From Candidatus Methylomirabilota bacterium (GTDB lineage: Bacteria > Methylomirabilota > Methylomirabilia > Rokubacteriales > CSP1-6): a stretch of 64,000 nucleotides of DNA. Under the pieces are notes generated by a model. The model saw nothing but the letters and a program-made list of their open reading frames with translations. It was not told the DNA's origin and did not search any database. Position 1 is the first letter of the stretch. Each line of letters starts with the position of its first letter. A program made the translations under genes and the position numbers. The stretch spans positions 6,835-70,834 of the forward strand of contig DASTOJ010000305.1 of the NCBI GenBank assembly GCA_035762565.1. The letters run 5' to 3'. Below are positions 1 through 64,000 of this stretch, one piece after another.

Positions 1-92
1 GACGGGTGCCCCGTTCCTGACGAAGCCGTTCGATCTGAGGGACGTCCGGAATGTGGTCCGCCGGCAGTTGGTGATCCACGGCGCGCCCCCGC

Positions 93-1526
93 TCACGACC
101 GCGGGAGGAGGACGGTGAAGCGGCTCCCCTCTCCTTCGCGCGACTCGGCGGTCACGCGACCTCCGTGAGCGTTCGCCACGCCCTGGACGATCGCCAGGCC
201 CAGGCCGGTGCCCCCGCGGTCTTGGTGTGCCTGTCGGTAGGGGTCGAAGATGCTCGGCAGGGCATCAGCGGGGATGCCCATGCCCGTATCCTCGACTTGG
301 AGCTCGAACTCCGGGCTCGCGTCGATGATCCGCACGATGACGCGCCCGCCGCGCGGGGTGAAGCGGATCGCGTTGGCGCCGAGATTGACCACGAGTTGGT
401 AGAGCCGTTCCTCGTCGCCGAGGTACACGAAGTGCGATCCGTAGCGCTCGCGATCCAGAGCGACACCCGCCTCCTCGGCCTGAGGGTGAAGCTCCTCGAC
501 GACGCGGTCCACGAGCCCCGCGAGGTCGAGCGGCTTCCGGTCGAGCTCCACGAGCCCGGCCCGGAGGCGCGACATCTCGAGGATCTGATTGGTGAGCCCG
601 AGCAGCCGCGCGGAGCTCTGCCCGATGATGTTGGCGAGGCGCTTCTGACTCTCCGTGAGCGGGCCGGGGGCGCCGTTGTGCAGGAGGTCGACGGCGCCTC
701 GAATCGACGTGAGCGGCGACCGGAGCTCGTGTGAGACTGTCGCGAAGAACTCCCGCTTCGTCTCCTCCATCTGGTGCAACTGGCTCGCCATCGAGTTGAA
801 CGAGCGCGCGAGCGCCCCTATCTCGTCGCGGCTCTCGACCGCGATGGGCTCACGGAACGCGCTCGCGGCGACTGCCGCCGTGGCCGAGGACAGCAGGGCG
901 AGGGAGCGAGTCATCCGTCGAGCGATGATGGCCGTTCCGACCAGCGCCAGCGCGACCGCCACGCCCAGCGCGAACAGCACCGCGGTCCACGTACGCGCCT
1001 CGAGGCGATCGGCATCGTCCTGCGCCGCGAGGACCCGCGCGCGGGTCGCCGCCATCAGCCCGTCGAGGCTCGCCCGGACCCGCTCGGCGAGCACCGGCGC
1101 GGCGGCGTCCGTCAAACGCAGGGCGCGTGCGCGGTGGCCGCGCCGGAGAAGGGCGTGCTCCTGGGCGACGATGCGCCGGTACTCCTCGAACGCAGCGCTT
1201 GCCTCGCGGAGGTGCCGAGCCTCCCGCTCGCTCAGCGTGTACGTGGCGAGGCGCTCGAGGTCCTCGGCCATCTGCGCCGCCAGCTTTGTCCACGCCGTTG
1301 CATAGCGCGGGTCGCCCAGCACCACCGCACGAGCCTCGAGCCCCAGGAGCGGGGGAATCGCCTCGAGGGCGGATGCCGTGATGCTCAGTGCGGGAATCGC
1401 GCGAGTCGCGATCTCCCGGTTGGCGGACACCAGACGGCCCACCGCACTGAGGCTCAGGGCGCTGACGCCCGCAAGCACGACGATCACGAGGGCGGAGGCG
1501 AGGAAGATCTTGGAGCTGAGCCGCAT
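93..1526 (-). CDS. Sensor histidine kinase: two TM segments, HAMP, HisKA (FFATVSHELRSPL), HATPase_c. Start chosen at the internal Met (MRLSSKIFLASALVIV...), upstream of which the ORF is GC-rich junk.
   Basis: ORF 93..1748 minus. H-box HELRSPL and a C-terminal N/G1/G2-like ATPase region (DTGMGIP, GGTGLGLAIV) are readable in the translation. Confidence 0.8.
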   Translation of the reverse strand: MRLSSKIFLASALVIVVLAGVSALSLSAVGRLVSANREIATRAIPALSITASALEAIPPLLGLEARAVVLGDPRYATAWTKLAAQMAEDLERLATYTLSEREARHLREASAAFEEYRRIVAQEHALLRRGHRARALRLTDAAAPVLAERVRASLDGLMAATRARVLAAQDDADRLEARTWTAVLFALGVAVALALVGTAIIARRMTRSLALLSSATAAVAASAFREPIAVESRDEIGALARSFNSMASQLHQMEETKREFFATVSHELRSPLTSIRGAVDLLHNGAPGPLTESQKRLANIIGQSSARLLGLTNQILEMSRLRAGLVELDRKPLDLAGLVDRVVEELHPQAEEAGVALDRERYGSHFVYLGDEERLYQLVVNLGANAIRFTPRGGRVIVRIIDASPEFELQVEDTGMGIPADALPSIFDPYRQAHQDRGGTGLGLAIVQGVANAHGGRVTAESREGEGSRFTVLLPRS

Positions 1527-1927
1527 GCCCAGCCCCTCGTCAGGACTCAGCGGATCGGTCCACCCGAGCGCTCGGCGGCGAACCCAGCGCTCGGCGGCGC
1601 GCGGGCGCGGAGCAGGCATGACCTCGCCAGAGCAGTCCATGGCAGGACTCCACAGCAAATCCAATACCGGAGTGAATCTCCAGTAGATCAGTAGCTTGTA
1701 CGCCACTGGCTGGAGCTCATCTAGAGAGTCCCCGACCGGACCGATCATTCTAGAGCCAGTGCTACCCCGCGCTGCGGGCGCGGTGGTTGCGGTGTTCGAC
1801 TACCCAGCTCCAGTTCAAGAGGTTGCCGAATGTCGCGACCCTCGGGTGCGGCGCGCACGCCTCACGTGGGATGATGTCACCACGCTCGGGGGGCCGTCAC
1901 GTGCGCGTCGGAACCCGCGGCGAACAC

Positions 1928-2560
1928 ATGACTGATCCGATCGCGGAACTCTACGCCGTCCCGCCCAGCGCGTTCACCCGCGCGCGGAACGCCAAGGTCG
2001 CGGCGCTCGAGAAGGCGGGGCGCGAGGCGGACGCCCGCGCGGTCCGGCAGCTCCGTCGCCCGCCCGCCGGCCTCTGGGCCGCCAACCAGCTCGCCCGTGC
2101 CGCGCCCGAGCAGCTCGAGGCGCTGGCCGACGCAGTGGACCGAGCGCGCCGTGCCCAGCTTCGTGACCCGCGCGCCGCCGGCGAGGCGGTGCAGCGTCTC
2201 CGGGCCGACCTGGAGGTGCTCGTCGTCCGCGCCGGCCAGCTCCTGACCGAGCATGGTTACCACCCCACACCGGCCACGCTGCGCCGGATCTCCGACACGC
2301 TGATTGGGGCCTCGTCAGACCGCCGGTTCGCGCAAGACCTTCGCCGTGGACGACTGACCACGGAGCTGGCGCCCCCCGGGTTCGAAATCCTCGCGGGCGC
2401 GGACCAGCCTCGGGCTCCCCGGGTCGTGCGAGGCGGCAGAGAGCAGGCCCCGCCGCCGGCCCGTCAACGCCACGAGGAGCGCCGCGCTCAGGCCGAGGAG
2501 GTGCGACACGCCGAGCGCGAAGCCGCCGGCCGGAAGGCACTTCGAGTCGCCAAGCGGTAG
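1928..2560 (+). CDS. Hypothetical protein (210 aa), Arg/Ala-rich and helical. Start at MTDPIAELYAVPP.
   Basis: ORF 1787..2560. An internal ATG at 1928 is followed by a coherent sequence. No family recognised. Confidence 0.4.
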   Translation: MTDPIAELYAVPPSAFTRARNAKVAALEKAGREADARAVRQLRRPPAGLWAANQLARAAPEQLEALADAVDRARRAQLRDPRAAGEAVQRLRADLEVLVVRAGQLLTEHGYHPTPATLRRISDTLIGASSDRRFAQDLRRGRLTTELAPPGFEILAGADQPRAPRVVRGGREQAPPPARQRHEERRAQAEEVRHAEREAAGRKALRVAKR

Positions 2561-2621
2561 TTGCGCTATACCAGGGCGGCGTCTCCACCGGCGAGAGGCC
2601 GTGACGGTCTCGTTGCGGAGA

Positions 2622-2696
2622 TGGTGGCGGTGGGAGGAATTGAACCTCCGACACGGGGCTTATGAGACCCCTGCTCTGCCGCTGAGCTACACCGCC
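2622..2696 (-). tRNA. tRNA-Met (anticodon CAT), elongator-type. Could alternatively be tRNA-Ile2 (lysidine-modified CAU).
   Basis: Reverse complement reads GGCGGTGTAGCTCAGCGGCAGAGCAGGGGTCTCATAAGCCCCGTGTCGGAGGTTCAATTCCTCCCACCGCCACCA. The cloverleaf is complete: 7-bp acceptor GGCGGTG/CACCGCC, D-arm GCTC..GAGC, anticodon loop CTCATAA, T-arm GGAGG-TTCAATT-CCTCC, encoded CCA. The 1:72 pair is G:C and the anticodon-stem 31:39 pair is T-G, not the three consecutive G:C pairs expected of an initiator, which argues against an initiator tRNA. Confidence 0.85.
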
Positions 2697-2824
2697 GTGG
2701 CTGGAGACCGCACGGAGTTGCGGGAGGGGATTTTACCGTAAGCTGGGGCCGGCTGCCGCGTTCTCCGAACGGTGCGATAATCACGGGCCGATGGCGGCCC
2801 CGGCGTGCGCAGGAGGGATGTCAG

Positions 2825-2849
2825 TGGCGAAACCTTTGCTATATAATCC
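2825..2849 (+). promoter_or_regulatory. Candidate sigma54 (-24/-12) promoter TGGCGA-N5-TTGCT. A TATATAAT / extended -10 (TGcTATATA) overlaps it.
   Basis: TGGC at 2825-2828 and TTGC at 2836-2839 give the canonical GG-N10-GC spacing, about 55 nt upstream of the ATG at 2896. An NtrC-type activator is encoded 5 kb away. Confidence 0.35.
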
Positions 2850-2895
2850 GCGCGGCTCATACGTCTGGCCGGGTACGGCTCGGAGGAACCTTCAC

Positions 2896-3192
2896 ATGCT
2901 GTTCCGCACGCATCCTTGGCAAGACGGACCTGTGCTCCGCAGCAACGACGTCGAGGACGACGACGGGTTCGACGACGAGGTGCTGGACGACGACGCCGAC
3001 GACGAGCTCGACGACGACGAAGACGAGGAAGACGTGCTGGAGACCGACGAGACCGACGAAGCCGACGAGGACGACGAGGACGACGACGAGCTGGACCTGG
3101 ACGACGACGAGCTCGAGGAGGAGGAGGAGGAAGAAGACGACGAGCTTGACGACGACGAGCTCGAGGACGAGGAAGACGACGACGACAAGTAG
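2896..3192 (+). CDS. Hyper-acidic small protein (98 aa, about 70% Asp/Glu, e.g. DDDELDLDDDELEEEEEEEDDELDDDELEDEEDDDDK).
   Basis: ORF 2791..3192. Start chosen at the ATG at 2896, preceded by GGAGGaacc (an RBS, 8-nt spacing). Low-complexity GAC/GAG codon repeats. The antisense poly-Ser ORF is rejected. Confidence 0.5.
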   Translation: MLFRTHPWQDGPVLRSNDVEDDDGFDDEVLDDDADDELDDDEDEEDVLETDETDEADEDDEDDDELDLDDDELEEEEEEEDDELDDDELEDEEDDDDK

Positions 3193-3221
3193 CTCCTCAT
3201 TCGGGTTGGGAGGCGCTTGCA

Positions 3222-3965
3222 ATGGCACTACTCAGTGGTGACGGCTGGCTGTTCCTCCTGCGGTGGTTTCACTTCCTGGCGGGGATCACGTGGATCGGGA
3301 TGCTGTACTACTTCAACTTCGTCCAGACGCCCTTCTTCGGCAGCAAGTTCGTCGCCGACAACGCAGCCGTGCGCAGCGGGATCGTGCGCGGCGGGCTGCT
3401 GAACTCGGCCCTCTGGTGGTTCCGGTGGGGCGCGATGTTCACCTTCATCACGGGCTGGCTCTACATCCTGCACATCGCCTTCGCGCAGTACGGCGGGATC
3501 GGCGGCTTCTTCGCGACCTCGTACGGCTGGAAGATCTTCTTCGGAGGCATGCTGGGTACCGTGATGTGGGCGAACGTCTGGTTCGTGATCTGGCCGGCCC
3601 AGCAGATCGTGATGCGCTCGGCCGAGCAGGTGGCGACCGGCGGCCAGGCCGTTCCCGACGCGGCGGCGCGCGGCGCGCGGGCCGGCGTCGCCTCCCGCAC
3701 CAACACGATGCTGTCGATCCCGATGCTGTTCTTCATGGGCGCGGCGTCGCACCTGCGGATGCCCGATCCGGCCGGCGGCGGGGCGCAGTGGGCGGCGTTG
3801 ATCCTGCTGGCCATCGTCATCGTGGCGGTCGAGATCAACGCGCTGGCCGGCCCGGCCAGCCCCGCGACGGGCGGCAAGAAGGTCCTCGCCACCGTCAACG
3901 GCACGTTCTGGGCGGGATTCGTGCTCACCGCCATCCTGTATTTCGGGCTGGAGATCATCCTCTAG
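3222..3965 (+). CDS. Integral membrane protein (247 aa, about 6 TM) containing the W/F/H-rich motif WFHFLAGITWIGMLYYFNF. Family not confidently assigned.
   Basis: ORF 3222..3965. Strongly hydrophobic periodic segments. It starts 30 nt after the acidic-protein stop, so the two are probably co-transcribed. Confidence 0.6.
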   Translation: MALLSGDGWLFLLRWFHFLAGITWIGMLYYFNFVQTPFFGSKFVADNAAVRSGIVRGGLLNSALWWFRWGAMFTFITGWLYILHIAFAQYGGIGGFFATSYGWKIFFGGMLGTVMWANVWFVIWPAQQIVMRSAEQVATGGQAVPDAAARGARAGVASRTNTMLSIPMLFFMGAASHLRMPDPAGGGAQWAALILLAIVIVAVEINALAGPASPATGGKKVLATVNGTFWAGFVLTAILYFGLEIIL

Positions 3966-4028
3966 ACGAGGGCGCTCCGCCGGGCGGGCTTGGCCCCAGG
4001 ACCGAGCCCGCCTTCCTCGGCACCGGCG

Positions 4029-4349
4029 TTACTTCAGGAACGCGGCCAGCGCCGGAACATCGCCGGCCAGGTGTGGCTGGGGTGGCATGACCGATGTCGG
4101 CCGCTGGGGCCTGTAACCCTGAGGATAGGTTCCGCGCTGGATCTTCGCCTCCAGCAGCTCCCGAGATGCCCCCTTGACCGCGGGTCCCACCGGACCGGGT
4201 TGGGCCGGATCCGGCCCGTGGCAGGAGGCGCACTGGCTGAGATAGACCTGCCGCCCCCGCTCGGCCAGGGGACCGAGCGGCTCGCGCCCGCACGCGGCCA
4301 GCGCCAGGGCAGCGGCGCCCGCCGCGAGCAGGGCGCGCCCGGGCCTCAC
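4029..4349 (-). CDS. Class I c-type cytochrome lipoprotein (106 aa). Carries a CASCH haem-binding motif and a distal Met (SVMPP).
   Basis: GTG start at 4347-4349 overlaps the upstream gene's stop (GTGA). Signal peptide with lipobox LALAAC, CxxCH, and a class-I-cytochrome-like tail. Confidence 0.6.
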   Translation of the reverse strand: MRPGRALLAAGAAALALAACGREPLGPLAERGRQVYLSQCASCHGPDPAQPGPVGPAVKGASRELLEAKIQRGTYPQGYRPQRPTSVMPPQPHLAGDVPALAAFLK

Positions 4350-4927
4350 GCCAGATCGTCCGCGAGGCGGCGACGCGTGGCGGGCGTCAGCACGGTGCGA
4401 CCCCGATCGCCCGGATGGTCGGCGACGAGCGCGACCTCGGCCTCGGGAAAGAGGCGACGGGCGGCCTGGGGCAGCGCGAAACGGACGAAGTGCACGGCCG
4501 AGAGCTTGCCCAGCTCCTCGTCGGAGTGGCCGGCTTCGAACACGCCGGGGACGACGTGGGGGCCCACCTCGAGCCGCACATACCCGCCGGTGTCGATACC
4601 CAGGAGTGCGTCCAGCACGGGCCTGATCCGGGCCGACTCGCCGATCTCGATGAACATCGTCGCCGCCAGCTCCCCCACGCGGGGCAGCAGCGTGTTGTAG
4701 ACGGCGACCTCCTCGGCGACCTTGCCGTCGTCCACGAGGCGCTCGGCGCGGACCATTTCCTGGATCTGGAACCACACCGTCTCGCGGTTCTCGAACACGA
4801 AGGACAGATAGCGCCCGACGCTGACCCGGCGATCGGCCTTGAGCGCGATGACCGCGCGCCGGCGGGCGTCGCGTACCTTCTCGTACTCGTAGAGGTTGAG
4901 GATCTCGTCCGGTGCCAGGGGCTTCAT
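4346..4927 (-). CDS. DUF3501 family protein (193 aa).
   Basis: ORF 4346..5233. Start chosen at MKPLAPDEILNLYEYEKV, whose ATG overlaps the upstream gene's stop (ATGA, 4924-4927). The sequence resembles DUF3501 proteins, which are usually found next to CCG-domain Fe-S proteins. Confidence 0.65.
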   Translation of the reverse strand: MKPLAPDEILNLYEYEKVRDARRRAVIALKADRRVSVGRYLSFVFENRETVWFQIQEMVRAERLVDDGKVAEEVAVYNTLLPRVGELAATMFIEIGESARIRPVLDALLGIDTGGYVRLEVGPHVVPGVFEAGHSDEELGKLSAVHFVRFALPQAARRLFPEAEVALVADHPGDRGRTVLTPATRRRLADDLA

Positions 4928-6219
4928 GGGCCGTCGTCGAAGCCGTACGCGTGGGCGAGCACCTGGATCGGGTGCCGGGGCTCGACACCGGTGCCCTGGG
5001 CGATCTGCATCCCGGCCAGCGGGCAGTCGGTGGCCACGGTGGGCGCGCCACCGGCCCGGACCGCGTCGAAGAGAGGCTGGGCCACTCTCATCGACAGGTC
5101 GAAGTACTGCGTCTTGAAGCCCCAGGTGCCGTCGACCGCCGAGCAGCGCTCGACGACGTTCACCGCGGCGCCGGGAATGGCCCGCAGCACGTCCGCCGAC
5201 CGCGTCCCGATGTTCTGCGCGCGCAGGTGGCACGGCACGTGGTATGTGACGGCGCCCACCGGACGGCTGAAGCGCGTGTCGAGCGCGCCCTCGGCGAGGA
5301 GCCGGGCCAGGTACTCGAACAGGTCGCGCGTGTTGGCGGCGACGAGCCGCGCGTCCGCGGAGTCGTCCAGCCAGGGGTACTCCTGCTTGAGCATGTAGCT
5401 GCAGGTCGGCCCCGGGGAGACGATCTCACGGCCCTCCCGCACGGCCGCCGCCAGCGCCCGCGCGTTGTCGCGCACGAGCGCGCGGCACTCGTTCACCGCA
5501 CCGCCGTCGAGGTAAGGCATCCCGCAGCAGCGCTGGGCCGGCACGCTGACGTCGACGCCGTTGCGCTCGAGCACGCGCACGGCGGCCCGGCCGATGGCCG
5601 GGGCGTTGTACTCGACCGTGCACGTCGCGAACAGCGCGACCTTGCGCGTGGTCGCCTTGCCGCCTTCGGCCGCGGCCGGCTTCGCCGTGGACTTGAACCA
5701 GGCCGAGAACGTCTGGCGGTGGAACCTCGGCAGCTGCCGCGCCCGGTGAATGCCCGCCACCGCCTCCATGAACGCCCGGTGCACCCCCCGCTCGTTCATC
5801 CAGTTCGACAGCGGCGCCGTCAGGCTCCCCAGCTTGCCGACGAGGTTGGTGTTGCCGAGCATCCGGTCCTGGAACGACACCCCGGCCCGCCGCGCCTCCG
5901 CCGCCCGCGCCCGCAGCATCAACCGCGGGAAGTCCACGGCCCACCGGTGCGGCGGCGTGTACGGACAGTGGTTGTAGCAGAGCTTGCATTGGTAGCAGAG
6001 ATCCACGACCTCCTTGACATCGGACGCCGGCAACTTCTCGACGTCCCCGTCCACCGCCTCGACGTCCAGCCGATCGAACATGACCTTGAACGACGGACAC
6101 AACGGCAAACACCGCCGGCACCCCGCGCAAATGTCATAGACCCGCCTGAGCTCCGTATCGACCCGGCCGAGGTCCCAGAACTCCGGCCGCCGAAGGTCGA
6201 GCGCCGGATCGTCAGACAC
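4924..6219 (-). CDS. (Fe-S)-binding oxidoreductase subunit: two 4Fe-4S ferredoxin motifs (CAGCRRCLPLCP, CYQCKLCYNHCP) plus two CCG cysteine-rich domains. GlcF / GlpC / heterodisulfide-reductase-D-like.
   Basis: ORF 4924..6219, 431 aa. CxxCxxCxxxCP appears twice, followed by CCG-type Cys clusters (ATCTVEY..CCGMPY, HVPCHLRAQ..CSAVDGTWGF..DCPLAG). Confidence 0.8.
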   Translation of the reverse strand: MSDDPALDLRRPEFWDLGRVDTELRRVYDICAGCRRCLPLCPSFKVMFDRLDVEAVDGDVEKLPASDVKEVVDLCYQCKLCYNHCPYTPPHRWAVDFPRLMLRARAAEARRAGVSFQDRMLGNTNLVGKLGSLTAPLSNWMNERGVHRAFMEAVAGIHRARQLPRFHRQTFSAWFKSTAKPAAAEGGKATTRKVALFATCTVEYNAPAIGRAAVRVLERNGVDVSVPAQRCCGMPYLDGGAVNECRALVRDNARALAAAVREGREIVSPGPTCSYMLKQEYPWLDDSADARLVAANTRDLFEYLARLLAEGALDTRFSRPVGAVTYHVPCHLRAQNIGTRSADVLRAIPGAAVNVVERCSAVDGTWGFKTQYFDLSMRVAQPLFDAVRAGGAPTVATDCPLAGMQIAQGTGVEPRHPIQVLAHAYGFDDGP

Positions 6220-6386
6220 GGACGCCGCCGATCGCTGAATGCATCATGGTCGAGTGCGCATGGACCGAGGAGTCAATCAGCTCCCACCGAGGGCGCGAGG
6301 GGCGGGCGGCGGGCGCCCGCGTCCAGAATCACACGGAACGGCGAAAGCCCCCGGCCCCGCCCGCCCCTCGCGCCCGGGGATGGAAG

Positions 6387-6836
6387 CTAGATCGCCTCCG
6401 CCGGCTCCTTGCCCGCGATCTGCGTCAGGCCTTTGCCGAACCGGCCGGCGTGCGACTTCTCGGCCTTGGCGAGCGTCTCGAACCACTCCGCCAGCTCGGC
6501 AAACCCCTCGTCGCGCGCGGTCTTGGCCATGCCCGGGTACATCTGCGTGTACTCGTAGGTCTCGCCCGCCACCGCGGCCTTGAGGTTCTTCTCGGTCTTG
6601 CCGATGGGCTCGCCGGTGGCCGGATCGCCGACCTCCTTGAGGAAGTCGAGGTGCCCGAAGGCGTGCCCGGTCTCGGCGTCCGCGGTGTCCTTGAAGAGTC
6701 CGGCGATGTCAGGGTAGCCCTCGATGTCGGCGACCCGCGCGAAGTAGAGATAGCGGCGGTTGGCCTGCGACTCGCCGGCGAACGCTTCCTTCAGGTTCTC
6801 GAAACTCTTAGTCCCCTTGAGGCTTTGCCCTGGCAT
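6387..6836 (-). CDS. Rubrerythrin / ferritin-like di-iron protein (149 aa).
   Basis: Motifs [13 protein letters not shown] and [25 protein letters not shown] are typical of the rubrerythrin N-domain; no rubredoxin tail is present. Confidence 0.8.
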
Positions 6837-7311
6837 AGCTCCTCCTTGCTGGTGGACGGGTGAGGCCGCCGCCGCGCCGGCAGGCGCCGCAACGGCCGTA
6901 AAACTCGATGCGCTGGGTCAGGACCTCGAAGCCCGTGCGGGACGCCACACAGGTGCGCACGCCTGGCGCGGCGAGCGCCGGCACGTCGTAGATGCGCCCG
7001 CACGCCACGCAGGTGAAGTGGTCGTGGGGGGCAATGTTGCCGTCGAACCGCATGCCGGCGAGGTCGGCGCGCTCGTTCAGAAGGCCCTCGGCCGCCAGCA
7101 TCCGGAGGTTGCGGTACACCGTGGCCAGGCTCACGCGCGGCAGGCGCCGCCGCACCAGCCGGTAGACGGCCGCCACCGACGGATGCGCGTCGCTGGCGCG
7201 CACGGTGTCGAGGATCAGCCGGCGCGGGCGGGTGAGCCGTTTGCCGCGGGCGCGCAGCGCCGCCGCCTGTCCGTCCTCCCCGGCCGGCCCCTTCTTGGTA
7301 ATCATTCGCAT
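6808..7311 (-). CDS. Fur-family transcriptional regulator (PerR-like), 167 aa.
   Basis: Winged-helix N-terminus (RLTRPRRLILDTVRASDAHPSVAAVYRLV), then HDHFTCVACG and a C-terminal CxxC. The 3' end overlaps the rubrerythrin start, suggesting an oxidative-stress pair. Confidence 0.75.
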   Translation of the reverse strand: MRMITKKGPAGEDGQAAALRARGKRLTRPRRLILDTVRASDAHPSVAAVYRLVRRRLPRVSLATVYRNLRMLAAEGLLNERADLAGMRFDGNIAPHDHFTCVACGRIYDVPALAAPGVRTCVASRTGFEVLTQRIEFYGRCGACRRGGGLTRPPARRSYARAKPQGD

Positions 7312-7328
7312 TTGAGTGGCCGGGGCGG

Positions 7329-7358
7329 ATTGTACCGGCGGCCCCGGGGCGATGTCAA
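7329..7358 (-). promoter_or_regulatory. Near-consensus sigma70 promoter on the minus strand upstream of the fur-like gene: -35 TTGACA, 18-nt spacer, -10 TACAAT.
   Basis: Plus strand reads ATTGTA (7329-7334) and TGTCAA (7353-7358). The -10 lies about 18 nt upstream of the fur ATG, so the leader is very short. Confidence 0.4.
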
Positions 7359-7394
7359 TCGCCGGCGCCCGCCGGAGCTAGTGGACGCTGGTCC

Positions 7395-7853
7395 TCATCG
7401 CAGCCCCCGGGCTTCCATGAGCGCCGTCGTCCGGCGCCACGTGCCGGTCAGCACGTCGTCGAGCGCGGCCTCGGCGCGATAGGCGGCGATCGTCGCCGAG
7501 ACCTGCTCGCGGGCGGAGTCCGCCTGCCCCGCCCTGGCGCGCGCCTCGGCGGCGGCGCCGAGCGTTTGCTGCGCGCGGGCGAGCGACGACAGCATCGAGC
7601 GGGCGGCCCCCAGTTGCACGTGGAGCGCCGCCGGCCGGGCGGCCGGCTCGGCGACCGCAACCGTGCACCGGGCCGGGGCGGCGCTGATCGAGGTCGCCAG
7701 CACGATCTCCGGACGCCAGAGCGCGACGCCGGCGGGCGTCTTGAGTCGGCGGCGAGGCGAGGCGAGGTGGAGGGGAAGCGGCGACGCGATGCTCATGGCC
7801 ATCGAACACGGCAACGCGGATGCCACACCGCGCGCGCCGCAAGCCCGCGTCAT
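7395..7853 (-). CDS. Possible hypothetical protein (152 aa, Ala/Arg-rich). Low confidence.
   Basis: The only ORF of any length in the 566-nt gap between the fur promoter and the response-regulator stop. GC3 is high, but an overlapping plus-strand 88-aa ORF is equally GC3-rich. No motif recognised. Confidence 0.2.
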   Translation of the reverse strand: MTRACGARGVASALPCSMAMSIASPLPLHLASPRRRLKTPAGVALWRPEIVLATSISAAPARCTVAVAEPAARPAALHVQLGAARSMLSSLARAQQTLGAAAEARARAGQADSAREQVSATIAAYRAEAALDDVLTGTWRRTTALMEARGLR

Positions 7854-7877
7854 GGCGGGCCTTGGTATATCGACAAT

Positions 7878-9293
<1,416 letters not shown>

Positions 9294-9347
9294 CTGGCGC
9301 CATGGTAGCACTTCCAGTAGACTCTCCATCTCAGGAGGACCGACCGA

Positions 9348-12137
9348 ATGCCCCGGCCCGCGGGGCTCCGGATCGAGGGAGCCCGCCAGAACAACCTCAA
9401 GAACGTCTCGCTCGAGATCCCTCACGATCGGCTCACCGTCGTCACCGGCGTCTCCGGATCCGGCAAGTCGTCGCTGGCCTTCGACACGCTGTTCGCCGAA
9501 GGGCAGTGGCGGTACATCGAGTCGCTGTCCACCTACGCGCGGATGTTCCTCGACCGGGTCGACCGGCCCGACGTCGATCGCATCGAGCAGATCCGGCCGG
9601 CGGTGGCTCTCGAGCAGAAGAACCCCGTGCGTACGGCCCGCTCGACGGTCGGCACCGCCACCGAGGTCTACGACCTTCTGCGCCTGCTGTACGCGAAGGT
9701 CGGCCGGGTCCACTGCCCGCGCTGCGGCAGCCCGGCCGTCTCTCACTCGCCGGAGTCGATCGCCGACGCACTGCTGGCCGAGCACGCCGGCGCTCGCGCG
9801 CTGATCACGTTCCCGCTGCCGGTTCCAGCCGGCCAGCCGCCCGCCGAGCTGTGGGCGGCTCTAACGCGGCGCGGCTTCGCGCGCGTCCAGCTGAACGGCC
9901 TCGTCTGCGACCTGACGGCGGCGCCGCCGCCGTCGGTGGAGGGGACCCTGGCCGTCGTCCTGGACCGGCTGGTGCTGGGACCGCCGCAGCGCGGCCGGCT
10001 GGTGGAGTCCGTGGAGAGCGCGCTGCGCGAGGGCGGCGGCCAGGTGGCCGTCGAGCTGGCCGAGGGCGGCCGCCGCGTGTTCGCCGAGGCGTTCCGCTGC
10101 GCCGCCTGCGCCACCCCGCTCGAGCGCCCCCAGCCGCTGCTGTTCTCGTTCAACCACCCGCTGGGGGCCTGCGCCGAGTGCAAGGGCTTCGGCAACGTCC
10201 TGAAGTACGACGAGGCGCTGGTCGTCCCCGACCGCACGCTGAGCCTGGCCGGGGGCGCGGTGGAGCCGTGGACGCATCCCTCCGGACGCTGGTACCAGCG
10301 CGAGCTCCTGAGAGCGGCCAAGCGCACCGGCGTGGACCCGGCGCGCGCGTGGGAGGACCTCGGCGAGCGCGAGCGGACGTTCGTGTACGCGGGCGACGGC
10401 AAGTTTCCGGGCATCAACGGCTTCTTCGAGGAGATCGAGTCGTACCGCTACAAGCTGCACGTGCGCGTGTTCCTCTCGCGCTACCGGAGCCAGTCGCCGT
10501 GTCCCGTCTGCCGTGGCGCCCGGCTGAAGCCGCCCGCGCTGGCCGTGCGGGTGGCCGGGCGGACGATCGCCGAGTTCACGGCGCTCACCATCGAGGAGGC
10601 GGCCGCCCTGCTGGGCGACCTCAAGCTCACCGCCTGGGAGGCCGCCGTCGCCCGCGAGATCCTCCGCCAGCTCGGTGCCAAGCTGACCTTCCTGCTGCGC
10701 GTGGGCCTCGGCTACCTCACGCTCGGCCGTCAGACGCGCTCGCTCTCCGGCGGCGAGGCGCAGCGGATCAACCTCGCCAACCAGCTCGGCTCCCAGCTGG
10801 TCGGCACGCTCTACGTCCTCGACGAACCCTCGATCGGCCTGCACGCGCGCGACACCATGCGGCTGGCCGAGCTGTGCCGCGAGCTGGCCCAGGCCGGCAA
10901 CACCGTCGTGGTGGTCGAGCACGACCGCGGCTTCATCGAGGCCGCCGACCACGTGGTCGAGCTGGGCCCGGGCTCGGGCGAGCGCGGCGGCGAGATCGTC
11001 TTCGCCGGGCCCCAGGCGGAGTTCCGCAAGGCCACCCGCTCGTTGACCGCGCGGTACCTGTCGGGCCGCGAGAGCATCGCCGTGCCCCCCGCGCGCCGGA
11101 CCGGCCGGCGGCACCTCGTCCTCACCGGTGCCCGCGAGCACAATCTCAAGGACGTCACGCTGCGCGTGCCGCTGGGCACGCTGAGCGTGGTCACCGGGGT
11201 CTCCGGCTCCGGCAAGTCCACGCTCGTGCACGACACGCTTTACCGGGCGGTCGCCCGCGCCTTCAAGCTGGAGTTCCAGTCCCCCGGCGCTTACACCGCC
11301 CTCACCGGGCTCGAGTACCTCAAGGGCGTACGGCTCATCGACCAGGAGCCGATCGGGCGCACGCCGCGCTCCAACCCGGTGACCTACGTGAAGGCCTTCG
11401 ACGAGATTCGCAAGCTCTACGCCGCCCAGCCGCGGGCCCGGGCGCTCGGCCTCGACGCCGGCGCGTTCTCGTTCAACGTGCCGGGTGGGCGCTGCGAGTC
11501 GTGTCAGGGCGACGGCTTCCAGAAGCTCGAGATGTACTTCGTCGAGGACGTGTACGTCTCGTGCCAGGAGTGCGAGGGCCGCCGGTACCGATCCGACGTG
11601 CTCGGCGTGAAGCATCGCGGCCGCTCGATCGGCGACGTGCTCCGGATGACCGTCGACGAGGCCGTCGAGTTCTTCGCCGGCCAGGCGAACCTCGGGCGCC
11701 GGTTCCGCGTCCTCCAGGACGTGGGGCTGGGCTATCTGCGCCTGGGCCAGCCCGCCACGACGCTGTCGGGCGGCGAGGCGCAGCGGCTCAAGATCGCCAC
11801 CGAGCTGGGCGGCCGCAGCTCCGGCGACGTGCTCTACGTGCTCGACGAGCCCACGACCGGCCTGCACCTGGACGACGTCAAGAAGCTGCTGGGCGTGCTG
11901 CACCGCCTCGTCGACGCCGGCAACACCGTGCTCGTCGTCGAGCACCACCTCGACGTCATCAAGTGCGCGGACCACGTGGTCGACCTCGGGCCCGAGGGCG
12001 GCGAGGGCGGCGGCGAGATCGTCGCGGAAGGCACGCCCGAGCAGATCGGGCAGACGCCGGGGTCGTACACCGGGAAGTTCCTGGCGGAGGTCCTGCCGAG
12101 GGCGAACGGGCGCTTGCGCTATACTCCGCCAGCATGA
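9348..12137 (+). CDS. uvrA: Excinuclease ABC subunit A (UvrA, class I with a UvrB-binding region), 929 aa.
   Basis: Two ABC modules ([32 protein letters not shown], then [28 protein letters not shown]). Zn-finger cysteines ([27 protein letters not shown]). The region between finger 1 and GGGQVAVE aligns with the E. coli UvrB-binding domain. RBS GGAGG precedes the start. Confidence 0.85.
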
Positions 12138-13351
12138 ACAGCCTTCGGGACAAGTACTGCATCGTCGGCGTGGGCGAGACGGAGTACTCGCGCGGCTCCG
12201 GACGCTCGACCCGGGCGCTGGCGGTCGAGGCCGTGCGCAAGGCGATCCTCGACGCCGGGCTCAAGGCGGGCGACGTCGACGGGATGATGGACTACCAGTC
12301 CGGTGACTCGACGCTGGCGCCCCACGTGGCGCCCGACCTCGGTCTGCGCCTGAACTTCTACATGGACGTGGTGGGCGGCGGCTCGTCGACCGAGGCGCTG
12401 GTGGGCCTGGCCATGGGCGCCATCGAGGCCGGCATGTGCCGGACGGTGGCGATCTACCGCTCGATGAACGGCTACTCCGAGTTCCGCATCGGCGGCACCG
12501 GCGCCCGGGCCGCCCAGCCCGTGCGCGGCCTCGACCTGGCCCAGGTGCCGTTCGGCATGCGCAGCGCCGGTCAGAACTTCGCGCTGACGTTCATGCGCCA
12601 CATGCACGACTACGGCACGACCTCCGAGCAGGTCGCTCACGTCAAGGTCGCCCACAGCAAGCACGCCTCCCAGAACCCCAAGGCACTGCTCAGGGAGCGG
12701 GTGACCGTCCCGGACGTCGTCAACTCCCGCTGGATCGTCAAGCCGCTGCACCTGCTGGACTGCTGCCTGGAGACCGACAACGCCACGTGCATCATCGTCA
12801 CCTCGGCCGAGCGCGCGCGCGACTGCCGCCAGCGGCCGGTCCACGTCATGGGCGTGGCCGGGCGCGTGTCCAAGCCACGCCTGGACTTCCACTGGGCCCA
12901 CGGGCCCATCAGCCGCGTGGCCGGCTACTACGCCAAGGACATCGTGTTCGGTCAGGCGGGGATCGGACCCGACGACGTCGACGTCACCGGGTCCTACGAC
13001 GCATTCACCTTCACGACCATGTTGCAGCTCGAGGAATACGGCTTCTGCAAGAAGGGCGAGGGCGGCGCGTACGTCTCCAGCGGGGCGATCGAGCTGGGCG
13101 GCCGGCGGCCGAACAACACCTCGGGCGGCCACCTGTGCGAGGGCTACACCCACGGTATGTCGATGGTCATCGAGAACGTCCGCCAGCTGCGCGGCGCCGT
13201 GGACGACTACTGTCCCAAGGGCACCGAGGGGGTGCACACCTACGACTACTCGCCGGGACGGTGCCGGCAGGTCAAAGATCCACAGATCACGATGAATTTG
13301 GGGTGGGCGATGCCGGCGCTCGGCTCCGCGTTGATCATGAGGCGGGGCTGA
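12134..13351 (+). CDS. Thiolase-like protein (SCP-x / nonspecific lipid-transfer-protein-type thiolase), 405 aa.
   Basis: ATG at 12134 overlaps the uvrA TGA (ATGA). Begins [23 protein letters not shown] and has the thiolase C-terminal region GGHLCEGYTHGMSMVIENVRQLRG. Confidence 0.75.
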   Translation: MNSLRDKYCIVGVGETEYSRGSGRSTRALAVEAVRKAILDAGLKAGDVDGMMDYQSGDSTLAPHVAPDLGLRLNFYMDVVGGGSSTEALVGLAMGAIEAGMCRTVAIYRSMNGYSEFRIGGTGARAAQPVRGLDLAQVPFGMRSAGQNFALTFMRHMHDYGTTSEQVAHVKVAHSKHASQNPKALLRERVTVPDVVNSRWIVKPLHLLDCCLETDNATCIIVTSAERARDCRQRPVHVMGVAGRVSKPRLDFHWAHGPISRVAGYYAKDIVFGQAGIGPDDVDVTGSYDAFTFTTMLQLEEYGFCKKGEGGAYVSSGAIELGGRRPNNTSGGHLCEGYTHGMSMVIENVRQLRGAVDDYCPKGTEGVHTYDYSPGRCRQVKDPQITMNLGWAMPALGSALIMRRG

Positions 13352-13424
13352 TGCGCGCAGCCTTCCCCCAAGCCCCCCTGCACCACACGACCGTTCACAT
13401 CACCGTTGGGACCCTGGAGGCCTG

Positions 13425-13925
13425 ATGCCGGCGCCGGTGACCTATCGCGGCATGTCGCTGGTGATTCCCGACAACGACAGCGAATGGAGCGAGTACTTCG
13501 CGCACGCGCGACAGCACCGGCTGATGGTGCGCGCCTGCGCGGCGTGCGGTCTCCTGCGCTATCCGCCCACCCACGCCTGTCCGTGGTGCATGGAGCTGGG
13601 CTGGAGCTGGACGGAAGTGAGCGGACGCGGGACGATCCATTCCTACGAGATCGTCATGCACGCGATCCAGCCCGGCTTCAAGGAGATCACGCCCTACCCG
13701 ATCGTGCTCGTGGAGCTGGACGAGCAGCGCGGCCAGCCCTCTCCCGACGAGGGGCTGCGGATCATCGCCAACCTCGTGAAGCCGGACTTCACGCCCGAGG
13801 GCGAGGACAACGTCGCGATCGGCAAGCGGGTGCGCGTCGTGTTCCAGGACCTGGCCGATCATTTCGCCCTGCCCCAGTTCACGCTCACCGACGAGCCCCC
13901 CCAGGGCCGCGTCTGGCGGCTGTAG
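13425..13925 (+). CDS. DUF35 / Zn-ribbon plus OB-fold protein (166 aa), the usual partner of SCP-x thiolases.
   Basis: Rubredoxin-like CxxC..CxxC (CAACGLLRYPPTHACPWC) followed by an OB-fold region, immediately downstream of the thiolase. Confidence 0.75.
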   Translation: MPAPVTYRGMSLVIPDNDSEWSEYFAHARQHRLMVRACAACGLLRYPPTHACPWCMELGWSWTEVSGRGTIHSYEIVMHAIQPGFKEITPYPIVLVELDEQRGQPSPDEGLRIIANLVKPDFTPEGEDNVAIGKRVRVVFQDLADHFALPQFTLTDEPPQGRVWRL

Positions 13926-13968
13926 TCTCCGCCGGACCACTGCGAGCACCGGCCTCCCGGCGGGCATG

Positions 13969-14082
13969 GGGCCACCACGAGGCCCTGGCGCAGGATCGAG
14001 GCGCGCCCCCGGCTCCACCGGGGCGCGACGAGCGTCGGGGGGGTGTGGGGGGCCATCTCGGGGCCCCCCACCTCAATCGGGC
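13969..14082. repeat. Intergenic GC-rich palindromic repeat, copy A (about 115 bp). Contains a CGACGAGCGTCG mini-palindrome, a G7 run and a perfect 8-bp GGGGGGCC/GGCCCCCC hairpin (14047-14069).
   Basis: About 80% identical to 47761-47875, including a shared GATCGAGGCGCGCC...CCGGGGCGCGACGAGCGTCGGGGGGG core. It fills the convergent spacer between the DUF35 gene and kefB. Confidence 0.7.
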
Positions 14083-15815
14083 GGGCGCCCGGCCGCCAGC
14101 TCGTCCGACTGGCGCTGCCGCGCGGCGCTCAGGGCCTCGGCGGTGGGCTCGAGCAGCAGTCCGTAGAGGTGTTCGGCGGCCAGCACGGGCGGAATGAGGA
14201 CGTAGTCCGCGCCCTCGGTGTACAGGCGCTCGGCCGCCGCCAGCGTGTCCGCTGTCACGATCGTCCGCACTTCGGGCGCGAGGCCGCGGACCTGCCGCAG
14301 CAGGCGCAGGTTGCTCGTGCCCTGCAGGAACCAGTCGGAGATGCTGGAGACCACCACCCGGGCGTGCTCGATGCCCGCGTGGCGCAGCGTCTCGGCGCTG
14401 CTCACGTCGCCGTAGTGGCATTCCACGCCGTCGGCCTGCAGCTGCTCGAGCGTCTCCGGATTGAAGTCGACGGCCACGATGCGCTGCTTCATGGCCGGAT
14501 GCTCCCGCTCGAGGTGGCGCAGGAACGCCAGCCCCTCGCGGGAGACGCCCAGGAAGAAGATGTCGTGCGGGTCGCCCGAGGCGGAGTCGTCCGCGGCGGC
14601 CGGCGGCGCCACCCGTCCCAGCCAGCGGGGCGCGCCGGTGGCCGCCATGACGCGGGCCAGCGCGCTGGCCAGCGCGTGGTTGCCGCGGATCGCGTAGGTG
14701 GACACCACCGCGGTGAGCAGGAGCGTGTAGAGGACCAGTGAGGCCAGCGAGGAGCTCACGTGGCCGAGCGCCAGGCCGAGCGAGACGATCACCAGCGAGA
14801 ACTCGCTCATCTGACCCAGGTTGACGGCGACGACGCCGGCGGTGCGCGTGTCGGAGCGCAGCAGCGCGAAGATGGGCAGCATCGTCACGAACCGGCTGGC
14901 GATCACGAACGCGCCCACCAGCGCGGCCAGCAGCAGCAGCCGTCCCGAGGGCGCCGGCACCTTGAGCCCGAGGGCCACGAAGAACAGCGTCACGAAGAAG
15001 TCGCGGACGCCCGCCAGTCGCGTGATGACCTCGGTCCCGTAGGGGAAGGCGGCGATCACCATGCCGGCGATGAGGGCGCCCATCTCGCGGGACACGCCGA
15101 GCGTGCCGGCCGTCCCGCTCACGAGGAAGCACCACGCGACGGCGGTCACGAGCAACAGCTCGGTCGAGCGTGCCACCGAGCGGAAGAGCCGCGGCAGCAC
15201 GAGGCGCGAGAGCACCCCGGCGCCGGCTACCAGCCCCACGCCGGCTCCCAGCGAGAGCAGGAGCGCGGCCGGTCGCAGGGCGTGCAGGCTGGGCTGCAGG
15301 GCCAGGAACGCGATCGCCCACAGGTCCTGGAAGACGAGCACGCCGAGCGTGATGCGTCCGGCCAGCGTGCCCATCTCGAACTTGTCGAACAGCAGCTTGA
15401 CGACGATCAGCGTGGAGGACAGGCTCACCGCCACCGCGAGGTAGAGCCGATCGAAGCGGCCACCGGTGTCCGCGGCCAGGCCGCCCAGTAGCCACCATCC
15501 CAGCGCGACGCACAGCGGAAACTGGAGCAATCCGCTGAGCACGATCGCGCGGCCGGCCTGGGCGAGGGCCGGCACGTTGACCTCCAGCCCGATGATGAAG
15601 AGCAGGAAGATCAGTCCCATCTCGGAGATCAGCTCGATGCTGGCCTCGTCGGCGACGAGGCCGACGCCGAGGTTGGGGCCGAGGACGGCGCCGGCCAGGA
15701 TGTAGCCGAGGATCAGCGGCTGGCTCACGGCGCGCGCGACCAGCGCGAACGCCGCCGCCGCGATGATGCTGACGCCGATGGCCGTGAGGAGCTCGTGAGG
15801 CGCCGAGGCCGTCAC
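14073..15815 (-). CDS. Monovalent cation:proton antiporter (CPA2, KefB/KefC-like) with a C-terminal RCK/TrkA-N domain, 580 aa.
   Basis: About 12 TM helices, then a Rossmann-type RCK segment (IFFLGVSREGLAFLRHLE...VAVDFNPE). Confidence 0.85.
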   Translation of the reverse strand: MTASAPHELLTAIGVSIIAAAAFALVARAVSQPLILGYILAGAVLGPNLGVGLVADEASIELISEMGLIFLLFIIGLEVNVPALAQAGRAIVLSGLLQFPLCVALGWWLLGGLAADTGGRFDRLYLAVAVSLSSTLIVVKLLFDKFEMGTLAGRITLGVLVFQDLWAIAFLALQPSLHALRPAALLLSLGAGVGLVAGAGVLSRLVLPRLFRSVARSTELLLVTAVAWCFLVSGTAGTLGVSREMGALIAGMVIAAFPYGTEVITRLAGVRDFFVTLFFVALGLKVPAPSGRLLLLAALVGAFVIASRFVTMLPIFALLRSDTRTAGVVAVNLGQMSEFSLVIVSLGLALGHVSSSLASLVLYTLLLTAVVSTYAIRGNHALASALARVMAATGAPRWLGRVAPPAAADDSASGDPHDIFFLGVSREGLAFLRHLEREHPAMKQRIVAVDFNPETLEQLQADGVECHYGDVSSAETLRHAGIEHARVVVSSISDWFLQGTSNLRLLRQVRGLAPEVRTIVTADTLAAAERLYTEGADYVLIPPVLAAEHLYGLLLEPTAEALSAARQRQSDELAAGRPPD

Positions 15816-15982
15816 GGGGTGCGCGGGCGGCCTATCGCGTCAGCCTCGCCAGGATCTCGTCGAACGCCTCGTCGTACCACCGGCAAGCCGTCGGTGACAC
15901 CACGGGCGCAGAGCGCCTCGATCGGGTCGGTCTCGGTCGCCGGCATCGCGCAGAGGCTAACACGGCCGGGTATGCTGACCGT

Positions 15983-16972
15983 ATGTGGCGCCTGGCCGGG
16001 AGCCTGCTCGCCGTCGTTCTCCTGATCCTGCCGGGATGCGCGGCGCCGGCCGCCGTCGACCTCGGAGCCTGGCTGGCACCCGTCGGGCGCGAGCACCCGC
16101 TGACCGGGCGGATCTGGGAGACGCGGCGCGGGCGCTTCGTCACGTCGGATCAAGTGGTGGCCGGCTTGGCCGGCGCCCGCTACGTGTTGCTCGGCGAGCG
16201 ACACGACAACCCCGATCACCACCGCGTCCAGGCCGCGCTGCTGCGCGCGCTGATCGGCGCCGGACGGCGGCCCGCGGTGGCCTTCGAGATGTTCACCGCC
16301 GACGATGCGCCGGCGATCGGCCGGCACCTGGCCGCGGCGCCGCGCGACGCCGCCGGCCTCGGGGAGGCCGTGAACTGGAAGCGTTCCGGCTGGCCCGACT
16401 GGGCTCACTACCAGCCGATCGCGCAGGCGGCGCTCGACGCCGGCCTGCCCGTCGTCGCCGCCAACCTGGCCCCGGCGACGGCCCGCGCCCTGGCGCGCGG
16501 GCAGCGCGCGTCGCTGCCCGACGGACTCGCCGCGCGCTACGGCCTCGAGCAGCCGCTGCCGGACGGCGCCCAGGGTGCGCTCACCGCCGAGATCGACCGG
16601 GCGCACTGCGGACACATCCCGGCCGACCGGCTGGAGGGCATGGTGCTCGCGCAGCGGGCGCGTGACGCGATGCTGGCCGACAGCCTCCTCGCGGGGGAGC
16701 GTGACGGCGCCGTGCTGATCGCGGGCGCCGGCCACGTGCGGGGCGACCGCGGCGTGCCGCTCTATCTCCGCGCCCGGGCGCCCGGGGCCACGATCGCCAC
16801 GCTCGCTCCGCTCGAGGTCCACGAGGCGTGGACCAAGCCGGAGCAGTACGGGGAGACCTTCGGCGGTGGACGGCTGCCGTTCGACTGGGTGTGGTTCACG
16901 CCTCGAATGGACGACGGCCGGGGCGACCCGTGCGCGCGCTTCAAGCGGCCGCCCCAGCCCCCCCGCAGCTGA
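15983..16972 (+). CDS. ChaN-family (haem/iron-associated, Tiki/TraB superfamily) lipoprotein, 329 aa.
   Basis: Signal peptide with lipobox (LILPGCA). The ChaN-like motif YVLLGERHDNPDHH is present. Confidence 0.6.
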   Translation: MWRLAGSLLAVVLLILPGCAAPAAVDLGAWLAPVGREHPLTGRIWETRRGRFVTSDQVVAGLAGARYVLLGERHDNPDHHRVQAALLRALIGAGRRPAVAFEMFTADDAPAIGRHLAAAPRDAAGLGEAVNWKRSGWPDWAHYQPIAQAALDAGLPVVAANLAPATARALARGQRASLPDGLAARYGLEQPLPDGAQGALTAEIDRAHCGHIPADRLEGMVLAQRARDAMLADSLLAGERDGAVLIAGAGHVRGDRGVPLYLRARAPGATIATLAPLEVHEAWTKPEQYGETFGGGRLPFDWVWFTPRMDDGRGDPCARFKRPPQPPRS

Positions 16973-16978
16973 CGGGGG

Positions 16979-18496
16979 TCAGCCGCCGCCGGCCACCGGC
17001 GCCGACACGGCCGCGCGGCGGCGGAGCGCAGCGGCGAGCGGGGGCCCCACCAGCACCAGCGCGCCCACCACGAACAGCGTGAGGCTCAGCGGGCGGTAGG
17101 CCAGCAACCGCCAGTCCCCGTGGGCCATGAAGAGCGTCTGGCGCAGCGTCTTCTCCATCACGGGGCCCAGCACGACGGCGACGATGAGCGGCGCCGGATC
17201 GATCGACAGCTTGCGGAACGCGTAGCCCAGCAGGCCCATCCCCACCAGCACCCACAGGTCCAGCAGGCTGTTGCTGAGGCTGAAGGCGCCGACCAGGCAC
17301 AGCAGCAGGACCAGCGTCGAGAGCACGTGCTGGGGCGCGCGCAGGATGGACACGAACACGCCGACCAGGGGCAGGTTCAGGATCAGCAGCAGGAAGTTGC
17401 CGATGTACATGCTGGCCACGACGCCCCAGAACACCGCGGGCTGGTTCGTCATCAGCAGGGGCCCCGGCTGGATGCCGTGGATCACCAGCGCGCCGAGCAG
17501 GATGGCGGTCGCCGGCGAGAACGGGATGCCGAGCGAGAGCAGCGGCACCATGGCCCCGGCGGTGGCGCCGTTGTTGGCCGCCTCCGGCCCGGCCACCCCC
17601 TCGATGGCGCCGGTGCCGAAGCGCTCGGGCGTCTTCGACACCCGCCGCTCGACGGTGTAGGCGATGAACGTGGCAAGCACGCTGGCGGGTCCCGGCACCA
17701 GCCCGGTGAGGAAACCGAGAACGGAGCCGCGGGCGATCGGCGCCGACGAGCGCCGCCACTCGTCGCGGGTGGGAAACATCTCGCGCAGGCGCACCGGCAC
17801 GATCTGGCTGCGGCGCAGCCCGGCCTCGGCCAGCGTGAGCACCTCGGCCACGCCGTAGAGGCCCATGATGATGGGCACCAGCTCGAGGCCCTGGGCGAGC
17901 TGCACCGAGCCGAAGGTGAAGCGTGGGTATCCCGAGATCGGCTCCATGCCCACCGTGCCGATGGCCAGCCCGAGCCCCACCATGACGAACGAGGCGAGCA
18001 CGGAGCTGCCCGACAGGCGCGAGAGGACGGCGAGACCGGCCACCGACAGCGCGAAGTACTCGGGTGGCCCGAACTGCAGCGCCACGTCGGCGAGCCAGCC
18101 GGCGAAGAGCACGATGCCGAGCACGCCCAGCGAGCCGGCCACGAACGAGCCGACCGCCGCCACCGCCAGCGCCGCGCCCGCCCGCCCCTTGCGGGCCATC
18201 TGGTAACCGTCGATGGCGGTGACGACCGAGGCCGCCTCGCCGGGGACGTTGACGAGGATCGAGGTCGTCGAGCCCCCGTACATCGAGCCGTAGTAGATGC
18301 CGCACAGCATGATCAGCGCGGTCGCCGGCGACAGTGCGAACGTCGAGGGCAGCAGCAGCGCCATCGCGCCGACCGGCCCGATGCCGGGCAGCACGCCGAC
18401 GACCGTGCCGATGAGGACCCCCACGAAGCAGGCCACCAGGTTGGCAGGCGTGAGGGCGACGGCGAAGCCGTAGGCCAGGCCTTCGAGGGGCCCCAT
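16979..18496 (-). CDS. tctA: Tripartite tricarboxylate transporter, large permease TctA (505 aa).
   Basis: Polytopic permease with TctA-like repeats (GVLPGIGPVGAMALLLP ... GLVPGPASV). Confidence 0.85.
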   Translation of the reverse strand: MGPLEGLAYGFAVALTPANLVACFVGVLIGTVVGVLPGIGPVGAMALLLPSTFALSPATALIMLCGIYYGSMYGGSTTSILVNVPGEAASVVTAIDGYQMARKGRAGAALAVAAVGSFVAGSLGVLGIVLFAGWLADVALQFGPPEYFALSVAGLAVLSRLSGSSVLASFVMVGLGLAIGTVGMEPISGYPRFTFGSVQLAQGLELVPIIMGLYGVAEVLTLAEAGLRRSQIVPVRLREMFPTRDEWRRSSAPIARGSVLGFLTGLVPGPASVLATFIAYTVERRVSKTPERFGTGAIEGVAGPEAANNGATAGAMVPLLSLGIPFSPATAILLGALVIHGIQPGPLLMTNQPAVFWGVVASMYIGNFLLLILNLPLVGVFVSILRAPQHVLSTLVLLLCLVGAFSLSNSLLDLWVLVGMGLLGYAFRKLSIDPAPLIVAVVLGPVMEKTLRQTLFMAHGDWRLLAYRPLSLTLFVVGALVLVGPPLAAALRRRAAVSAPVAGGG

Positions 18497-18503
18497 GCCG
18501 GCG

Positions 18504-18947
18504 CTAGAACGGTCCGCGGGGCAGCGGCACGCCCAGGAGCACGCCGAAGAGGTAGTAGGACCCGAACGCGCTCAGCGCGGCGGTGAGCACGACGCCCGGC
18601 CAGCGCCCACCGCCGAGGCAACGGAGCACGAGCACGACGAAGAGAAACGCACAGGCCGGGTAGCCCAGCCACGGCAGCAGCAGGCAGAAGCCAGCCAACC
18701 CCCCGACCGTGACCAACACCCGGACGCGCTCCCGGCCCGCCAGGCCCGCGCCGACGGTAACGGCCGCCGCACCGCGGAAGAGCGCGACCGCCAGCGCCAC
18801 CGCGGCCGCGCACAGGAAGACCCCCACGCCGACGGGGAAGAAGCCCGGCCCCGGCTTGGCCACACTCCCCAGCGGAAAGGCGAGGGAGGCCGCCAGATAG
18901 GCGCCGCTGGCGACGAGGAAGCCGAGCGCCCAGGCCCGCTCGTGCAC
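18504..18947 (-). CDS. tctB: Tripartite tricarboxylate transporter, small subunit TctB (147 aa, 4 TM).
   Basis: GTG start at 18945-18947, 3 nt downstream of the tctC TAA stop. A small hydrophobic protein between tctC and tctA. The annotated 467-aa ORF is a read-through in the same frame. Confidence 0.6.
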   Translation of the reverse strand: MHERAWALGFLVASGAYLAASLAFPLGSVAKPGPGFFPVGVGVFLCAAAVALAVALFRGAAAVTVGAGLAGRERVRVLVTVGGLAGFCLLLPWLGYPACAFLFVVLVLRCLGGGRWPGVVLTAALSAFGSYYLFGVLLGVPLPRGPF

Positions 18948-18949
18948 CG

Positions 18950-19903
18950 TTACTTCCGCAGCATGCCCAGACGCTTGAGGATCTCCGTGTGGGCCTTGTA
19001 CTCCGACCAGAGATCGCTCTTCAGCTTGTCGCCGGCCCGGTAGTCCACGTCGATGACCCGCGCCTTGGCGAAGTTGACGAACGCCGCCTCGTCCATCGCG
19101 GCCTTGGCGGCGTCGTGGACGTAGCGCACCACGTCGGGCGGCGTTCCGTTGGGCATGACGAGAAAGAACGTGGAGCCGTTGTGGGCGGAGTAACCCAGCT
19201 CTTTGAAGCTGGGCACGTCGGGGAAGACCGTGTTGCGCGCGGGCTGGAAGACCGCCAGCACGCGCATCCGCTTGGACTCCACGAGCGGCCGCACCTCGCC
19301 GGGTTGGGCGACCAGGGCCTCGATGTGACCGCCGAGCAAGGCCGGGCTGCCCTCCCCCCAGCCCGAGAACGGCACGTGGGTCATCCGGGCGTCCGACACC
19401 CGCATCAGCTCCTCGAGGTTGAGGTGGCTCGAGGTCCCCTCGCCGGGCGAGCCCACGCGGAGCTTGCCGGGGTTGGCCCTGGCGGCGGCGACGAATTCCT
19501 GCGCGCTCTTCCACGGCGCGTCGTGCTTGACGGCCAGCAGCGGATACCATGACACGAGGCTGATGACCGGGATGCAGTCGTCGGGCGTCTTGTACGGCAG
19601 GTCCATGACCTGCGGCTGGATCACGAGGTTCGTCAGCGGCATGATGCCCAGCGTGTAGCCGTCCGGCTTGGAACGGATCACCTCGCTGGCGCCGATCGTG
19701 CCGCCGGCCCCCGGCCGGGCCACGACCGCGATCCCCTTCGGGAACTTCTTCTTCATCCCCTCGGTCAGCGCCCGCAGCACGACGTCGGCGAGCCCGCCGG
19801 CCGGATACCCGAAGATCGCGGTGACCGGCCGCTCCGGGTACTGGGCGGCGGCGGGAACGGCGGAGCCGAGCACGACGAGCAGGGCGAGGGCGAGGCGGGT
19901 CAT
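18950..19903 (-). CDS. tctC: TctC / Bug-family periplasmic substrate-binding protein (317 aa).
   Basis: ATG at 19901-19903 preceded by AGGAGG with 6-nt spacing. Signal peptide, then a Bug-family fold (VARPGAGGTIGA, SPGEGTSSHL). A TTGATC-17-TAGACT promoter-like element lies about 45 nt upstream. Confidence 0.85.
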   Translation of the reverse strand: MTRLALALLVVLGSAVPAAAQYPERPVTAIFGYPAGGLADVVLRALTEGMKKKFPKGIAVVARPGAGGTIGASEVIRSKPDGYTLGIMPLTNLVIQPQVMDLPYKTPDDCIPVISLVSWYPLLAVKHDAPWKSAQEFVAAARANPGKLRVGSPGEGTSSHLNLEELMRVSDARMTHVPFSGWGEGSPALLGGHIEALVAQPGEVRPLVESKRMRVLAVFQPARNTVFPDVPSFKELGYSAHNGSTFFLVMPNGTPPDVVRYVHDAAKAAMDEAAFVNFAKARVIDVDYRAGDKLKSDLWSEYKAHTEILKRLGMLRK

Positions 19904-20013
19904 GCATGTCCTCCTGGGCGGATTCGCCGAAGTGCCCGGCAGTCTAGTCGGGAACGCGCACGGGATCAAGCCGCCGGCGCCGCCCGGCTCGTGCGAAGGC
20001 GAGCTGAACCCGT

Positions 20014-20310
20014 CTATCGGACGATGGGCGTGCGGCCCTCGGCCTGTGGCGGCAGGACGACGTCGATGGTGAGGTGCGAGGAGAACGAGACCTTCCACTC
20101 TCCGCCGGGCCGAAGCTGCCACCGTCCCGCATGGCCCGTGGAGCCGGACTCGGTGCCGGGCCGATACACGGTGCGATCCATCTTCGTGAAGGTCACGGTT
20201 CGGTCGCCGACGTTCCGGAGCTGCAGGGCGAAGGTGGTGGAATCGACCGTGCGGGCCTGCAGGGTCGCGCAGCCCGCCAGGAGCCATGTGATCGCCACGA
20301 GTCGGATCAC
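20014..20310 (-). CDS. Small lipoprotein (98 aa), hypothetical.
   Basis: Signal peptide with lipobox LLAGC. It is the last gene of the MoxR-VWA-DUF3047 operon. Confidence 0.4.
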   Translation of the reverse strand: MIRLVAITWLLAGCATLQARTVDSTTFALQLRNVGDRTVTFTKMDRTVYRPGTESGSTGHAGRWQLRPGGEWKVSFSSHLTIDVVLPPQAEGRTPIVR

Positions 20311-20328
20311 GAGGCCTGTTCCCGGGCG

Positions 20329-21057
20329 TCACCGGGAGCGGCAGGCGCGGAAGGTGGCGTAGTCACCGGCGGCGGTGGAGCTGGTGTCGTCGGCGTCGGT
20401 GAGGACGGCGATGCCGCCGGCCCTGGGCGTGTCCGATTCCTTGAAGGCGGCCTTCCAGTCGTCGCGCACGTTCACCCGTTCCTCGACCCAGGCGTCCCTG
20501 GAGGCGGGCGGGCCGCTGCGGAGCACGCGGACCTGGGTGAGGCCGGCGTTGGAGGACAGGCGGGTGCCGGCCGGGACCTTCTCGCTCCAGATGTACTTCA
20601 CGGCCTTGGGGCCGCGGATCCTCGAGTGCGGCACGCCCATGTAGACGGCGAGCGCGCTGTCGTTGGTCGCCGATTCGCGCTCGTCAGCGCCCTTGGGGAA
20701 CTCGCGGGGGCGCCAGGACCAGACCAGGACGGGATGCGTCGCCAGGTCCCACGTCGGGGTCTCGCGGGCGGCCTGGACGCCGAGGCCCTTGGACACGGCG
20801 CGCAGGAAGCGCCGGCCGGCCTCCTCCCCCGTCTGGTAGACGCGCTTGCCCTCGTCCTTGCGGACCTCCCACCCGGCGGGGAACGCGCCGACCTTCGCCG
20901 CGGAGAAGTCGTCGAGCACGATGCAATCGTCCTGTGCAGCATGGTGCGCGGCCGGCGTGAGCGCCAGGCCGGTGGCGGCCAGGAGCAGGAAGAGCGGGAA
21001 GGCGCGCACGGCAGCCGGAGGGAGCAAGCGCCGGGCCAGTGGCCGGGCCGCCGCCAC
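20329..21057 (-). CDS. DUF3047-family secreted protein (242 aa).
   Basis: N-terminal signal peptide. Central region GWEVRKDEG..YMGVPHSRIRGPKAVKYIWS resembles DUF3047. The start is 1 nt after the VWA-gene stop. Confidence 0.55.
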   Translation of the reverse strand: MAAARPLARRLLPPAAVRAFPLFLLLAATGLALTPAAHHAAQDDCIVLDDFSAAKVGAFPAGWEVRKDEGKRVYQTGEEAGRRFLRAVSKGLGVQAARETPTWDLATHPVLVWSWRPREFPKGADERESATNDSALAVYMGVPHSRIRGPKAVKYIWSEKVPAGTRLSSNAGLTQVRVLRSGPPASRDAWVEERVNVRDDWKAAFKESDTPRAGGIAVLTDADDTSSTAAGDYATFRACRSR

Positions 21058-21058
21058 G

Positions 21059-22468
21059 CTAGCGCCCCCGGCGCCACCACTGGTGCACGAGATTGTCCAC
21101 GACCTCGCCGAGCTGGCCGATCGTGCGGCACTCCCGCACGATGTCGCAGGCCGGCGCGTAGAGCGGCATGACGCTGTCGCCGATGCCCCAGCCCCACTGG
21201 CCCTCGGGGTTCAGCCAGATGATGCCCTTCACCCGCTCGCGGATGAGCCGCAGCGCCCACGCCTGGGGGTCGTTGTAGTTGTTCCGGGCGTCGCCCAGCA
21301 GCAGGATCGTCGTCTTGCGGTCGAGCGACTCCAGCTCGGTGGTCGCGAAGCGGTTGAACGCGTAGCCGAAGTCCGAGCGGCAGTGGTAGTCGACCGGCGC
21401 GCCCTTGAGGGCCCACTCGATGGCGCGCTCGACCGGGTAGACGGAGAACGCCTGGGTGACCTCGGCGATCTCGGACACGAAGACGTACGACCGCACGCGG
21501 CTGAAGCACTCCTGCAGGCTCCACACCAGCTGCAGCATGAAGCGCGAGGCGTTACGCACGGAGTCCGACACGTCACAGATCGTGATGAGCCTGGGCTTCT
21601 CGCGGTGCCGGCGCTTGAGGAAGATCTCCATGGGCACGCCGTCGTAGGACAGGCTCTTGCGCATCGTGCGCCGCGAGTCGATCCGGCCCTTGTGCTCCTG
21701 GCGCTGGCGCAGGGCGAGGGCGTCCTTGATCCGGCGGGCCAGCTTGGCCACGACGCTCTTCATCTGCGCGACCTCGTCGGGGGTGAGCGCGAAGAGCGGC
21801 TTGTCGGCCAGGACCTCCCGGGTGAGCTTCTCGCCGGCCCGGTAGGCCCGGCGCTCCAGCTCGCGCTGCACGTGCTGGCGGATCATGCGGCGGAAGGCCT
21901 CCAGCCGCAGCTCGAGGTAGTTGCGGATGCGGGCGAGCTGGCCAGGGTCGAGGCCACGGGCCTCCAGCGCCTGCATGATCTTCTCGATGTCGCGCTCGAT
22001 GGCCGACCAGTCGAACTGGTCGGAGATGCGGCGGCTGAAGAAGCCCACCTGCAGGAAGTACATCAGCCGCTCGAGGCCGGCGTTCTGGGCGCCGCCGCGG
22101 ATGGCCATCTCCATCTCGCTGCCCTGCCCACGCATGAGGAGCTCGGTCAGCTCGTCGAGATCCAGGTTGTCCTGGTCGACCAGCTGCTCGAGCTGGTCCT
22201 GCACGCGGGGATCCTCGGGGCCCAGCGCCTTCTTGAGTCCTTCGCCGAGCGATTCCAGATCCAGGAAGTAGAGGTTGAAGATGCGCTCGAAGGTCTCGTG
22301 GTCGCGGGCCTCCTTGACCAGGGTCGCGGCCAGCGTGGATTTGAAGGTCTCCCGGTCGGTGAGACCGACTTCCGCGCTCGCGGCCAGCGCATCGAGCGCT
22401 TCGGCGGTCGAGATGCGAAGCTCCGCGCGCCGGAGATCGGCGATGAACTCGAGGATGCGCTCTTCCAT
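21059..22468 (-). CDS. VWA-domain protein (CoxE-like, 469 aa), the partner of a MoxR ATPase.
   Basis: The C-terminal half carries a VWA/MIDAS-like motif (ICDVSDSV..., LLLGDARNN). The N-terminal half is a coiled helical domain as in CoxE/VWA-CoxE proteins. Confidence 0.75.
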   Translation of the reverse strand: MEERILEFIADLRRAELRISTAEALDALAASAEVGLTDRETFKSTLAATLVKEARDHETFERIFNLYFLDLESLGEGLKKALGPEDPRVQDQLEQLVDQDNLDLDELTELLMRGQGSEMEMAIRGGAQNAGLERLMYFLQVGFFSRRISDQFDWSAIERDIEKIMQALEARGLDPGQLARIRNYLELRLEAFRRMIRQHVQRELERRAYRAGEKLTREVLADKPLFALTPDEVAQMKSVVAKLARRIKDALALRQRQEHKGRIDSRRTMRKSLSYDGVPMEIFLKRRHREKPRLITICDVSDSVRNASRFMLQLVWSLQECFSRVRSYVFVSEIAEVTQAFSVYPVERAIEWALKGAPVDYHCRSDFGYAFNRFATTELESLDRKTTILLLGDARNNYNDPQAWALRLIRERVKGIIWLNPEGQWGWGIGDSVMPLYAPACDIVRECRTIGQLGEVVDNLVHQWWRRGR

Positions 22469-22484
22469 GGTCGCCCGGGCGACG

Positions 22485-23402
22485 TCAGGCCGGCGTGTCG
22501 GCCAGCACCTTGTCGAGAGCGCCCTTCACGCGCTCGAGGTCCTTCTCGTACTTCACCAGCATGGTGAGCGTGGACTCGACCAGCACCGGGTCCAGCTCCC
22601 GGGCGTTGAGGATCACCAGCGAGCGGGCCCAGTCGATCGACTCCGACACCGACGGCGGCTTGCGCAGGTCCATCGCACGGATCTTCTGCACGGCGGCCAC
22701 CACCGCCCGGGCCAGCCGCTCGGGCGCCTCCGGCACCTTGAGGCGGATGATGTCCAGCTCGTCGGCCGGGGAGGGGAAATCGATGAACAGGTGCAGGCAG
22801 CGCCGCTTGAGGCCGTCGCTCAGCTCGCGCGCGTTGTTCGAGGTGAGGACGACCAGCGGCACGTGCTTGGCCTTCACCGTCCCCAGCTCGGGGATCGAGA
22901 CCTGGAAGTCGGAGAGCACCTCGAGCAGGAAGGCCTCGAACTCCGGCTCGGCCTTGTCGATCTCGTCGACGAGCAGCACGACCGGGTCCTCGGCGCGGAT
23001 GGCCTGCAGCAGCGGGCGTGGCGACAGGAAGCGATAGGAGAAGAACGCGTCGTCCTGGCCGGCGATGCGTGACACCGCCTCCGGCAGCGAGGGCGCGTCG
23101 GCGATCAGCTCGCCGATCCGCTCGCGCAGCAGCTGCGTGTAGAGGAGCTGCTTGGCGTACTTCCACTCGTAGAGCGCCTTGCCCTCGTCGAGCCCCTCGT
23201 AGCACTGCAGCCGGATCAGGGCGCGCCGGGTGACGTCGGACAGCGTCTTGGCCAGCTCCGTCTTGCCCACGCCGGCGGGCCCCTCGATGAGCACGGGCCG
23301 GCCCATGCGCGCGGCCAGGAACACGACGGTGGCGATGCGCCGGTTGGCGATGTACCGAGCGTCTCTGAATTGCTGCTGGACCTCCTCGACGGACTCGAAC
23401 AT
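22485..23402 (-). CDS. MoxR-family AAA+ ATPase (CoxD-like, 305 aa).
   Basis: Start at MFESVEEVQQQ. Walker A GPAGVGKT, Walker B VLLVDEIDKA, MoxR-type sensor regions. Confidence 0.8.
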   Translation of the reverse strand: MFESVEEVQQQFRDARYIANRRIATVVFLAARMGRPVLIEGPAGVGKTELAKTLSDVTRRALIRLQCYEGLDEGKALYEWKYAKQLLYTQLLRERIGELIADAPSLPEAVSRIAGQDDAFFSYRFLSPRPLLQAIRAEDPVVLLVDEIDKAEPEFEAFLLEVLSDFQVSIPELGTVKAKHVPLVVLTSNNARELSDGLKRRCLHLFIDFPSPADELDIIRLKVPEAPERLARAVVAAVQKIRAMDLRKPPSVSESIDWARSLVILNARELDPVLVESTLTMLVKYEKDLERVKGALDKVLADTPA

Positions 23403-23556
23403 GAGTCTCCCCTGTCTGCCCGGAGTGAATGCCCGTTCATTGTACCCGACGCGGTTGGGCCGCACGTCCACGCCGGCCGAGTATGCCGTGCCGGGCGGCG
23501 GCAGACAACTGCGGGTCCCGGCGGCGAGGCCCCGGCGCGGCGCGTACAATCGCCGC

Positions 23557-24657
23557 ATGTCCGATCGCGACGAAGCCGCGCGGTATCACCGCCTGCAGCT
23601 CTGGCTCGGTCTCGCCGGCTTCGCGCTGGGCGCCGCCTACTTGCTGGCGGTGCTCGCCTCGGGCGCCGCGGAGGTGGTGGCCGAGATCGCCGCCACCCTG
23701 ACGGATGGCTGGTGGGCACAGGTCGTGATCGTGGCCGTGCTGCTGGGGGGCGCGCAGGCGGTCATCGCGTTTCCCCTGGGATGGGTGCGTGGCTTCTGGC
23801 TGCCGCGCCGCTTCGGGCTTCTGCACCAGCCGTTCGGCGCGTGGCTCGCCGACCGCGCGAAGGCCGCCGCGCTTGGCGGCGCGCTGGCGCTCGGCGGCCT
23901 GCTGGTCCTCTACGGCTTGCTCCGGGCGACGCCGTGGTGGTGGCTCGTCGCCGCCGCCGTCTTCTTCGTCGTGGGCATCGCCCTGTCGGCGCTGTTCCCC
24001 GTCGTCATCATGCCGATGTTCTACACGCTCACGCGGCTGGCAGACCCCGCGCTAGAGCGCCGGCTGCTGGCGCTCGCCGAGCGGGCCGGCGTGATGGCGA
24101 TCGGCGTGTGGGTGGTGGACCAGTCACGCAAGAGCCGCACGGCCAACGCCGCCGTCCTCGGCCTCGGCCGCACGCGCCGCATCGTGTTGTTCGACACACT
24201 GACCACGGGGTTCCGCGAGGAGGAGATCGAGGCCGTGCTCGCCCACGAGCTGGCCCACCACGTCCACGGCGATCTCCGGCGCGGGCTGATCGTACAAGGT
24301 GTGCTCACGCTGGCGACCTTCTGGCTGGCCGCCGGGTTGCTCGCCGTCGGCGTCGGCCGGTGGGGCATCACGGGTCCGGCCGATCCCGCCGGGCTGCCCT
24401 GGCTCGCGCTGGTCTTCATGCTGCTGGGGGCTGTCCAGTTGCCGCTCGCCAACGCGTTCTCCCGCCGCATCGAGCGGCAGGCCGACGACTTCGGGCTGAC
24501 CCTCACCCGCAATCCCGCCGCGTTCATCGCCGCGATGGAGCGGCTGGGCGCGCTGAACCTGGCCGAGCGCCGCCCGCATCGCCTCAAGGAGATCCTGCTC
24601 TACTCGCACCCGGCGCTCGACCGCCGCATCGCGCGCGCCAGAGGAGAAGCCGTATGA
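23557..24657 (+). CDS. M48-family Zn metallopeptidase (Ste24/HtpX-like) with several TM segments, 366 aa.
   Basis: HELAHHVHGD (HEXXH) zinc motif in a polytopic membrane protein. Start at MSDRDEAARYH. Its stop overlaps the next start. Confidence 0.8.
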   Translation: MSDRDEAARYHRLQLWLGLAGFALGAAYLLAVLASGAAEVVAEIAATLTDGWWAQVVIVAVLLGGAQAVIAFPLGWVRGFWLPRRFGLLHQPFGAWLADRAKAAALGGALALGGLLVLYGLLRATPWWWLVAAAVFFVVGIALSALFPVVIMPMFYTLTRLADPALERRLLALAERAGVMAIGVWVVDQSRKSRTANAAVLGLGRTRRIVLFDTLTTGFREEEIEAVLAHELAHHVHGDLRRGLIVQGVLTLATFWLAAGLLAVGVGRWGITGPADPAGLPWLALVFMLLGAVQLPLANAFSRRIERQADDFGLTLTRNPAAFIAAMERLGALNLAERRPHRLKEILLYSHPALDRRIARARGEAV

Positions 24658-25517
24658 GCGTCCGCCGAACGCTGCGCAGCCTCGTCGAGAAGAAGAACGC
24701 TTTGCTCGTCCCCGGCGCCTACGACGGCGTCTCGGCGCGGCTGGTGGAGCGCGCGGGCTTCCCCGCCGTCTACATGACCGGCTTCGGTACCTCGGCCTCG
24801 CGCCTGGGCCTGCCCGACCTCGGTTACGCCGGCCTGGCGGAGATGGCCGATCACGCCCGCAACCTGGCGGCAGCGGTCTCGATCCCGCTCATCGCCGACG
24901 CCGACACCGGCTACGGCAACGCGCTCGGCGTGCGGCGAACCGTGCAGGCTTACGAGGCGGCGGGGGTGGCGGCCCTTCACATCGAGGACCAGATGACGCC
25001 CAAGCGCTGCGGCCACCTCTCGGGCCACCAGATCGTGCCGCTCGGCGAGTTCGCGGGGAAGATCCGCGCGGCCGTCGACGCCCGCCGCGATCCCGACCTC
25101 CTGATCATCGCCCGCACCGACGCCATCTCGGCCGTGGGCTTCGACGAGGCCCTGCGCCGCGGCGAGGCGGCGGCCCGCGCCGGTGCCGACGTCCTCTTCA
25201 TCGAGGCCCCGCGCGACGAGGCCCAGGTGGAGACGGTCGCGACGTCATTCGACACGCCCCTGCTCTACAACTACGCGATGGGCGGCCGCTCCCCCCTGCT
25301 GCCGATTCCCCGCCTGCGCGAGCTGGGCTTCGCCGTCGTGATCCTGCCCGTCGACACGCTGCTGGTCGCGACGAAGGCGATGGCCGATCTTCTTGCCGAC
25401 CTGCGCCGCCGCGAAGACGTCGTCTCGCTCGCCGACCGCTACTTCCCCTTCCCCGAGTTCAACGCCCTCATCGGCACCACCGAGCAGATGGCCCTCGCCG
25501 ACCGTTACAAGGACTAG
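24654..25517 (+). CDS. Isocitrate lyase / PEP mutase superfamily enzyme of the methylisocitrate-lyase / carboxy-PEP-mutase type (PrpB-like), 287 aa.
   Basis: Has the motif LHIEDQMTPKRCGHLSGHQIV (EDQ..KRCGH, characteristic of methylisocitrate lyase-type members rather than true PEP mutase). Overlaps the M48 gene stop. Confidence 0.8.
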   Translation: MSVRRTLRSLVEKKNALLVPGAYDGVSARLVERAGFPAVYMTGFGTSASRLGLPDLGYAGLAEMADHARNLAAAVSIPLIADADTGYGNALGVRRTVQAYEAAGVAALHIEDQMTPKRCGHLSGHQIVPLGEFAGKIRAAVDARRDPDLLIIARTDAISAVGFDEALRRGEAAARAGADVLFIEAPRDEAQVETVATSFDTPLLYNYAMGGRSPLLPIPRLRELGFAVVILPVDTLLVATKAMADLLADLRRREDVVSLADRYFPFPEFNALIGTTEQMALADRYKD

Positions 25518-25548
25518 CGCGGCGAGGGAGTGGCTCGAACGCCCTGCC

Positions 25549-26505
25549 TCACAGCGCGGGCGCGATCTCGGCGAAGCGCTCCAGGTGCTCCAGCTCGTCG
25601 AACACGGGGTTGAGCACGAGGAAGCCCGCGCCGGCCCCCACGATCGCCCGCAGCCCCTCGACGCACGTCTCGGTGTCGCCCCACACGCACACGTCCTCGG
25701 CGAGCGCCGGCTTGCCGTAGAACGCGCCGAACCACTCGGCCAGTCGTTTCCCGGCCCGGGCCCGGTCGCGGTCGATCGCGATGTACACCCGCTTGGCGAC
25801 GGCGAACGAGGCGGGATCGCGGCCCAGCTCGGCCAGGATCGCGCGCACCGCCGTGACCTCGCGGGCGAAGGTGGAGGTCGAGGCCGAGCCGGCCCCGATG
25901 AAGCCCTCGCCCAGCTCGACGGCGCGCCCCAGCGCGAGCGGATGGTGGGCGCCGAACCAGAGCGGCGGGTGGGGCTTCTGCACGGGCTGGGGTTGCATCG
26001 AGGCGTTCTCCAGCCGGTAGAACTCGCCGGCCAGCGTGACCCGTGGCTCCGTCCACAGCCGCTTCATCAGCCGCAGTCCCTCGGCGAACCGCGCCGCGCG
26101 GCCCTCGGCGCTGAGGCCATGGGCCGCGTAGATCCCCGGACTGCCGCCCAGACCCACCCCGACGATGAGCCGGCCGCCGCTCAGCTGGTCGCGCGTCGCC
26201 AGGCTCTTCGCCAGGTGCACGGGGCTGCGGAGCGCGGTCAGCAGCACCGCCGAGCCCAGCCGCAGGCGCTCGGTGACGGCCGCCGCGTACGTCAGCGTGT
26301 GAACGGGCTCGAGGCTGGGTGCCGAGCCGAGGATCTGCTCGACGACCCACGCGCTATGGAAGTCGAGCGCCTCCGCGCGGCGCAGGAAGTCCCGGATGCG
26401 CCCGGGATCCACGGGGCCGCCGACGAACGTCTGGGGAATGGCCACACCGAGCCTCACGCGACTGATCACGTCGGCCTCCCGGGCGCAAATGCTGCTCCCC
26501 GGCAC
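25549..26505 (-). CDS. LLM-class (luciferase-like) flavin/F420-dependent oxidoreductase, 318 aa. Start may be a few codons downstream.
   Basis: TIM-barrel LLM motifs are readable: the typical N-terminus RLGVAIPQ, LDFHSAWVVEQ, and a C-terminal ...LVLNPVFDE. Confidence 0.75.
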   Translation of the reverse strand: MPGSSICAREADVISRVRLGVAIPQTFVGGPVDPGRIRDFLRRAEALDFHSAWVVEQILGSAPSLEPVHTLTYAAAVTERLRLGSAVLLTALRSPVHLAKSLATRDQLSGGRLIVGVGLGGSPGIYAAHGLSAEGRAARFAEGLRLMKRLWTEPRVTLAGEFYRLENASMQPQPVQKPHPPLWFGAHHPLALGRAVELGEGFIGAGSASTSTFAREVTAVRAILAELGRDPASFAVAKRVYIAIDRDRARAGKRLAEWFGAFYGKPALAEDVCVWGDTETCVEGLRAIVGAGAGFLVLNPVFDELEHLERFAEIAPAL

Positions 26506-26623
26506 TATACGCCGAGCCGGCGACTCCGGCGCGCGTCCGGCGCGGCGCTTGGCCTGGTGCTATAGTTTGCCTGCCGGCCGCGTGGTTCCGAGCGGCCGCG
26601 AATCACACGCCGGGAGAGCCCCA

Positions 26624-27793
26624 ATGAGCGCAGTCAAGGACCTGATCGGCCACGCCGTCGACCGCCTCGCCGACGAGCTCGAAACGCTCTCGCGCCGGAT
26701 CCACGACAATCCGGAGCTGGCCTACCAGGAGGTCAAGGCCGCTGGCTGGCTGGGTGACTTCCTGGCCGGCCAGGGCTTCACGGTCGAACGTGGCGTGGCC
26801 GGCGTCGACACCGCGTTCCGCGCCACCGTGGAGACCGGCCAGGGCCCCACCGTCGCCATCCTGTGCGAGTACGACGCGCTGCCGGCGATCGGGCACGCGT
26901 GCGGCCACAACGTCATCGCCACCGCGGGGGCCGGCGCCGGCGCGGCGCTCGCCGCCGTGCGCGACGCGCTGCCGCCCGGGCGCGTGCAGGTGATCGGGAC
27001 GCCCGCCGAGGAGGGTGGGGGCGGCAAGGTCAGGCTGCTCCAGGGTGGCGTCTTCGAGCGCGTCGACGCCGCGCTGATGATCCACGGCTTCGACCGGTGG
27101 ATCCTCCACCAGGACCTGCTCGGCATCGTCCGCGTCGGGTTCGAGTTCACCGGCAAGGCGGCCCACGCCTCCGCCGATCCCTGGGAGGGCGTCAACGCGC
27201 TCGACGCGGTGATCCAGACCTTCAACAACGTGAGCATGCTGCGCCAGCAGATGCGGCCGGCCGCGCGCATCCACGGCATCGTGACCCAGGGCGGTGCCGC
27301 GCCCAACATCATCCCGGAGGTCGCGGCCTGCGCCTTCTACGTGCGCGCGCCGAAGCTGGACTACATGTGGGAGCTGCACCGGCGGGTGACCGCCTGCGCC
27401 GAGGGCGCCGCCAGGGCCACGGGCTGCATGCTCCAGGTGATCGACCTCGAGGCGCCCTACGAGCCGCTCAAGCGCAACGACACGCTGCTCGGGCTCTTCC
27501 GGGCCAACATGCAGTCGGTCGGCGCGGTCGAGTCGCCGGCGCTCGCCGACCGCATGGGCTCGTCCGACATCGGCAACGTGAGCCAGGTGATCCCGGCCAT
27601 CCAGCCGATGGTGCAGATCGCGCCCCACGGTACGCCGATCCACTCGCGCGCCTTCGAGGCCGCCGCGGTGACGCCGCTGGCCCGCCAGGGCATGTGCCAG
27701 GCGGCCAAGACGATGGCGATGACGACGTATGATCTACTCGCCGATCCCGGGCTCCTGAAGCAGGCCCGGGCGGAGTTCGAGGCGGCGAAGTGA
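26624..27793 (+). CDS. M20D-family amidohydrolase (aminoacylase/hippuricase-like), 389 aa.
   Basis: Start at MSAVKDLIGHAVD. Metal ligands as in M20D (ACGHNV, IGTPAEEGGGGK). Confidence 0.8.
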   Translation: MSAVKDLIGHAVDRLADELETLSRRIHDNPELAYQEVKAAGWLGDFLAGQGFTVERGVAGVDTAFRATVETGQGPTVAILCEYDALPAIGHACGHNVIATAGAGAGAALAAVRDALPPGRVQVIGTPAEEGGGGKVRLLQGGVFERVDAALMIHGFDRWILHQDLLGIVRVGFEFTGKAAHASADPWEGVNALDAVIQTFNNVSMLRQQMRPAARIHGIVTQGGAAPNIIPEVAACAFYVRAPKLDYMWELHRRVTACAEGAARATGCMLQVIDLEAPYEPLKRNDTLLGLFRANMQSVGAVESPALADRMGSSDIGNVSQVIPAIQPMVQIAPHGTPIHSRAFEAAAVTPLARQGMCQAAKTMAMTTYDLLADPGLLKQARAEFEAAK

Positions 27794-28320
27794 CTATGAG
27801 AGCCCTCGGCGCGGCCCTCGGGTCGCTGGTGCTCGCCGGCTGTGCCGCCGTGAGCGCGCCGCCCGCCGACACCACGGCGCGCGCCGAGCTGCGCCATGCC
27901 GGAGGCCAGCCGGTGGGCGTCGCCACGTTCACGCAGGTCGGCCGCGCCGTCCGCGTGGTGCTCGAGGCCCAGGGCCTGCCCCCGGGTGTCAAGGGCGTGC
28001 ACGTCCACGCGGTGGGGAAGTGCGAGGCGCCCGGCTTCACCTCGGCCGGCGATCACTTCAACCCGACGGGCAAGCAGCACGGCGCGTTGAACCCGGCGGG
28101 GCCGCACGCCGGCGACCTGCCGAGCATCACGATCGGCGCCGACGGCCGGGGCCGCCTGGAGAGCACCACCGAGCTGATCACGCTGCTGGGTGGATCGACC
28201 TCCGTTTTCGACGGCGACGGCAGCGCGCTCGTCGTCCACGCGGCGCCGGACGACTTCCGCACCGATCCGACCGGGAACTCCGGGGCGCGGATCGCCTGTG
28301 GCGTGATCACGCGGAAGTAA
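27790..28320 (+). CDS. sodC: Cu/Zn superoxide dismutase lipoprotein (SodC), 176 aa.
   Basis: Lipobox LVLAGCAA, VHVHAVGKCE, GDHFNP, GPHAGDLP and a C-terminal GARIACGVI match the Cu/Zn SOD signature. The ATG overlaps the M20 gene stop. Confidence 0.85.
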   Translation: MTMRALGAALGSLVLAGCAAVSAPPADTTARAELRHAGGQPVGVATFTQVGRAVRVVLEAQGLPPGVKGVHVHAVGKCEAPGFTSAGDHFNPTGKQHGALNPAGPHAGDLPSITIGADGRGRLESTTELITLLGGSTSVFDGDGSALVVHAAPDDFRTDPTGNSGARIACGVITRK

Positions 28321-29467
28321 CGTCCCGCAGCGGGCGGGGCGGAGGGCCGGTGTAGTGGGCGCGGGGACGGATGAGACGGTTGTCGGCGTATTGCTCGAGG
28401 GCGTGGGCGCACCAGCCGGCGATGCGGCCGGTGGCGAAGATCGAGGTGCAGAGGTCGGGCGGAATGCCGAGGGCGTCGTAGACGACGGCCGAGAAGAAGT
28501 CGACGTTGACCGGCAGGGTCGTGCGCGCCCGCATCGCGTCATACACCCCCTCGGCCACCGCGAACAGCCGCTGCCGGCCGGTCGCCTCCGCCAGCGTCTT
28601 GGCCATGCCCCGCAGCACGCGGGCCCGGGCGTCGTCCACGCGGTACACGCGATGGCCGAAGCCGGGCACGCGGGTCTTGGGGTCGCTGCGCTCCCGACGG
28701 CTGAGCGCGCCGCGCCGGCCGAGCCGGCTCTCGACGAACGCCTCGGCCCTGTCCGGGTCGCCGATCTCGCGGAGCATCAGGAGCACGTCCTCGTTGGCCC
28801 CCCCGTGGCTCGGTCCCTTGAGCGTCGCGATGGCGGCCACGACCGCGGCGTGGAGGTCGGCACGCGTCGCCACCGCCACCCGCGCCGCGAACGTCGAGGC
28901 GTTGAACTCGTGGTCGGCGTGCAGGGTGAGCGCGATGTCCATGACCCGCGCCACGTCCGCGGACGGGGTGTGCCCCTCCAGCAGGGTGAGGAACCAGGCG
29001 GCGTGCGAGTCGATCGCCGGCGCCGTCACCGGCTCCCGCCCGGTCCGGAGCCGCTGCCACGCGGCCACGACCGCCGGCACCAGGGCGACGAGGCGGAACG
29101 CTTTCCGGAGGTTGGCCCCGGCGTCGATCGAGCCGGCGTCGGGGTCGAGGGCCGCCGCGAACGACACCGCCGTGCGCAGCGCGTCCAGCGGGTGGCCGTC
29201 GCGCGGCAGCGACCGCAGTAGCCCGACGATCGATTCCGGCAGCGTCCGCGCCTCGGCCAGCCCGGCGCGGAACGCGCGCGCCTCGTCCGCCGCCGGCAGC
29301 TCACCGAACCAGAGCAGGCGGATGACGTCCTCGAAGGGCACGGCCCCCGCCAGGTCGCCGATCTCGTAGCCGCGGTAGTAGAGCCGTCCGGCCCCGCCGT
29401 CGATCGTGCAGACGGCCGAGTCGGCCGCCACGACGTCCTCCAGCCCGGCCTTCCAGTCGCTGTCCAT
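28307..29467 (-). CDS. Citrate synthase family protein (type II / 2-methylcitrate-synthase-like), about 386 aa.
   Basis: Conserved GHRVYRVDDARARVL and catalytic His/Asp regions. Start chosen at MDSDW, which is preceded by GGAGGGG; an alternative ATG lies 8 codons upstream. Confidence 0.8.
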   Translation of the reverse strand: MDSDWKAGLEDVVAADSAVCTIDGGAGRLYYRGYEIGDLAGAVPFEDVIRLLWFGELPAADEARAFRAGLAEARTLPESIVGLLRSLPRDGHPLDALRTAVSFAAALDPDAGSIDAGANLRKAFRLVALVPAVVAAWQRLRTGREPVTAPAIDSHAAWFLTLLEGHTPSADVARVMDIALTLHADHEFNASTFAARVAVATRADLHAAVVAAIATLKGPSHGGANEDVLLMLREIGDPDRAEAFVESRLGRRGALSRRERSDPKTRVPGFGHRVYRVDDARARVLRGMAKTLAEATGRQRLFAVAEGVYDAMRARTTLPVNVDFFSAVVYDALGIPPDLCTSIFATGRIAGWCAHALEQYADNRLIRPRAHYTGPPPRPLRDVTSA

Positions 29468-29498
29468 CGCGTTGTCCCCTCCCCCGGCCATCTGGATC

Positions 29499-29540
29499 GC
29501 TTTAGATTGATACTACATGATTTATATTGATGCAACTTCA
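29499..29540. promoter_or_regulatory. AT-rich island (about 30% GC in a 70% GC genome) in a divergent intergenic region, with direct repeats TTAGATTGATAC / TTATATTGATGC spaced 20 bp apart.
   Basis: Sequence cgcTTTAGATTGATACTACATGATTTATATTGATGCaac. Probably a shared promoter/operator for the citrate-synthase homologue (minus strand) and the HTH gene (plus strand). Confidence 0.35.
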
Positions 29541-29582
29541 ACGGCCGGGCGAGGACGAAGCGCTTCTGATAGCCTCGGCTCG

Positions 29583-29813
29583 ATGGTGATCCTGGACGGC
29601 GAGGAGTTCCTGACGGTCGAGGAGGCGGCGCAGCTGCTCGGGGTCAAGCGCGAGACCCTCTACGCCTACGTCAGCCGGGGCATCCTCAAGAGCTACCGCC
29701 AGGGCATCAAGCGGCAGCGACTGTACCGGCGCGCCGAGGTCGAGGCGCTGATCAGGCTCGACCGTGGCGCCTCGACGGCGATCCCGCAGGCCGAGGACTG
29801 GATCCGGGACTGA
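29583..29813 (+). CDS. Small HTH_17 / excisionase-family DNA-binding protein (76 aa from MVILDGEEFLTVEEAAQLLGV).
   Basis: Winged-HTH motif FLTVEEAAQLLGVKRETLYAYVSRGIL. The ORF as listed begins 22 codons upstream, inside the AT-rich island. Confidence 0.55.
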   Translation: MVILDGEEFLTVEEAAQLLGVKRETLYAYVSRGILKSYRQGIKRQRLYRRAEVEALIRLDRGASTAIPQAEDWIRD

Positions 29814-29819
29814 CGTCCG

Positions 29820-30392
29820 TCACCGGCCCGCCGCCAGCACCTTACGGGCCTGGTTCAGATGGTCGATCGGGTGCAGCCGCCACGACGCGAGGGCGTAGGC
29901 CTTCCAGTCGGCCTCCTCGACCCAGTGCAGCGGCCGGACCGCGCCGCCGGGCCCGGGGACATTGACGACCATGACGAACGGCGCGCGGGCGGCGGTCCGG
30001 CAGTCCTCCGGCACCCCGGCCAGCAGGTCCAGCACGTCGCGATGCGCCCGCCGCAGCTCGTCGAGCAGCCAGGGCCACGGGCGCAGCAGGGGCGCCTTCG
30101 ACTGCAGGCTGGCCGGAATCGGCTCGCCCGGCGGCCGTTGACCGGCCAGCAGACAGCGCAGCTCGTCCACGCCGGGCCGGTACGTCTCCAGCAGGTGATC
30201 GACGATTTCCTGAATCGACCACTCGTTGGCAATGGTCCGACGCGCGGCCCGGTCGGGCGGCACCGTGGCCAGCACGGTGTCGAGCGCCTCGAAGGCGGCG
30301 GCGATCTGCCCGCGGAGAACCGCGGGCGCCAGCGTGCTCTTGCTCCGGAAGTACGCGCGAGCGCGTTCCTGGGCCTCGGCGTCCGCGTTCAT
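29820..30392 (-). CDS. DinB_2 / YfiT-like four-helix-bundle metalloenzyme-fold protein (190 aa).
   Basis: Spacing of conserved residues resembles the DinB/YfiT family (WSIQEIVDHLLETY ... HWVEEADWKAYA). Located 24 nt downstream of the ThyX-like gene. Confidence 0.5.
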   Translation of the reverse strand: MNADAEAQERARAYFRSKSTLAPAVLRGQIAAAFEALDTVLATVPPDRAARRTIANEWSIQEIVDHLLETYRPGVDELRCLLAGQRPPGEPIPASLQSKAPLLRPWPWLLDELRRAHRDVLDLLAGVPEDCRTAARAPFVMVVNVPGPGGAVRPLHWVEEADWKAYALASWRLHPIDHLNQARKVLAAGR

Positions 30393-30416
30393 GGCTCCTC
30401 CCGCGTGAGATAATCC

Positions 30417-32075
30417 TCAGCGAGGGTGAGGCATCGAAGGGGGCCGCCGCCCCCCTCCGAGCGAGGATGCCCCCCGGCGAGTCTCGGCCGCGCGCTCGGC
30501 CTCGAGCCGCTCGAGCTCGACCGCGGAATGGTCGGCGAAGATCATCGCGGCGGCGATGGCCCGGTGGCCGGCCCGCTCGGCGATCAGGCGATGCATCGTC
30601 TGGCAGATCCGGCGGTACGCTGGATGCCCCTGCGGCGTCGTCCGCAGCTCGATGACGTGCATGGCCTCGCGCGCGTTCATGTCCATGTAGAACCGGACCC
30701 GGTACGCCATGGCGACGGCGTAGGACGCGACCTCGGGCAAGCCGGCCGCCTCGATCGCGTCGTGCAGCCCGGCGCAGGCGTCCATGACGCGCCGCCAGGC
30801 GTCGGCGCCGCCGGCCTCGGCCACGGCCTCCGGCATGCTCCAGCCGTGCCGTGGCTCGAGCCGCTGCCACTCCAGCGTGAGCAACCGGTGCCGTTGCAGG
30901 TCGCGGAAGGCGCCATAGTCGGCGAGGACGTCGAAGCGGTAGCCGGTCCGCTCGAAGGCGCGGCCGGGCCGATGGCGGCGGTTCTTGCGCGCGCCGGCGT
31001 AGGCGCGCAGGACGTCGGTCCGCTGCTCGGGGGCCAGCGCCCGGGCGATCGCCTGCAGCTCGCGGTCGGAGCGCGAGCTCGCCGAGTAGAGCGCGGCGGC
31101 CACGACCTTCACCTCCCCGTCCGGATCGAAGTCCGTGAGCGCGACCTCCTCGGACGGGGCCGGGCCCGCCTGCCGCGCCGCGGCCTCGGCCGCGGGCGAC
31201 GCCAGGACTTCCGCGGCCACCGCGCGCGTGGCGCCCCGGGTCTCGGCGAGATAGGTCGACCACGCCGACCCGCGGTCGGGGAGGTCCACCCGCGTGAGGA
31301 ACGCGGGGATGACCTTGCGCAGCTCTCTCAGCATGAGATCGGCGTATGCGCGCACCTCGGCCAGGGGATGCGCTCGCATGCGCAGCAGCAGCTGCTCGTA
31401 GGCCTGGCCCGTGCCGTAGATGCCGACGTTGGACGTCGTGGCGGCGGGGAGCAGGCCGCGCAGGGTGTCGAGCGCCTTCGCGCGGATGGTGGTCCGGTAG
31501 ACGATCTCCGACTCGCCGGCCGGGCGCGGATGCCGGCGCTCGTAGAAGGCGCGCACCCGCGGCAGCCATTCGCGGTAGGTCTCGAAGGCCGTATCCAGCG
31601 TGGCGACGTAGCGCTCGCGGAGCGCCCCCGTCAGCTCCCCGGGCACATGGTAGCGGTACCGATCGCCCGGGCGGTCGTCGTACGGGATGTAGCGGGTGGA
31701 TTGCTCGAGATAGGCCATGAGCCGGCCCCACTCGAGCACCTTGGTGAGGAGGTTCGACGCGCCCTCGCACGCCAGGTGCACGCCGCCGAGCTGGGCCACC
31801 GAGTCGTCGCCGTAGTCGAGGAACACGCGCTCGTAGAGCTGCTCGGCGCGCGCGCGGCCGGCGTCGGCGCCCGGCGGTTCCGGCGCCGGGGCACCCCCGC
31901 CGAGGAACTCGTCGAGGAAGAGCCGCCGAAGGGATTTCGGCGAGCGGGAGTACCGTGCGAACAGTGCGCCCTTCACCACCTCCGGCAGGTTCACCAGCGC
32001 GAAGACGGGACCGTCGAGGTCGGTGAAGTACGGAGCGAGCCGCGCGCGTTCGTCCGGGCTGAACTGACCGTTCAT
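30417..32075 (-). CDS. ThyX-like (flavin-dependent thymidylate synthase family) protein with a duplicated domain, 552 aa. Tentative.
   Basis: The N-terminal half has a ThyX-like ARYSRS motif and ...LEQSTRY (S-x-RY) with a degenerate RHR. The C-terminal half carries an intact RHR (FRDLQRHRLL). No other family fits. Assignment is from motif recall only. Confidence 0.35.
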   Translation of the reverse strand: MNGQFSPDERARLAPYFTDLDGPVFALVNLPEVVKGALFARYSRSPKSLRRLFLDEFLGGGAPAPEPPGADAGRARAEQLYERVFLDYGDDSVAQLGGVHLACEGASNLLTKVLEWGRLMAYLEQSTRYIPYDDRPGDRYRYHVPGELTGALRERYVATLDTAFETYREWLPRVRAFYERRHPRPAGESEIVYRTTIRAKALDTLRGLLPAATTSNVGIYGTGQAYEQLLLRMRAHPLAEVRAYADLMLRELRKVIPAFLTRVDLPDRGSAWSTYLAETRGATRAVAAEVLASPAAEAAARQAGPAPSEEVALTDFDPDGEVKVVAAALYSASSRSDRELQAIARALAPEQRTDVLRAYAGARKNRRHRPGRAFERTGYRFDVLADYGAFRDLQRHRLLTLEWQRLEPRHGWSMPEAVAEAGGADAWRRVMDACAGLHDAIEAAGLPEVASYAVAMAYRVRFYMDMNAREAMHVIELRTTPQGHPAYRRICQTMHRLIAERAGHRAIAAAMIFADHSAVELERLEAERAAETRRGASSLGGGRRPPSMPHPR

Positions 32076-32087
32076 CCCGGTCGCATC

Positions 32088-32408
32088 TTACGCCAGCGCG
32101 CGCAGCGCCGCCACCACGCCGACGCCGAGGCCCACCGTGACGAGCAGGTTCACGCGCCAGCCGGCCAGGACCAGCACGATCGCGGCACCCCACAGCGGCG
32201 GGTGCCCCGGCGAGAGCGCCAGGCGCCCGTGGTCGACCAGGATCAGCGGCAGCGCGAGCGCGGGCAGCACGGCCAGCGGGACGAGGCGGAGCCACAGGCG
32301 GACGCGCGGCGGCAGCGCGCGTCGCGCCAGCATCAGCAGCAGCGGCGCCCGCGTGAGATAGGTGACGATGGCCATTCCGGCGATCACCACCCACACGTCG
32401 GTCCTCAT
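32088..32408 (-). CDS. azlD: AzlD-family branched-chain amino acid transport protein (106 aa).
   Basis: Small 3-4 TM protein starting MRTDVWVVIAGMAIVTYLTRAP, typical of AzlD. Its ATG overlaps the azlC stop (ATGA). Confidence 0.6.
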   Translation of the reverse strand: MRTDVWVVIAGMAIVTYLTRAPLLLMLARRALPPRVRLWLRLVPLAVLPALALPLILVDHGRLALSPGHPPLWGAAIVLVLAGWRVNLLVTVGLGVGVVAALRALA

Positions 32409-33082
32409 GCCGGCTCCGCCTGGAGCAGGAGCGCGGCCGCCGCGCTGACGGCGACGCCGGCGATCACGATGTGCCAGTTGCCGGGCAGGACGAACGCGAC
32501 GGCGACCGCCACCAGCGCGCTCGCCCCGGCCACCAGCCAGTCGGCGCGCCGGCGCAGCTGCCCGGCGACCAGGGCCAGGAAGACGGCGGGAAACGCGAAG
32601 TCGAGACCCCAGCGCGCGGGGTCGGCAACCAGGCCGCCGAGCCGGGTGCCGACCGACACGCCGGCCAGGAACGCGCCGGCCACCGCGAGCACGCTGCCCA
32701 CGAAGCACCACGGGTCGGGCGGGTTGCGGCGGGTGACGGCGACGGCGAACGACTCGTCGTTGATCCCGTGGGCGACCAGCGCCAGCCACGGCCGCGGGAA
32801 CGCCTGGAAGGCCGGCGCCAGCGTGGCCGCCATGAGGTAGTGCCGCAGGTTGACGACGTAGGTGGTGACGATGATCGCCAGCGGCGAGGCGCCGGCCGCC
32901 AGCATCGGGACCGCCACGAACTGGGCGGCGCCCGCGAAGACCAGCAGCGACATCCCCCACACCTCGAGCGGGTGGAGCCCCGACTGCACGGCGAGGCCGC
33001 CGAACACCGTGCCGTAGACGAATACCGAGGGCACCAGCGAGAGCGAGGCGACCAGGCCGTCGCGGAGGCCGGAGACGTCGAC
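32405..33082 (-). CDS. azlC: AzlC-family branched-chain amino acid permease (about 225 aa). Start uncertain; GTG chosen.
   Basis: AzlC-like motifs (GLVASLSLVPSVFVYGTVFG, AAQFVAVPML). The listed ORF has a GC-rich junk N-terminal extension. Confidence 0.6.
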   Translation of the reverse strand, partial: VDVSGLRDGLVASLSLVPSVFVYGTVFGGLAVQSGLHPLEVWGMSLLVFAGAAQFVAVPMLAAGASPLAIIVTTYVVNLRHYLMAATLAPAFQAFPRPWLALVAHGINDESFAVAVTRRNPPDPWCFVGSVLAVAGAFLAGVSVGTRLGGLVADPARWGLDFAFPAVFLALVAGQLRRRADWLVAGASALVAVAVAFVLPGNWHIVIAGVAVSAAAALLLQAEPA

Positions 33083-33135
33083 GCCCCGGGAGCGCGCTCC
33101 CGGGACGTCGGACGCCGAGGTCGAACCGCGCCCGC

Positions 33136-34236
33136 TCAGGCGATCGCCACCGAGTTGCCCGGCGCGCCGGTCGCACCCTTGATGGGCACGGGGTTGAACG
33201 ACCAGGCGAACTCGTACACCCGGTCCTTCGCCAGCTCGGAGGTGTCGAGGTTCTCGTTGATGTAGATCCCGTTCAGCGTCAGCCAGATCGCGTGGCAGGC
33301 GAACGGCAGGTTCGGGTTCTCGCCGGGCACCGCCTCCACCGGCCAGGTGTCGGCCCCGACGACGGCGATCTTCTTGTCGGCCAGCCAGCGTCCCGCGCTG
33401 ATGCCCGGCCCCGGGCAGCCCTTGTTGTACTCGGCGTTGTCCTTCTTCCACAGCGTGCCGTGGCCCGTGTGGAAGATGACGGCGTCGGCCTCGCCGGGCG
33501 CCCGGGTGTTCTGGCGCTTGAGCGCCGCCTCGATGTCGGCGACCGTGATCACGTAGTCGATCGGCAGCCGGTCACCGCCCTTGAGCGCGAGCACGTCGAG
33601 CAGGATGCCGCGGGTGAAGAACGGCCGGCAGTTCTCGATGCCGAGCTTCTTGAGGCCGTAGGTGCCCCCGACCTCCTCCTGCGTGAGGCCGTTGTAGTAG
33701 CGGAGCTTGCCGTCGGTGGCGACCATGCCGATGTGGCCCAGGCTGTCGAACTGCGAGCCCGCCTGGCCGATCTCGCCGACGAACAGCTCGTCGTGGTAGT
33801 AGAGCTTCTGGTTGCCGAAGGGACCGCCGGTGGGCGAGCCCGGGATGACGACGTGCGCGCCCAGCCGCTCGCCGAACAGCGGGATGCCTTTCTCGAGGAC
33901 ACGCCCCAGGGGATAGATCTTGCCGGTCTTGATCAGCCGGGCCGCCTCCAGCACCTTGGCCGGCGTGATGCGATTGTTGGCGCCGCGCTGGTCCTGGGCC
34001 CCCCACGGGGAGGGCCACCAGTTGCCGGCGCTGAGCGGATTTGCCGCCGCGGGTTGCGCCTGGGCCTGGGCGACCACCTGGCCCGCCGCCACGCCGGCCG
34101 CCACTCCGCCCACGACACCGGCCTTGACGAAGCTCCGGCGCGAGACTGCCTCGGGCCGCGCCGCCTCCGTCGACTCCTCGGGGACCGCGGGCTCCTCTTG
34201 CTTCCGCCAGAACTCTTTCAGCCAACCGGGTTGCAT
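33136..34236 (-). CDS. Putative cyclase-family protein (kynurenine-formamidase-like fold) with a Tat signal peptide, 366 aa.
   Basis: RRSFVKAGVVGG twin-arginine signal. Cyclase-family motifs (VIFHTGHGTLW, INENLD). Confidence 0.7.
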   Translation of the reverse strand: MQPGWLKEFWRKQEEPAVPEESTEAARPEAVSRRSFVKAGVVGGVAAGVAAGQVVAQAQAQPAAANPLSAGNWWPSPWGAQDQRGANNRITPAKVLEAARLIKTGKIYPLGRVLEKGIPLFGERLGAHVVIPGSPTGGPFGNQKLYYHDELFVGEIGQAGSQFDSLGHIGMVATDGKLRYYNGLTQEEVGGTYGLKKLGIENCRPFFTRGILLDVLALKGGDRLPIDYVITVADIEAALKRQNTRAPGEADAVIFHTGHGTLWKKDNAEYNKGCPGPGISAGRWLADKKIAVVGADTWPVEAVPGENPNLPFACHAIWLTLNGIYINENLDTSELAKDRVYEFAWSFNPVPIKGATGAPGNSVAIA

Positions 34237-34354
34237 GGCTCGCCTCCGCTGACGTGAGAGTGAGTTGCGCTGTCCCTTCCGGGTGGCCGTACGTAACCAT
34301 CACGCCGCGGCAGTGTCAAGACGCGGTGGTACTCTAGCGGCTCCGAGGAGGCTC

Positions 34355-35338
34355 ATGACACTCCAGATCGGCTTCATCCCCATCGAGGGCGGTCACTACT
34401 ATCGGGAGGCGCTGGAGGAGGTCACCCGCGCCGAGGAACTCGGCTTCCATTCGGCGTGGATGGAGGAACACCACTCCGTCACCAATCACTACTGGCCGTC
34501 TCCGCTGCCCGTCCTGGCCGGCTTTGCGACGCGCACGTCCAGGTTGGTGCTCGGCACCGACATCGTCGTGGCCGCCTTCCATCATCCGGTGCGGCTCGCC
34601 GAGGACGTGGCGATGCTCGACGTGATCTCCGGCGGCCGGCTGGTGCTCGGCATCGCGATCGGCTACAAGCCGGACGAGTTCGCGCTGTACGGCGTCGAGC
34701 TGGAGAAGCGGGGCGCCCGATTCGAGGAGCAGCTGGCCGTCATGAAGGGGCTGTGGACCCAGGAGCGCGTGCAGTTCAAAGGCGCGTACTATACCGTCGA
34801 GGGCCGGCTCGAGCCCAAGCCCGTGCAGAAGCCGCACCCGCCGGTGTGGATCGGCGGCTGGGGCGACATCACGCTGCGCCGCGCCGCCACGCTGGCCGAC
34901 AACTGGATCCCCGGCCCCACCGCGGACCTCGCCCGGCTGCTGCGGGGCAAGGCGCAGTTCCTGGAGCGGCGGCGGGCGGCCGGGCAGCCGGACCCGGCCG
35001 AGTGGCCGCTCACGCGTGACGTGATCGTCGCCGACACCGACCGGCGCGCCCGGGAATTGGCCGAGGAGCACATCATGGTCGCCTACCGACGGGAGTACGC
35101 GGGGGGCTGGCGGCATCCGTTCATCGACGCCTCCATCGCGACCGATCTCGACAAGCTCATGCAGGATCGGTTCATCATCGGCGGGCCGGAGCAGTGCGTC
35201 GCGCAGGTCCGCCGCTTCGTCGCGCAGTACGGGATGACGCACCTCATCTGCCGCACCTTCTTTCCCGGCATGCCGCACGCCCACATCATGCGCGAGCTGG
35301 AGCTGATCGCCCGGGAAGTGATGCCGGCTTTCCGGTGA
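34355..35338 (+). CDS. LLM-class flavin/F420-dependent oxidoreductase, 327 aa.
   Basis: Start at MTLQIGFIPIEGG. LLM motifs (GFHSAWMEEHH, LGIAIGYKPDEF). Confidence 0.75.
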   Translation: MTLQIGFIPIEGGHYYREALEEVTRAEELGFHSAWMEEHHSVTNHYWPSPLPVLAGFATRTSRLVLGTDIVVAAFHHPVRLAEDVAMLDVISGGRLVLGIAIGYKPDEFALYGVELEKRGARFEEQLAVMKGLWTQERVQFKGAYYTVEGRLEPKPVQKPHPPVWIGGWGDITLRRAATLADNWIPGPTADLARLLRGKAQFLERRRAAGQPDPAEWPLTRDVIVADTDRRARELAEEHIMVAYRREYAGGWRHPFIDASIATDLDKLMQDRFIIGGPEQCVAQVRRFVAQYGMTHLICRTFFPGMPHAHIMRELELIAREVMPAFR

Positions 35339-35393
35339 CGACAGGTCAGACCAAGCGGAGGCAACAGACCTAACTAACTGATATACTGAGGCC

Positions 35394-36485
35394 TTGCCGG
35401 TCCACTTCTGTCGCCAAAGAGGAGTGATACCGATCGCACAGGCCGTCTATCGGGTCGACCGTTCGTACGCGTGGAACTACGGCCACGCCCCGAAGCTTCC
35501 GCGGGTGCGCCGTTTACCGGCCGCGCCGGGGGGACGGCTGTTCGACTGCCCGCTGAACTCGCCACTGGGCATCGCCGCCGGCCCGTTGCTGAACTCCAAG
35601 TGGATCGAGGCCTACGCGCGCGTCGGCTTCGACATCCTGACCTACGCCACGGTGCGCTCCGGGTTCGTGCCGGCCCTGGCGCTGCCGAACATCCGCGCAG
35701 TCGAGAACCGCGAGCAGGCGGCGGTGGCCACCCGGCGCTCCGGACTGAACGGTGATCCCACGCTGGCCGTCTCGCTCGGCGTGCCCTCGATGGAGCCCGA
35801 CGTGTGGCGCAAGGACGTGCGGCGGGCGAAGGAGCGGATCGGCAAGGGCCAGGTCCTGATCGTCAGTGTGCTGGGCTCGCTGCCGGCCGGCGGAGACCGC
35901 GAGGCGCTCGTGGGCGACTACGCGGCCTGCGCGCGGTGGGCGGCCGAGGCGGGCGCCGACGTCGTCGAGGTGCACCTGGCCTGGCCGGATCCGTTCGCCG
36001 ACCAGCCCCAGGCCATCTACGAGAACCTCCCCCTCTCGGCCCAGATCCTCCATCGGATCCGCACGAGCGTCGGGGTGCCGATCGTGGCCAAGCTGGGGGC
36101 CTTCCGCACCCCCCGGATGCTGCACGACACCGCGACGAGGCTGGCGGCGTGGGCGAGCGGCTTCACCCTGGTGAACAGCTTCCAGCGGCGCGTGGTCGAC
36201 GAGACGGGCAACGCGGTGTTCGAGGGCGCCGGCCGCGACCGGGCGGAGGTCGTCGGCGCCGACACCTACCCGGCCGCCTCCCGGCAGATCGTCGAGATGC
36301 TGGCGTGGCGGCGGGCCGGGTGCTGGGACCGGGCGGTGCTGGCCGTGGGCGGCATCACGTCCGTCGAGCGCGCGCACGCGATGCTGCGGGAGGGCGCGGA
36401 CGCCGCCCTCGTCGCGACCGCCGCGCTCTACCAGCCGCTGTTCGCGGTTCGGTTCCGGGAGCAGCGGGCGGCCCGGGTCGCATAG
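35394..36485 (+). CDS. Dihydroorotate dehydrogenase-family (PyrD / dihydropyrimidine-DH-like TIM barrel) protein, 363 aa.
   Basis: FDCPLNSPLGIAAGPLL (substrate-binding loop), GADVVEVHLAWP, and a C-terminal GGITSVERAHAMLREGADAALV (FMN-binding). Confidence 0.65.
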   Translation: MPVHFCRQRGVIPIAQAVYRVDRSYAWNYGHAPKLPRVRRLPAAPGGRLFDCPLNSPLGIAAGPLLNSKWIEAYARVGFDILTYATVRSGFVPALALPNIRAVENREQAAVATRRSGLNGDPTLAVSLGVPSMEPDVWRKDVRRAKERIGKGQVLIVSVLGSLPAGGDREALVGDYAACARWAAEAGADVVEVHLAWPDPFADQPQAIYENLPLSAQILHRIRTSVGVPIVAKLGAFRTPRMLHDTATRLAAWASGFTLVNSFQRRVVDETGNAVFEGAGRDRAEVVGADTYPAASRQIVEMLAWRRAGCWDRAVLAVGGITSVERAHAMLREGADAALVATAALYQPLFAVRFREQRAARVA

Positions 36486-36569
36486 GGCGGAGGCTTGTTG
36501 GGGATCGGGGGAGCGCGGCTGCCCCCCGATCACCCCCCGAGCGGCGGCGAATAAGTTTCGTCGGGGGAC

Positions 36570-37784
36570 GTGTCGGCCCGTATCGTTCTGGGCGTGACTC
36601 GACTGTGCTCCTGGCCGCGCTGGTGCGCGCTCCTCGTCGGGGTGGGAATCGCGCTTGGTGGGGCCGTGGATGCGGCGGGGGCGGGGGCGCCGACGGATAC
36701 GTTGCGGGATTTCTTCGGCGCGGTGAACGTCGTGCTGAACGATCCCCGCACGGAAGACCAGCCGCAGGAGAAACTGCGGGCGATCCGCCGTCACGTCGAC
36801 GACGTGTTCGACTTCCGGGAAGCGGCCATGCTCGCCCTGGGCCGCGAGTGGGCCGCCCGCACCGCGCTCGAGCAGAACGAGTTCGTCGCGCTGTTCGCCG
36901 ACCTCCTGGAGCGCTCGTTCGTGTGGCGCGTCGCCGGCAAGGCCAGCCTCGGCGGCGGCGTGAAGGTCGACTACGTGGGCGAGACGGTCAACGGCGACAC
37001 CGCCTCCGTCCAGACCGCCGTCGCCGCCCGCGACGGCAGTGATTTCCGGCTGGAGTTCCGCCTGGTGCGGCGGGCCGAGCGGTGGGTCGTGCGCGACGTC
37101 GTGATGGAGGGCGTCAGCACGATGGAGAATTATCGCGCCCAGTTCCAGCGCGTCGTGCGCGACACGTCCTGGCCCGAGCTCGTGAGCCAGCTGCGCGCCA
37201 AGGTCGGCGCGCCGCCGGGCGGTGGTCAGGTCACGACGGCCCGGGTGGTCTCGCCCCCGCCGGTTGCGCCACCTCCGCCCGGACCCGCGCCGCGGCCGGT
37301 GGTGCCCCCCTTGCCCCTGCCCACGCTCGACCGAACGATCGCAGACGAGCGCCGGGCACTCGCGCGGGACGTTGCCGCCGTCATCACGCCGGGCCTCGCC
37401 GTGCCCGACGTCACCTCGGCAGGGCCGCCGCGACCGCGGCGCGAGATCGTGCCGGTCGTCCTTCCATCGACCACGGTCGCCGCCGTCGCTCCGGCCCGGC
37501 CGCCCGAGGCCCCCGCGGGCCCCGTCCCCGCCCTCGCCCCCCGGACTCCGCCCGCAACGGTCTGGATCCAGGTCGGCGCCTTCAAGAGCGCGACGCTGGC
37601 CGGTCGCGTGGCGGCGCGAGTGAACGGCGAGATCCTCGTCGTCGCCCCGCGAGCGCCGGCCGGGGTACGGGGAGAGCCACTCCTGCGCGTCCGCGTGGGT
37701 CCCTTCCCCGACCGCGCCCACGCCGCCGACCGGCTGCGGGAAATCCGGGCGCTCGGCTACCAGCCCTTCCTCACGGGGGACTGA
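36570..37784 (+). CDS. Fusion protein: N-terminal MlaC / toluene-tolerance (Ttg2D) phospholipid-binding domain, a Pro-rich linker, and a C-terminal SPOR (septal peptidoglycan-binding) domain; 404 aa.
   Basis: MlaC-like region (AIRRHVDDVFDFREAAMLALGREWAARTALEQNEFVALFADLLERSFV ... VMEGVSTMENYRAQFQ). A PPPVAPPPPGPAP linker. SPOR-like tail (VWIQVGAFKSATLAGRVAARVNGE ... LREIRALGYQPFL). Confidence 0.6.
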   Translation: MSARIVLGVTRLCSWPRWCALLVGVGIALGGAVDAAGAGAPTDTLRDFFGAVNVVLNDPRTEDQPQEKLRAIRRHVDDVFDFREAAMLALGREWAARTALEQNEFVALFADLLERSFVWRVAGKASLGGGVKVDYVGETVNGDTASVQTAVAARDGSDFRLEFRLVRRAERWVVRDVVMEGVSTMENYRAQFQRVVRDTSWPELVSQLRAKVGAPPGGGQVTTARVVSPPPVAPPPPGPAPRPVVPPLPLPTLDRTIADERRALARDVAAVITPGLAVPDVTSAGPPRPRREIVPVVLPSTTVAAVAPARPPEAPAGPVPALAPRTPPATVWIQVGAFKSATLAGRVAARVNGEILVVAPRAPAGVRGEPLLRVRVGPFPDRAHAADRLREIRALGYQPFLTGD

Positions 37785-37825
37785 CCGGCCGGGCACCCCG
37801 CGTCCGCCGTGCTAGGCTAGCGCGC

Positions 37826-38815
37826 GTGCGCTGGCTGATCGTCCTGCCCTTTGCGCGGCCAGGGCTGATGGGGGTGGACTTCGGCGACGAGCTGCGCGGG
37901 CTCGGCCACGAGGTGCGTCTCTTCGCCTACCGGCGCGACGACCCACTCTACAAGAACACGCCGACCAAGGGGCTCTACCAGCGCTGGATCCTCCGCCGCC
38001 TCGAGCGCGCCTGCGCGGCCTGGCGTCCGGAGGTCGTGCTGGTGATCAAGGGCGGGCCGATCCCCCCGGACTTCCTGCGGCGGGTGAAGGCGCGGCTCGG
38101 CCCGCTGGTCGTGAACGTCTTCCCCGACAACCCGCTGTGGATGATCCCGTTCGAGTGCCTGGAGGCCTATGACGTCTTCTTCACCAAGGAGCGCTACGCG
38201 CTCCGGACGCTGCAATCGGTCGGCCTGCGCAACCTCCACTACCTGCCGATGTACTGCGTGCCCGCCGCGCACCATCCGGTCGCCCTGACGCCGGACGAGA
38301 CGCAACGGTTCGGCGCCGCGGTGTCGCTGGTCGGAAGCCGCTACGGCTACCGTGAGCGCCTCGTGCGCGCGCTGGCCGACCGGCCGCTGCGGGTGTGGGG
38401 CGGCGGCTGGAGCCGCGCCCGTGATCCGGCCGTGCGCCCGCTCGTCGCCGGCGGGCCGGTCTTCGGGCGCGACAAGCTGTGCGTGTACTCGGGCTCCACG
38501 CTTTCGCTCAACCCGCACCATCCGATGAACGACATCGTCGGCGTGAACACGCGGACGTTCGAGCTTGCCGCGGCGGGCGCCTGCCAGGTGGCCGACTTCA
38601 AGGAGGATATGGCCACGCTGTTCAAGCCCGGCGAGGAGGTCGTCGTCTACCGCGACCTCGGCGAGCTGCGCCGGCTGCTCGATCACTATCTGGCGCGGCC
38701 CGAGGAGGCGCGCGCCGTCGGCGACAACGCCCGGCGCCGCGCGCTGACCGAGCACACCCTGCGCCATCGCGTCGAGGAGATGCTGGCGGTGATCCGGGAG
38801 CGGTTCGGCCGATGA
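37826..38815 (+). CDS. CgeB-family / DUF3880-type glycosyltransferase-like protein (about 329 aa).
   Basis: GTG start at VRWLIVLPF. The C-terminal region resembles glycosyltransferase group-1-like CgeB proteins (FELAAAGACQVAD...). Confidence 0.5.
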   Translation: MRWLIVLPFARPGLMGVDFGDELRGLGHEVRLFAYRRDDPLYKNTPTKGLYQRWILRRLERACAAWRPEVVLVIKGGPIPPDFLRRVKARLGPLVVNVFPDNPLWMIPFECLEAYDVFFTKERYALRTLQSVGLRNLHYLPMYCVPAAHHPVALTPDETQRFGAAVSLVGSRYGYRERLVRALADRPLRVWGGGWSRARDPAVRPLVAGGPVFGRDKLCVYSGSTLSLNPHHPMNDIVGVNTRTFELAAAGACQVADFKEDMATLFKPGEEVVVYRDLGELRRLLDHYLARPEEARAVGDNARRRALTEHTLRHRVEEMLAVIRERFGR

Positions 38816-40038
38816 CGGAGTCGCTCGCGCGCGACCTCGTCTGCATCGACTGCGGGAGCGCCTACGCCCTCGGCTACCGGCTGGAGTGCGAGAGGTGTCG
38901 CGGGCTCCTGGAGCTGCGCTACGACCTGGACCCGGCGCGCCGCGAGGGGCCCGGCCTCCTGCGCGGCGGCGGCCTCTGGCGCTACGCCCCGATGCTGCCG
39001 ATCGCCGATCCCGCGCACCGGGTGACGCTCGGCGAGGGGGGTTCGCCGCTGCTGGAGTGCCCGCGGCTGGCCGCGCAGCTGGGCGTGCGCCGGCTGCGCC
39101 TCAAGTACGAGGGGGCGAACCCCACCGGCACGGTCAAAGACCGCTCGTCCGCCACCGCCGTGGGCGCCGCCCTGCAGTTCGGCTTCCGTGCGACCTCGGT
39201 GGTCTCGAGCGGAAACGCCGGCTCCTCGATCGCCGCCTACTCGGCGCGGGCCGGACTGCGCTCGCTCATCTTCGCCTACGAGCGCGCCTCGGCGCCCAAG
39301 CTGCTGCACATGGCGGCGACCACGACCGACCTCGTCGTCTACCGGGGCGTCTACGACGATCTCATCACGATCTGGGACCGGCTCGTGGAGGACCGCCTCT
39401 TCTTCGACTGCGGCGCTTCCCGCAATGCCTACAAGCACGAGGGCAAGAAAACGCTCGCGTACGAGATCGCCGAGCAGAGCGGCTGGGCGCCGCCCGACGT
39501 GGTCGTGGCGCCGGTAGCCGTGGGTGAGACTTTCATCGCGGCCGCGCGGGGCTTCCGGGAGATGCACGCGGCGGGCTGGATCCCCCGTGTCCCCCGCATG
39601 GTGGCGGCCCAGGCGACCCGCGCGAATGCCGTGGTGCGCGCGTTCCGCGCGAACACCGCCATCACCCCGCTCACGATCGGCTACACGGTCGCCGAGGGAC
39701 TCGCCGCCGGCAATCCCGGGCGCAAGGGCGAGTGGGTGTTGCGTCTGCTCCGCGAGCACGGCGGCGCCGCCGGGGACGTGGAGGACGAGGCGATCCTCGC
39801 CGCCCAGCGCACGCTGGCCCGCACCGAGGGCGTGTGGGCCGGTCCCACCGGCGCCGCCTCGCTGGCCGTGCTGATGCGGCTCCTGGCCGACCGCGCGCTC
39901 GATCCCGCGCAGGACATCTGCGTGGTCATCAGCGAGACCGGCCTCAAGACCGAGGCGGAGCCGCCCAGCCGGAGCGGCACCGCGTTCGACGAGGCGTCGC
40001 TACGCCGTCTCGTCACCGGGCGCCTGGGGCCGCGCTGA
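38812..40038 (+). CDS. Threonine-synthase-like PLP-dependent enzyme (fold type II) with an N-terminal Zn ribbon, 408 aa.
   Basis: CIDCGSAY..CERCRG zinc ribbon. PLP lysine motif ANPTGTVKDRSS. A Gly-rich SSGNAGSS loop. The ATG overlaps the upstream stop (ATGA). Confidence 0.75.
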   Translation: MTESLARDLVCIDCGSAYALGYRLECERCRGLLELRYDLDPARREGPGLLRGGGLWRYAPMLPIADPAHRVTLGEGGSPLLECPRLAAQLGVRRLRLKYEGANPTGTVKDRSSATAVGAALQFGFRATSVVSSGNAGSSIAAYSARAGLRSLIFAYERASAPKLLHMAATTTDLVVYRGVYDDLITIWDRLVEDRLFFDCGASRNAYKHEGKKTLAYEIAEQSGWAPPDVVVAPVAVGETFIAAARGFREMHAAGWIPRVPRMVAAQATRANAVVRAFRANTAITPLTIGYTVAEGLAAGNPGRKGEWVLRLLREHGGAAGDVEDEAILAAQRTLARTEGVWAGPTGAASLAVLMRLLADRALDPAQDICVVISETGLKTEAEPPSRSGTAFDEASLRRLVTGRLGPR

Positions 40039-40051
40039 CCGGCCCTGCCGC

Positions 40052-40624
40052 GTGCCGCTGCCACGCGCGTTCTACCTCCGAACCCCCCGGGTCGTGGCCC
40101 GCGACCTCCTCGGCTGCGTCCTCGTGTCCCGCCGCGGCGGCGTCCTGACGGCCGGCCGCATCGTCGAGACCGAGGCGTACCTGGGCCCCGAGGACGCCGC
40201 CTCCCATGCCGCGTTTCGGCCGGGCAGCCACGCGCTCTTCTACGGCGGGGGTGGCGTGGCCTACGTCTTCCTGAACTACGGCACTCACCTCTGCCTCAAC
40301 GCGATCACCGGACGCCCGGGGACTCCGGGCTGCGTCCTCATCCGCGCGCTCGAGCCGGTGGCCGGGCGGGCGGCGATGGCGCGGCGCCGCGGCACGGCGC
40401 GCGACTCGCCGCGCCTGGCGTCCGGTCCCGGCAATCTCACCCGCGCCCTGGGCGTCACGCTGCGCGACAACGGCGCCGATCTCACCCGGGGTGCGCTGAG
40501 CGTCGAGCCACCACGCGGCCCCCGGCGCTTTCGCATCGCGACCGGTCCCCGCGTCGGCATCACCCGCGCGGTGGACCTCCGCCTGCGCTTCTGGATCGCC
40601 GGACACCCCAACACGTCTCGCTGA
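40052..40624 (+). CDS. mpg: DNA-3-methyladenine glycosylase (Mpg/AAG family), 190 aa.
   Basis: FYLRTPRVVARDLLGCVLV ... IVETEAYLGPEDAASHA ... NAITGRPG: the typical Mpg pattern. Confidence 0.8.
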   Translation: MPLPRAFYLRTPRVVARDLLGCVLVSRRGGVLTAGRIVETEAYLGPEDAASHAAFRPGSHALFYGGGGVAYVFLNYGTHLCLNAITGRPGTPGCVLIRALEPVAGRAAMARRRGTARDSPRLASGPGNLTRALGVTLRDNGADLTRGALSVEPPRGPRRFRIATGPRVGITRAVDLRLRFWIAGHPNTSR

Positions 40625-40791
40625 ACCACGGGGGAGCACGCCGCAATGAACCACCCAGGGTCGGGTGGCCGTTGCCCACCGGGCGGTGTCCGGGAGGGTC
40701 GTCGCCTTCCTTCGCGCGGCTTTGGGCGGATGCGGGGCGGGCACGGGCCTTGCCACGCTTTCGTCGTGGCGACCCCGACGGGAGGAGACGA

Positions 40792-41127
40792 ATGACCAGG
40801 CTGACCCGATCGATCGGCGTGCTCGCGGCAACCCTGGCGCTGACCGGCTGCGCGTCCCTGAGCGACCCGGTCGTGCAGTTCCTCAACGACAGCTCCACCA
40901 CCACCGCGATCAAGACCCGGCTGGCGATGGACGGCCCCCGCACTCTTACCGGCATCGGGGTCCACACCTCCGACGACATGGTGCGGCTCACCGGCACGGT
41001 CGCCGGCGAGGCCGAGCGGCAGCGGGTGGAGTCCATCGCCCGCGGCATCGCGGGCGACAACCGCGTGATCAGCGAGGTGCGGGTGGCGACGAGTCCCGCG
41101 GCGGCACCCCGCGCTCAGAAGGAGTAG
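40792..41127 (+). CDS. BON-domain lipoprotein (OsmY-like), 111 aa.
   Basis: Start at MTRLTRSIGVLAATLALTGC, preceded by GGAGGAG. BON-like region TTAIKTRLAMDG...VRLTGTVAGEAERQRVESIARGIAG. Confidence 0.6.
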   Translation: MTRLTRSIGVLAATLALTGCASLSDPVVQFLNDSSTTTAIKTRLAMDGPRTLTGIGVHTSDDMVRLTGTVAGEAERQRVESIARGIAGDNRVISEVRVATSPAAAPRAQKE

Positions 41128-41903
41128 GCGCGCAGCTCCTCGGCGACCTCGACGACCCCGCCGAAGTGCCGCCGGGCCTCGGCCGCGAGGGCGCCGACGT
41201 GGTCGTGGTACTCGATCGCGATGTGCGTGAGGAGCAGCCGCCGCACGCCGGCACGGGCCGCCACCCGGCCGGCGTCGGCGGCGCTGGAGTGGGCGACGAA
41301 GCGGCCGGGCGCGCGGTCGGGCTCGGCGAACGTCGCCTCGTGGACGAGCGTGTCGGCGCCACGGGCCAGGGCGACGACCGCCTCGCTGGGCTCCGTATCG
41401 GACGAGTAGACCACGCCGGCGCCGCCCTCGACGTCCACGCGCACCGCGAAGTTCGGCATCGCGCCGTGCGCATTGGGCGCCGTGCGCACCGCCAGACCGC
41501 CCGTCGTGAACGCTCGGGCGCCGACGGCCAGGTCGATCGGCGCCAGCTCCAGGGCGAAGAACTCGGGCCGCTTCCACAACCGGAAGACCGTGAGCAGCGT
41601 CCGGAGCGGGTCGACGTGCTCGGGCCGGCACACGACGGTCAGCGGGGCGCGCCGTTCGAGGACGGCCAGCTGCCGGACGAGCGAGGGCAGGCCGTAGGCG
41701 TGGTCGACGTGCATATGGGTGATGATGGCGTGCGTGAGCAGGAGCGGGTCGAGGCCGAGCCGGCGCAGCCGCTGCACGGTGCCTCCGCCGCAGTCGGCGA
41801 GGACCGCGGCCCCGTCCCCCTCGAAGACGAGCGAGGTGTTCTCGCGCTCGGCCGACGCGACCGACCCCGAGGTGCCGAGGAAGGCGAACCGCGCCGGCGT
41901 CAC
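41115..41903 (-). CDS. MBL-fold metallo-hydrolase (RNase Z / beta-lactamase superfamily), 262 aa.
   Basis: THMHVDHAYG (HxHxDH) motif. The GTG start overlaps the upstream stop (GTGA). Confidence 0.65.
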   Translation of the reverse strand: MTPARFAFLGTSGSVASAERENTSLVFEGDGAAVLADCGGGTVQRLRRLGLDPLLLTHAIITHMHVDHAYGLPSLVRQLAVLERRAPLTVVCRPEHVDPLRTLLTVFRLWKRPEFFALELAPIDLAVGARAFTTGGLAVRTAPNAHGAMPNFAVRVDVEGGAGVVYSSDTEPSEAVVALARGADTLVHEATFAEPDRAPGRFVAHSSAADAGRVAARAGVRRLLLTHIAIEYHDHVGALAAEARRHFGGVVEVAEELRAYSF

Positions 41904-42643
41904 CGCGCGCGGCGGAGCGTCTCGGGATCGAACAGCGCGTCGGCCGGGTTCGTGTTGACCGCGACGGCGCGCACGACGACGAGCAGCAGCAGCTTGCCGT
42001 CGACGAAGGCCTCCTGCCGGTGCGGGAAGGCGAACCCTCCGGTCAGCGGCCGGTGCTCGGAGAACGCGAGATCCACCACGCCCTCCCCCCTTGGCAGACG
42101 CTCGCGGCGGATGAAGCGGACAACGCCGTGCTCGGGGTCCAGCCACACGGACGGGGTGTCGCGCTCGCCCGCCCGGGCGCCGATCACGGTCACGGCGCGC
42201 CCGGCCAGACGGGTGGCGTGGCTGACGTCGTCCCGGACGCCGAGGGCGCGCCACTCGGCCAGCAAGTCGGCGGCGGTCCGCCGGAACGGCATGACGAGAT
42301 GGGTGCGGTCTCGCTCGAGGGCGGGCGCCTCGTGGACGCGGCCGTCGCCGGTCCGGATCCACACCTGGTCCCCGATCGACAGCCGGACCTCACGCCGGCC
42401 GTCCATCACCTGCTCCACGCGCTGCCGTCGCGGGACCTTGACCCATACCCGCTGCTCGCCAGTAGACTGTGGGTGCCGGCCGTCGGGGTGATAGAGCGTG
42501 AAGGTCTGCTCGATGTGGAGATCGGTGACCCCGACCCCGGCCAGGCGCGCGACGAACGCCTCGACGGCGGCGCGGGCGTCGGCCGCCAGGGCCGCGCACG
42601 GCAGGAGGAGAGCGGCCAGCAGGGCCGCGACGCGTGGCGCCAC
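41900..42643 (-). CDS. Secreted protein with a LolA-like (outer-membrane lipoprotein carrier-like) beta-fold; hypothetical, 247 aa.
   Basis: GTG start. Signal peptide AALLAALLLPCAALAA followed by a beta-rich sequence. Family assignment is tentative. Confidence 0.4.
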   Translation of the reverse strand: MAPRVAALLAALLLPCAALAADARAAVEAFVARLAGVGVTDLHIEQTFTLYHPDGRHPQSTGEQRVWVKVPRRQRVEQVMDGRREVRLSIGDQVWIRTGDGRVHEAPALERDRTHLVMPFRRTAADLLAEWRALGVRDDVSHATRLAGRAVTVIGARAGERDTPSVWLDPEHGVVRFIRRERLPRGEGVVDLAFSEHRPLTGGFAFPHRQEAFVDGKLLLLVVVRAVAVNTNPADALFDPETLRRAR

Positions 42644-42687
42644 GGGTCCCTTATATCGTGTAAGGCCGCAAAAGTCCTTGCTAAACG

Positions 42688-42717
42688 TTGACAGCCCCGC
42701 AACGGGCTTCGTATGAT
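42688..42717 (+). promoter_or_regulatory. Near-consensus sigma70 promoter for the tol-pal operon: -35 TTGACA, 18-nt spacer, -10 TATGAT.
   Basis: TTGACA at 42688-42693 and TATGAT at 42712-42717. The tolQ GTG at 42753 is preceded by AAAGGAG. Confidence 0.45.
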
Positions 42718-42752
42718 CGATCCTGGCCGATCCAAGACGCAAAGGAGCCTGC

Positions 42753-43484
42753 GTGCCTACCTCCGACACGCTCAATACCGGGGTCCTCGAGCTGGTCCTG
42801 AACGCCGGACCGGTCGCGAAGTTCGTCCTGGCGATCCTGTTGCTGTTTTCGATCGTCTCGTGGGCGCTCATCGTCGAGAAGTGGTGGCAGCTCAGGCGGG
42901 TGCGGCGCCAGACGCTGGGCTTCGTCAAGGTCTTCCGCGAGGGGCGACGACCGTCGATCGTGCACTCGGCCGCCCGGAAGTTCCGTGACAGTCCCTTGGC
43001 CCAGCTCTACGCCGCTGCGTACGGGGAGATCTCGGGGCTGCCCGACATCGTCGAGGCCGTCGTCGACGACGGTGACGACGGCCTGGCGCCCGAGCGCCTG
43101 GACGCCGTGCACCGCGCGATGCGGCGGGCGGCCGGGCTCGAGGTGGCCCAGCTCGAGCGCTATCTGCCGTTCCTGGCCACGACCGCCAGCGCGACCCCGT
43201 TCATCGGCCTGTTCGGCACCGTGTGGGGCATCATGTCGTCGTTCCACGGCATCAGCAGCCAGGGCTCGGCCAGCCTGGCCGTGGTGGCGCCGGGCATCTC
43301 GGAGGCGCTCATCGCGACGGCGGCCGGCCTGGCCGCCGCCATTCCGGCGGTCATCGGCTACAACTACTTCGTGAACCGCGTCCGCCACTGGGCCACCGAG
43401 ATGGACGGATTCATGCTCGACCTCCTCAACGTCCTCAGCCGCCCGGTGGGCAAGCTCGCGCGGCCGGCCAAAGATGGCGTTTAA
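42753..43484 (+). CDS. tolQ: TolQ (MotA/TolQ/ExbB proton-channel family), 243 aa.
   Basis: Three TM helices and a conserved C-terminal region GLFGTVWGIM..ALIATAAGLAAAIPAVIGYNYF. Confidence 0.85.
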   Translation: MPTSDTLNTGVLELVLNAGPVAKFVLAILLLFSIVSWALIVEKWWQLRRVRRQTLGFVKVFREGRRPSIVHSAARKFRDSPLAQLYAAAYGEISGLPDIVEAVVDDGDDGLAPERLDAVHRAMRRAAGLEVAQLERYLPFLATTASATPFIGLFGTVWGIMSSFHGISSQGSASLAVVAPGISEALIATAAGLAAAIPAVIGYNYFVNRVRHWATEMDGFMLDLLNVLSRPVGKLARPAKDGV

Positions 43485-43902
43485 CGCGGGCGCGCCGGAA
43501 GGCGAGCGGCGCCTGGGAGCGTCGCTGGCCGAGATCAACATCATCCCGCTCGTCGACGTCGTGCTGGTGCTCCTGCTCATTTTCATGCTGACGGCGCCCA
43601 TGATGTACCGCGGCATCGACGTGAACCTGCCGCGGGCGGCGGCCAGGCCCACGGCTGTCGAGGAACGCATGGTCCTCACCGTCACCAAGGACCGTGCGCT
43701 GTACCTGAACGACAAGCGCGTGCCGCCGGGCGGTCTCGACTCGAACCTGCGCGCGGCGTTCAAGGGTCGCACCGACAGGACGCTCTACCTCAAAGCCGAC
43801 GCGGCCCTCTCGTACGGCGTGGTCATCGAAACGATGGACCAGGTGCGCCGCGCCGGCATCGAGCGCCTGGGCATGGTGACCGAGCCCACGCGGGAGCGCT
43901 GA
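43474..43902 (+). CDS. tolR: TolR / ExbD biopolymer transport protein, 142 aa.
   Basis: Motif EINIIPLVDVVLVLLLIFM followed by a periplasmic domain. Overlaps tolQ by 11 nt. Confidence 0.8.
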   Translation: MAFNAGAPEGERRLGASLAEINIIPLVDVVLVLLLIFMLTAPMMYRGIDVNLPRAAARPTAVEERMVLTVTKDRALYLNDKRVPPGGLDSNLRAAFKGRTDRTLYLKADAALSYGVVIETMDQVRRAGIERLGMVTEPTRER

Positions 43903-43904
43903 GG

Positions 43905-44819
43905 TTGAGCGCGGCGGGCCTGCTCCTGCTCACCCCGCGCCTGCGTCCCCGGAGCGGCCCCGCGCTCCGGCCGGCGCCGCTGCCGGTCACCGCCACCGCC
44001 CTGTCGGCGATCTGCCACGCCGCGCTGGCCGTGGTCGTGGTCCTCGCCGCCACCGCGTGGACGAGCCGTCCGTCGAAGACGTACATCGTGAACCTGGTGC
44101 CGGCGACGCCGGCGGTCGGCGCGCCGCAAGGCCGAACGGCGCCGCCTCCACGGGCCGAGGAGCCGCCGCCGCGCGTGACGCGCCGCACGCCGAGCGAGCT
44201 ACCCGAGCGGGAGACGTCGCGGACGGCGGCGCGGCCTCCCGACCTGCCGGCGCGGGCACCCGCGCTACCGGATGCCCCCGCACGCACGACGTCACTGCCC
44301 GAGCGTGCGCTGCCCGATCGCGCACCGTCCACGCCGCCGCGGCCGATGCCCGCGCCCCGCGCCGGCGACAAGGAACTGCCCGCGGTCGCCAGCGCGCCCG
44401 CCCCGCTGGCCCCGGCGCCATCGACTCCCGCCCCGGCCCCGGCCCCCGCCACCCGCCCCGAGCCACCGCCACCGCCGCTCGGCCGGCCTTCGGGCTCGGC
44501 GCAGGGCTCCGGGGCGCTGACCCTCGACGTCACGGACTTCCCGTTCGCGTGGTATCTGCGGGCGGTCCAGAACAAGATCACCGAGCGTTGGGAGGGTAAA
44601 GCGCTCCAGGGGCGCCAGCCCGTGATCACGTTCGAGATCGGCCGCGACGGGCAGGTGTCGAGCGTCGCCGTCAAGACCAGCAGCGGCAACCCGTACTACG
44701 ACCGCACCGCGATGCGGGCGATCACCGAGTCGGCGCCGTTTCCGGGGCTGCCCGCCGAGTTCCCCGGCTCCGTCCTCCGCATCCACCTCGGCTTCACCTT
44801 CGCCCAGGATCGAGGTTGA
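43905..44819 (+). CDS. tolA: TolA-position protein with a TonB-type C-terminal domain (energy transducer), 304 aa, Pro-rich.
   Basis: TTG start after TGAGG. N-terminal TM segment, long Pro/Ala-rich spacer, TonB_C-like end (VITFEIGRDGQVSSVAVKTSSGNPYYDRTAMRAI). Confidence 0.65.
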   Translation: MSAAGLLLLTPRLRPRSGPALRPAPLPVTATALSAICHAALAVVVVLAATAWTSRPSKTYIVNLVPATPAVGAPQGRTAPPPRAEEPPPRVTRRTPSELPERETSRTAARPPDLPARAPALPDAPARTTSLPERALPDRAPSTPPRPMPAPRAGDKELPAVASAPAPLAPAPSTPAPAPAPATRPEPPPPPLGRPSGSAQGSGALTLDVTDFPFAWYLRAVQNKITERWEGKALQGRQPVITFEIGRDGQVSSVAVKTSSGNPYYDRTAMRAITESAPFPGLPAEFPGSVLRIHLGFTFAQDRG

Positions 44820-44822
44820 TCG

Positions 44823-46157
44823 ATGAGTCTTCGCCGTCCACTCGCGCTCCTGGCAGTCGTCTCGCTGCTCGCGCTGCCCGGCCCGTGGCCGGTGGCGCCG
44901 GCGCCGCCCGCGGGCGCCCAGGCCGTCGACGTCTTCCTGAACATCACCGGCGGCGGCGCCCGCAAGATGAACATCGCCGTTCCCGAATTCACAGTCACGA
45001 CCGGTGCCGATTCCGCCGGTAGTGGCAAGCAACTGGCTGCCGTCACCGGCGCCGACCTCACGTTCTCCGGGCTCTTCAGCGTGGTGGCCGCGACCGGAGC
45101 CATCCCCGCCAACAACCCGGAGGCGTTGCGGCGGTCGTGGACGGAGTTCGCCGCGGCCGGCGCCCACGCCGGCGTGCACGGGCTGCTCGCCCTGCGCGGC
45201 GACCGCGCCGAGGCCGAGATGCGGCTCTACGACCTCACCACGCCCGAGCACCGGCTGATCGGGAGCAAGAAGTTCGAGCTGCCGGCCGCCCAGCTGCGCC
45301 GGCTCGCCCACAAGGTCGCCGACGAGGTGGTGATGCAGTTCACCGGCGAGCCGGGGATCGCCGACACCAAGATCGCCTACGTCGTGGGGCCGCTCGGCGC
45401 CAAGGAGATCGTGATGGCCGACTACGACGGCGCCGCGGTGGCGCCGGTGACGAAGAACGGCTCGATCAACCTCTCCCCGGTGTGGAGCCCCGACGCCCGC
45501 TCGCTGGCGTTCACCTCCTACAAGCAGGGCTATCCCGATCTCTACCGGGCGTTCCCGTTCGAGCGGCGGCCCGACCAGACGCTGGCCGCCTTCGTCGGCA
45601 TCAACTCCTCGCCCGCGTTCAGCCCCGACGGCCGCAGTCTGGCCATGACGCTGAGCAAGGACGGCAATCCCGAGATCTACATCCTCAACCTCGCCAGCGG
45701 CACGATGCGGCGACTCACCCGTCACGCCGGCATCGACACCGAGCCGACCTGGTCGCCCACCGGCCGCCAGATCGCCTTCGTGTCCGATCGCGGCGGCACG
45801 CCGCACATCTACGTGATGGACGCCGAGGGCGCCAACGTCCGCCAGCTCACCTCGGGCGGCTTTCACACGCAGCCGCGCTGGTCGCCCCGCGGTGACGCGA
45901 TCGCGTACACGCAGCGCGCCGGCGCCCACGACGTCTGGCTGGTCGAGATCGACGGCTCCAATCCGCGCCGGCTGACCTCGGGCGGCGACAACCAGGGAGC
46001 CACGTGGGCGCCGAGCGGACGCCATCTGGCGTTCCAGTCCAGTCGCCTCGGCCGCTGGCAGATCTTCGCGATGCTCGCCGACGGTACGGCGGCCGCGCCG
46101 ATCACGCGCGGGGCCAGCGAGAGCACAAGTCCCTCCTGGTCGCCTCGGCTGCCGTGA
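44823..46157 (+). CDS. tolB: TolB periplasmic beta-propeller protein, 444 aa.
   Basis: Signal peptide, TolB N-domain, then repeated WSPDG/WSPTG/WSPRG propeller blades. Confidence 0.85.
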   Translation: MSLRRPLALLAVVSLLALPGPWPVAPAPPAGAQAVDVFLNITGGGARKMNIAVPEFTVTTGADSAGSGKQLAAVTGADLTFSGLFSVVAATGAIPANNPEALRRSWTEFAAAGAHAGVHGLLALRGDRAEAEMRLYDLTTPEHRLIGSKKFELPAAQLRRLAHKVADEVVMQFTGEPGIADTKIAYVVGPLGAKEIVMADYDGAAVAPVTKNGSINLSPVWSPDARSLAFTSYKQGYPDLYRAFPFERRPDQTLAAFVGINSSPAFSPDGRSLAMTLSKDGNPEIYILNLASGTMRRLTRHAGIDTEPTWSPTGRQIAFVSDRGGTPHIYVMDAEGANVRQLTSGGFHTQPRWSPRGDAIAYTQRAGAHDVWLVEIDGSNPRRLTSGGDNQGATWAPSGRHLAFQSSRLGRWQIFAMLADGTAAAPITRGASESTSPSWSPRLP

Positions 46158-46204
46158 TACGATTGCGGGCGTCCAGACGCACGTCGACAAAGGAGGCAAC
46201 GAAG

Positions 46205-46828
46205 ATGCTAAGCCGCTGCGCGCACGTGACGATAACGTCGCTGCTGCTCACCGGTGTGATCCTGGCGGGGTGCGCGAAGCGGCCTGCGACCACGCAGGCG
46301 GCGGCCCCCGCGCCGACCGGTGCGGCAGCGACGACGGCCGGCTCCCCACCCGCCACCGCGGCGGCGCAGCCTTCGACGTCGGCGGGCGCAGGGACGGGAG
46401 CGGGTGGAGCGGCCACGGCGGCGCCAACGGGCCCGGGCCCGGCGACAGCCGCCGCGCCGGCGCGCCCGGACCCCAAGGTGTTCGTGCCGGTCCCGGAGCT
46501 GAAGGACATCCACTTCGACTTCGACAAGTACGACATCCGTCCCGTGGACGCGAAGGTCCTCGACAGCAACGCGACCTGGCTCAAGTCGAACCCCAACCAC
46601 CTCATCCTGATCGAAGGGCACTGCGACGAGCGCGGCACCAACGAGTACAACCTCGCCCTCGGCGAGCGCCGTGCCAAGTCGACGATGAACTACCTGGTCT
46701 CACAGGGCGTCCAGGCCAGCCGCATCACGATCATCAGCTACGGTGAGGAGCGGCCGGCGTGCGCGCAGAAGAACGAAGAGTGCTGGGCCAAGAACCGTCG
46801 CGCACACTTCCTCGTCAAGCCGCGCTAG
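46205..46828 (+). CDS. pal: Peptidoglycan-associated lipoprotein Pal (OmpA family), 207 aa.
   Basis: RBS AAGGAGG. Lipobox LAGCA. OmpA_C motif (IEGHCDERGTNEYNLALGERRA). Confidence 0.85.
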   Translation: MLSRCAHVTITSLLLTGVILAGCAKRPATTQAAAPAPTGAAATTAGSPPATAAAQPSTSAGAGTGAGGAATAAPTGPGPATAAAPARPDPKVFVPVPELKDIHFDFDKYDIRPVDAKVLDSNATWLKSNPNHLILIEGHCDERGTNEYNLALGERRAKSTMNYLVSQGVQASRITIISYGEERPACAQKNEECWAKNRRAHFLVKPR

Positions 46829-47742
46829 CGCCCGCCGGGTGGGCGGCACGGCGGCGCGGGCGCCGCGCCGCGGGGTTGTCCGCCATCGGGCTGGTCTTCC
46901 TCGCCGGTTGCGCCAGCGTCGCCGACGTCACCGGCACCGCGACGCAGGAGGACCTCATGCAGCTGCGGGCCGAGGTCGCGTCGGCGCAGCAGACCGCCCA
47001 GCGCGCCCGCAGCGAGGCCGAGGGTGCGGCGGCGCGCGCCGTGGACGCACGGCTGCGCGCGCAGAGCACCGAGGGCGAGCGTCAGCTGGCCGCGCTGAAC
47101 CGGCGCCTCGACGGCCTGACCACCTCGCTGACCGAACTGGGCACGCGGGTCGACGAGCTGGCCTCGCGCGTCGACGCGGTGGGCCGCCAGCTCAAGAGCG
47201 CCGCCCCCGCCGCTCCAGCCGCTCCAGCCGCACCTCCGCGGACCACGACACCCACGGCGCCCGCGACCGCGCCGCCGCCCGTCCCGGCCCCCGCGGGCAC
47301 ACGGCCGGCGACGAATGCGCTGCAGCCACAGGACATCTACCAGGCCGCCTACATCGACTTCAGCAAGGGGAGCTACGCGCTGGCCATGGCGGGCTTCCGC
47401 GAGTTCCTGCGCCGCTTCCCGGAGCACCCCCTCGCGGGCAACGCCCAGTACTGGATCGGCGAGTCGCACTTCAGCCTCGCTCGGAGCCACGTCAACGCCG
47501 GGCAGACGGACAAGGCGGTCCAGGAAATGGAGCAGGCGGTCCTGGAATTCCGGAAGGTGCTGGCGAACTACCCGCGCGGAGAGAAGGCCCCGACCGCGCT
47601 GTACAAGGAAGCGCTGGCGCTGCTCGACCTCAAGCAGCCAGGACTGGCGCAGCAGCGCCTGGAGTATCTCGTCGCCAATTTCCCCCAGGCCGAGGAAACA
47701 CCGCTCGCCCGCGATCGCCTCGCCACCCTCAAAACTCGCTGA
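46759..47742 (+). CDS. cpoB: CpoB/YbgF (Tol-Pal-associated coiled-coil plus TPR protein), about 320 aa. Start ambiguous (GTG 46759 or 46780).
   Basis: Signal peptide with LAGCA, coiled-coil (LRAEVASAQQTAQRARSE...), C-terminal TPR-like YbgF region (YQAAYIDFSKGSYALAMAGFREFLRRFP). The reading frame overlaps the pal 3' end by 50-70 nt. Confidence 0.75.
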   Translation: MRAEERRVLGQEPSRTLPRQAALAPAGWAARRRGRRAAGLSAIGLVFLAGCASVADVTGTATQEDLMQLRAEVASAQQTAQRARSEAEGAAARAVDARLRAQSTEGERQLAALNRRLDGLTTSLTELGTRVDELASRVDAVGRQLKSAAPAAPAAPAAPPRTTTPTAPATAPPPVPAPAGTRPATNALQPQDIYQAAYIDFSKGSYALAMAGFREFLRRFPEHPLAGNAQYWIGESHFSLARSHVNAGQTDKAVQEMEQAVLEFRKVLANYPRGEKAPTALYKEALALLDLKQPGLAQQRLEYLVANFPQAEETPLARDRLATLKTR

Positions 47743-47760
47743 GGGGCTTGCTCGGGGATG

Positions 47761-47875
47761 GGGCCATCTGGAGGCCCGGGCGGGTGATCGAGGCGCGCCA
47801 CGGCTTCCGCCGGGGCGCGACGAGCGTCGGGGGGGCTTGGGGGGCCCTTCGAGGCCCCCCCATGTAGTCAATCCA
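47761..47875. repeat. Intergenic GC-rich palindromic repeat, copy B. Contains the 8-bp GGGGGGCC/GGCCCCCC hairpin at 47839-47860, a likely bidirectional terminator between ybgF and the anti-sigma gene.
   Basis: About 80% identity to 13969-14082. The hairpin loop differs (CTTCGA versus ATCTCGG) while the stem is preserved. Confidence 0.7.
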
Positions 47876-48350
47876 GGCCGAAGACCCACACGACGGCGAC
47901 ATCCTGCTCTTTCGTGGAGTAGACCATCACGGTGCCGCGGGGATCCTCGGTGCTGGCGGACGTGACGAGGACCCCGGCCTCGGAAGGCCGCGGACCCGGC
48001 GCCCACTGCCAGACGCCGGCCGCCACCAGCAGAGCCGCGAGCGCGCCGCCCACCGCCCACCGCGGGCGCGACAATGGCTGCCACCAGCGTCGCTGCCGGG
48101 CGGGAACGGGCCGGGCGTCGCGGCGGTCCTCGATGCCACGCACGACGCCCTGCCAGAAGCCGGTCCAGTCCGGCTCGGCCGGGCTCAGGCTGCTCCGAAG
48201 GAGCCCACGGAGACGGCGCAACTCCTCGGCCTCTCGCTGGCAACTCCCACAAGAAGCGAGGTGAGCGGCCGTGGAGCGCGCCGTCTCCTGGTCCAGAGCC
48301 CCATCGAGGTAGGCGCCGATACGTCGCCGGGTCCGATAGCAGATCAACAC
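47868..48350 (-). CDS. Putative zinc-finger (zf-HC2) anti-sigma factor with one TM segment, 160 aa.
   Basis: N-terminal HLASCGSCQRE (HxxxCxxC) motif, TM segment ALAALLVAAGVW. GTG/TTG start. No sigma factor gene is adjacent. Confidence 0.55.
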   Translation of the reverse strand: MLICYRTRRRIGAYLDGALDQETARSTAAHLASCGSCQREAEELRRLRGLLRSSLSPAEPDWTGFWQGVVRGIEDRRDARPVPARQRRWWQPLSRPRWAVGGALAALLVAAGVWQWAPGPRPSEAGVLVTSASTEDPRGTVMVYSTKEQDVAVVWVFGLD

Positions 48351-48537
48351 AGGCGTTGGACGGCCCCTCCCCCCTCGCTATTCTCGACACCGGATGATAC
48401 CCGAACTCCTCGTCAGCCTTACCCTCCCCGGCGGCCCTCGCCCGCCATCGCAGCGGCCTGGGACCTCCAGCCCGGCTGGCCCTGCCTCTTTCGGCGGGTG
48501 CCGCCGCCCTCGACGACTGGGCCGGGAAGCTGGCGAC

Positions 48538-49149
48538 CTAGATCCGGGGCAGGCGCATCGGGGTGGCGGTCCCGGCCGACAGAATGACGCGCAGCCCTTC
48601 TTCGACGGTGAGGCCCGTGAAGATGACGTCGCTCCGGGGAACGACCACGACGTCGCCCAGGTACAGGTTGTTGGTCGGGACGAAGACCGTCACCATTTCC
48701 CCCTTGCCGACCGGCGACTCCAGGACCAGCTCGCTGGTGACGAAGGCGAACGCCCACGTTCCCTCGCGGGGATGCTGGACGAGGACGACGGCCTTGAACG
48801 AGCCGCGCCGTTCCGGGGAGAAGGAATCGATCAGCATCTTGATCGACGGGTAGAGCAGGCGGAACACGGGGACCCTGAGCAGGAGCTTGTCACCCAGGGC
48901 CAGCACCCGCCGGCCGACGACGTTTCGCGCGATCGTGCCCATCAGTAAGATGATGGCCACCGCCGTCAGGAAGCCGAGGCCCGGCACCGGGCGGCCGAAG
49001 ATCTGGAAGTACATCGGCGCGAAGAAGTCGTCGATCTTGACCCAGAAGACCCACAGGATCCAGGCGGTGACGAAGGCGGGGAGGGTGACGAAGATCCCGG
49101 CGATGAAGCGAAGCTTCAACCAGGTCCTCAGTCCCGCGCGATCGCTCAT
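48538..49149 (-). CDS. DUF502-family membrane protein, 203 aa.
   Basis: Start at MSDRAGLRTWLKL. Has FKAVVLVQHPREGTWAFAFVT and VFVPTNNLYLGD, the typical DUF502 signature. Confidence 0.7.
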   Translation of the reverse strand: MSDRAGLRTWLKLRFIAGIFVTLPAFVTAWILWVFWVKIDDFFAPMYFQIFGRPVPGLGFLTAVAIILLMGTIARNVVGRRVLALGDKLLLRVPVFRLLYPSIKMLIDSFSPERRGSFKAVVLVQHPREGTWAFAFVTSELVLESPVGKGEMVTVFVPTNNLYLGDVVVVPRSDVIFTGLTVEEGLRVILSAGTATPMRLPRI

Positions 49150-49161
49150 ACCCGATCGATC

Positions 49162-49896
49162 ATGACACCGAAGCGCGAAGATCGCAAAGCGAGGCCGCGC
49201 GCGCTCGTCACCGGCGGCGCCATCCGGCTGGGTCGCGCGATCGCGCTGGGGTTGGCCGCTTCCGGGATGGACGTGGCGATCGGCTACCACGGCTCGGGTG
49301 CCGCCGCCCGGGCCACGGTGCGGGAGCTCGAGGCCGCCGGCGCCCGCGCCCTCGCCGTGCGGGCCGATCTCGCCGACCCGCGGGCGGCCCGGCGGCTGGT
49401 GACGGCCGCGGCGGGCGCGCTCGACGGGCTCGACGTCCTGGTGAACAGCGCGGCCCGCTTCGCTCGCACGCCGCTCGCGACGGTGAGCCCCGCCCGGTAC
49501 GACGCGCTGCTCGACGTCAACCTTCGCGGCGCCTTCTTCTGCGCCCAGGCCGCAGCCGCGGCGATGACCAGCGGCGGCCACATCGTGAACATCGGCGACG
49601 TGATCACCGAGTTGGCGCGGCCAGGCTGGATTCCCTATACGCTGTCCAAGGCGGGAATACAGGCCATGACACGCGGCCTCGCCGTGGAGCTGCGCCCCCG
49701 CGGCATCGCCGTGAACTGCGTGGCCCCCGGCGCCGTCCTCAAGCCCGACCGGCTCCCCCTCGCCCGCTGGCGCGACATCGCCAAGAACCACGCCGGCCAT
49801 CCCGGCGACGTCGTCGCCGCCGTCGTGTTCTTCGCCACCTGCCCCCTCTACATCACCGGCCAGATCCTCCGAGTCGACGGCGGCGAAACCGCCTGA
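49162..49896 (+). CDS. SDR-family oxidoreductase (short-chain dehydrogenase/reductase), 244 aa.
   Basis: TGGAIRLGRAIALGLAASG (Rossmann fold), NSAA, and the catalytic YTLSKAG. Confidence 0.8.
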   Translation: MTPKREDRKARPRALVTGGAIRLGRAIALGLAASGMDVAIGYHGSGAAARATVRELEAAGARALAVRADLADPRAARRLVTAAAGALDGLDVLVNSAARFARTPLATVSPARYDALLDVNLRGAFFCAQAAAAAMTSGGHIVNIGDVITELARPGWIPYTLSKAGIQAMTRGLAVELRPRGIAVNCVAPGAVLKPDRLPLARWRDIAKNHAGHPGDVVAAVVFFATCPLYITGQILRVDGGETA

Positions 49897-49946
49897 CCCA
49901 CCGATCGTCGCGCCAGGCTCCGACCCTCACCTTTCCAGCGCGGGCA

Positions 49947-49966
49947 TTCGAGCGCCGGCTGCGCAG
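49947..49966. terminator. GC hairpin GGCTGCGC-aggc-GCGCAGCC between the convergent SDR and PepM genes. Candidate bidirectional terminator.
   Basis: Perfect 8-bp stem with a 4-nt loop; no U-tract (common in high-GC genomes). Confidence 0.35.
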
Positions 49967-49986
49967 GCGCGCAGCCCCCTCCGAGC

Positions 49987-51591
49987 CTAAATACTCGACG
50001 CGTCGATGAGGTCGGCGAGGTTGTTGACGTTGACCCAGCCGCCGCGCGTGTAGACCAGCGTCACCGGCCGGTCCCGGGCCAGCACGCGCGTGAGCAGGTC
50101 CGAGAGCCGCGCGCGGGGCAGCGTGCCGTCGGCGCGCGCCTCGGCGATCGCCTCGCGCAGCCACGCGGCGCCCCCGCGGCCCGCGTGCAGCAGGCCCAGC
50201 CAGGCGCCGTGGCTCGAGGCGGGCTCGACGCCCTCGCCGACCGCCGCCAGGCGCACGGGCTCGAAGCTGAACCGCCCCGCGTCGGGACGGCTGCCCTGCA
50301 CCCGGTCCGGCGCGCCCTGTCCGGCCAGCGCGCTGTCGACCGACAGCGTGATCCCCTCGCCCGCCTCCTCGAGCAACGCCTGGACGATGTGGCGCTTGAC
50401 GACGATGTCACCGAACGCGATCAGTGTGCCGGGAACCAGCGCCGCCTCGGCCAGCGCCAGCGAGTAAGCCTCGCCGGTCGTCGCGAACTCGGCGTTGTCC
50501 ACGAAGCGGGCGGCGGGCACATCCACCGCGTCCGCGCGGTACCCGCGCACGACGGTGACGGCTCGGCAGCCGAAGTGGCCGAGGTCGTCGAGCAGCCGGG
50601 CCAGGATCGGCCGGCCCTGCACCTTGAGCATGGCCTTGGGCACCGCGGCGGTGAGCCCGCCGAAGTCGTCGCCAGCCCCGGCCGCCAGCACGATGGCCGA
50701 GAGCGCGTCCCCCCGGGTCGCCGGCAGATAGCGCCGCTCGGCCTCCTCCAGCTCCTCGTCGCCCTGCAGCCGGAAGACCTCCGGCAGCGGCGCCACCTGC
50801 GGCTCCACGTTCAGGAGCGTTTCTTCCTCCCGGAGTCGCCGGGCCGTGGCCTGCATGGCACCGACGGCCGCGCGCAGCAGGTGGTTCGCCCACACGACGG
50901 CGCTCACACCACGGGCACGGAACTCGGCGGTGGGCGTGCGCCAGTACTTGGTCGGCACGAGCACCACCGGCGCGCGGTTCGCCCATTCGTCCAGGAACGC
51001 GAAGATCTCGGCCGCGCTCGACTGGCGGCTGTGGATGAGGATCGCGTCGGCGCCGGCCAGCTGATAGGCCTCGGCGCGGCGGATGGCCTCGGCCAGGCCC
51101 CACCCGGCGATCAGCGCCTCCACGCGCGCGACCAGCACGAAGTCGGGGTCGGTCTGGCTGTCCTTGCCCGCCTTGATCTTGCCGCAGAACTCCCCGACGT
51201 CGGCCAGCGGCTGCTGCTCGGAGCGCAGGAACGAGTTGGTCTTGGGAAACAGCTTGTCCTCGATCGTGACGCCCGCGGCGCCGACCTGCTCCAGCTTGCG
51301 GACCAGCCGCCGCATGTTGTTGAAGTTGCCGTACCCGGTGTCGCCGTCGATCAGGATCGGCGTCGCGCCGGCGGCGTCGGCCATGAACCCGACGTGGTCG
51401 ACCACCTGCGACCACGACAGCTCGTTGTTGTCCCGGACGCCGAACGAGGCCGATATCGTGAGGCCGCTCGCCCACACGCCCTCGAAGCCCGCCTCCGCCG
51501 CGATGCGGGCGGACACGCCGTCGTGGGCCTCCATGAGGAAGGCGGTCCCAGGGCGGGTCACCAGTCCACGCAGCACGCTCGTGCGTCGCAC
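49987..51591 (-). CDS. pepM: Bifunctional phosphoenolpyruvate mutase (PepM; N-terminal ICL/PEPM TIM barrel) fused to a C-terminal nucleotidyltransferase (cytidylyltransferase-like) domain, 534 aa.
   Basis: Has the PepM-specific EDK-x5-NS motif (GVTIEDKLFPKTNSFL) plus FLMEAHDGVSARIAAEAGF. C-terminal NTP-transferase Gly-rich start AIVLAAGAGDDFGG...KAMLKVQGRPIL. GTG start 1 nt after the ppd stop. Confidence 0.8.
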   Translation of the reverse strand: MRRTSVLRGLVTRPGTAFLMEAHDGVSARIAAEAGFEGVWASGLTISASFGVRDNNELSWSQVVDHVGFMADAAGATPILIDGDTGYGNFNNMRRLVRKLEQVGAAGVTIEDKLFPKTNSFLRSEQQPLADVGEFCGKIKAGKDSQTDPDFVLVARVEALIAGWGLAEAIRRAEAYQLAGADAILIHSRQSSAAEIFAFLDEWANRAPVVLVPTKYWRTPTAEFRARGVSAVVWANHLLRAAVGAMQATARRLREEETLLNVEPQVAPLPEVFRLQGDEELEEAERRYLPATRGDALSAIVLAAGAGDDFGGLTAAVPKAMLKVQGRPILARLLDDLGHFGCRAVTVVRGYRADAVDVPAARFVDNAEFATTGEAYSLALAEAALVPGTLIAFGDIVVKRHIVQALLEEAGEGITLSVDSALAGQGAPDRVQGSRPDAGRFSFEPVRLAAVGEGVEPASSHGAWLGLLHAGRGGAAWLREAIAEARADGTLPRARLSDLLTRVLARDRPVTLVYTRGGWVNVNNLADLIDASSI

Positions 51592-51592
51592 G

Positions 51593-52741
51593 TCAGCCTC
51601 CCAAAACGGCCGCCCGGAAACGGTCCCGGAGCGCCGCCGGTGCGTAGGGAAGACGCGGCACATCCGCCTCCTCGGCCGTGACCTTGACGAGCACGAAATG
51701 CGGGCCGTCGCTGGCCAGCGCGCCGCCGAGAGCGGCGTCCAGCGTCCACGGCTCGCTCACCGCCGTGGCGCTGGCGAACCCGGCGGCCGCCGCCAGACGG
51801 TCGAGCCGGACACCGCGCGAGAGCGAGGCCTGGTTGCCCGTCGAGCCGTAGACCTCGTTGTCGAACACGAGGTGCAGGAGGTTGGCGGGGCGCTGGGCGG
51901 CGATCATGGCCAGGATCCCCAGGTTCATCAGGAGATTGCCGTCCCCGTCGAAGACGACGACGCGACGGGTCGGCTGGGCCAGCGCCAAACCGAGCGCGAT
52001 CGCCGGCGCCAGCCCCATGGAGCCGATCATGTAGAAGCTCTGCGGCCGGTCGGCCAGCGAGAAACTCTCACGGCAGATGTAGCCGTTGGCGTGCGTGATC
52101 GGCGCGTCCCCGGCCGCCTTGAGGGCGATCCCCAGCGCGGTGAGCCGCGACATCGTCGGGGGGGCGAGCGCTCCCGCCGCCACCGGAGGCGGAGCGATCG
52201 GCGCGGCCGGCGTCGCGCGCGCCGCCGGCGCGGCCGGCCCGACACCACCGGTCTCGACGACCCGGGGCGGGACGAGCAGCGCCACCGGCGCCAGGCGCGC
52301 CTCCATCGCGGCGGCGGCCCAGGCCAGGTCGGCGTCGATCGAGTCGGCGGCCAGCACGCGGTGCGGGACGCCGAGCAGCTCGAGCAGCCGCGGGGTGATC
52401 TCGCCCGTCAGGATGTGCTCGGGCGCATCCTTGCCGCCGAAGCCCCGCCACGTCACCACCAGCAGCGCCGGCAGGCCGTACATGAGCGAGAGCGAGGCCA
52501 GGGCGTTGAGGCTGGTGCCGAGCCCGGAGTTCTGCATCAGCACCGCCGGCCGCCGGCCGCCGAACCAGGCGCCCGCCGCGACCCCGACCGCGGCGTCCTC
52601 GCGCACGGCTGCCACGTAGGGCGCGCGGGAGCCCCCCTCGAGCACGGCGATGAGATCCTCGATCAACGAGCAGGGCACGCCGGTGAAGAAGTCGAAGCCG
52701 TGGCGCTCGAGACCGGCGGCGAACTCGCGGCCGGAGATCAC
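51593..52741 (-). CDS. ppd: Phosphonopyruvate decarboxylase (thiamine-diphosphate-dependent, fused alpha/beta type), 382 aa.
   Basis: N-terminus MISGREFAAGLERHGFDFFTGVPCSLIEDL is typical of Ppd. TPP-binding motif GDGNLLMNLG. Located immediately upstream of pepM. Confidence 0.8.
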   Translation of the reverse strand: MISGREFAAGLERHGFDFFTGVPCSLIEDLIAVLEGGSRAPYVAAVREDAAVGVAAGAWFGGRRPAVLMQNSGLGTSLNALASLSLMYGLPALLVVTWRGFGGKDAPEHILTGEITPRLLELLGVPHRVLAADSIDADLAWAAAAMEARLAPVALLVPPRVVETGGVGPAAPAARATPAAPIAPPPVAAGALAPPTMSRLTALGIALKAAGDAPITHANGYICRESFSLADRPQSFYMIGSMGLAPAIALGLALAQPTRRVVVFDGDGNLLMNLGILAMIAAQRPANLLHLVFDNEVYGSTGNQASLSRGVRLDRLAAAAGFASATAVSEPWTLDAALGGALASDGPHFVLVKVTAEEADVPRLPYAPAALRDRFRAAVLGG

Positions 52742-52751
52742 TGCGGCCCGC

Positions 52752-53447
52752 TCAGGGCGCGACGATCCGGCCGCCGCCCATCGTCCGCAAGAAATCGCCG
52801 AGGGAGGCGAAGCGCATGAACGGGTTCTGCCGCTTCTCGGCGCCGATGGTGGACGACGGGCCGCCGTAGTTGTGGCCCGGAAACAGCAGCGTGTCGTCGG
52901 GCAACGCTCCCAGCCGCTGGGTGAGCGAGTAGTACATCTCGCTCGGGTCGCTGCCCGGCAGGTCCGTGCGGCCGCAGGAGCCGATGAACAGCGTGTCGCC
53001 GGAGATGAGCCGGCCGTCGACGAGGAAGCACTGCGAGCCCGGCGTGTGACCGGGTGTGTGCAGGAATGTCAGCTTCAGGCCTCCGACGTCGAGCGTGTCG
53101 TGGTTGTCCACCTTCACCAGATCCGAGCCGAGGCCCGGCAGGAACTCCCGCTCGGCCTTGTGCACGTACACCTTGGCGGGCACGCGGGCCAGCAGCTCCT
53201 CCACGCCCGCGATCCGGCCCGGCATACCCCACGAGGCGAGGCTGCCGCCGACGTGGTCCTGATGGGTGTGGGTGACGAGCGCCCCGGCGATCGTCATGTC
53301 GTCGGCGGCGGCGGTGTCGACGATGGCGTCGATCTCCCAGGCTGGGTCGACGACGACGCACCGGCGCGCCACCGGATCGCCCACCAGGTAGACGAAGTTC
53401 TGCATCGGTCCCAGCTCGAGCTGCTTGAGGTAGATACCGCCGGCCAT
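52752..53447 (-). CDS. MBL-fold metallo-hydrolase (glyoxalase-II-like), 231 aa. First gene of the phosphonate module.
   Basis: Start at MAGGIYLKQ, preceded by GGAGGG. THTHQDHVGG (HxHxDH), HTPGHTPGS, and a C-terminal GHNYGG. Confidence 0.65.
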   Translation of the reverse strand: MAGGIYLKQLELGPMQNFVYLVGDPVARRCVVVDPAWEIDAIVDTAAADDMTIAGALVTHTHQDHVGGSLASWGMPGRIAGVEELLARVPAKVYVHKAEREFLPGLGSDLVKVDNHDTLDVGGLKLTFLHTPGHTPGSQCFLVDGRLISGDTLFIGSCGRTDLPGSDPSEMYYSLTQRLGALPDDTLLFPGHNYGGPSSTIGAEKRQNPFMRFASLGDFLRTMGGGRIVAP

Positions 53448-53491
53448 CGGGCTCCGCCCTCCGAGGGTCTCCATCCTACCGCACCCGGCCA

Positions 53492-53517
53492 CGCGGGGGC
53501 CCTTCGGGCCCCACGCG
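53492..53517. terminator. Strong GC hairpin (CGCGGGGGCCC-ttc-GGGCCCCaCGCG) between the small Arg-rich protein gene and the MBL gene.
   Basis: 7-8 bp G:C stem. Its loop/stem resembles the hairpin of the 13969/47761 repeat family (GGGGGCCCTTCG(A)GGCCCC). Confidence 0.35.
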
Positions 53518-53518
53518 G

Positions 53519-53752
53519 TCATTCCAGCGCCAGGAAGGCGTAGCCGACGGCGCGGATCTCTTCGTCGACGGCGGGACGGGCGCGGCGGTCGCCCCGGCGG
53601 CGCTCGGGGTTGCTGTCGGTCGCGGCGCTGCGGCGCTCGCCCGTTCGGCGGTCCCAGATGACCTCGACGCTCTCGGCGTCGGCGAACGTCTGGCTGAGGT
53701 ACCGGTACAGGTCCGGCCGCTCCCGGCTCACGATGAAGAGTTCCCGCCCCAT
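53519..53752 (-). CDS. Small Arg-rich protein (77 aa), hypothetical.
   Basis: MGRELFIVSRERPDLYRYLSQTFADAESVEVIWDRRTGERR...ERRRGDRRARP. A structured N-terminal half, then an RR-rich basic tail. Confidence 0.4.
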   Translation of the reverse strand: MGRELFIVSRERPDLYRYLSQTFADAESVEVIWDRRTGERRSAATDSNPERRRGDRRARPAVDEEIRAVGYAFLALE

Positions 53753-53767
53753 GGGCGGGAGATGTTA

Positions 53768-55531
53768 TCAGCTTTTGAAGTCGTCGGGGACTTTAGGTGC
53801 AGGGCCGAGCGCCCGGTCCTCCACGCTGTAGACGGTCGGCTGGGTCTTGGTCCGGATATAGGCGAGGTCGCCCTCCCGCTTGCCCACCTGCACGGTGGCG
53901 ATTTCTCCGCCGTCACCGCGGAACAGTCCGATCTCCAGCGTGGGCGCGTCCAGCCCCCAGCGCGCGGGCTCCACCCCCTGCGGCGCGACGATGTCCTTCC
54001 AGCGCAACGCGCGCAACGTGTAGAGCAGGTCGTCGACCTTCTGGCCGCTGGCGCCGCCCTTCGTCGGCTCGAGCATGCGCCACTCGGTGTCGCCCTTGCG
54101 CTCGAGCACCGCGGTCTGGCCCCCGGCCTGCACGCGGACGCGCTTGACGTCCCTGGGCTCGAGCGCGGCCAGCAGCCGCCGGTCGCGCAGGTCGTTGAGC
54201 GAGCGGCCGATGTCGGTGAGCGCCTTGCCCTCCACCAGGGTGACGGGACCCTTGTCGGCCACCGCCGCATAGGCGCTGGGAGCCCCGCCCCGCATCTCGC
54301 GTGAGGCGGCCAGCAGCACGGTCGTCCGGGCGCCGCCCTGATCGATCAGCGCCAGGCGCACCTCGGGCTTGGGGAGGTACCGGGGGATCCCGGCCGCGTC
54401 GTCGCTGAGGAACCCCTGCGCGCGAAGCCCTTGCAGCCGGGTGAGCACCGCGCCCACCTCGACCTGGTCGGCCGGCAGCAGCTCGGGCGCGACGATCTTC
54501 CACTCGTCCTTCTCGCGGGCCAGCACGACCAGGCCCCTGGGGCTTTCGACCTCGAGGCGGGCGAGCTTGTCGCGCTCGACCTCCACCAGGACCTTGTTGC
54601 GCAGCACGCCCACGTTCTTGGGGACCTGCTTCCAGACCTCCTCGGGCAGGATCAGCACGCTCGTCTCGTCCGGCCGCATCGCGTAGACGCCCTTCTTGTC
54701 GGCGTCGACGCGGCCGAGCAGCAGCGTGCGGCTCACCCGGTCCTTGTCGCGGCCGGTGTGGATCGTGAGGCGGACGGGCCGCTCGAGGCCGTAGGCCTGG
54801 CGCGAGGGTGGGACCTCGGCCACGAAGTCGCTCACCTTCTGCGCGGCGAGCTTGTCGAGGAACTCGCGAACGGTCTCGTTGTCGGCCCGCATGGCGACGG
54901 GTCGGGTGATCTGCCAGGCGCCCGCACCGCCCTGCACGGCGAGCGTCGTCTCCGGCAGGACGACCTCGAAGCCGGTGACGGCCTTGGCGTCGAAGTCCAG
55001 GATCGTGCGGTCGCGGAAGTCGGCGACGGCCCGGCTGGCGTCGCGGAGCACGCTCTCACCCAGGACGAACACGGCCGGCTTGTCCCGCTCGCGGGCGTAG
55101 ACCCACACGCCGGTCGGGTTCCGGCCGCCCAGCTGAAGGCCGAGCGTCTTGCCGTCGGTGAGCGTGAGGGTCACCTCGGCGGCCGGCTTGTCGAGGCCGA
55201 AGTCGGCCGGGGAGGCAGGATTGGGATCGATCTCCCGATCGATCCGGGCGGTGAGGATCGTGGCGAGCACCTCGTCCACCGCGGTGCGGCTGCCGCGGGC
55301 CTTGACGGGCGCCAGCACGTGCCATGCCTCGCCCTCGCGCTGCAGGCGCACCGTCTCGCCCCCGCGCTTGAGCTCGATGCCGGTCACGTCCTTGGTGTCG
55401 GCGCCGAAGACGCGGCCCTTGCGGGCGGCGGCCTCCTCCCGGGAGGGCCCCCAGCGCACCTCGTAGACGTAATAGAAGCCGCCCACGAGAACGAGCAGGA
55501 GGGCGAGGACCGCGGTCGTCTGCCAGCGCAT
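53768..55531 (-). CDS. DUF4340-domain protein (the usual partner of GldG-type ABC-2 auxiliary proteins), 587 aa.
   Basis: N-terminal TM anchor, then a long repetitive periplasmic region. It immediately follows the gldG-like gene. Confidence 0.65.
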   Translation of the reverse strand: MRWQTTAVLALLLVLVGGFYYVYEVRWGPSREEAAARKGRVFGADTKDVTGIELKRGGETVRLQREGEAWHVLAPVKARGSRTAVDEVLATILTARIDREIDPNPASPADFGLDKPAAEVTLTLTDGKTLGLQLGGRNPTGVWVYARERDKPAVFVLGESVLRDASRAVADFRDRTILDFDAKAVTGFEVVLPETTLAVQGGAGAWQITRPVAMRADNETVREFLDKLAAQKVSDFVAEVPPSRQAYGLERPVRLTIHTGRDKDRVSRTLLLGRVDADKKGVYAMRPDETSVLILPEEVWKQVPKNVGVLRNKVLVEVERDKLARLEVESPRGLVVLAREKDEWKIVAPELLPADQVEVGAVLTRLQGLRAQGFLSDDAAGIPRYLPKPEVRLALIDQGGARTTVLLAASREMRGGAPSAYAAVADKGPVTLVEGKALTDIGRSLNDLRDRRLLAALEPRDVKRVRVQAGGQTAVLERKGDTEWRMLEPTKGGASGQKVDDLLYTLRALRWKDIVAPQGVEPARWGLDAPTLEIGLFRGDGGEIATVQVGKREGDLAYIRTKTQPTVYSVEDRALGPAPKVPDDFKS

Positions 55532-55543
55532 CGTGCCCGCCGG

Positions 55544-57109
55544 CTACTTCGCGGCGCGGCGGCGCCCGACGGCGACGATCCCGCCCGCGAGCGCCAGCCC
55601 GGGCAGGATGACCACGGGCAGCCAGAACACCAGCTGGGCCTGCTGCGAGGTGAGAAAGACCGGGGTCTGCCGGGTGTCCCGTGGCCGGATGGAGATCTGG
55701 TCCTCCTCCTCGGCCAGCCAGGACACCGTGTTGAGGAAGAAGTCGCGGTTGCCCTGCACGTTGAGGAACTGGTTGGCGGCCAGGTTCGAGGTTCCATAGA
55801 GGACGAGGCGCGCCTTGTCCTTGGTGGCGACGGCGGCGAGCGTCAGCGGCCCCTTCGGATCTTGGGGGTCGGGCTTGGCCTGCCCCTGCTCGAGCGCTTG
55901 GCGGTCCGTCTCGCCCCAGGAGTCGGGGGTCGTGCGCGCCAGCGGCTGGACCGTCACTCCCGCCGGGGGCGTCTTGGCCGTGCCGATGCTGCGCGTGAGC
56001 GGGAACAGCGTCGTGATGCCCGCCATGTCGCGCGTGATCGGGTGCGGCTCGTACTGCTGCACGATCGGCACCTGGGGGCCGATGCCGAACACCTGGCCGA
56101 TCGGGTTCAGCTCGATGACGAGGTCGTCGTCGAGCGTGAGGCCCCAGCGGCCCAGCAGCTTGCGCAGCGCCTCCGGCTGGCTGCGCTCGGGGAACGGCGG
56201 ATTGAGCATCGCCAGCAGCTTGCCGCCCCGGCCGAGGTAGGCGTCCAGCGCGTCGATCTCCGGCCCGAAGAAGTCGGTGCGGGGACCGGGCACGATCAGC
56301 ACGGCGGCGTCGTCCGGCACCTTGCCCTGGCGGGCCAGCGCCAGCGGCTTGACCTCGTAGTTCGCCTTCTCGAGGGCGCCCTTGGCCTCGGTGAAGCCGG
56401 GCCGGTCGCTGTTGCCGAGCTCGGCCTCGCCGTGCCCCTGGACGACGTAGACGACCCGCTTGCCCTCGCGCATCACCTTGACGAGGGCGTTCGTGAGCTT
56501 CTCCTCCTGGTCGGCGTCCTGCACCTTCTCGGTGCGCCCCTTGGCCTCCAGCACGGTGGTGCCGTACGCCTCCACGCCGAGGGCCCGGGCCAGCGCGGGG
56601 TCGCGGTCGGGATCAACCGATTTCCAGGCGAACTTGTCGCCGGCGTAGCGCGCGTACTGCTTGAAGAGATCCTCGGCCACCCGCTTCCCCGGCTGGTCGC
56701 TGCGGTAGAAGGCCACGGCGTTGACCTTCGTGGTGAGGCCCTTGAGCATCTGAATCGTCTGCGGTGACAGGCTGTGACGCCGGTTTTCGGTGAGGTCGAG
56801 ACGCGCGTTGTGCCGGTAGGACAGCGCCTCCACGACCCCGATGACGCCGATCACGAGCAGGACCGCCACCAGGCTGTTGAGGCCGTAGCGCACGCTGCGC
56901 GCGCCGAGGGTCGCCCGCGGATCGCGCCACTGCGGCAGGAACGACAGCAGAACGAGGGCCACGCCGGCGATGACGAGCGGCCACCAGAACCGGTTCCACT
57001 GGGCGCCGATCACCGCCCAGTTGAAGCGGGCGCCCAGCCCCTGCACGACCGCCGCCGCCAAAAGAAGCAGCCCGAGCCAGAACGCGCCCTCGGCCAGCCG
57101 GCGGGGCAT
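55544..57109 (-). CDS. GldG-family ABC-2 transporter auxiliary (substrate-binding / periplasmic) component, 521 aa.
   Basis: Start at MPRRLAEGAFWL, overlapping the permease stop by 1 nt. N- and C-terminal TM anchors flank a large periplasmic domain, typical of GldG. Confidence 0.75.
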   Translation of the reverse strand: MPRRLAEGAFWLGLLLLAAAVVQGLGARFNWAVIGAQWNRFWWPLVIAGVALVLLSFLPQWRDPRATLGARSVRYGLNSLVAVLLVIGVIGVVEALSYRHNARLDLTENRRHSLSPQTIQMLKGLTTKVNAVAFYRSDQPGKRVAEDLFKQYARYAGDKFAWKSVDPDRDPALARALGVEAYGTTVLEAKGRTEKVQDADQEEKLTNALVKVMREGKRVVYVVQGHGEAELGNSDRPGFTEAKGALEKANYEVKPLALARQGKVPDDAAVLIVPGPRTDFFGPEIDALDAYLGRGGKLLAMLNPPFPERSQPEALRKLLGRWGLTLDDDLVIELNPIGQVFGIGPQVPIVQQYEPHPITRDMAGITTLFPLTRSIGTAKTPPAGVTVQPLARTTPDSWGETDRQALEQGQAKPDPQDPKGPLTLAAVATKDKARLVLYGTSNLAANQFLNVQGNRDFFLNTVSWLAEEEDQISIRPRDTRQTPVFLTSQQAQLVFWLPVVILPGLALAGGIVAVGRRRAAK

Positions 57110-57876
57110 CAGCCGCTCCACCGGCGCGCTTCCAGCGAGCGCAGGGCCAGGAACAGCGCCAGGACCGTGAAGTTCACGTAGTAGATGATGTCCTTGGTGT
57201 CGAGCACGCCCTTGGCGAAGGTGTCGTTGTGGTCGAGGATCGACAGGTGGGTGAGCACCGCGCCGAGCGGGCCGCCCGCGAACTCGGCCGTCCAGCCGAT
57301 GATCCAGAACATCAGCAGGACGCCGAACGTGACGATCGCCGCCACCACCTGGTTCTCGGTGAGCGATGAGGCGAACAGGCCCACCGCCAGGAACATGGCG
57401 CCCATCAGGAGCAGGCCGAGGTACCCGGTGAGCAGCGGCCCCCATTCCACCCGGGCGAAGCTGACGAGCATGGCCGGGTACGCGAGCGTGCCGGCCACCA
57501 TCACGCCGTACATCGTCAGGGCCGCCAGGTACTTGCCGGCGAGGACGGCGCCGTCCCGCACCGGGTAGGTGAGCAGCAGCTCGATGGTGCCCGAGCGCCG
57601 CTCCTCGGCGAACAGTCGCATCGTCACCAGCGGCATCAGCAGGAGCAGGATGACGCTGACGTTGGCGAAGAGCGGCCGCAGGACGGCGTCGGTCACGTTG
57701 AGGTCGCGCCCCATCTGGGGGTTCATCGCCGCCTGCATCGAGGCCCGGGTGAAGAACGAGAAGATCGAGAAGAAGAAGTAGCCGGCGATGAGCAGGAAGA
57801 TGGTGAGGATGACGTAGGCCACCGGCGAGGTGAAGTACAGCCGGAGCTCCTTCTTGTAGATCGGCCAGATTCTCAC
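57109..57876 (-). CDS. ABC-2 type transporter permease (GldF-like), 255 aa.
   Basis: GTG start (VRIWPIYKKELRLYFTSP) overlapping the ATPase stop (GTGA). Six TM helices. Confidence 0.75.
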   Translation of the reverse strand: MRIWPIYKKELRLYFTSPVAYVILTIFLLIAGYFFFSIFSFFTRASMQAAMNPQMGRDLNVTDAVLRPLFANVSVILLLLMPLVTMRLFAEERRSGTIELLLTYPVRDGAVLAGKYLAALTMYGVMVAGTLAYPAMLVSFARVEWGPLLTGYLGLLLMGAMFLAVGLFASSLTENQVVAAIVTFGVLLMFWIIGWTAEFAGGPLGAVLTHLSILDHNDTFAKGVLDTKDIIYYVNFTVLALFLALRSLEARRWSG

Positions 57877-58868
57877 CGCGCCGCCTCCTCCACGCCCGCC
57901 TCCCGGGCGCTCGCCGCCGGCGCCGCCCCCTCGCTCTCCTCGCCCGCCACGATCCGGATGAAAACTTCCTCCAGTGTCATGCCCACCTGGCGCAGCTCGA
58001 GCAGGCGCCACTTCTGCTGGGCGGCCAGCTGGAAGATCTCCCCCCGCACGTCACGGCCGCGCGCCGATTCCACCACGAAGCGGCCGGCCCCGTCGGTCAG
58101 CGTCAGCCCCTCCACCCGCACCACGCCCGGGATGCCCTGCATGCTCTCGCGCACCACGGCCGGCGGCGCCACGATCTCGACCTCGACCCGCGCGGTCGGG
58201 AAGAACTGCTCGACCAGCCGGTCGATCGGCCCCTGGGCCACGATGCCCCCGCGGTTGATGATCACCACGCCGCTGCACAGCATCGACACCTCGGGCAGGA
58301 TGTGCGTGGACAGGATCACCGTGTGCTCGCCGCCCAACGACTTGATCAGGCTCCTGATCTCGGCGATCTGCCGGGGGTCGAGCCCGATCGTCGGCTCGTC
58401 GAGGATCAGCACGTGGGGATCGCTGACGATGGCCTGGGCCAGCCCCACCCGCTGCCGGTACCCCTTGGAGAGGTTGCGGATGAGCCGGTTCTGCACGTCG
58501 GCGATGAGGCAGCGGTCCATCACCTCGGCCACGCGCTTCTTGCGGGCCGAGCGCGGCACGCCCTTGACCTCGGCGACGAAGTCCAGATACGGCGCCACTC
58601 GCATGTCGCCGTAGAGGGGTACGCTCTCGGGCAGGTAACCGATCCGCCGGCGGACTTCCATCGACTCGCGGAAGACGTCGAAGCCGGCCACCCGCGCCGT
58701 GCCGCCCGAGGCCGGCATGAAGCAGGCGAGGATGCGCATGGTCGTCGACTTGCCGGCGCCGTTGGGGCCGAGGAAGCCCACGATCTCGCCGGGCGCGACG
58801 TTGAACGTGACGTCGCGTATGGCGGTGACGGGACCGTAGTTCTTCGTCAGGTTCTGGACTTCGATCAT
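57873..58868 (-). CDS. ABC transporter ATP-binding protein (GldA-like), 331 aa.
   Basis: Walker A GPNGAGKST, signature LSKGYRQRV, Walker B ILILDEPT. Confidence 0.85.
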   Translation of the reverse strand: MIEVQNLTKNYGPVTAIRDVTFNVAPGEIVGFLGPNGAGKSTTMRILACFMPASGGTARVAGFDVFRESMEVRRRIGYLPESVPLYGDMRVAPYLDFVAEVKGVPRSARKKRVAEVMDRCLIADVQNRLIRNLSKGYRQRVGLAQAIVSDPHVLILDEPTIGLDPRQIAEIRSLIKSLGGEHTVILSTHILPEVSMLCSGVVIINRGGIVAQGPIDRLVEQFFPTARVEVEIVAPPAVVRESMQGIPGVVRVEGLTLTDGAGRFVVESARGRDVRGEIFQLAAQQKWRLLELRQVGMTLEEVFIRIVAGEESEGAAPAASAREAGVEEAAR

Positions 58869-58898
58869 ATCCGGCCGAACCGAGGGCTGATTATACCC

Positions 58899-59306
58899 TC
58901 ACGGGCCGGCCGTCACCACCGGCATGATCGCGACGAGCCAGGCGGGCACCGCGATCATCTTGCTCGTGGCCGGGTCCCAGCACGCGTGCAGCGTGGTGCC
59001 GGTCGCGACGGCTTGGCCGGCCTCGTTGACGATCTCGTAGGCGAAGCGGAAGCTGGCCCGCTTGCGCTCGCTGACCCAGCAGTGCACGTCGAGGAGGTCG
59101 TCGAGGCGGGCCGGCCGCACGTACCGCACGGTCGCCTCCACCACCGGCAGGTGAACCTTCTGGTCCACCTCCGAGATCGGCACCCCCTGCTGCCGCAGGA
59201 ACTCCACCCGCCCCACCTCGAAGTAGGTCAGGTAGTTGCCGTAGTAGACGACCTTCATGCAGTCGGTTTCCTGGTACCGCACGCGGATCTTCGCCGACGC
59301 GATCAC
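58899..59306 (-). CDS. Acyl-CoA thioesterase of the 4HBT / YbgC-FadM type (hotdog fold), 135 aa.
   Basis: VRYQETDCMKVVYYGNYLTYFEVGR is typical of YbgC/4HBT. Confidence 0.75.
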   Translation of the reverse strand: MIASAKIRVRYQETDCMKVVYYGNYLTYFEVGRVEFLRQQGVPISEVDQKVHLPVVEATVRYVRPARLDDLLDVHCWVSERKRASFRFAYEIVNEAGQAVATGTTLHACWDPATSKMIAVPAWLVAIMPVVTAGP

Positions 59307-59309
59307 GGT

Positions 59310-60251
59310 CTAGAGGTACTGGCCGTAACGGATCTTCTCGACGACGCCGCGCACGCGCTTGTAGGCGTCGATCGAGATGAGGAGGTCCTCGGTCGAGACG
59401 GGCCCGGGCTCGGCGCCCTCGGCGGCCCGGTGGACCTTGGTCTCCAGGGCGCGGCGGATGATCTCCGAGATGTCGGCCCCGCTCATGCCACCCATCACCG
59501 GCAGCACCTTGCGATAGTCGATCGACTCGAACAGCGGCCGGCCGGCGTGGCGCTCGGTGCGCGCCTTGATCAGCTCGAGGATCTCGCGCTGGGCGTCGGC
59601 GTCCGGCAGTGGCACCTCCACCAGGTGATCGAGCCGGCCGGGCGCGACCAGCTCGGCGTCGACCGCGTCCGTGCGGCTGGTGGCGCCGACCACGAGGACG
59701 CGGCCGTTGGGCTGGAGCGCGTCCAGCTTCTCGCACAGCGCGGCGACCAGGCGGGCGCTGGCCTCGCGGGCGGCGGGCGGCGGCAGCAGGTGCTCGAGCG
59801 ACAGGGCCTCGGCCTCGTCGAGGAAGAGCACCGCCCGGCCCTCGCTGCCGGCGATCCTGAGGATCTCCTGCAGCAGCTCGCCTGTGTTCGCGCCGAACTT
59901 CGAGGTCAGGTTGAGCAGCTTGACGTGAAAGAAGATCGCTCCGGCCGCCGTGGCCAGGGCCTTGGCCAGCTTGGACTTGCCGGTGCCGGGCGCGCCGTAC
60001 AGGAGGATGCCCTTGGGCGGCGGGATGCCCCAGCGCGCGTACGACTCCGCGTGGGTGAGGGCCAGCGCGAACCCGCGCAGCAGGATCTTGGCCTGGCCGA
60101 GCCCGCCGACTTCCTCGAACGACGCGCTGGGGTGGATGTCGGTCTCCACTCGCCCGGTGAGGTCACCGAACTTCTCGCCGAGCTTGGCGAAGACGTCCTC
60201 CAGCCGGCGCTGCAGCGCCCACTGGAGGTCGTCGGCGGGCAGGCGCGACAT
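59310..60251 (-). CDS. AAA-family ATPase (single AAA+ module), 313 aa.
   Basis: Walker A GAPGTGKSKLAKA, Walker B VLFLDEAEA, SRH region LVVGATSRTDAVD. Confidence 0.75.
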   Translation of the reverse strand: MSRLPADDLQWALQRRLEDVFAKLGEKFGDLTGRVETDIHPSASFEEVGGLGQAKILLRGFALALTHAESYARWGIPPPKGILLYGAPGTGKSKLAKALATAAGAIFFHVKLLNLTSKFGANTGELLQEILRIAGSEGRAVLFLDEAEALSLEHLLPPPAAREASARLVAALCEKLDALQPNGRVLVVGATSRTDAVDAELVAPGRLDHLVEVPLPDADAQREILELIKARTERHAGRPLFESIDYRKVLPVMGGMSGADISEIIRRALETKVHRAAEGAEPGPVSTEDLLISIDAYKRVRGVVEKIRYGQYL

Positions 60252-60252
60252 A

Positions 60253-60798
60253 TCAAATGTGGGGGCGGCGGGAGGGCGGGAGATCGAGGCCGCCCTTGTC
60301 GAAGACCCGGTCCTCGACGAGGACGGGGGCCTTCGCGCGGATCGCCAGCGCGATGGCGTCGGAGGGGCGCGAGTCCAGCGTCAGATCCCCGCCACCGCCG
60401 CCGCTGAGGTGCACGGTCGCGTAGTAGATGTCGTTGCGCAGGTCGGTGATCACGACGCGCGTCAGCGACACCTTGAGCCGCCCGAAGAGCGTGAGGAACA
60501 GGTCGTGGGTCAGGGGCCGCGGCGGGGTGACGCCCTGCAGGGGCACCGCGATCCCGGTCGCCTCGGCGGGCCCGATCGTCATCGCGAGCCGCCGGCCGTC
60601 ACGCTTGCCCTGCAGCACGACCGTAGGCGTCTGAGTCCGTGGGTCGAGCATGACCGCCACCACCTCGACCTCCTGCGGTCCGTCCAGCCGCGGGGGAACC
60701 TCGGCCCCGCGGCCGGGGGCGAGGTCGGCACGGCCGGGCGCTCCCGCCAACGCCAGCGTTACCAGCGCAACCGCTCCGAGCCGGGCCCTGGACGTCAT
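60253..60798 (-). CDS. DUF151 / bifunctional-nuclease (BFN)-domain protein with an N-terminal signal-like segment, 181 aa.
   Basis: The BFN-domain pattern is readable (VEVVAVMLDPRTQTPTVVLQ...HDLFLTLF...ITDLRNDIYYA). Stop is 1 nt before the AAA gene start. Confidence 0.5.
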   Translation of the reverse strand: MTSRARLGAVALVTLALAGAPGRADLAPGRGAEVPPRLDGPQEVEVVAVMLDPRTQTPTVVLQGKRDGRRLAMTIGPAEATGIAVPLQGVTPPRPLTHDLFLTLFGRLKVSLTRVVITDLRNDIYYATVHLSGGGGGDLTLDSRPSDAIALAIRAKAPVLVEDRVFDKGGLDLPPSRRPHI

Positions 60799-60874
60799 CG
60801 CGTTACCCCCTTGGGAGGCCTCTCACCGCGGCCAGTATACTGCCCGACCATGGCCCGGGGCCGGCCGCGGGGTT

Positions 60875-62053
60875 TCAGCGGGTCGCGGGCGGCAGTCGAA
60901 GCGAGACCAGGCTGCCGAGCAGCAGCAACGCGGTGAGCGCCGCCCACATGGAGCCGTAGCCAAGCGCGTTGGCGACCCAGCCGAACGTGAAGGCGCCAGC
61001 CGTCTGCCCGACCAGGAACATCGCGCTGAAGATGCCGACGACCGCGGCGCGGCGCTCGGCCGGGGTGGCGTCGGTCACGAGGGCGGCCAGGCCGGGATAG
61101 AGGAAGCCGTGGGCGGAGCCCGACATGAGACCCGCGGCGAACAGTCCCGGCAGCACCGGGGTGGCGCTCGAGCGCGTGACCAGCCCGCCGAGCAGGGCCA
61201 GGAGCCCGGTGCCCGCGGCCTGCACGAACATCGACGGCACGATCACGGCCCGCCGGCCACGGGTGTCGATCAGGCGGCCGCCGGCGACCCGGACGGCGAT
61301 CGCCGACAGCGAGTACGCCGTGTAGAAGAGCGACAGCGTGGTGACCCCGAGGTCCTCGGCGAACGTCGGCAGGAAGGCGAAGACGGTACCCGAGCCGAGG
61401 CCGAAGAACATCGCCACCACCATGTGGCGATGCAGCACGTCCTCCAGGGCGGCCCGCACCGCGCCGGGCGCGAGCCTCGCCGGCAGCCCGCCCGGGCGCG
61501 GCGTCTCCGGCAGGGGCCACACCAGGGCCGCGGGCACCAGCGACAGCGCCGCCGACAGCACGAACAGCGCGCGGAAGCCGGCGGTGCGGATGATCCACTC
61601 GCCGATCAGCGGCGCGACCGCGGTGGACACGAAGCCGGAGATCCCGTAGATGCCGAGTGCCCAGCCGCGTTCCGCGGGCGGGATGATGTCCACGACGTAG
61701 GAGAAGCTCGCCACGAAGAACAGGGAGAAGCCGATTCCCTGCAGCCCGCGCACGAGCGCCAGCAGGGGGACGCCCCCGGGCGCCACCGCCAGGAGCGCCG
61801 CCATCAGATTGAGCCCGATGCCGAGCAGCATGAACGGGCGGCGGCCGATGACGTCCACCCAGGGACCGATCAACGGCTGGCACAGGATGCCGACGCCACT
61901 GTAGATCCCCATCACCAGCCCGATCTCGATCTCGGTGCCGCCCAGCTGCTGGATGTGGAGCGGCAGCAGCACGAAGCCGTTGAGGCTCAGGAAGAAGAAG
62001 AAGTTGGTGACGGTCGCCCGGACGAACGGCGTGGGCGCTAGAATGGACGCCAC
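60875..62053 (-). CDS. MFS transporter (12 TM), 392 aa.
   Basis: MFS-type hydrophobic profile with the loop motif GPWVDVIGRRP. GTG start. Confidence 0.8.
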   Translation of the reverse strand: MASILAPTPFVRATVTNFFFFLSLNGFVLLPLHIQQLGGTEIEIGLVMGIYSGVGILCQPLIGPWVDVIGRRPFMLLGIGLNLMAALLAVAPGGVPLLALVRGLQGIGFSLFFVASFSYVVDIIPPAERGWALGIYGISGFVSTAVAPLIGEWIIRTAGFRALFVLSAALSLVPAALVWPLPETPRPGGLPARLAPGAVRAALEDVLHRHMVVAMFFGLGSGTVFAFLPTFAEDLGVTTLSLFYTAYSLSAIAVRVAGGRLIDTRGRRAVIVPSMFVQAAGTGLLALLGGLVTRSSATPVLPGLFAAGLMSGSAHGFLYPGLAALVTDATPAERRAAVVGIFSAMFLVGQTAGAFTFGWVANALGYGSMWAALTALLLLGSLVSLRLPPATR

Positions 62054-62921
62054 TGCGCATGATTATCGCATGTTGACGATCGACCTCCTGCGCCGCGCCC
62101 TCGGGGGCCGCGGCGAGGATCGCGCGCTGACCCTCGACCCCGCGTTCCAGGGGCTGCCGGAGACGGCGCATGGCGGCAGCGTCCTGGCGGCGTTCGACGC
62201 CGTGTCCGGGCGCCACGGCCCGCGCGAGCTCCACGGCCACTATCTCAAGCGCGTGCCGCTCGGCGTTCCGCTCCGCCTGCGCGTGCGCGTGCGCGAGGCG
62301 GGCGGCGCCTGCGAGCTCGAGCTGTCGCACGACGACGGCATCCTCGTCACCGGCCGCGTCGCCGGGGCGGGCGTCGCCGAGGCGCCCGCGGCCGGCGGCG
62401 GCCCGCCGCCGCCCGCCGGGGCGCCGGCGCTGCCGGTGTCACGCGCATGCTTCGCGTGCGGCGTCGACAATCCGCTCGGGCTCGGCGTGCGGCTGCGCGC
62501 CGACGACGTCGCCGTGGGGGGCACGTGGACGCCACGCCCGGGCTTTCGCCAGGCCGACGGGACCCTGGCGGCGGTGGCGGTCACGGCGTTGCTCGACGAG
62601 ACGGCGTTCTGGCTCGGCGCGCTGGCGACCGGGGAGTCGGGGATGACCACGCAGCTTCGCGTGACGCTGTACGGCGCGGCGCCGGCCGACGGCACGATCA
62701 CGGTGGCCGGCGCGCGCGGTTCGGCCCGGCCGCGCGCCGATGCGCGGTACTGGGACACCGAGGTCACCGCCCGTGACGGCGCCGGCCGGCTCCTCGCCGG
62801 CGCCACGATCACCTTCGTGGCGATCCGGGGCGCGGCCCGCCGGCTGGTCACGGGCATGCTGGCGGTCAACGCCCCGGACGTCGTGCGCCGCGTCTTTCCC
62901 GCCTACGCGCCCCCCGCGTGA
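62043..62921 (+). CDS. PaaI/hotdog-fold thioesterase-family protein (double hotdog), 292 aa.
   Basis: Start at MDATAHDYRM. The motif HGGSVLAAFDAV..G and a second hotdog half (LLDETAFWLGAL) are visible. Confidence 0.55.
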   Translation: MDATAHDYRMLTIDLLRRALGGRGEDRALTLDPAFQGLPETAHGGSVLAAFDAVSGRHGPRELHGHYLKRVPLGVPLRLRVRVREAGGACELELSHDDGILVTGRVAGAGVAEAPAAGGGPPPPAGAPALPVSRACFACGVDNPLGLGVRLRADDVAVGGTWTPRPGFRQADGTLAAVAVTALLDETAFWLGALATGESGMTTQLRVTLYGAAPADGTITVAGARGSARPRADARYWDTEVTARDGAGRLLAGATITFVAIRGAARRLVTGMLAVNAPDVVRRVFPAYAPPA

Positions 62922-63126
62922 CTCAGCAGGGTCTGGAGGCCCCGGCGTCAGCGCGCCGAGCCCGCCAGTGTCGAGGCTGCATCGACCAGTGTCCGCCTGA
63001 CATCGGGCACGACACGACCGCGCCGCCCGCCCCGCGAGGTACCTGTCGTTGCATCATTCCCACCCTGGCCCCCGTCTTGCTCAGCGCGTGCGACACGACG
63101 TCGCGCACTGCGGCGAGGAGGCCAGG

Positions 63127-63630
63127 ATGACCGAGCTGATGGATCTCACGCTCGCGCGGCGGGTGGACCGCCTGGAGCGCGCCCACCGCCGGTGGCGTCG
63201 TCTGGCGATGGTTTCGGCCGTCGGCCTGGTGGCGGTCGGGCTCATGGGCCAGAAGCCGGCGCCGCGGATCGTCGAAGCCGAGCGCTTCATCCTCCGCGAC
63301 GCAGCCGGTCGCGCACGGGCCGAACTGGTGGTGGACGGCGAGCAGTCGGTGGCGCTGCGCTTCAAGGATGCCGACAGCATGCCGCGCCTGTCCGTCGGCA
63401 CCGAGAACGGCGCCGCCGTCGTGGTGCTCAACGAGCAGGGCGGCCGCGTCCGGGCAGGTCTGGTCACGCTGCCGCACGGCGCCCCCGCCCTCACCTTCTA
63501 CGACAGCAACGGCAAGAACCGCGCGGAGCTCGCCCTCACCCGGGAAGGCGCCCCCGCCCTCACCATCACCGACCGCGACGGCTTCCTCGCCTGGAAAACC
63601 CCCGAGCCCCCCGGCCTCACCGGCCGCTAG
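63127..63630 (+). CDS. Membrane-anchored hypothetical protein with five ~23-aa internal repeats (phi-x-phi-x-D-xx-G-xx-R-a-x-L), 167 aa.
   Basis: RBS GGAGG. TM helix LAMVSAVGLVAVGLMG. Repeats: FILRDAAGRARAELVV / LRFKDADSMPRLSVGT / VVLNEQGGRVRAGLVT / TFYDSNGKNRAELALT / ITDRDGFLAWKT. Confidence 0.45.
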   Translation: MTELMDLTLARRVDRLERAHRRWRRLAMVSAVGLVAVGLMGQKPAPRIVEAERFILRDAAGRARAELVVDGEQSVALRFKDADSMPRLSVGTENGAAVVVLNEQGGRVRAGLVTLPHGAPALTFYDSNGKNRAELALTREGAPALTITDRDGFLAWKTPEPPGLTGR

Positions 63631-63656
63631 CCTCCGTGACACTCCTCGATCACCCG

Positions 63657-64000
63657 TTAGCCGCGCTGGACCACGTTCAGCGCTGAGCCGGCCCTGAACC
63701 AGTCGAGCTGAGAGGCGCCGAACGAGTGGGAGAGCAACAGGGTCTCGGTCGTGCCGTCGGCGTGTGTGACCACGCAGCGCACGGGCAGGCCGGGCGCGAT
63801 CGCCGCGAGACCCACCAGGCTCAGACGGTCGTCCTCGCGGATGCGGTCGTAGTCAGCCGGGACCCGGAACGTCAGCGCGAGCAGGCCCTGTTTCTTGAGA
63901 TTCGACTCGTGAATGCGCGCGAAGCTTCGGGCGATGACGGCGGCGCCGCCGAGCAGCCTCGGTGACAGCGCCGCGTGCTCGCGACTGCTGCCCTCGCCGT
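63657..64000 (-). CDS. acnA: Aconitate hydratase (AcnA-type), C-terminal swivel domain, 3' partial. The 5' end lies beyond the window.
   Basis: Minus-strand translation ...[25 protein letters not shown]...DYDRI...[33 protein letters not shown] matches the conserved aconitase C-terminus. Not in the ORF track because no start codon falls inside the window. Confidence 0.7.

Follow-up and report, generated by a model that had tools for sequence, protein, structure and literature searches.

We propose that a two-gene operon in a 64,000-nucleotide stretch of DNA (hereafter the window), together with the cytochrome c gene that converges on it, encodes a membrane redox pair with a polyanionic accessory protein. 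In this proposal the operon is transcribed from a sigma-70 start, and the NtrC-type activator encoded 5 kb away is aimed elsewhere. We put the probability of this reading as a whole at roughly 55%. The operon (2896-3965, forward strand) would specify a disordered, cytoplasmic polyanion of 98 residues and a six-helix membrane protein of the DUF989 superfamily. A gene for a mono-haem cytochrome c that is predicted to be lipid-anchored faces the operon tail to tail, at 4029-4349 on the reverse strand. Through this pair, electrons would pass between the periplasmic cytochrome c and a substrate, probably not urate, that lies on the membrane or cytoplasmic side. The related loci that we compared for the acidic gene come from Rokubacteria/Methylomirabilota, as does the window itself.

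Overlapping promoter-like elements upstream of the operon

An earlier, sequence-only reading of this DNA had assigned the operon a sigma-54-type promoter with the exact GG-N10-GC spacing of -24/-12 elements, about 55 nt upstream of the acidic gene. The geometry is as described. TGGCGAAACCTTTGCT at 2825-2840 on the forward strand (TGGCGA-N5-TTGCT) is an exact match to TGGC-N7-TTGCW, with GG and GC 10 nt apart; it is intergenic, correctly oriented and ends 55 nt ahead of the ATG at 2896. TATATAAT is present as well, and a scan for the sigma-70 consensus gives 10 of 12 to ATGTCA-18-TATAAT at 2818-2847 (forward strand), made up of a -35-like ATGTCA that matches at 4 of 6 positions, an 18-nt spacer and TATAAT, followed by CCGC. 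The two elements overlap, such that the “-12” TTGC of the sigma-54-like motif falls within the -10 region TGnTATAAT, after which comes CC.

Conservation across relatives points to the -10 box as the older and more general element. Of 93 distinct regions upstream of orthologues, 91 have the hexamer TA[TC]A[AC]T. TGnTATAAT is found in most relatives outside the window’s subclade and is the ancestral form of the -10 region, and a TAnAATCC box also stands at the fur and tRNA promoters of the window. Outside the subclade TGGC is found at -24 in none of 65 promoters; five of the 65 have a GG in register (TGGA, CGGG, TGGG), never followed by C. A sigma-70 promoter with its -10 element at 2842-2847 is most likely the one in use. 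The overlapping sigma-54-like site, specific to the subclade, is a possible second mode of control, and we doubt that sigma-54 and the nearby activator control the operon.

The most serious alternative is that the operon is transcribed wholly or partly from 2825-2840 by sigma-54 polymerase with some enhancer-binding protein, not necessarily that of the window, sigma-54 having replaced sigma-70 in the subclade or the two overlapping promoters competing. Within the subclade 25 of 28 distinct promoters hold the GG-N10-GC register, their spacers coming in ten different sequences, and in the seven closest loci GGC at 2826-2828 is invariant amid a variable T2825 and spacer. The same subclade carries a 2-nt TA insertion that shifts the extended -10 TG out of register, and its -35 position is not conserved, the TTGACA-like box having been lost; because the register persists despite these losses, we keep a working sigma-54 promoter in contention. 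Sigma-54 is used in this organism, and TGGC-N7-TTGCW sites number six in the window against 0.51 expected from shuffles.

Several observations weigh on the other side. The “-12” TTGC goes back to a sigma-70 -10 region that long predates the GG, and the hexamer is still under selection in the subclade, where it reads TATAAT or TATACT with A2 and T6 always kept. In three subclade members the loss of a single nucleotide disrupts the sigma-54 spacing and leaves the -10 box intact, 6 of the 25 promoters that hold the register have C or G in place of the T of TGGC, and an alignment of relatives contains no conserved palindrome upstream of the acidic gene. Sites were scored by consensus and conservation, not by a weight matrix, and consensus scoring cannot decide sigma-54 use since by that measure the site at 2825 is no poorer than the one at 7825, which conservation among relatives validates. 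We regard transcription by sigma-54 as possible but clearly less probable than the sigma-70 start. What stands of the earlier claim is the exact motif and its register within the subclade; its TTGC belongs to the -10 region, and its TGGC is not shared beyond the subclade. The promoter series nevertheless offers a small natural experiment, in which a sigma-54 site would be arising over a sigma-70 -10 box.

The acidic gene and its product

The hyper-acidic ORF (2896-3192, forward strand) is a genuine conserved gene. A ribosome-binding site, GGAGGAA at 2882-2888 (forward strand, read from the sequence), precedes it, and its 98-residue product begins MLFRTHPW and continues into a tail of aspartate and glutamate. 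With 39 Asp and 25 Glu, the protein is 65% acidic overall and 77% acidic across residues 17-98, so the earlier figure of about 70% was a fair one. Among 27 genome loci the N-terminal consensus is M-Q-F-R-T-x-P-W, encoded with synonymous codon variation; CGGAGGA is conserved ahead of the ATG, the length runs from 54 to 130 residues and the Asp plus Glu content from 57 to 72%. The tail keeps its composition and not its sequence or length, while the bulky F3, R4 and W8 are kept at the N-terminus, and an in-frame 6-nt indel in the tail is what distinguishes two near-identical contigs.

Linkage to the membrane gene is strict. Metagenome matches to the DNA of the N-terminal motif run on into an acidic ORF in 104 of 120 cases, and the membrane gene lies 3' of that ORF in all 90 loci where this could be tested. 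In every locus the Asp/Glu frame is open, with its stop 24-70 nt upstream of the membrane gene, and gene callers predict the ORF in relatives. The pairing, which the sequence-only reading had called unusual, was previously undescribed. That the ORF is a low-complexity GAC/GAG artefact and no gene, as might be supposed from five open frames across the repeat (three forward, two reverse) and from the lack of the exact 98-residue sequence in the protein collection, is already refuted by the conservation of start codon, ribosome-binding site, motif, frame and linkage in related genomes, and we give it next to no credence.

In-frame Pfam queries with 2791-3192 and 2896-3192 matched no family, and our search of the literature on hyper-acidic bacterial proteins returned nothing relevant. 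Polyanionic disordered proteins and tails are known elsewhere, among them prothymosin alpha, poly-Asp/Glu folding helpers such as DAXX, and hyper-acidic solubility tags such as MsyB of Escherichia coli. The acidic protein resembles them in its extreme Asp/Glu content, the lack of a predicted fold and the conservation of composition over sequence. It differs in that they are eukaryotic or stand-alone, whereas the present family is bacterial, keeps one N-terminal motif and is always linked to the gene of one membrane protein. It is among the most extreme of natural bacterial polyanions, and its function is open to test because it has a fixed genetic partner, which is unusual for such proteins.

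In other phyla the homologous membrane genes have no acidic ORF beside them, and we suggest that the acidic protein is a lineage-specific accessory. Its N-terminal motif may dock on the Arg/Lys-rich cytoplasmic loops of the membrane protein, or may permit translation beside them, and the tail would then serve as a tethered polyanion, acting either as a sink for cations or protons or as an electrostatic shield. The contact between the two proteins is proposed from gene linkage alone.

A different role has to be weighed, namely that the ORF is mainly a regulatory leader, whose Asp/Glu run some 17 residues from the N-terminus destabilises ribosomes and so determines, according to Mg2+ or ribosome state, how strongly the membrane gene that starts 29 nt further on is expressed. 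N-terminal acidic runs are known to abort translation in a Mg2+-dependent manner, an effect that bulky residues in the exit tunnel counteract, and MgtL exploits this destabilisation to control mgtA (bioRxiv 10.1101/2021.02.02.429294). As in MgtL, the acidic run is near the N-terminus and upstream of a membrane protein gene. The ORF is always directly 5' of that gene, and the parts of it that are conserved are just the bulky N-terminus and the composition of the tail. MgtL, however, has 17 residues and an RNA switch, whereas the present ORF runs to 98 codons and showed no switch structure; the 54-130 codons of the family are far beyond known leader peptides.

Other features also speak against a leader. 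The membrane gene has its own ribosome-binding site, GGGAGG at 3208-3213 (forward strand, read from the sequence), and its homologues in other phyla manage without the acidic ORF. In the window, the predicted fold of the acidic gene's 5' leader is no more stable than those of shuffled sequences (z-score -0.3). An element, GCGAYTCC, is conserved in the leaders of relatives and was suspected of masking the ribosome-binding site, but the alignment of those leaders yielded no consensus structure; in the window this element is deleted. A mainly regulatory function for the ORF is, on these grounds, quite unlikely. The gene is in any case a natural test of the rule that N-terminal acidic runs abort translation.

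The membrane protein and its cytochrome c partner

The membrane gene (3222-3965, forward strand; 247 codons) starts 29 nt past the stop of the acidic ORF, and an AlphaFold2 model of its product has six long helices (mean pLDDT 85), in keeping with the six-helix protein about 30 nt downstream that had been described. The sequence-only reading also called the protein rich in Trp, Phe and His. This holds for tryptophan (13) and phenylalanine (22) but not for histidine, of which there are 3 in 247 residues; there is no cysteine, and most relatives have none either. The same reading had judged the protein unassignable to a known family by eye and proposed a profile search, and that search does assign it: Pfam PF06181 (Urate_ox_N, DUF989) matches with an E-value of 3e-14 and 53.6 bits against a cut-off of 26.9. 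The match is partial, falling into two segments of which the better spans positions 174-262 of the 295-position profile. By sequence, the protein is a member of the DUF989 (Urate_ox_N) superfamily, in a short form that lacks the cytochrome domain.

Conservation in this family is deep. Database relatives number at least 7993, residues invariant across phyla include R14, W15, H17, R68, N118, R159 and N161, and polar residues within the helices are conserved. Two of the histidines stand out, His17 being present in 78 and His177 in 74 of 80 sequences drawn from many phyla. No solved structure matched by sequence, and a Foldseek search of the PDB with the model returned nothing significant, the best hit being bc1 cytochrome b with an E-value of 0.45 and a TM-score of 0.3. 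We suggest that a haem held by His17 and His177 near the outer face may participate in electron transfer. The haem proposal comes from these two conserved histidines and the non-significant likeness (E 0.45) to the cytochrome b fold. HemJ/CopD-like proteins are four-helix membrane proteins with a conserved histidine in the first helix, which in HemJ binds haem b. The present protein is likewise a small helical membrane protein with a near-invariant histidine early in helix 1; Pfam detected no similarity between them even at E-values up to 5.

The gene that converges on the membrane gene (4029-4349, reverse strand) encodes a mono-haem c-type cytochrome of 106 residues with a CASCH motif and a lipoprotein-type signal, LAAC, and its product matches the Pfam families Cytochrom_C and Cytochrome_CBB3. 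The sequence-only reading did not include this opposite-strand partner. Clustering of neighbours at 80 loci gave no universal neighbour, as its length and E-value thresholds passed over the cytochrome c. Of 90 loci from about ten phyla, a direct tblastn search showed 84 to have a cytochrome c gene adjoining the membrane gene, convergent in 77 of them. CXXCH is present in 82 of these 84 cytochromes, and a lipobox-type cysteine in that of the window and in 37 of the 84 relatives. The cytochrome c gene is a conserved partner, present in nearly every bacterium that encodes the membrane protein.

Between the two genes lies a G+C-rich hairpin (3971-4030) with a folding energy of -39.5 kcal/mol and a z-score of -2.4 against shuffles. 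It lacks a T run and is for that reason put forward only as a likely two-way transcription stop. As the genes are convergent, the membrane protein and the cytochrome cannot be co-transcribed. Such separate transcription is unusual for partners, and it counts against a redox pair.

The closest known relative of this arrangement is PuuD, in which a DUF989 domain with eight transmembrane helices is fused to a cytochrome c (PMC4562309). PuuD of Agrobacterium fabrum (COG3748; Doniselli et al. 2015, PMC4562309) belongs to the same DUF989/Urate_ox_N membrane superfamily, likewise combines its membrane domain with a mono-haem c-type cytochrome at the outer face, and has the same predicted topology, with both ends outside as judged by where Arg and Lys fall in the loops. 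Both domains of PuuD are present here on two polypeptides, and it is for this reason that we infer a membrane redox pair. It could be argued further that the protein simply is the urate hydroxylase PuuD, split from its cytochrome c. The Urate_ox_N match exceeds the family threshold, NCBI record HEU4371335.1 carries the name “urate hydroxylase PuuD”, and the cytochrome c gene adjoins.

The differences from PuuD are nonetheless many. There are six modelled helices instead of eight, and the profile is covered in parts only. The cytochrome is a separate, opposite-strand lipoprotein instead of a C-terminal domain, the membrane protein ending at residue 247, and cysteine is missing both here and in most relatives. 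NCBIfam has no family for the protein, that of PuuD included. The genes around the module are those for a tRNA, DUF3501, a CCG iron-sulphur protein, rubrerythrin, Fur, the activator and UvrA, which are oxidative-stress and unrelated functions, and no purine-catabolism neighbourhood was found there. A hydroxyisourate hydrolase homologue was found neither in the window nor in the fetched loci, which is weak evidence given that the query was approximate. The paper that defines PuuD leaves out shorter DUF989 forms on the ground of their different gene context (PMC4562309). Taken together, these points make a split urate hydroxylase very unlikely. A tblastn search of plasmids for a true PuuD comparator gave no match.

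One such shorter form, known for example from Pseudomonas and Magnetospirillum, has four helices and no cytochrome (PMC4562309). It shares with the present protein the core helices I, II, V and VI of PuuD and the lack of a fused cytochrome. It differs in having four helices, not six, and in its reported neighbours, which are PQQ genes, sodA, secDF and phytoene synthase with no cytochrome c, as against the near-constant cytochrome c seen here.

The split DUF989/cytochrome c pair is on this comparison an uncharacterised relative of the membrane urate oxidase. Thousands of entries labelled “urate hydroxylase PuuD” or “membrane protein” represent, on the present evidence, this distinct two-gene form with a separate cytochrome c. 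It is conserved from Rokubacteria to Myxococcota, Planctomycetota, Spirochaetes and others, and conservation on this scale points to a common, unstudied membrane redox function.

It is tempting to speculate beyond the proposed redox pair, although we consider the larger picture unlikely in all its parts at once. The short DUF989 protein and lipoprotein cytochrome c might together be a widespread and so far overlooked enzyme of transmembrane electron transfer that acts on something other than urate. To this enzyme Rokubacteria might have added a tethered polyanion of about 90 residues, two-thirds Asp and Glu, which would gate or feed cations or protons at the cytoplasmic face or sense the state of ribosomes and Mg2+. 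The promoter of one subclade might be switching from sigma-70 to sigma-54 through the 2-nt insertion.

The tRNA-Met leader and the NtrC-type activator

On its other side the operon is flanked by a tRNA-Met gene with anticodon CAT (2622-2696, reverse strand; ARAGORN; 68 bits in the Rfam tRNA model), transcribed away from the acidic gene, and the same divergent tRNA-Met is seen in 50 distinct related loci. A -10-like box, TAAAAT at 2730-2735 on the reverse strand, was found by a TAnAAT scan; it is followed by CC and is probably part of the tRNA promoter. Between this box and the tRNA 5' end at 2696 lies the inverted repeat that the sequence-only reading had placed at 2708-2724 as CCGCA-N7-TGCGG and had taken for an upstream activating site. 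The repeat exists, with a loop of six and not seven (CCGCA-N6-TGCGG, 2708-2723, reverse strand), but the proposed role is not supported. In relatives a stem is kept at this place with changed pairs (CGCA/TGCG, CGCG/CGCG and CGCGA/TCGCG), and GGATT(T/C)TACC is conserved beside the tRNA. Most likely the repeat forms a small stem in the 5' leader of pre-tRNA-Met. By base composition, we estimate that about two 5-bp inverted repeats of this type would occur by chance per 130 nt of this DNA. Rfam found nothing besides the tRNA.

The activator gene (7878-9293, reverse strand) encodes a protein with the Pfam domains Response_reg, Sigma54_activat (E 7e-68) and HTH_8, the AAA+ domain having the loop motif GAFSGA. 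It is, as the earlier reading stated, the only sigma-54 activator gene in the window, and it has no cognate kinase beside it: the adjoining genes are a divergent uvrA and a small ORF, and the nearest kinase gene is at 93-1748. We found nothing relevant in the literature on Rokubacteria with sigma-54.

The activator has a probable target much closer than the acidic operon. Just past its gene, at 7810-7825 on the reverse strand, is a sigma-54 promoter, TGGCAT-N5-TTGCC, and TGGC-N7-TTGC[CG] occurs at the equivalent position in every one of 12 loci with an activator gene. Two GGGAG-N3-CTCCC palindromes, 20 bp apart at 7889-7921, lie 65-97 bp upstream of this promoter, and are likely to be the binding sites of the activator. 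We propose that the activator drives this neighbouring 7825-7810 promoter and not the acidic operon.

The fuller model of the sequence-only reading, in which the activator binds the 2708-2723 repeat and switches on a sigma-54 promoter of the acidic operon, is largely refuted by these findings, and we regard it as highly improbable. In its favour, 11 related loci keep the activator in synteny with the module, and the repeat is placed about 115 nt 5' of the motif. Yet some of those 11 loci have an acidic-gene promoter with no GG at -24, and the repeat, besides belonging to the tRNA leader, is unlike the activator palindromes in sequence. GGGAG-N3/4-CTCCC is absent from 2697-2825 and from the regions upstream of the acidic gene in six relatives. 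A pattern search of the whole window counted three copies of GGGAG-N3-CTCCC against 0.47 expected, two of them being the pair at 7889-7921, and similar paired palindromes occur in relatives.

The membrane protein and its cytochrome c partner

In the window (72% G+C), the genes for the acidic and the membrane protein form an operon-like pair whose -10 promoter and cytochrome c partner are both conserved. Judged from its sequence, the system is related to PuuD but split and mis-annotated, and it has a polyanionic accessory specific to the lineage; the system's function, cofactors and contacts are predicted. The cytochrome c partner, overlooked in the sequence-only reading, is the key new result. 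The acidic ORF (98 codons; 2896-3192, +) is separated by a 199-nt intergenic stretch from a tRNA-Met (2622-2696, -) and by 29 nt from the membrane protein ORF (247 codons; 3222-3965, +). Beyond these lies the gene for a mono-haem c-type cytochrome (4029-4349, -), with a CASCH motif and a lipoprotein-type signal ending in LAAC. Of 90 loci, 84 have a cytochrome c homologue adjoining the membrane gene, tail to tail in 77 and on the same strand in 7; most of the tail-to-tail gaps are roughly -40 to 300 nt. A strong hairpin (-39.5 kcal/mol, z-score -2.4) separates the two genes in the window. The nearest loci are all from Rokubacteria/Methylomirabilota.

By eye, the membrane protein had been described as rich in Trp, Phe and His, and its pairing with the acidic protein as not assignable to a known family. 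Its 247 residues do include 22 Phe and 13 Trp; with just 3 His, the protein is not His-rich. A profile search placed it in Pfam Urate_ox_N (formerly DUF989; 53.6 bits, matching parts of the profile only). An NCBIfam search with it returned nothing. The protein is identical to HEU4371335.1 from a Methylomirabilota metagenome-assembled genome, named 'urate hydroxylase PuuD' at NCBI, and has at least 7993 relatives in the protein collection, most of which have 240-250 aa and bear the name 'uncharacterized membrane protein'. Database names within the family (P0102, P0083, P0121) range over 'antitermination protein NusG', 'urate hydroxylase PuuD' and 'uncharacterized membrane protein'. The NusG name is plainly an error, and the PuuD name is not supported by the evidence here.

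An AlphaFold2 model of the membrane protein has six long helices (mean pLDDT 85, pTM 0.83); among solved structures, none was alike by sequence and there was no significant fold match. Across 80 sequences with about ten phylum-level labels, polar and aromatic residues of helices 1-4 are invariant (R14, W15, H17, N32, Q35, W65-G70, N118, R159, N161), His17 is present in 78 and His177 in 74, and Cys is absent from most. The way Arg and Lys are distributed among the loops leads us to infer that both ends face outward, which would bring His17 and His177 near the outer face, where they may hold haem.

PuuD, the membrane urate oxidase of Agrobacterium, combines a DUF989 domain of eight helices with a cytochrome c fused at the C-terminus, and the paper defining it set aside shorter DUF989 proteins as having another gene context and unknown function (PMC4562309). 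The same two domains occur here, but on two polypeptides: the cytochrome c is not fused, the membrane protein has six helices rather than eight, and purine-catabolism neighbours were not found around the genes. A search for a hydroxyisourate hydrolase homologue nearby found none, which is weak evidence. By analogy, we conclude that the pair is probably PuuD-like in outline, with the membrane domain handing electrons to an outer cytochrome c, and would form a PuuD-type redox pair; it should not be classed as PuuD. In the literature, as far as our incomplete coverage reaches, we came across no account of either the acidic family or a six-helix DUF989 and cytochrome c pair.

In nine Binatia and Syntrophobacter-like loci (L056, L059, L061, L062, L064, L065, L073-L075), polyprenyl synthase-like and UbiE/MenG-like methyltransferase genes, identified from translated sequences alone, occupy the opposite strand immediately upstream of the membrane gene, and these neighbours may hint at quinone metabolism.

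The promoter of the acidic gene

A sigma-54-like -24/-12 motif had been proposed upstream of the acidic gene, and TGGCGAAACCTTTGCT at 2825-2840 is indeed an exact match to TGGC-N7-TTGCW, one of six in the window where 0.51 are expected. A sigma-70 scan picks out ATGTCA-18-TATAAT (2818-2847), which overlaps this motif. In a comparison of 93 distinct sequences upstream of the acidic gene, a TA[TC]A[AC]T hexamer stood in the same place in 91, usually followed by CC. The common form of the promoter, TTTG[CT]TATAATCC, is an extended -10 (TGnTATAAT) with a TTGACA-like box 14-15 nt upstream of the hexamer. The TTGC previously taken for a -12 element is thus part of this ancestral -10 region. The TAnAAT-then-CC form is shared by three promoters in the window, those of the acidic gene (-10 box TATAATCC, 2842-2849, +), of fur (TTGACA-18-TACAATCC, 7329-7358, -) and of tRNA-Met (box TAAAATCC, TAAAAT, 2735-2730, -), and TAnAAT occurs only 8 times in 64 kb. 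We take a sigma-70-type promoter to operate throughout the acidic-gene loci.

It is possible, if somewhat doubtful, that an overlapping sigma-54 site also works in the window's own subclade of 28 distinct promoters. In all 28 there are two additional bases (TGCT[AG]TATA[AC]T) and no TTGACA-like box, and TGGC at -24 is found in none of the 65 promoters outside the subclade. In 25 of the 28, GG is kept exactly 10 nt before GC (18 TGGC, 4 CGGC, 3 others) across ten different spacers, and the seven closest loci all keep GGC at 2826-2828 amid variable flanking bases. However, in three members a 1-nt deletion disrupts the sigma-54 spacing and spares the -10 box, this box is intact throughout the subclade (A2 and T6 are always kept), and the subclade comparison found no conserved palindrome upstream of the promoter.

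In most loci outside the subclade (L091, L099, L149 and many others), the TTGACA-like box is too close to TATAAT to be a standard -35, and it may be an operator or a lineage peculiarity. The 5' leader of the acidic gene has a GCGA(C/T)TCC element about 40 nt before the ribosome-binding site in most relatives (L003, L011, L017, L072 and others), often in the loop of a small stem. The element is deleted in the window (near 2860) and in L086, and RNAalifold gave no consensus structure for the leaders of the relatives.

Elsewhere in the window, TGGCCC-N5-TTGCT at 63066-63081 (+) is intergenic, about 45 nt before GAGGAGG and an ATG at 63127, and is likely to be a further sigma-54 promoter. The remaining exact matches (775, 21023, 24326, 42829) fall within coding regions or at their edges.

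The activator and its predicted target

The window does contain a single sigma-54 activator, an NtrC-type gene (7878-9293, -), and no kinase gene adjoins it, both as originally reported. Directly after its stop codon come two palindromes of the form GGGAG-N3-CTCCC, GGGAGGATCTCCC (7889-7901) and GGGAGCCGCTCCC (7909-7921), and 65-97 bp beyond them a sigma-54 promoter, TGGCATCCGCGTTGCC (TGGCAT-N5-TTGCC; 7825-7810, -). Similar paired palindromes precede a TGGCAC-N5-TTGCC-type promoter in 12/12 loci carrying the activator. With an ATG 13-17 nt downstream of the -12 element, the transcript would be nearly leaderless; in the window the product is about 133 aa (7395-7796, -) and belongs to no Pfam family. 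The palindromes and promoter are evidently the activator's predicted target. With this target adjacent, and the palindrome absent upstream of the acidic gene in the window and in six relatives, the activator is unlikely to regulate the acidic operon. Its synteny extends to loci in which the promoter of the acidic gene has no GG.

In six loci (L001, L003, L010, L011, L014, L072), activator, sigma-54 promoter, two small ORFs and cytochrome c are co-directional and closely spaced, and therefore the activator and sigma-54 may control the cytochrome c partner in those genomes. In the window, a block encoding DUF3501, a CCG/4Fe-4S protein, rubrerythrin and a Fur-family regulator (4346-7311, -), downstream of the cytochrome c gene, separates it from the activator-linked promoter, and fur has its own sigma-70-type promoter. 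About 18-27 of the related Rokubacteria loci have the block, which resembles an oxidative-stress unit.

The inverted repeat once suggested as the UAS, CCGCA/TGCGG, exists with a spacing of N6 at 2708-2723 rather than N7 at 2708-2724. It lies between the -10-like box and the 5' end of the tRNA-Met, and its stem is kept in position in relatives with compensating changes, which points to part of the tRNA leader instead of a UAS. The tRNA itself has anticodon CAT, a G1-C72 pair and a GGG/CCC anticodon stem; elongator Met, initiator and lysidine-modified Ile tRNA are all candidates.

The acidic protein

The 98-aa acidic protein has 39 Asp and 25 Glu, so that the earlier figure of roughly 70% falls between 65% for the whole protein and 77% after residue 16. 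Among 80 genome loci fetched with the membrane protein, an extreme Asp/Glu ORF precedes the membrane gene in 24, all with Rokubacteria-type labels, ending 24-70 nt 5' of it; membrane-gene homologues of other phyla have none. Together with the closest metagenome relatives, these make up 27 loci, in which the proteins are 54-130 aa long (median 93) with 57-72% Asp plus Glu. In all 27 the ribosome-binding site is of the GGAGG type and the N-terminus is conserved, reading M-Q-F-R-T-x-P-W in most loci and M-A-W-L-G-x-R-P-W in a single clade. Synonymous codon variation within this motif (TTC/TTT, CGC/CGG/CGA, CCT/CCC/CCG) establishes the reading frame. A metagenome scan queried with the DNA of the motif gave 120 matches; an acidic ORF continues from it in 104, and the membrane gene lies within 200 nt downstream in all 90 loci with enough downstream sequence. 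By these comparisons, the acidic ORF is conserved in related genomes and is a real gene. A Pfam search with its product matched no family.

The acidic tail (55% Asp, 25% Glu, 7% Leu, some Ala, Val and Phe, and nearly no Lys or Arg) keeps its composition among relatives but not its sequence or length. As it lacks a signal peptide, the protein would be cytoplasmic, perhaps a tethered polyanion acting on basic cytoplasmic loops of the membrane protein. Translation aborts on acidic runs among the first 20-30 residues unless the exit tunnel is filled by bulky ones, and MgtL exploits this for Mg2+ sensing (bioRxiv 10.1101/2021.02.02.429294). By analogy, the conserved N-terminus may have the alternative role of enabling synthesis of the protein at all; a purely regulatory acidic ORF is improbable. 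Two near-identical contigs from different samples (L081 and L082) differ by a 6-nt in-frame indel in a GAG/GAC run, giving 97 and 95 aa, which suggests repeat slippage and length variation within populations.

Follow-up and report, generated by a model that had tools for sequence, protein, structure and literature searches.

The window analysed here, a 64-kb stretch of DNA with a GC content of about 72%, carries two intergenic spacers that look alike, and this raises the question of whether they belong to a family of structured repeats and, if so, of which kind. An earlier note on this DNA had put their similarity at about 80% over about 115 bp. A repeat search of the window confirmed such a pair (13961-14070 and 47753-47862), which is direct, ungapped, 110 nt long and 81% identical. 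When the two copies (A and B) were aligned with MAFFT, 80% identity was observed across about 180 columns, and a 26-mer (CCGGGGCGCGACGAGCGTCGGGGGGG) was found to be identical in both; it had no match in 100 dinucleotide shuffles. A covariance model of the first hairpin of the element (H1), run with the filters off, gave 66.5 bits for copy B and 61.5 bits for copy A (E ~1e-14). The next-best match in the window reached 15.8 bits, and thus the 64 kb contain exactly two copies.

Anatomy of the two copies and of the family unit

Both copies are located on the + strand and both are flanked by convergent 3' ends. The neighbours of copy A are a ChsH2-type OB-fold gene (stop 13923-13925) and the gene of a Kef-type cation:proton antiporter on the - strand (stop 14073-14075). 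The Kef-type protein is 100% identical to an NCBI protein labelled 'MAG TPA: Methylomirabilota bacterium', and the window comes from a MAG of this phylum. Copy B follows the gene of a YbgF/CpoB-like TPR lipoprotein (stop 47740-47742), with which a tol-pal cluster ends, and is bounded on its other side by a zf-HC2 anti-sigma gene on the - strand (stop 47868-47870). The constituents of the two copies are as follows:

13968..14077, + strand: copy A, whole composite (H2', linker, 5' box, H1, central motif, G-run, H2, tail); nhmmer 51 bits at 13995-14070, covariance model 61.5 bits at 13995-14040
13968..13985, + strand: copy A, weak hairpin H2' (GGGGCC-ACCACGA-GGCCC), from alignment to the consensus H2; score equalled by 22 of 1000 shuffles
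13994..14001, + strand: copy A, 5' box GATCGAGG, at the onset of conservation in the 101-copy profile
14002..14027, + strand: copy A, H1 (CGCGCCCCCGG / CCGGGGCGCG, loop CTCCA), from folding and covariation
13996-13998 and 14029-14031, + strand: copy A, extension of H1 (TCG/CGA), from folding
14027..14036, + strand: copy A, central motif GACGAGCGTC with two head-to-head CGTC tetranucleotides 2 bp apart, from family conservation and comparison with PMC3733652
14037..14043, + strand: copy A, first G-run (G7), conserved, outside the H2 stem
14045..14071, + strand: copy A, H2 (GTGGGGGGCC-ATCTCGG-GGCCCCCCAC), from folding; closing pairs covary in the family
14072..14077, + strand: copy A, tail CTCAAT, whose TCA (14073-14075) serves the Kef-type gene on the - strand as its stop codon (TGA)
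47760..47870, + strand: copy B, whole composite; nhmmer 53 bits at 47787-47860, covariance model 66.5 bits at 47787-47832
47760..47777, + strand: copy B, H2' (GGGGCC-ATCTGGA-GGCCC); score equalled by 37 of 1000 shuffles
47786..47793, + strand: copy B, 5' box GATCGAGG
47794..47819, + strand: copy B, H1 (CGCGCC-A-CGGC / GCCG-G-GGCGCG, loop TTCC), from folding and covariation
47819..47828, + strand: copy B, central motif GACGAGCGTC
47829..47835, + strand: copy B, first G-run (G7)
47838..47862, + strand: copy B, H2 (TGGGGGGCC-CTTCGA-GGCCCCCC(C)A), from folding and family covariation
47862..47870, + strand: copy B, tail ATGTAGTCA, whose TCA (47868-47870) serves the anti-sigma gene on the - strand as its stop codon

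It can be seen that the terminal G:C hairpin, for which a kept stem and a differing loop had been described, is indeed present in both copies.

The family unit comprises about 80 nt and consists of the onset (G)ATCGAGG, H1, the motif (G)ACGAGCGTC, a G5-7 run, YTT, the second hairpin (H2) and the end AT(G/C)TAATCA. In its family form, H1 reads (C/A)GCGCC(A/C)CGGC-loop3-4-GCCGGGGCGCG, and H2 reads G5-7CC-loop4-8-GGC5-7 with 1-4 additional closing pairs that covary. The information profile of 101 copies indicated that family-wide conservation sets in at ATCGAGG and ends about 9 nt past the C-run, with CGAGCG as the most invariant segment. A second H1 subfamily has a longer stem (GGAGCGCC...GGCGCTCC) and has lost the GACG motif, which is replaced by CTCC/CCCC. 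The tails of the element are CCTCGAT (H1, - strand) and ATNTAATCA (H2), and the tail following H2 is AT-rich.

The first 45 nt of the 115-bp stretch (GGGGCC-ACCACGA-GGCCC plus linker) align to H2, and this H2' module was also found between successive H1 cores in the arrays of loci L055, L062, L023 and L033. These data suggest that each window copy is one unit that follows the decayed hairpin of a preceding unit. Thus, the similarity over the proposed 115-bp unit was recovered, but the stretch is not a single unit. It is a composite of about 1.3 units, in which a unit of about 80 nt stands behind a degenerate terminal hairpin. Across the family, the modules are combined as (H1)n-H2 with a period of 44-47 nt (L019, L048), as H1 followed by a short G-rich linker (L051, period of 60 nt) and as (H1-H2')n with periods of 85-87 nt (87 in L050 and L011; 85-86 in L023 and L054). 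The arrays run head-to-tail in a single orientation and repeat either whole units or H1 alone. A CRISPR array was rejected as an explanation, since in L050, L023 and L051 the entire 47-87-nt period is repeated and there are no unique spacers. On inspection, a G-quadruplex at G7-N3-G6 was also discarded, because the G5-6 runs of most copies do not provide four looped G3 tracts and the hairpin with the C-run is a competing structure.

A third, related hairpin had been suggested at 53492-53517. Here, we found that just the G5CC/GGC4 core is alike and that the alignment score is equalled by 54 of 1000 shuffles. This hairpin (53486-53517) did not match the family profile and sits between two co-directional - strand genes.

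Covariation of the stems, family size and host range

Both hairpins are maintained by compensatory substitutions, and their structure is selected. Among 60 distinct H1 segments, 6 of the 13 pairs changed on both sides (32 cells); these covariation values were reached by none of 500 column shuffles, and every slid register scored lower. Swaps between C:G and G:C were observed at the apical pair and swaps among C:G, A:U and G:C at the basal pair, with U:A and A:U elsewhere. For H2, covariation was assessed by extracting the hairpin from each copy; RNAalifold on the MAFFT alignment muddled H2, with the G-runs out of register. The closing pairs of H2 vary across the family as T-A, AT-AT, GT-AC, CT-AG and TT-AA, the lengths of its G-run and C-run vary in step, and the variant GGGGGGC-GCCCGGA-GCCCCCC retains the pairing. 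The folding energy of single sequences was ordinary for their base composition (z = -1.1, + strand), and for this reason the structure argument rests on covariation and not on energy. An attempt to call the strand from wobble pairs (39 G.T vs 21 A.C on the + strand) was given up, since this count is confounded by the 3'-arm anchoring of the sample.

To define the host range, we used the 21-mer GGGGCGCGACGAGCGTCGGGG, which was found at 63 loci of a species-representative genome collection (one genome per species). Sixty of these loci belong to 19 Rokubacteria/Methylomirabilota assemblies, and the other three (two Actinomycetota MAGs, one Mycobacterium) match by the 21-mer alone and were set aside as chance. 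An nhmmer search with an HMM built from 49 copies returned 130 matches in 514 kb (fetched loci plus window), a copy density that is biased upward since the loci were picked for carrying a copy. On the other hand, the two near-complete long contigs of the collection (CAVUPM01, 1.8 and 3.3 Mb) contain the exact 21-mer at only one locus each. At least 10 copies are located at contig ends, and the Logan contig L144, which comes from the window's own strain, terminates within H2 of copy A. Contigs that end in copies are typical of a repeat that breaks short-read assemblies. No match to the element was found in viral contigs, and a phage or plasmid origin was rejected on this basis. No mention of the family was found in the searched literature on Rokubacteria repeats and REPs or on the core sequence, and repeats are not a subject of the founding genome paper on Rokubacteria. 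Taken together, these data describe a dispersed modular palindromic repeat family that is specific to Rokubacteria/Methylomirabilota and apparently undescribed.

Site occupancy and position relative to genes

The site of copy B was compared in 80 metagenomic loci that encode relatives of the YbgF-like protein (53-80% identity). The spacer between ybgF and the anti-sigma gene is empty in L065-L073 and L076, where the two stop codons are 0-4 nt apart; the empty allele of L076 reads TGA-GAGG-TCAATCC. The same spacer holds a + oriented element in the window, in L064 (which matches the L023 genome), L078, L101 and L103, a - oriented element in L104 and L108 and a member of a divergent subfamily in L110 and L114. 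The genes on either side of copy A form a conserved pair. They are separated by an empty spacer of 13-25 nt in L146, L147 and L148 (82-88% protein identity) and by a 116-nt spacer with a different single unit in L145. As a separate observation, the ybgF/anti-sigma spacer of other lineages contains long palindromes that are unrelated to the element.

A further polymorphic site was observed between pal and ybgF. A 102-nt copy in - orientation is present here in L067, L069 and L116, variants of this copy in L070, L073, L075, L086 and L072, and remnants in L076 and L078; the site is empty in L065, L066, L064 and the window. The alleles of L066 and L067 are near-identical and differ by the 102-nt insertion, and with 97-100% identity of the flanks this insertion must be considered recent. 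Close relatives thus have either nothing at the sites that are filled in the window or other copies, which may point in one direction or the other, and this indicates that the element inserts. It inserts, or is precisely lost, and there have been independent arrivals in both orientations. Comparison of filled and empty pairs, which come essentially from the ybgF locus only, yielded neither a clean target-site duplication nor a fixed target motif. At the L066/L067 junction, an imperfect 9-10-nt repeat flanks the insert, and part of the 3' arm of H2 coincides with the target.

Joined tblastn matches had initially given the impression of an in-frame insertion into the YbgF-like reading frame (L067, L069, L070, L075 and others). 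This reading was rejected, because the conserved 'N-terminus' turned out to be the 3' end of pal read out of frame. In the DNA alignment, the L067-type insert is located about 15 nt past the pal stop codon and in front of the signal peptide. It also lies within the sole reading frame of the YbgF-like gene that has a canonical start, and the frame is kept in all variants except L073. The insert may therefore belong to a 5' UTR or intercistronic region, or it may be translated from the sole upstream canonical start.

For 50 clusters, the surrounding genes could be fully classified. The strand of the flanking genes was inferred from the phase of codon-position GC (GC3), a method that was checked on the known genes of the window. 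Fifteen clusters lie between convergent genes, one between divergent genes and 34 between co-directional genes (16 in sense and 18 in antisense orientation). Confinement to convergent spacers, which had been raised for the two window copies, is therefore not observed. Since any genome has as many convergent as divergent spacers, the 15:1 ratio (binomial p ~3e-4) indicates that gene 3' ends are truly preferred to promoter regions, and the 16:18 ratio indicates that there is no orientation preference relative to transcription. Copies are also found within operons, for instance between liv transporter genes in L014, and the genes adjoining copies, including those between inverted copies, are ordinary housekeeping genes. 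The tail can supply the stop codon of an adjacent gene, and the C-terminus of the Kef-type protein departs from its orthologues exactly at the stop codon in the element tail.

Nature of the family and comparison with known systems

With a probability of roughly 80%, we consider the element a member of a REP/BIME-like mobile palindromic repeat family. A structured repeat of this kind had been the first candidate of the earlier note, and it is borne out by the many copies in 19 species-level genomes, the compensatory changes in the stems and the insertion polymorphism.

One could also argue that the element is a host transcription terminator or a 3'-end mRNA stabiliser, possibly bidirectional, which is conserved by descent at convergent gene ends. 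This explanation would account for very stable hairpins 0-20 nt from stop codons, for the strong preference for convergent over divergent spacers and for an AT-rich tail after H2 in a genome of 72% GC. However, the GC-rich hairpin with U-tract that characterizes an intrinsic terminator was found on neither strand of either copy and a terminator scan was empty at both, so that the bidirectional terminator, which had been among the original candidates, is left without canonical support. Moreover, the same convergent gene pairs have spacers of 0-25 nt without the element in close relatives, which means that it is not a conserved requirement. Between co-directional genes, its orientation is 16:18 sense to antisense, and multi-unit arrays are needless for a terminator. 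We therefore judge this explanation improbable, but a secondary, acquired RNA role may exist besides mobility.

A derivation from a specific insertion sequence appears unlikely as well. According to this alternative, the family would be a MITE, or else a 'PATE' of the IS200/IS605 type that has subterminal hairpins, and would be moved by the transposase of its parent IS. PATEs carry subterminal hairpins at both ends, lack terminal inverted repeats and target-site duplications and insert strand-specifically at a fixed 4-5-nt motif, and the ends of IS200/IS605 elements have short cleavage motifs. The insertion polymorphism is in line with such an origin, window-type copies have an H2-like hairpin in the same orientation near each end, and both window copies share one strand. 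In addition, ...TCA(A) is frequent at the 3' end and many copies terminate in ...AATCA(A), which recalls the IS200/IS605 cleavage motifs. On the other hand, there are no terminal inverted repeats beyond TGAT...ATCA, and the combination of terminal inverted repeats and fixed-length target-site duplications that is the hallmark of MITEs was not observed; ATCGAGG... at one end is no inverted repeat of ...ATGTAATCA at the other, and no consistent target-site duplication was seen, the best-resolved junction (L066/L067) showing only the imperfect 9-10-nt repeat. No transposase gene was seen adjoining any copy, no parent IS was found and viral contigs gave no match. An Rfam search, which was able to report any IS-associated RNA family in that library, did not return one.

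It is very unlikely that the copies constitute a small RNA gene family or a cis-regulatory RNA motif with a sequence-specific function. The covariation of the structure would fit, and on the - strand there is a weak two-hairpin likeness to BjrC68 (15.3 bits vs a gathering score of 39). However, in the Rfam search of the window only a tRNA reached threshold, and the best sub-threshold scores at the copies were 14-17 bits vs thresholds of 34-45; membership in an Rfam family was rejected, and what BjrC68 and gyrA RNA share is only a sub-threshold two-hairpin architecture. A promoter-like site was not found, the orientation is random relative to the neighbours, presence varies at orthologous sites and tandem arrays occur; the position is always at 3' ends and never in 5' leaders. 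A segmental duplication that copied a GC-rich spacer by chance within the window's genome, an explanation that the earlier note had tied to the finding of two copies only and no covariation, can be dismissed: the window holds just two copies, but dozens were found in 19 other species-level genomes, covariation was observed and the similarity stops at the element borders.

For a mobile REP/BIME-like family, the following mechanism is conceivable. The copies would spread as non-autonomous selfish DNA, and their hairpins might be the substrate of a trans-acting enzyme that recognises the folded strand. The near-invariant CGAGCG(T)C-G-run core would then be a candidate site of protein recognition. 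The mobiliser could be a RAYT-like enzyme or another enzyme, and hairpin-specific transposases of the HUH/Y1 'RAYT' type, which act on single-stranded DNA, provide a precedent. We name an HUH/Y1 enzyme as a tentative candidate for this role. A RAYT/IS200-type gene was not found in about 830 kb of fetched loci by tblastn with two approximate Y1-transposase queries, which is a weak test. As to the host, the very stable stem-loops, once transcribed within a 3' UTR or intercistronic RNA, would protect transcripts by stopping 3'-5' exonucleases or would insulate convergent genes by hampering read-through, and an RNA effect of host relevance at the two window sites is possible but doubtful. A more far-reaching version, to which we give little credence, would hold that these are phylum-wide, still-active non-autonomous single-strand mobile elements that move without a RAYT or any known transposase, that the invariant core is the site of an undiscovered enzyme and that gene ends are routinely remodelled, stop codons donated and copies possibly survive in-frame in an N-terminal coding region. 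If this were true, the Rokubacteria enzyme would also explain the movement of 'orphan' CGTC-type REPs in other phyla.

Rokubacteria are uncultured bacteria that abound in soil and whose genomes are unusually large; 8-17% of the genome is reported to be non-coding (PMC5712423). The repeat family accounts for part of this non-coding DNA and, with contigs ending inside copies, for fragmentation of short-read assemblies in this group. The core of about 21 nt is almost clade-specific and thus a practical marker. Gene ends are seen here to be rewritten by a small mobile element, since at each window copy a neighbouring gene takes its stop codon from the TCA of the tail. The family also extends REP-like elements with a CGTC-type junction, which have no known transposase, to another deep-branching lineage.

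When the family is compared with other modular repeats, its variable internal module and the tandem units of 45-90 nt in operon spacers resemble the pneumococcal BOX element, which is built as boxA-boxB(n)-boxC, and the mycobacterial MIRU, which has a fixed orientation and whose small ORFs serve translational coupling. Neither is similar to the Rokubacteria family in sequence, and the latter occurs in either orientation. The 102-nt copy of the L067 type inside an ORF with a mostly kept frame resembles Rickettsia palindromic elements (RPE) and other REPs within ORFs, but this insert is located after the stop codon of pal and before the signal peptide and may be 5' UTR or intercistronic.

REP/BIME are abundant non-autonomous mobile extragenic palindromes, usually with more than 100 copies per genome, which occur as singles, doublets and clusters. 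The enterobacterial and Pseudomonas REP/BIME and REPIN-RAYT systems are reportedly those of Nunvar (2010) and of Bertels and Rainey (2011). Like the enterobacterial and Pseudomonas REP/BIME, the Rokubacteria elements are mobile and probably non-autonomous extragenic palindromes, single, in doublets or clustered, that break short-read assemblies. H1 and H2 are short imperfect GC-rich stem-loop palindromes as is characteristic of the REP class, and the placement between co-directional and convergent but rarely divergent genes (34, 15 and 1 clusters) is also that of this class. Unlike REP/REPIN, the elements have no GTAG tag, and copies flanking a RAYT were not found in the fetched loci by the weak test mentioned above. 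Whereas BIMEs alternate in orientation, the arrays described here are head-to-tail in one orientation, and only the palindromes within a unit face each other.

The closest architecture is that of the dimers of CGTC-tagged REPs (Di Nocera, De Gregorio and Rocco 2013, PMC3733652). According to that article, CGTC-tagged REPs are palindromes with a terminal CGTC (tag variants TGTC/CCTC), mostly arranged head-to-head and often as hetero-dimers. They are located between co-directional and convergent genes near stop codons, which they sometimes donate. Some are found at the N-terminus of annotated ORFs, and they lack an associated transposase. The CGTC and GTAG REPs share the placement bias, head-to-head dimers, stop-codon donation and the lack of an adjacent transposase (PMC3733652). 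The majority subfamily of the Rokubacteria element has a comparable GACG-AG-CGTC junction with palindromes about 2 bp apart, and it resembles the CGTC REPs in gene placement, provision of stop codons, N-terminal ORF copies and the fact that no transposase gene was seen. Several differences are evident. In CGTC-1 to CGTC-4, the stems comprise 8-9 bp and open with A/T pairs, the loops have 4-5 nt and the tail reads CCA (PMC3733652). The Rokubacteria stems comprise 10-13 bp, H1 has only G/C pairs at its base, the loop of H2 has 4-8 nt and the tails are different. A conserved G-run of 9-10 nt separates CGTC from the H2 stem, and H1 subfamily 2 lacks GACG, so that a reading as two tagged palindromes fails for some copies. 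Moreover, the host phylum is absent from the phyla listed for CGTC REPs in the sections consulted (PMC3733652). The best reading of this comparison is that the Rokubacteria elements represent a new family of the general REP/BIME kind, which resembles the CGTC-type dimers and stands outside the published families.

Start of the YbgF-like gene and inserts on its pal side

The sole canonical start codon of the YbgF-like open reading frame is a GTG at window position 46759, which lies about 70 nt within the 3' end of pal, the latter gene terminating at 46828. For the pal/ybgF junction, the following regions were compared.

Window 46759-46900: pal/ybgF region
L067:445-700, and L069, L070, L073, L075, L086 and L116: the same region in fetched loci of relatives
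L065 and L066: relatives with an empty site, used for comparison

In several relatives, a 102-129-nt copy of the repeat element separates the GTG start from the lipoprotein signal peptide. The differences among these insert variants are in-frame indels, and the reading frame is preserved in every variant except that of L073. It follows either that translation runs through the inserts, giving the protein a long extension ahead of its signal peptide, or that the true start of the YbgF-like protein is non-canonical.

The G-run and atypical copies of the family

Immediately 3' of the CGTC motif of the repeat unit and outside the H2 stem, a G5-7 run is kept across all family members. Its positions in the two window copies are as follows.

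14037-14043, + strand: G-run of copy A
47829-47835, + strand: G-run of copy B

Pairing of this run with the C-run could give an alternative conformer; another possibility is that it acts as a protein-binding site.

Several copies on fetched loci are atypical in their hairpin parts. At L063:390-440, a stretch of about 20 G, CGCG and about 15 C stands in place of H2, which could reflect a homopolymer expansion or an assembly artefact. The H1 loop carries a 28-nt insertion in the copy at L064:3560-3619 and a 10-nt insertion (TGGCGCAGCC) in the L145 spacer copy. Typical family copies were also seen on two contigs (L013, L030) binned as 'Candidatus Acidoferrum sp.' SMAG_U12481, an Acidobacteriota MAG. 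These contigs could be mis-binned Rokubacteria sequences, or the family could genuinely be present beyond the phylum.

Other hairpins, repeats and palindromes

Two further structures were seen in the window.

53486-53517: strong hairpin CGCGGGGGCC-CTTCG-GGCCCC(A)CGCG, in a spacer of about 45 nt with - strand genes on either side
2931-3196: long GAC/GAG-rich stretch with periods of 9-15 nt
2625-2696, - strand: tRNA gene adjoining this stretch

The core of the hairpin is similar to H2; it is without the H1 or CGTC part and does not match the family profile. Possible origins are an H2 left behind on its own or an intercistronic hairpin with no relation to the family. The periodic stretch looks like coding sequence for an Asp/Glu-rich acidic protein tail, not like an intergenic repeat.

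In other lineages, the convergent ybgF/anti-sigma spacer holds different long perfect palindromes of about 190-290 nt, which are unrelated to the family.

L094:1430-1760; L100, L141 and L107; L111, L119, L129, L130, L135 and L137: palindromes 3' of the ybgF-like gene

One example reads GGAAGGCGGGGGGAGGCCCGGGGCCCTCTGCGAC...GTCGCAGAGGGCCCCGGGCCTCCCCCGCCTT, and AAGCCCGAAAGGGCT is a further motif of these palindromes. Small palindromic elements of several families appear to have this spacer as a hot spot.

Follow-up and report, generated by a model that had tools for sequence, protein, structure and literature searches.

A phosphonate module with a PEP mutase–nucleotidyltransferase fusion among resident genes of a Methylomirabilota chromosome

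With moderate confidence, we read this locus as a minimal two-gene phosphonate module, consisting of a phosphonopyruvate decarboxylase (Ppd) and a PEP mutase (PepM) fused to a PntC-like nucleotidyltransferase (NTase), that lies between resident housekeeping genes of a Methylomirabilota (Rokubacteria) chromosome and is complemented by an AEP transaminase (AEPT) in trans, with CMP-AEP formed thereafter. 2-Aminoethylphosphonate (2-AEP) is the most likely product, followed by its CMP conjugate. In such a pathway, PepM would convert PEP to phosphonopyruvate, and Ppd would decarboxylate the latter to phosphonoacetaldehyde, drawing an unfavourable equilibrium forward. An AEP:pyruvate transaminase encoded elsewhere, as suggested by sister genomes, would then produce 2-AEP, which the C-terminal NTase might couple to a nucleotide for lipid or glycan attachment. 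The features that an earlier note had described in the window, i.e., the whole 64-kb stretch of DNA analyzed here, were all found at their coordinates (Table 1).

Table 1. Features of the phosphonate locus and its neighbours in the window
Feature	Position	Strand	Remarks and evidence
PepM/NTase fusion	49987-51591	-	534 aa, GTG start at 51591; TIGR02320, PF13714, PF12804
PepM signature EDKLFPKTNS (E111-S120)	51232-51261	-	14-sequence multi-phylum alignment
C-terminal nucleotidyltransferase domain	49987-50709	-	PF12804; AlphaFold; Foldseek; alignments
Phosphonopyruvate decarboxylase (Ppd)	51593-52741	-	382 aa, GTG start; TIGR03297; TPP_enzyme_N, TPP_enzyme_C
MBL-fold protein (ETHE1/glyoxalase-II-like)	52752-53447	-	231 aa, ATG at 53447; Lactamase_B
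SDR	49162-49896	+	Convergent to module; profile match

The longest frame of the fusion gene spans 49987-51663 (-) and thus extends upstream of the start we prefer. Most likely, translation begins at the GTG at 51591, which follows the Ppd stop after 1 nt and is preceded by a GGGAGG ribosome-binding site. The resulting length agrees with NCBI entry HEU4371385.1, an identical protein annotated as Methylomirabilota PEP mutase. From the MBL stop to the Ppd start there are 10 nt, and the MBL gene is probably co-transcribed with Ppd and PepM. Frames of the module genes are intact, with a GC3 of 0.93-0.94. Between 49000 and 54000, a scan for sigma-70-like promoters gave no sites, and a terminator scan gave four weak hits versus about one expected, none of them convincingly placed after the fusion gene. 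A DUF502 gene and the SDR lie downstream of the module, MBL upstream. By composition, we rejected a recent horizontal insertion, as Ppd and PepM do not differ from their neighbours in GC or GC3.

PepM makes up the N-terminal part of the fusion (residues 1 to ~294). The protein scored 362.3 bits against the TIGR02320 PEP mutase model, above the equivalog cutoff of 319.55, and 207 bits against PF13714. Its signature matches the catalytic motif EDKxxxxxNS, which separates Ppm from the other proteins in the isocitrate-lyase superfamily. The signature was unchanged in 14 of 14 aligned fusion proteins from several phyla, and the motif had not been misread. Directly upstream, Ppd would provide the enzyme that consumes phosphonopyruvate; Pfam found both TPP domains, and the TIGR03297 score of 298.4 bits is just below the equivalog cutoff (312.5). 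With PepM motif and Ppd both present, C–P bond formation appears to be encoded as the earlier note had proposed, and the steps from PEP via phosphonopyruvate to phosphonoacetaldehyde are supported at the level of family membership.

The previous assignment of the C-terminal domain (residues ~295-534) as a LicC-like nucleotidyltransferase also held. In the HMM search proposed there, it matched PF12804 (NTP_transf_3) with 46.7 bits at a cutoff of 27, and the AlphaFold model (pLDDT 91.7, pTM 0.90) had LicC (1jyk, TM 0.76/0.79) as its top Foldseek match. Among the top matches were also the PntC structures 6pd1/6pd2 (query TM 0.75-0.79). The characterised AEP cytidylyltransferases Tde1415 PntC-AEPT and Ari-PntC, to which these structures belong, hence share fold and Pfam family with the window domain but show marginal similarity in sequence (phmmer E = 0.16). 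Moreover, the fusion partner of PntC in Tde1415 is the transaminase, that of the window NTase is PepM. In Tde-PntC, the acidic residues Glu104 and Glu196 touch the amine of AEP (PMC6697681). In analogy to PntC, we assume that the fused NTase most likely activates AEP as an NMP conjugate, likeliest CMP-AEP. Among the papers retrieved, we found no assay of a Ppm-fused PF12804 domain, and nothing on Ppm-fused PntC domains or Rokubacteria pepM past Rice 2019 and Li & Horsman 2022.

In canonical nucleotidyltransferases for sugar or choline phosphates, a GxGxR...PK loop provides both Arg and Lys, next to metal-binding Asp. In contrast, the P-loop of the window NTase, AAGAGDDFGG, contains no Arg. This Arg-less loop is common to the whole clade and reads AAGAG where most other phyla have AASRG. 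The NTase might thus be impaired or regulatory, or the module might be partly vestigial, and only free phosphonoacetaldehyde or AEP, or nothing at all, would be made. Losses do occur among the relatives: one locus (L052) has lost PepM/NTase and kept Ppd, and in another (L060) a deletion of ~58 aa in PepM removes the EDK-NS motif. It follows that the module decays in some lineages. The window genes, however, are intact and keep their high GC3. In the NTase domain, the catalytic-type residues Lys319 ('PK'), Asp395 ('GD') and Asp419 are invariant across phyla in our alignments, conservation within the phylum amounts to 65-87%, and the fold is confident. We therefore consider an impaired or vestigial module unlikely.

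The fusion itself is not unusual. The order of N-terminal PepM and C-terminal NTase was found in Methylomirabilota, Alpha- and Gammaproteobacteria, Nitrospirales, cyanobacteria, Verrucomicrobia, Actinomycetota and Ignavibacteria, and among Ppm that carry the motif, no form is more common than the fusion to PF12804, which accounts for 33% (Rice et al. 2019, PMC6697681). Full-length homologues from many phyla are 44-54% identical to the window protein and mostly have an adjoining AEPT. With the Ppm-PF12804 fusions of AEP-type 'phosphonyl tailoring' clusters (PMC6697681; PMC8942020), the window fusion shares domains, their order, EDKxxxxxNS, the adjacent Ppd and the LicC/PntC fold. In 15 loci of other phyla with the same fusion, TPP domains (Ppd) lie beside it in 10 and a class-V aminotransferase in 8; sometimes, extra NTases or a CDP-alcohol phosphatidyltransferase are nearby. 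In the window, Ppd precedes PepM, whereas other phyla have the reverse gene order. Unlike in those clusters, AEPT is not adjacent and there is no second PntC or transferase close by.

Like the window protein, Fom1 combines PepM with a nucleotidyltransferase that activates a later phosphonate intermediate. Its domain, however, is N-terminal and belongs to PF01467 (CTP_transf_like; family according to PMC6697681), whereas the window NTase is C-terminal and belongs to PF12804; a Pfam scan of the window fusion gave no PF01467 hit. Because the NTases are of different families, we reject the analogy, and describing the domain order as the reverse of Fom1 is not applicable. Fom1 and the window protein are independent fusions rather than the outcome of a domain swap.

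A tblastn search of the 64 kb with nine transaminase probes gave no AEP transaminase (best E = 0.11), nor did the AEPT of a sister genome (L062) as probe. Phosphonate Fe-ADH, PhnA and an extra NTase were likewise not found in the window, where a second probe set matched the fused NTase domain only. Pfam scans of the remaining window genes were negative for all four enzymes. The lack of an AEP transaminase and of an Fe-ADH in operon and window, as stated before, was hence confirmed.

Comparison with sister loci nevertheless argues against regarding this missing third step as a novelty. The MBL-Ppd-PepM/NTase operon of the window (variant A) keeps its order in about 20 Methylomirabilota loci; for Pfam-annotated gene context, the 85%-identical protein P0029 was used. 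In three further loci of the phylum (L010, L013, L060), the order is Ppd-AEPT-PepM/NTase and MBL is missing (variant B). Fusion proteins of variant B share ~80% identity with that of the window, have the same P-loop and branch among variant A sequences in a neighbour-joining tree. In addition, the MAGs DATBJF01 (L017) and JBIOXS01 (L007) contain a variant A operon together with an AEPT on another contig, although MAG bins can be chimeric, which limits what these two genomes imply for an AEPT in trans. The AEPT is part of a PhnA-AEPT-EamA unit in both (L062 and L067, respectively); the DATBJF01 copy scored 386 bits against TIGR03301 (cutoff 360.8). A comparison of accession series linked no AEPT to the window's own MAG, as the AEPTs looked up belong to the HEY, HEX and HEV series and the window protein to HEU. 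With AEPT in trans in two sisters and adjacent in variant B, a standard AEP pathway is thus most likely. The earlier note had itself named a complete 2-AEP gene set adjoining the window as grounds against its reading, and the AEPT finding comes close to this.

PhnA is phosphonoacetate hydrolase, and the membrane protein of the unit is related to a 'phosphonate utilization' family. Given this neighbourhood, the trans AEPT may serve catabolism instead of biosynthesis. Near the Methylomirabilota clusters, we found no CMP-AEP transferase.

Alternatively, the MBL-fold protein could be a new enzyme for phosphonates, at the branch point or in tailoring, acting for example on phosphonoacetaldehyde or hydrolyzing an NMP-phosphonate, in a self-contained operon with a novel product. 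MBL is the best-conserved of the trio (84-93% identity across Methylomirabilota loci) and lies close to Ppd, so a functional link to phosphonates is conceivable; the order kept in about 20 loci would also fit. Furthermore, about 13% of ppm neighbourhoods have no known branch-point enzyme (Li & Horsman, PMC8942020). However, one locus (L059; contig JACPCW010000086 of MAG JACPCW01) reads MBL-SDR-DUF502-...-Pal-TolB and has neither Ppd nor PepM. Its MBL is 87% identical to the window's, occupies the same chromosomal site and overlaps a gene for a GntR/aminotransferase-type regulator. Elsewhere in this MAG, contig 146 (L013) carries variant B. MBL was found beside the fusion in none of the 15 loci of other phyla and is absent from variant B. 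Moreover, the flanking DUF4340, DUF502 and Tol-Pal genes are as conserved as the MBL order, and the arrangement MBL-Ppd-PepM among close relatives hence reflects shared synteny.

The MBL protein scored 66.9 bits against Lactamase_B and 105.2 bits against the GloB equivalog TIGR03413, below the cutoff of 200.8; we assign it at family level, as an ETHE1/glyoxalase-II-like MBL. With ETHE1-type persulfide dioxygenases and YcbL/GloB-type glyoxalase II it shares the Lactamase_B domain, HxHxDH (THTHQDH) and GRTD, and its solved relatives 9rhq, 4ysb, 4chl and 2xf4 were matched with phmmer E = 1e-22 to 1e-32; among its relatives, 4chl is ETHE1 and 2xf4/6rz0 are glyoxalase II. A role of MBL as a new phosphonate enzyme thus seems improbable, with ETHE1 persulfide dioxygenase and glyoxalase II as its nearest solved relatives. 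Judged from these comparisons, MBL belongs to the resident backbone of the site rather than specifically to the phosphonate module, and the earlier view of a dedicated first module gene is not supported. We give still less credence to a combined scenario, in which MBL was recruited as a new early-branch or tailoring enzyme alongside an Arg-less NTase of altered specificity, the product would be a nucleotide-phosphonate different from CMP-AEP, and the trans PhnA-PhnW-EamA unit would be purely catabolic.

The earlier note had also suggested that the SDR might serve as phosphonoacetaldehyde reductase. Phosphonoacetaldehyde would then be reduced by the SDR or another reductase to 2-hydroxyethylphosphonate (HEP), from which the NTase would make CMP-HEP. 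The SDR does adjoin the fusion in the window and in nine further loci (L006, L007, L009, L014, L015, L017, L023, L036, L055), and behind the gene for a related fusion (L019, 69% identity) lies a phosphonate-type Fe-ADH, which implies that HEP-type branches occur in this fusion family. Yet the SDR gene is convergent and thus outside the module's transcript, it is missing in L001-L005, L012 and L018, whose operons are closely related, and it is kept in L059 where no phosphonate genes are present. Its best NCBIfam matches, all below cutoff, are PRK09134, pteridine reductase and TmpR-type, whereas known phosphonoacetaldehyde reductases are Fe-ADHs (PMC8942020), none of which is in the window. Formation of CMP-HEP is hence very unlikely, and the reductase role for this rather pteridine-reductase-like SDR was not upheld. 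In our reading, MBL and SDR are both backbone neighbours rather than enzymes of the pathway.

In conclusion, the module is an ordinary start of a phosphonate pathway that contains the commonest fused key enzyme. Its significance is limited in that it adds a lineage to a known module type. For genome mining, it follows that 'post-Ppd other' neighbourhoods need whole-genome and comparative checks before being called novel. Genes packed closely beside a module may be backbone genes without relation to it, and where a branch-point enzyme seems to be lacking, this is in itself no sign of new chemistry, as AEPT can sit in trans. Methylomirabilota, an abundant uncultured phylum of soil and groundwater, can thus be counted among the lineages with the common PepM-PntC-type module.

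Three closely spaced genes on the minus strand fill 49987-53447 of the window, whose GC content is ~72% throughout. Gene packing, profile scores, motif and window searches confirmed in full the genes and features that the earlier note had observed. Over its N-terminal ~294 residues, the fusion protein matched the PEP mutase (PepM) model TIGR02320 with 362.3 bits (cutoff 319.55), and the EDK-NS motif is real, reading EDKLFPKTNS. Residues ~295-534 matched PF12804 with 46.7 bits, and the nucleotidyltransferase (NTase) reading of the C-terminal domain thus held up in a profile search. The phosphonopyruvate decarboxylase (Ppd) scored 298.4 bits with TIGR03297, slightly below the cutoff of 312.5, and two TPP domains were found. 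The MBL-fold protein is a Lactamase_B member with an HxHxDH motif; it stays far under the GloB equivalog cutoff and, among named proteins of solved structure, is most closely related to ETHE1 persulfide dioxygenase and glyoxalase II enzymes. For the fusion, NCBI lists an identical protein, HEU4371385.1, 'phosphoenolpyruvate mutase [Methylomirabilota bacterium]'. The locus was correctly observed yet is ordinary, and public databases already annotate it.

Coordinates of the features discussed (window positions, or comparison loci from other genomes, prefixed L)
Feature	Position	Strand	Start	Remarks
Tol-Pal cluster	42753-47742	+		ExbB/TolQ, ExbD/TolR, TolA-like, TolB, Pal, CpoB
SDR gene	49162-49896	+		
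PepM/NTase fusion		-	GTG 51591	1 nt past Ppd stop; GGGAGG ahead; 534 aa
NTP-binding loop of fusion	50620-50690	-		residues ~301-324; AAGAGDDFGGLTAAVPK
Ppd		-	GTG 52741	10 nt past MBL stop
MBL-fold gene	52752-53447	-	ATG 53447 (most plausible)	GGAGGG RBS ahead; 231 aa; homologues 231-236 aa
77-aa ORF	53519-53752	-		between DUF4340 and MBL
Gliding-type ABC set	53768-58868	-		ABC ATPase, ABC-2 permease, GldG-like auxiliary protein, DUF4340
AurF-like gene (PF11583)	L048:7039-8037	-		
MBL-Ppd-DUF502	L052:6001-8608			Rokubacteria; ENA contig_21877, 607 kb
Variant-B PepM/NTase	L060:8095-9522			JGI 806-kb contig; 475 aa
Nitrospirales-binned fusion locus	L019:104-5664			
PhnA-PhnW/AepZ-EamA unit	L062:5783-8952			
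PhnA-PhnW/AepZ-EamA unit	L067:3800-6952			
PhnA-PhnW/AepZ-EamA unit	L064:3767-6983			
PhnA-PhnW/AepZ-EamA unit	L068:3776-6952			

The phosphonate genes are flanked by the ABC set and the Tol-Pal cluster, envelope-related surroundings that are conserved across Rokubacteria. Several sister contigs, too, have the conserved, Arg-rich 77-aa ORF called as a gene at this place; a Pfam search with it gave no match. Its stop shares bases with a possible alternative start codon further upstream in the MBL ORF (ATGA). Sister genomes of 85-88% identity carry an AurF-like diiron oxygenase gene divergent from the operon, and the window has none.

The fusion had been taken as unusual, which was not borne out. 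Roughly 60% of motif-bearing PEP mutases are fused to a nucleotidyltransferase, the commonest partner being PF12804 with 33% (Rice et al. 2019, PMC6697681). Domain order is literally the reverse of that in Fom1, as remarked earlier; however, the comparison is not meaningful, because the Fom1 domain belongs to PF01467, a family different from PF12804. The PF13714+PF12804 architecture was present in 120/120 fusion relatives among the matches listed. Full-length homologues with N-terminal PepM and C-terminal NTase (residues 1-534, 44-54% identity) occur in Alpha- and Gammaproteobacteria, Nitrospirales, Anabaena/Nostoc, Verrucomicrobia, Actinomycetota and Ignavibacteria. Of 15 such loci from other phyla, 10 have Ppd (TPP domains) nearby and eight a class-V aminotransferase, and further NTases or a CDP-alcohol phosphatidyltransferase turn up now and then; this is the standard AEP or phosphonyl-tailoring context. 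At the Nitrospirales-binned locus, a fusion 69% identical to that of the window has after it another NTase that stands alone, an uncharacterized protein of 464 aa, and a phosphonate-type Fe-ADH with a fused APS-kinase domain; this is a 2-hydroxyethylphosphonate (HEP)-type branch on the same fusion family.

The NTase domain was modeled confidently by AlphaFold from 25 sequences (pLDDT 91.7, pTM 0.90). Foldseek against the PDB placed LicC (1jyk) on top with TM 0.76/0.79, and the phosphonate-specific PntC-AEPT structures 6pd1/6pd2 in the same leading group (query TM 0.75-0.79). At the sequence level, LicC (E = 5e-5) is the closer of the two, PntC reaching E = 0.16. Lys319 ('PK' motif), Asp395 ('GD') and Asp419 do not vary between phyla. 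The NTP-binding loop, in contrast to GxGxR in canonical NTases and AASRG in most other-phylum homologues, reads AAGAGDDFGG, without arginine. All Methylomirabilota copies share this loop, including those next to a 2-AEP:pyruvate transaminase (AEPT), and it is therefore a trait of the whole clade and not a marker of another pathway. We found no assay of any Ppm-fused PF12804 domain in the retrievable literature.

MBL-Ppd-PepM/NTase recurs in identical order in about 20 Methylomirabilota loci (variant A). Their flanks are equally conserved: one side holds an ABC transporter, GldG-like protein, DUF4340 and the 77-aa ORF, and the opposite side holds DUF502, abhydrolase, zf-HC2, CpoB, Pal and TolB. 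The order could therefore be mere shared synteny. Locus L059 (JACPCW010000086, GCA_016184365.1) provides, by gene order, the decisive case for regarding MBL and SDR as probable backbone genes. Here, the backbone is the same and contains an MBL of 87% identity with SDR and DUF502 directly after it; Ppd and PepM are absent from this site, and the same MAG has Ppd-AEPT-PepM/NTase on contig 146 (L013). Moreover, MBL is the best conserved of the trio among variant-A loci (84-93% identity vs 66-88% for Ppd), which counts against a pathway role, and in the loci examined no homologue stands beside the fusion outside Methylomirabilota. The SDR gene runs convergently towards the fusion gene, is absent from the operon group closest to the window (L001-L005, L012, L018) and best matches pteridine-reductase-type models. 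From context, conservation, distribution and orientation it follows that neither gene is credible as a dedicated pathway enzyme, contrary to the earlier proposals of a module-leading MBL and an SDR reductase. That MBL is a new tailoring enzyme is unlikely, an SDR-dependent route to HEP is very unlikely, and a slight chance is left that new chemistry lies behind the probably co-transcribed MBL or the unusual loop of the NTase.

The third step is indeed missing from the 64-kb window: tblastn with nine probes found no AEP transaminase (best E = 0.11), phosphonate Fe-ADH, PhnA and EamA were not found, and Pfam scans of the remaining genes returned housekeeping functions only. However, PhnW/AepZ transaminases are abundant in Methylomirabilota. 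Of seven contexts, taken from look-ups or from L013, four were tight PhnA-AEPT-EamA units, two were Ppd-AEPT-PepM/NTase arrangements (variant B) and one was a solitary gene. Two MAGs combine the variant-A operon with such a unit, DATBJF01 (L062 with L017) and JBIOXS01 (L067 with L007), as read from bins that may be chimeric. In L062, PhnA scored 568 bits with TIGR02335 (cutoff 408) and AEPT 386 bits with TIGR03301 (cutoff 361). PhnA is a phosphonoacetate hydrolase and EamA a permease; no PhnY aldehyde dehydrogenase stands beside the four units, and the customary route of breakdown, PhnW-PhnY-PhnA, is therefore not complete there. The AEPT reaction is reversible. One and the same AEPT may act in making and in degrading phosphonates, or, as a neighbor of PhnA, may be primarily catabolic. 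Variant-B fusions are ~80% identical to that of the window and branch among variant-A lineages (neighbor-joining tree, unbootstrapped), which argues for one enzyme type with shuffled partner genes.

By family membership, PepM would convert PEP to phosphonopyruvate and Ppd would convert this to phosphonoacetaldehyde. A trans-encoded AEPT, as suggested by sister genomes, would yield 2-AEP, and the fused NTase, judging from fold and family, would form an NMP conjugate, most likely CMP-AEP, for putative attachment to some lipid or glycan. We favor this as the most likely mechanism, with moderate confidence. Decay does occur in the clade: L052 keeps MBL and an orphan, still intact Ppd but has cleanly lost PepM/NTase (~100 nt from Ppd to DUF502), and in L060 a ~58-aa internal deletion takes out EDK-x5-NS, so that its PepM/NTase gene is possibly a pseudogene or an assembly artefact. 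The three genes of the window, however, are intact, and a partly vestigial module or an inactive NTase appears improbable. The unusual-looking features of the locus are each ordinarily explained by comparative genomics, and the fusion protein of the window falls in the commonest class of PepM fusions.
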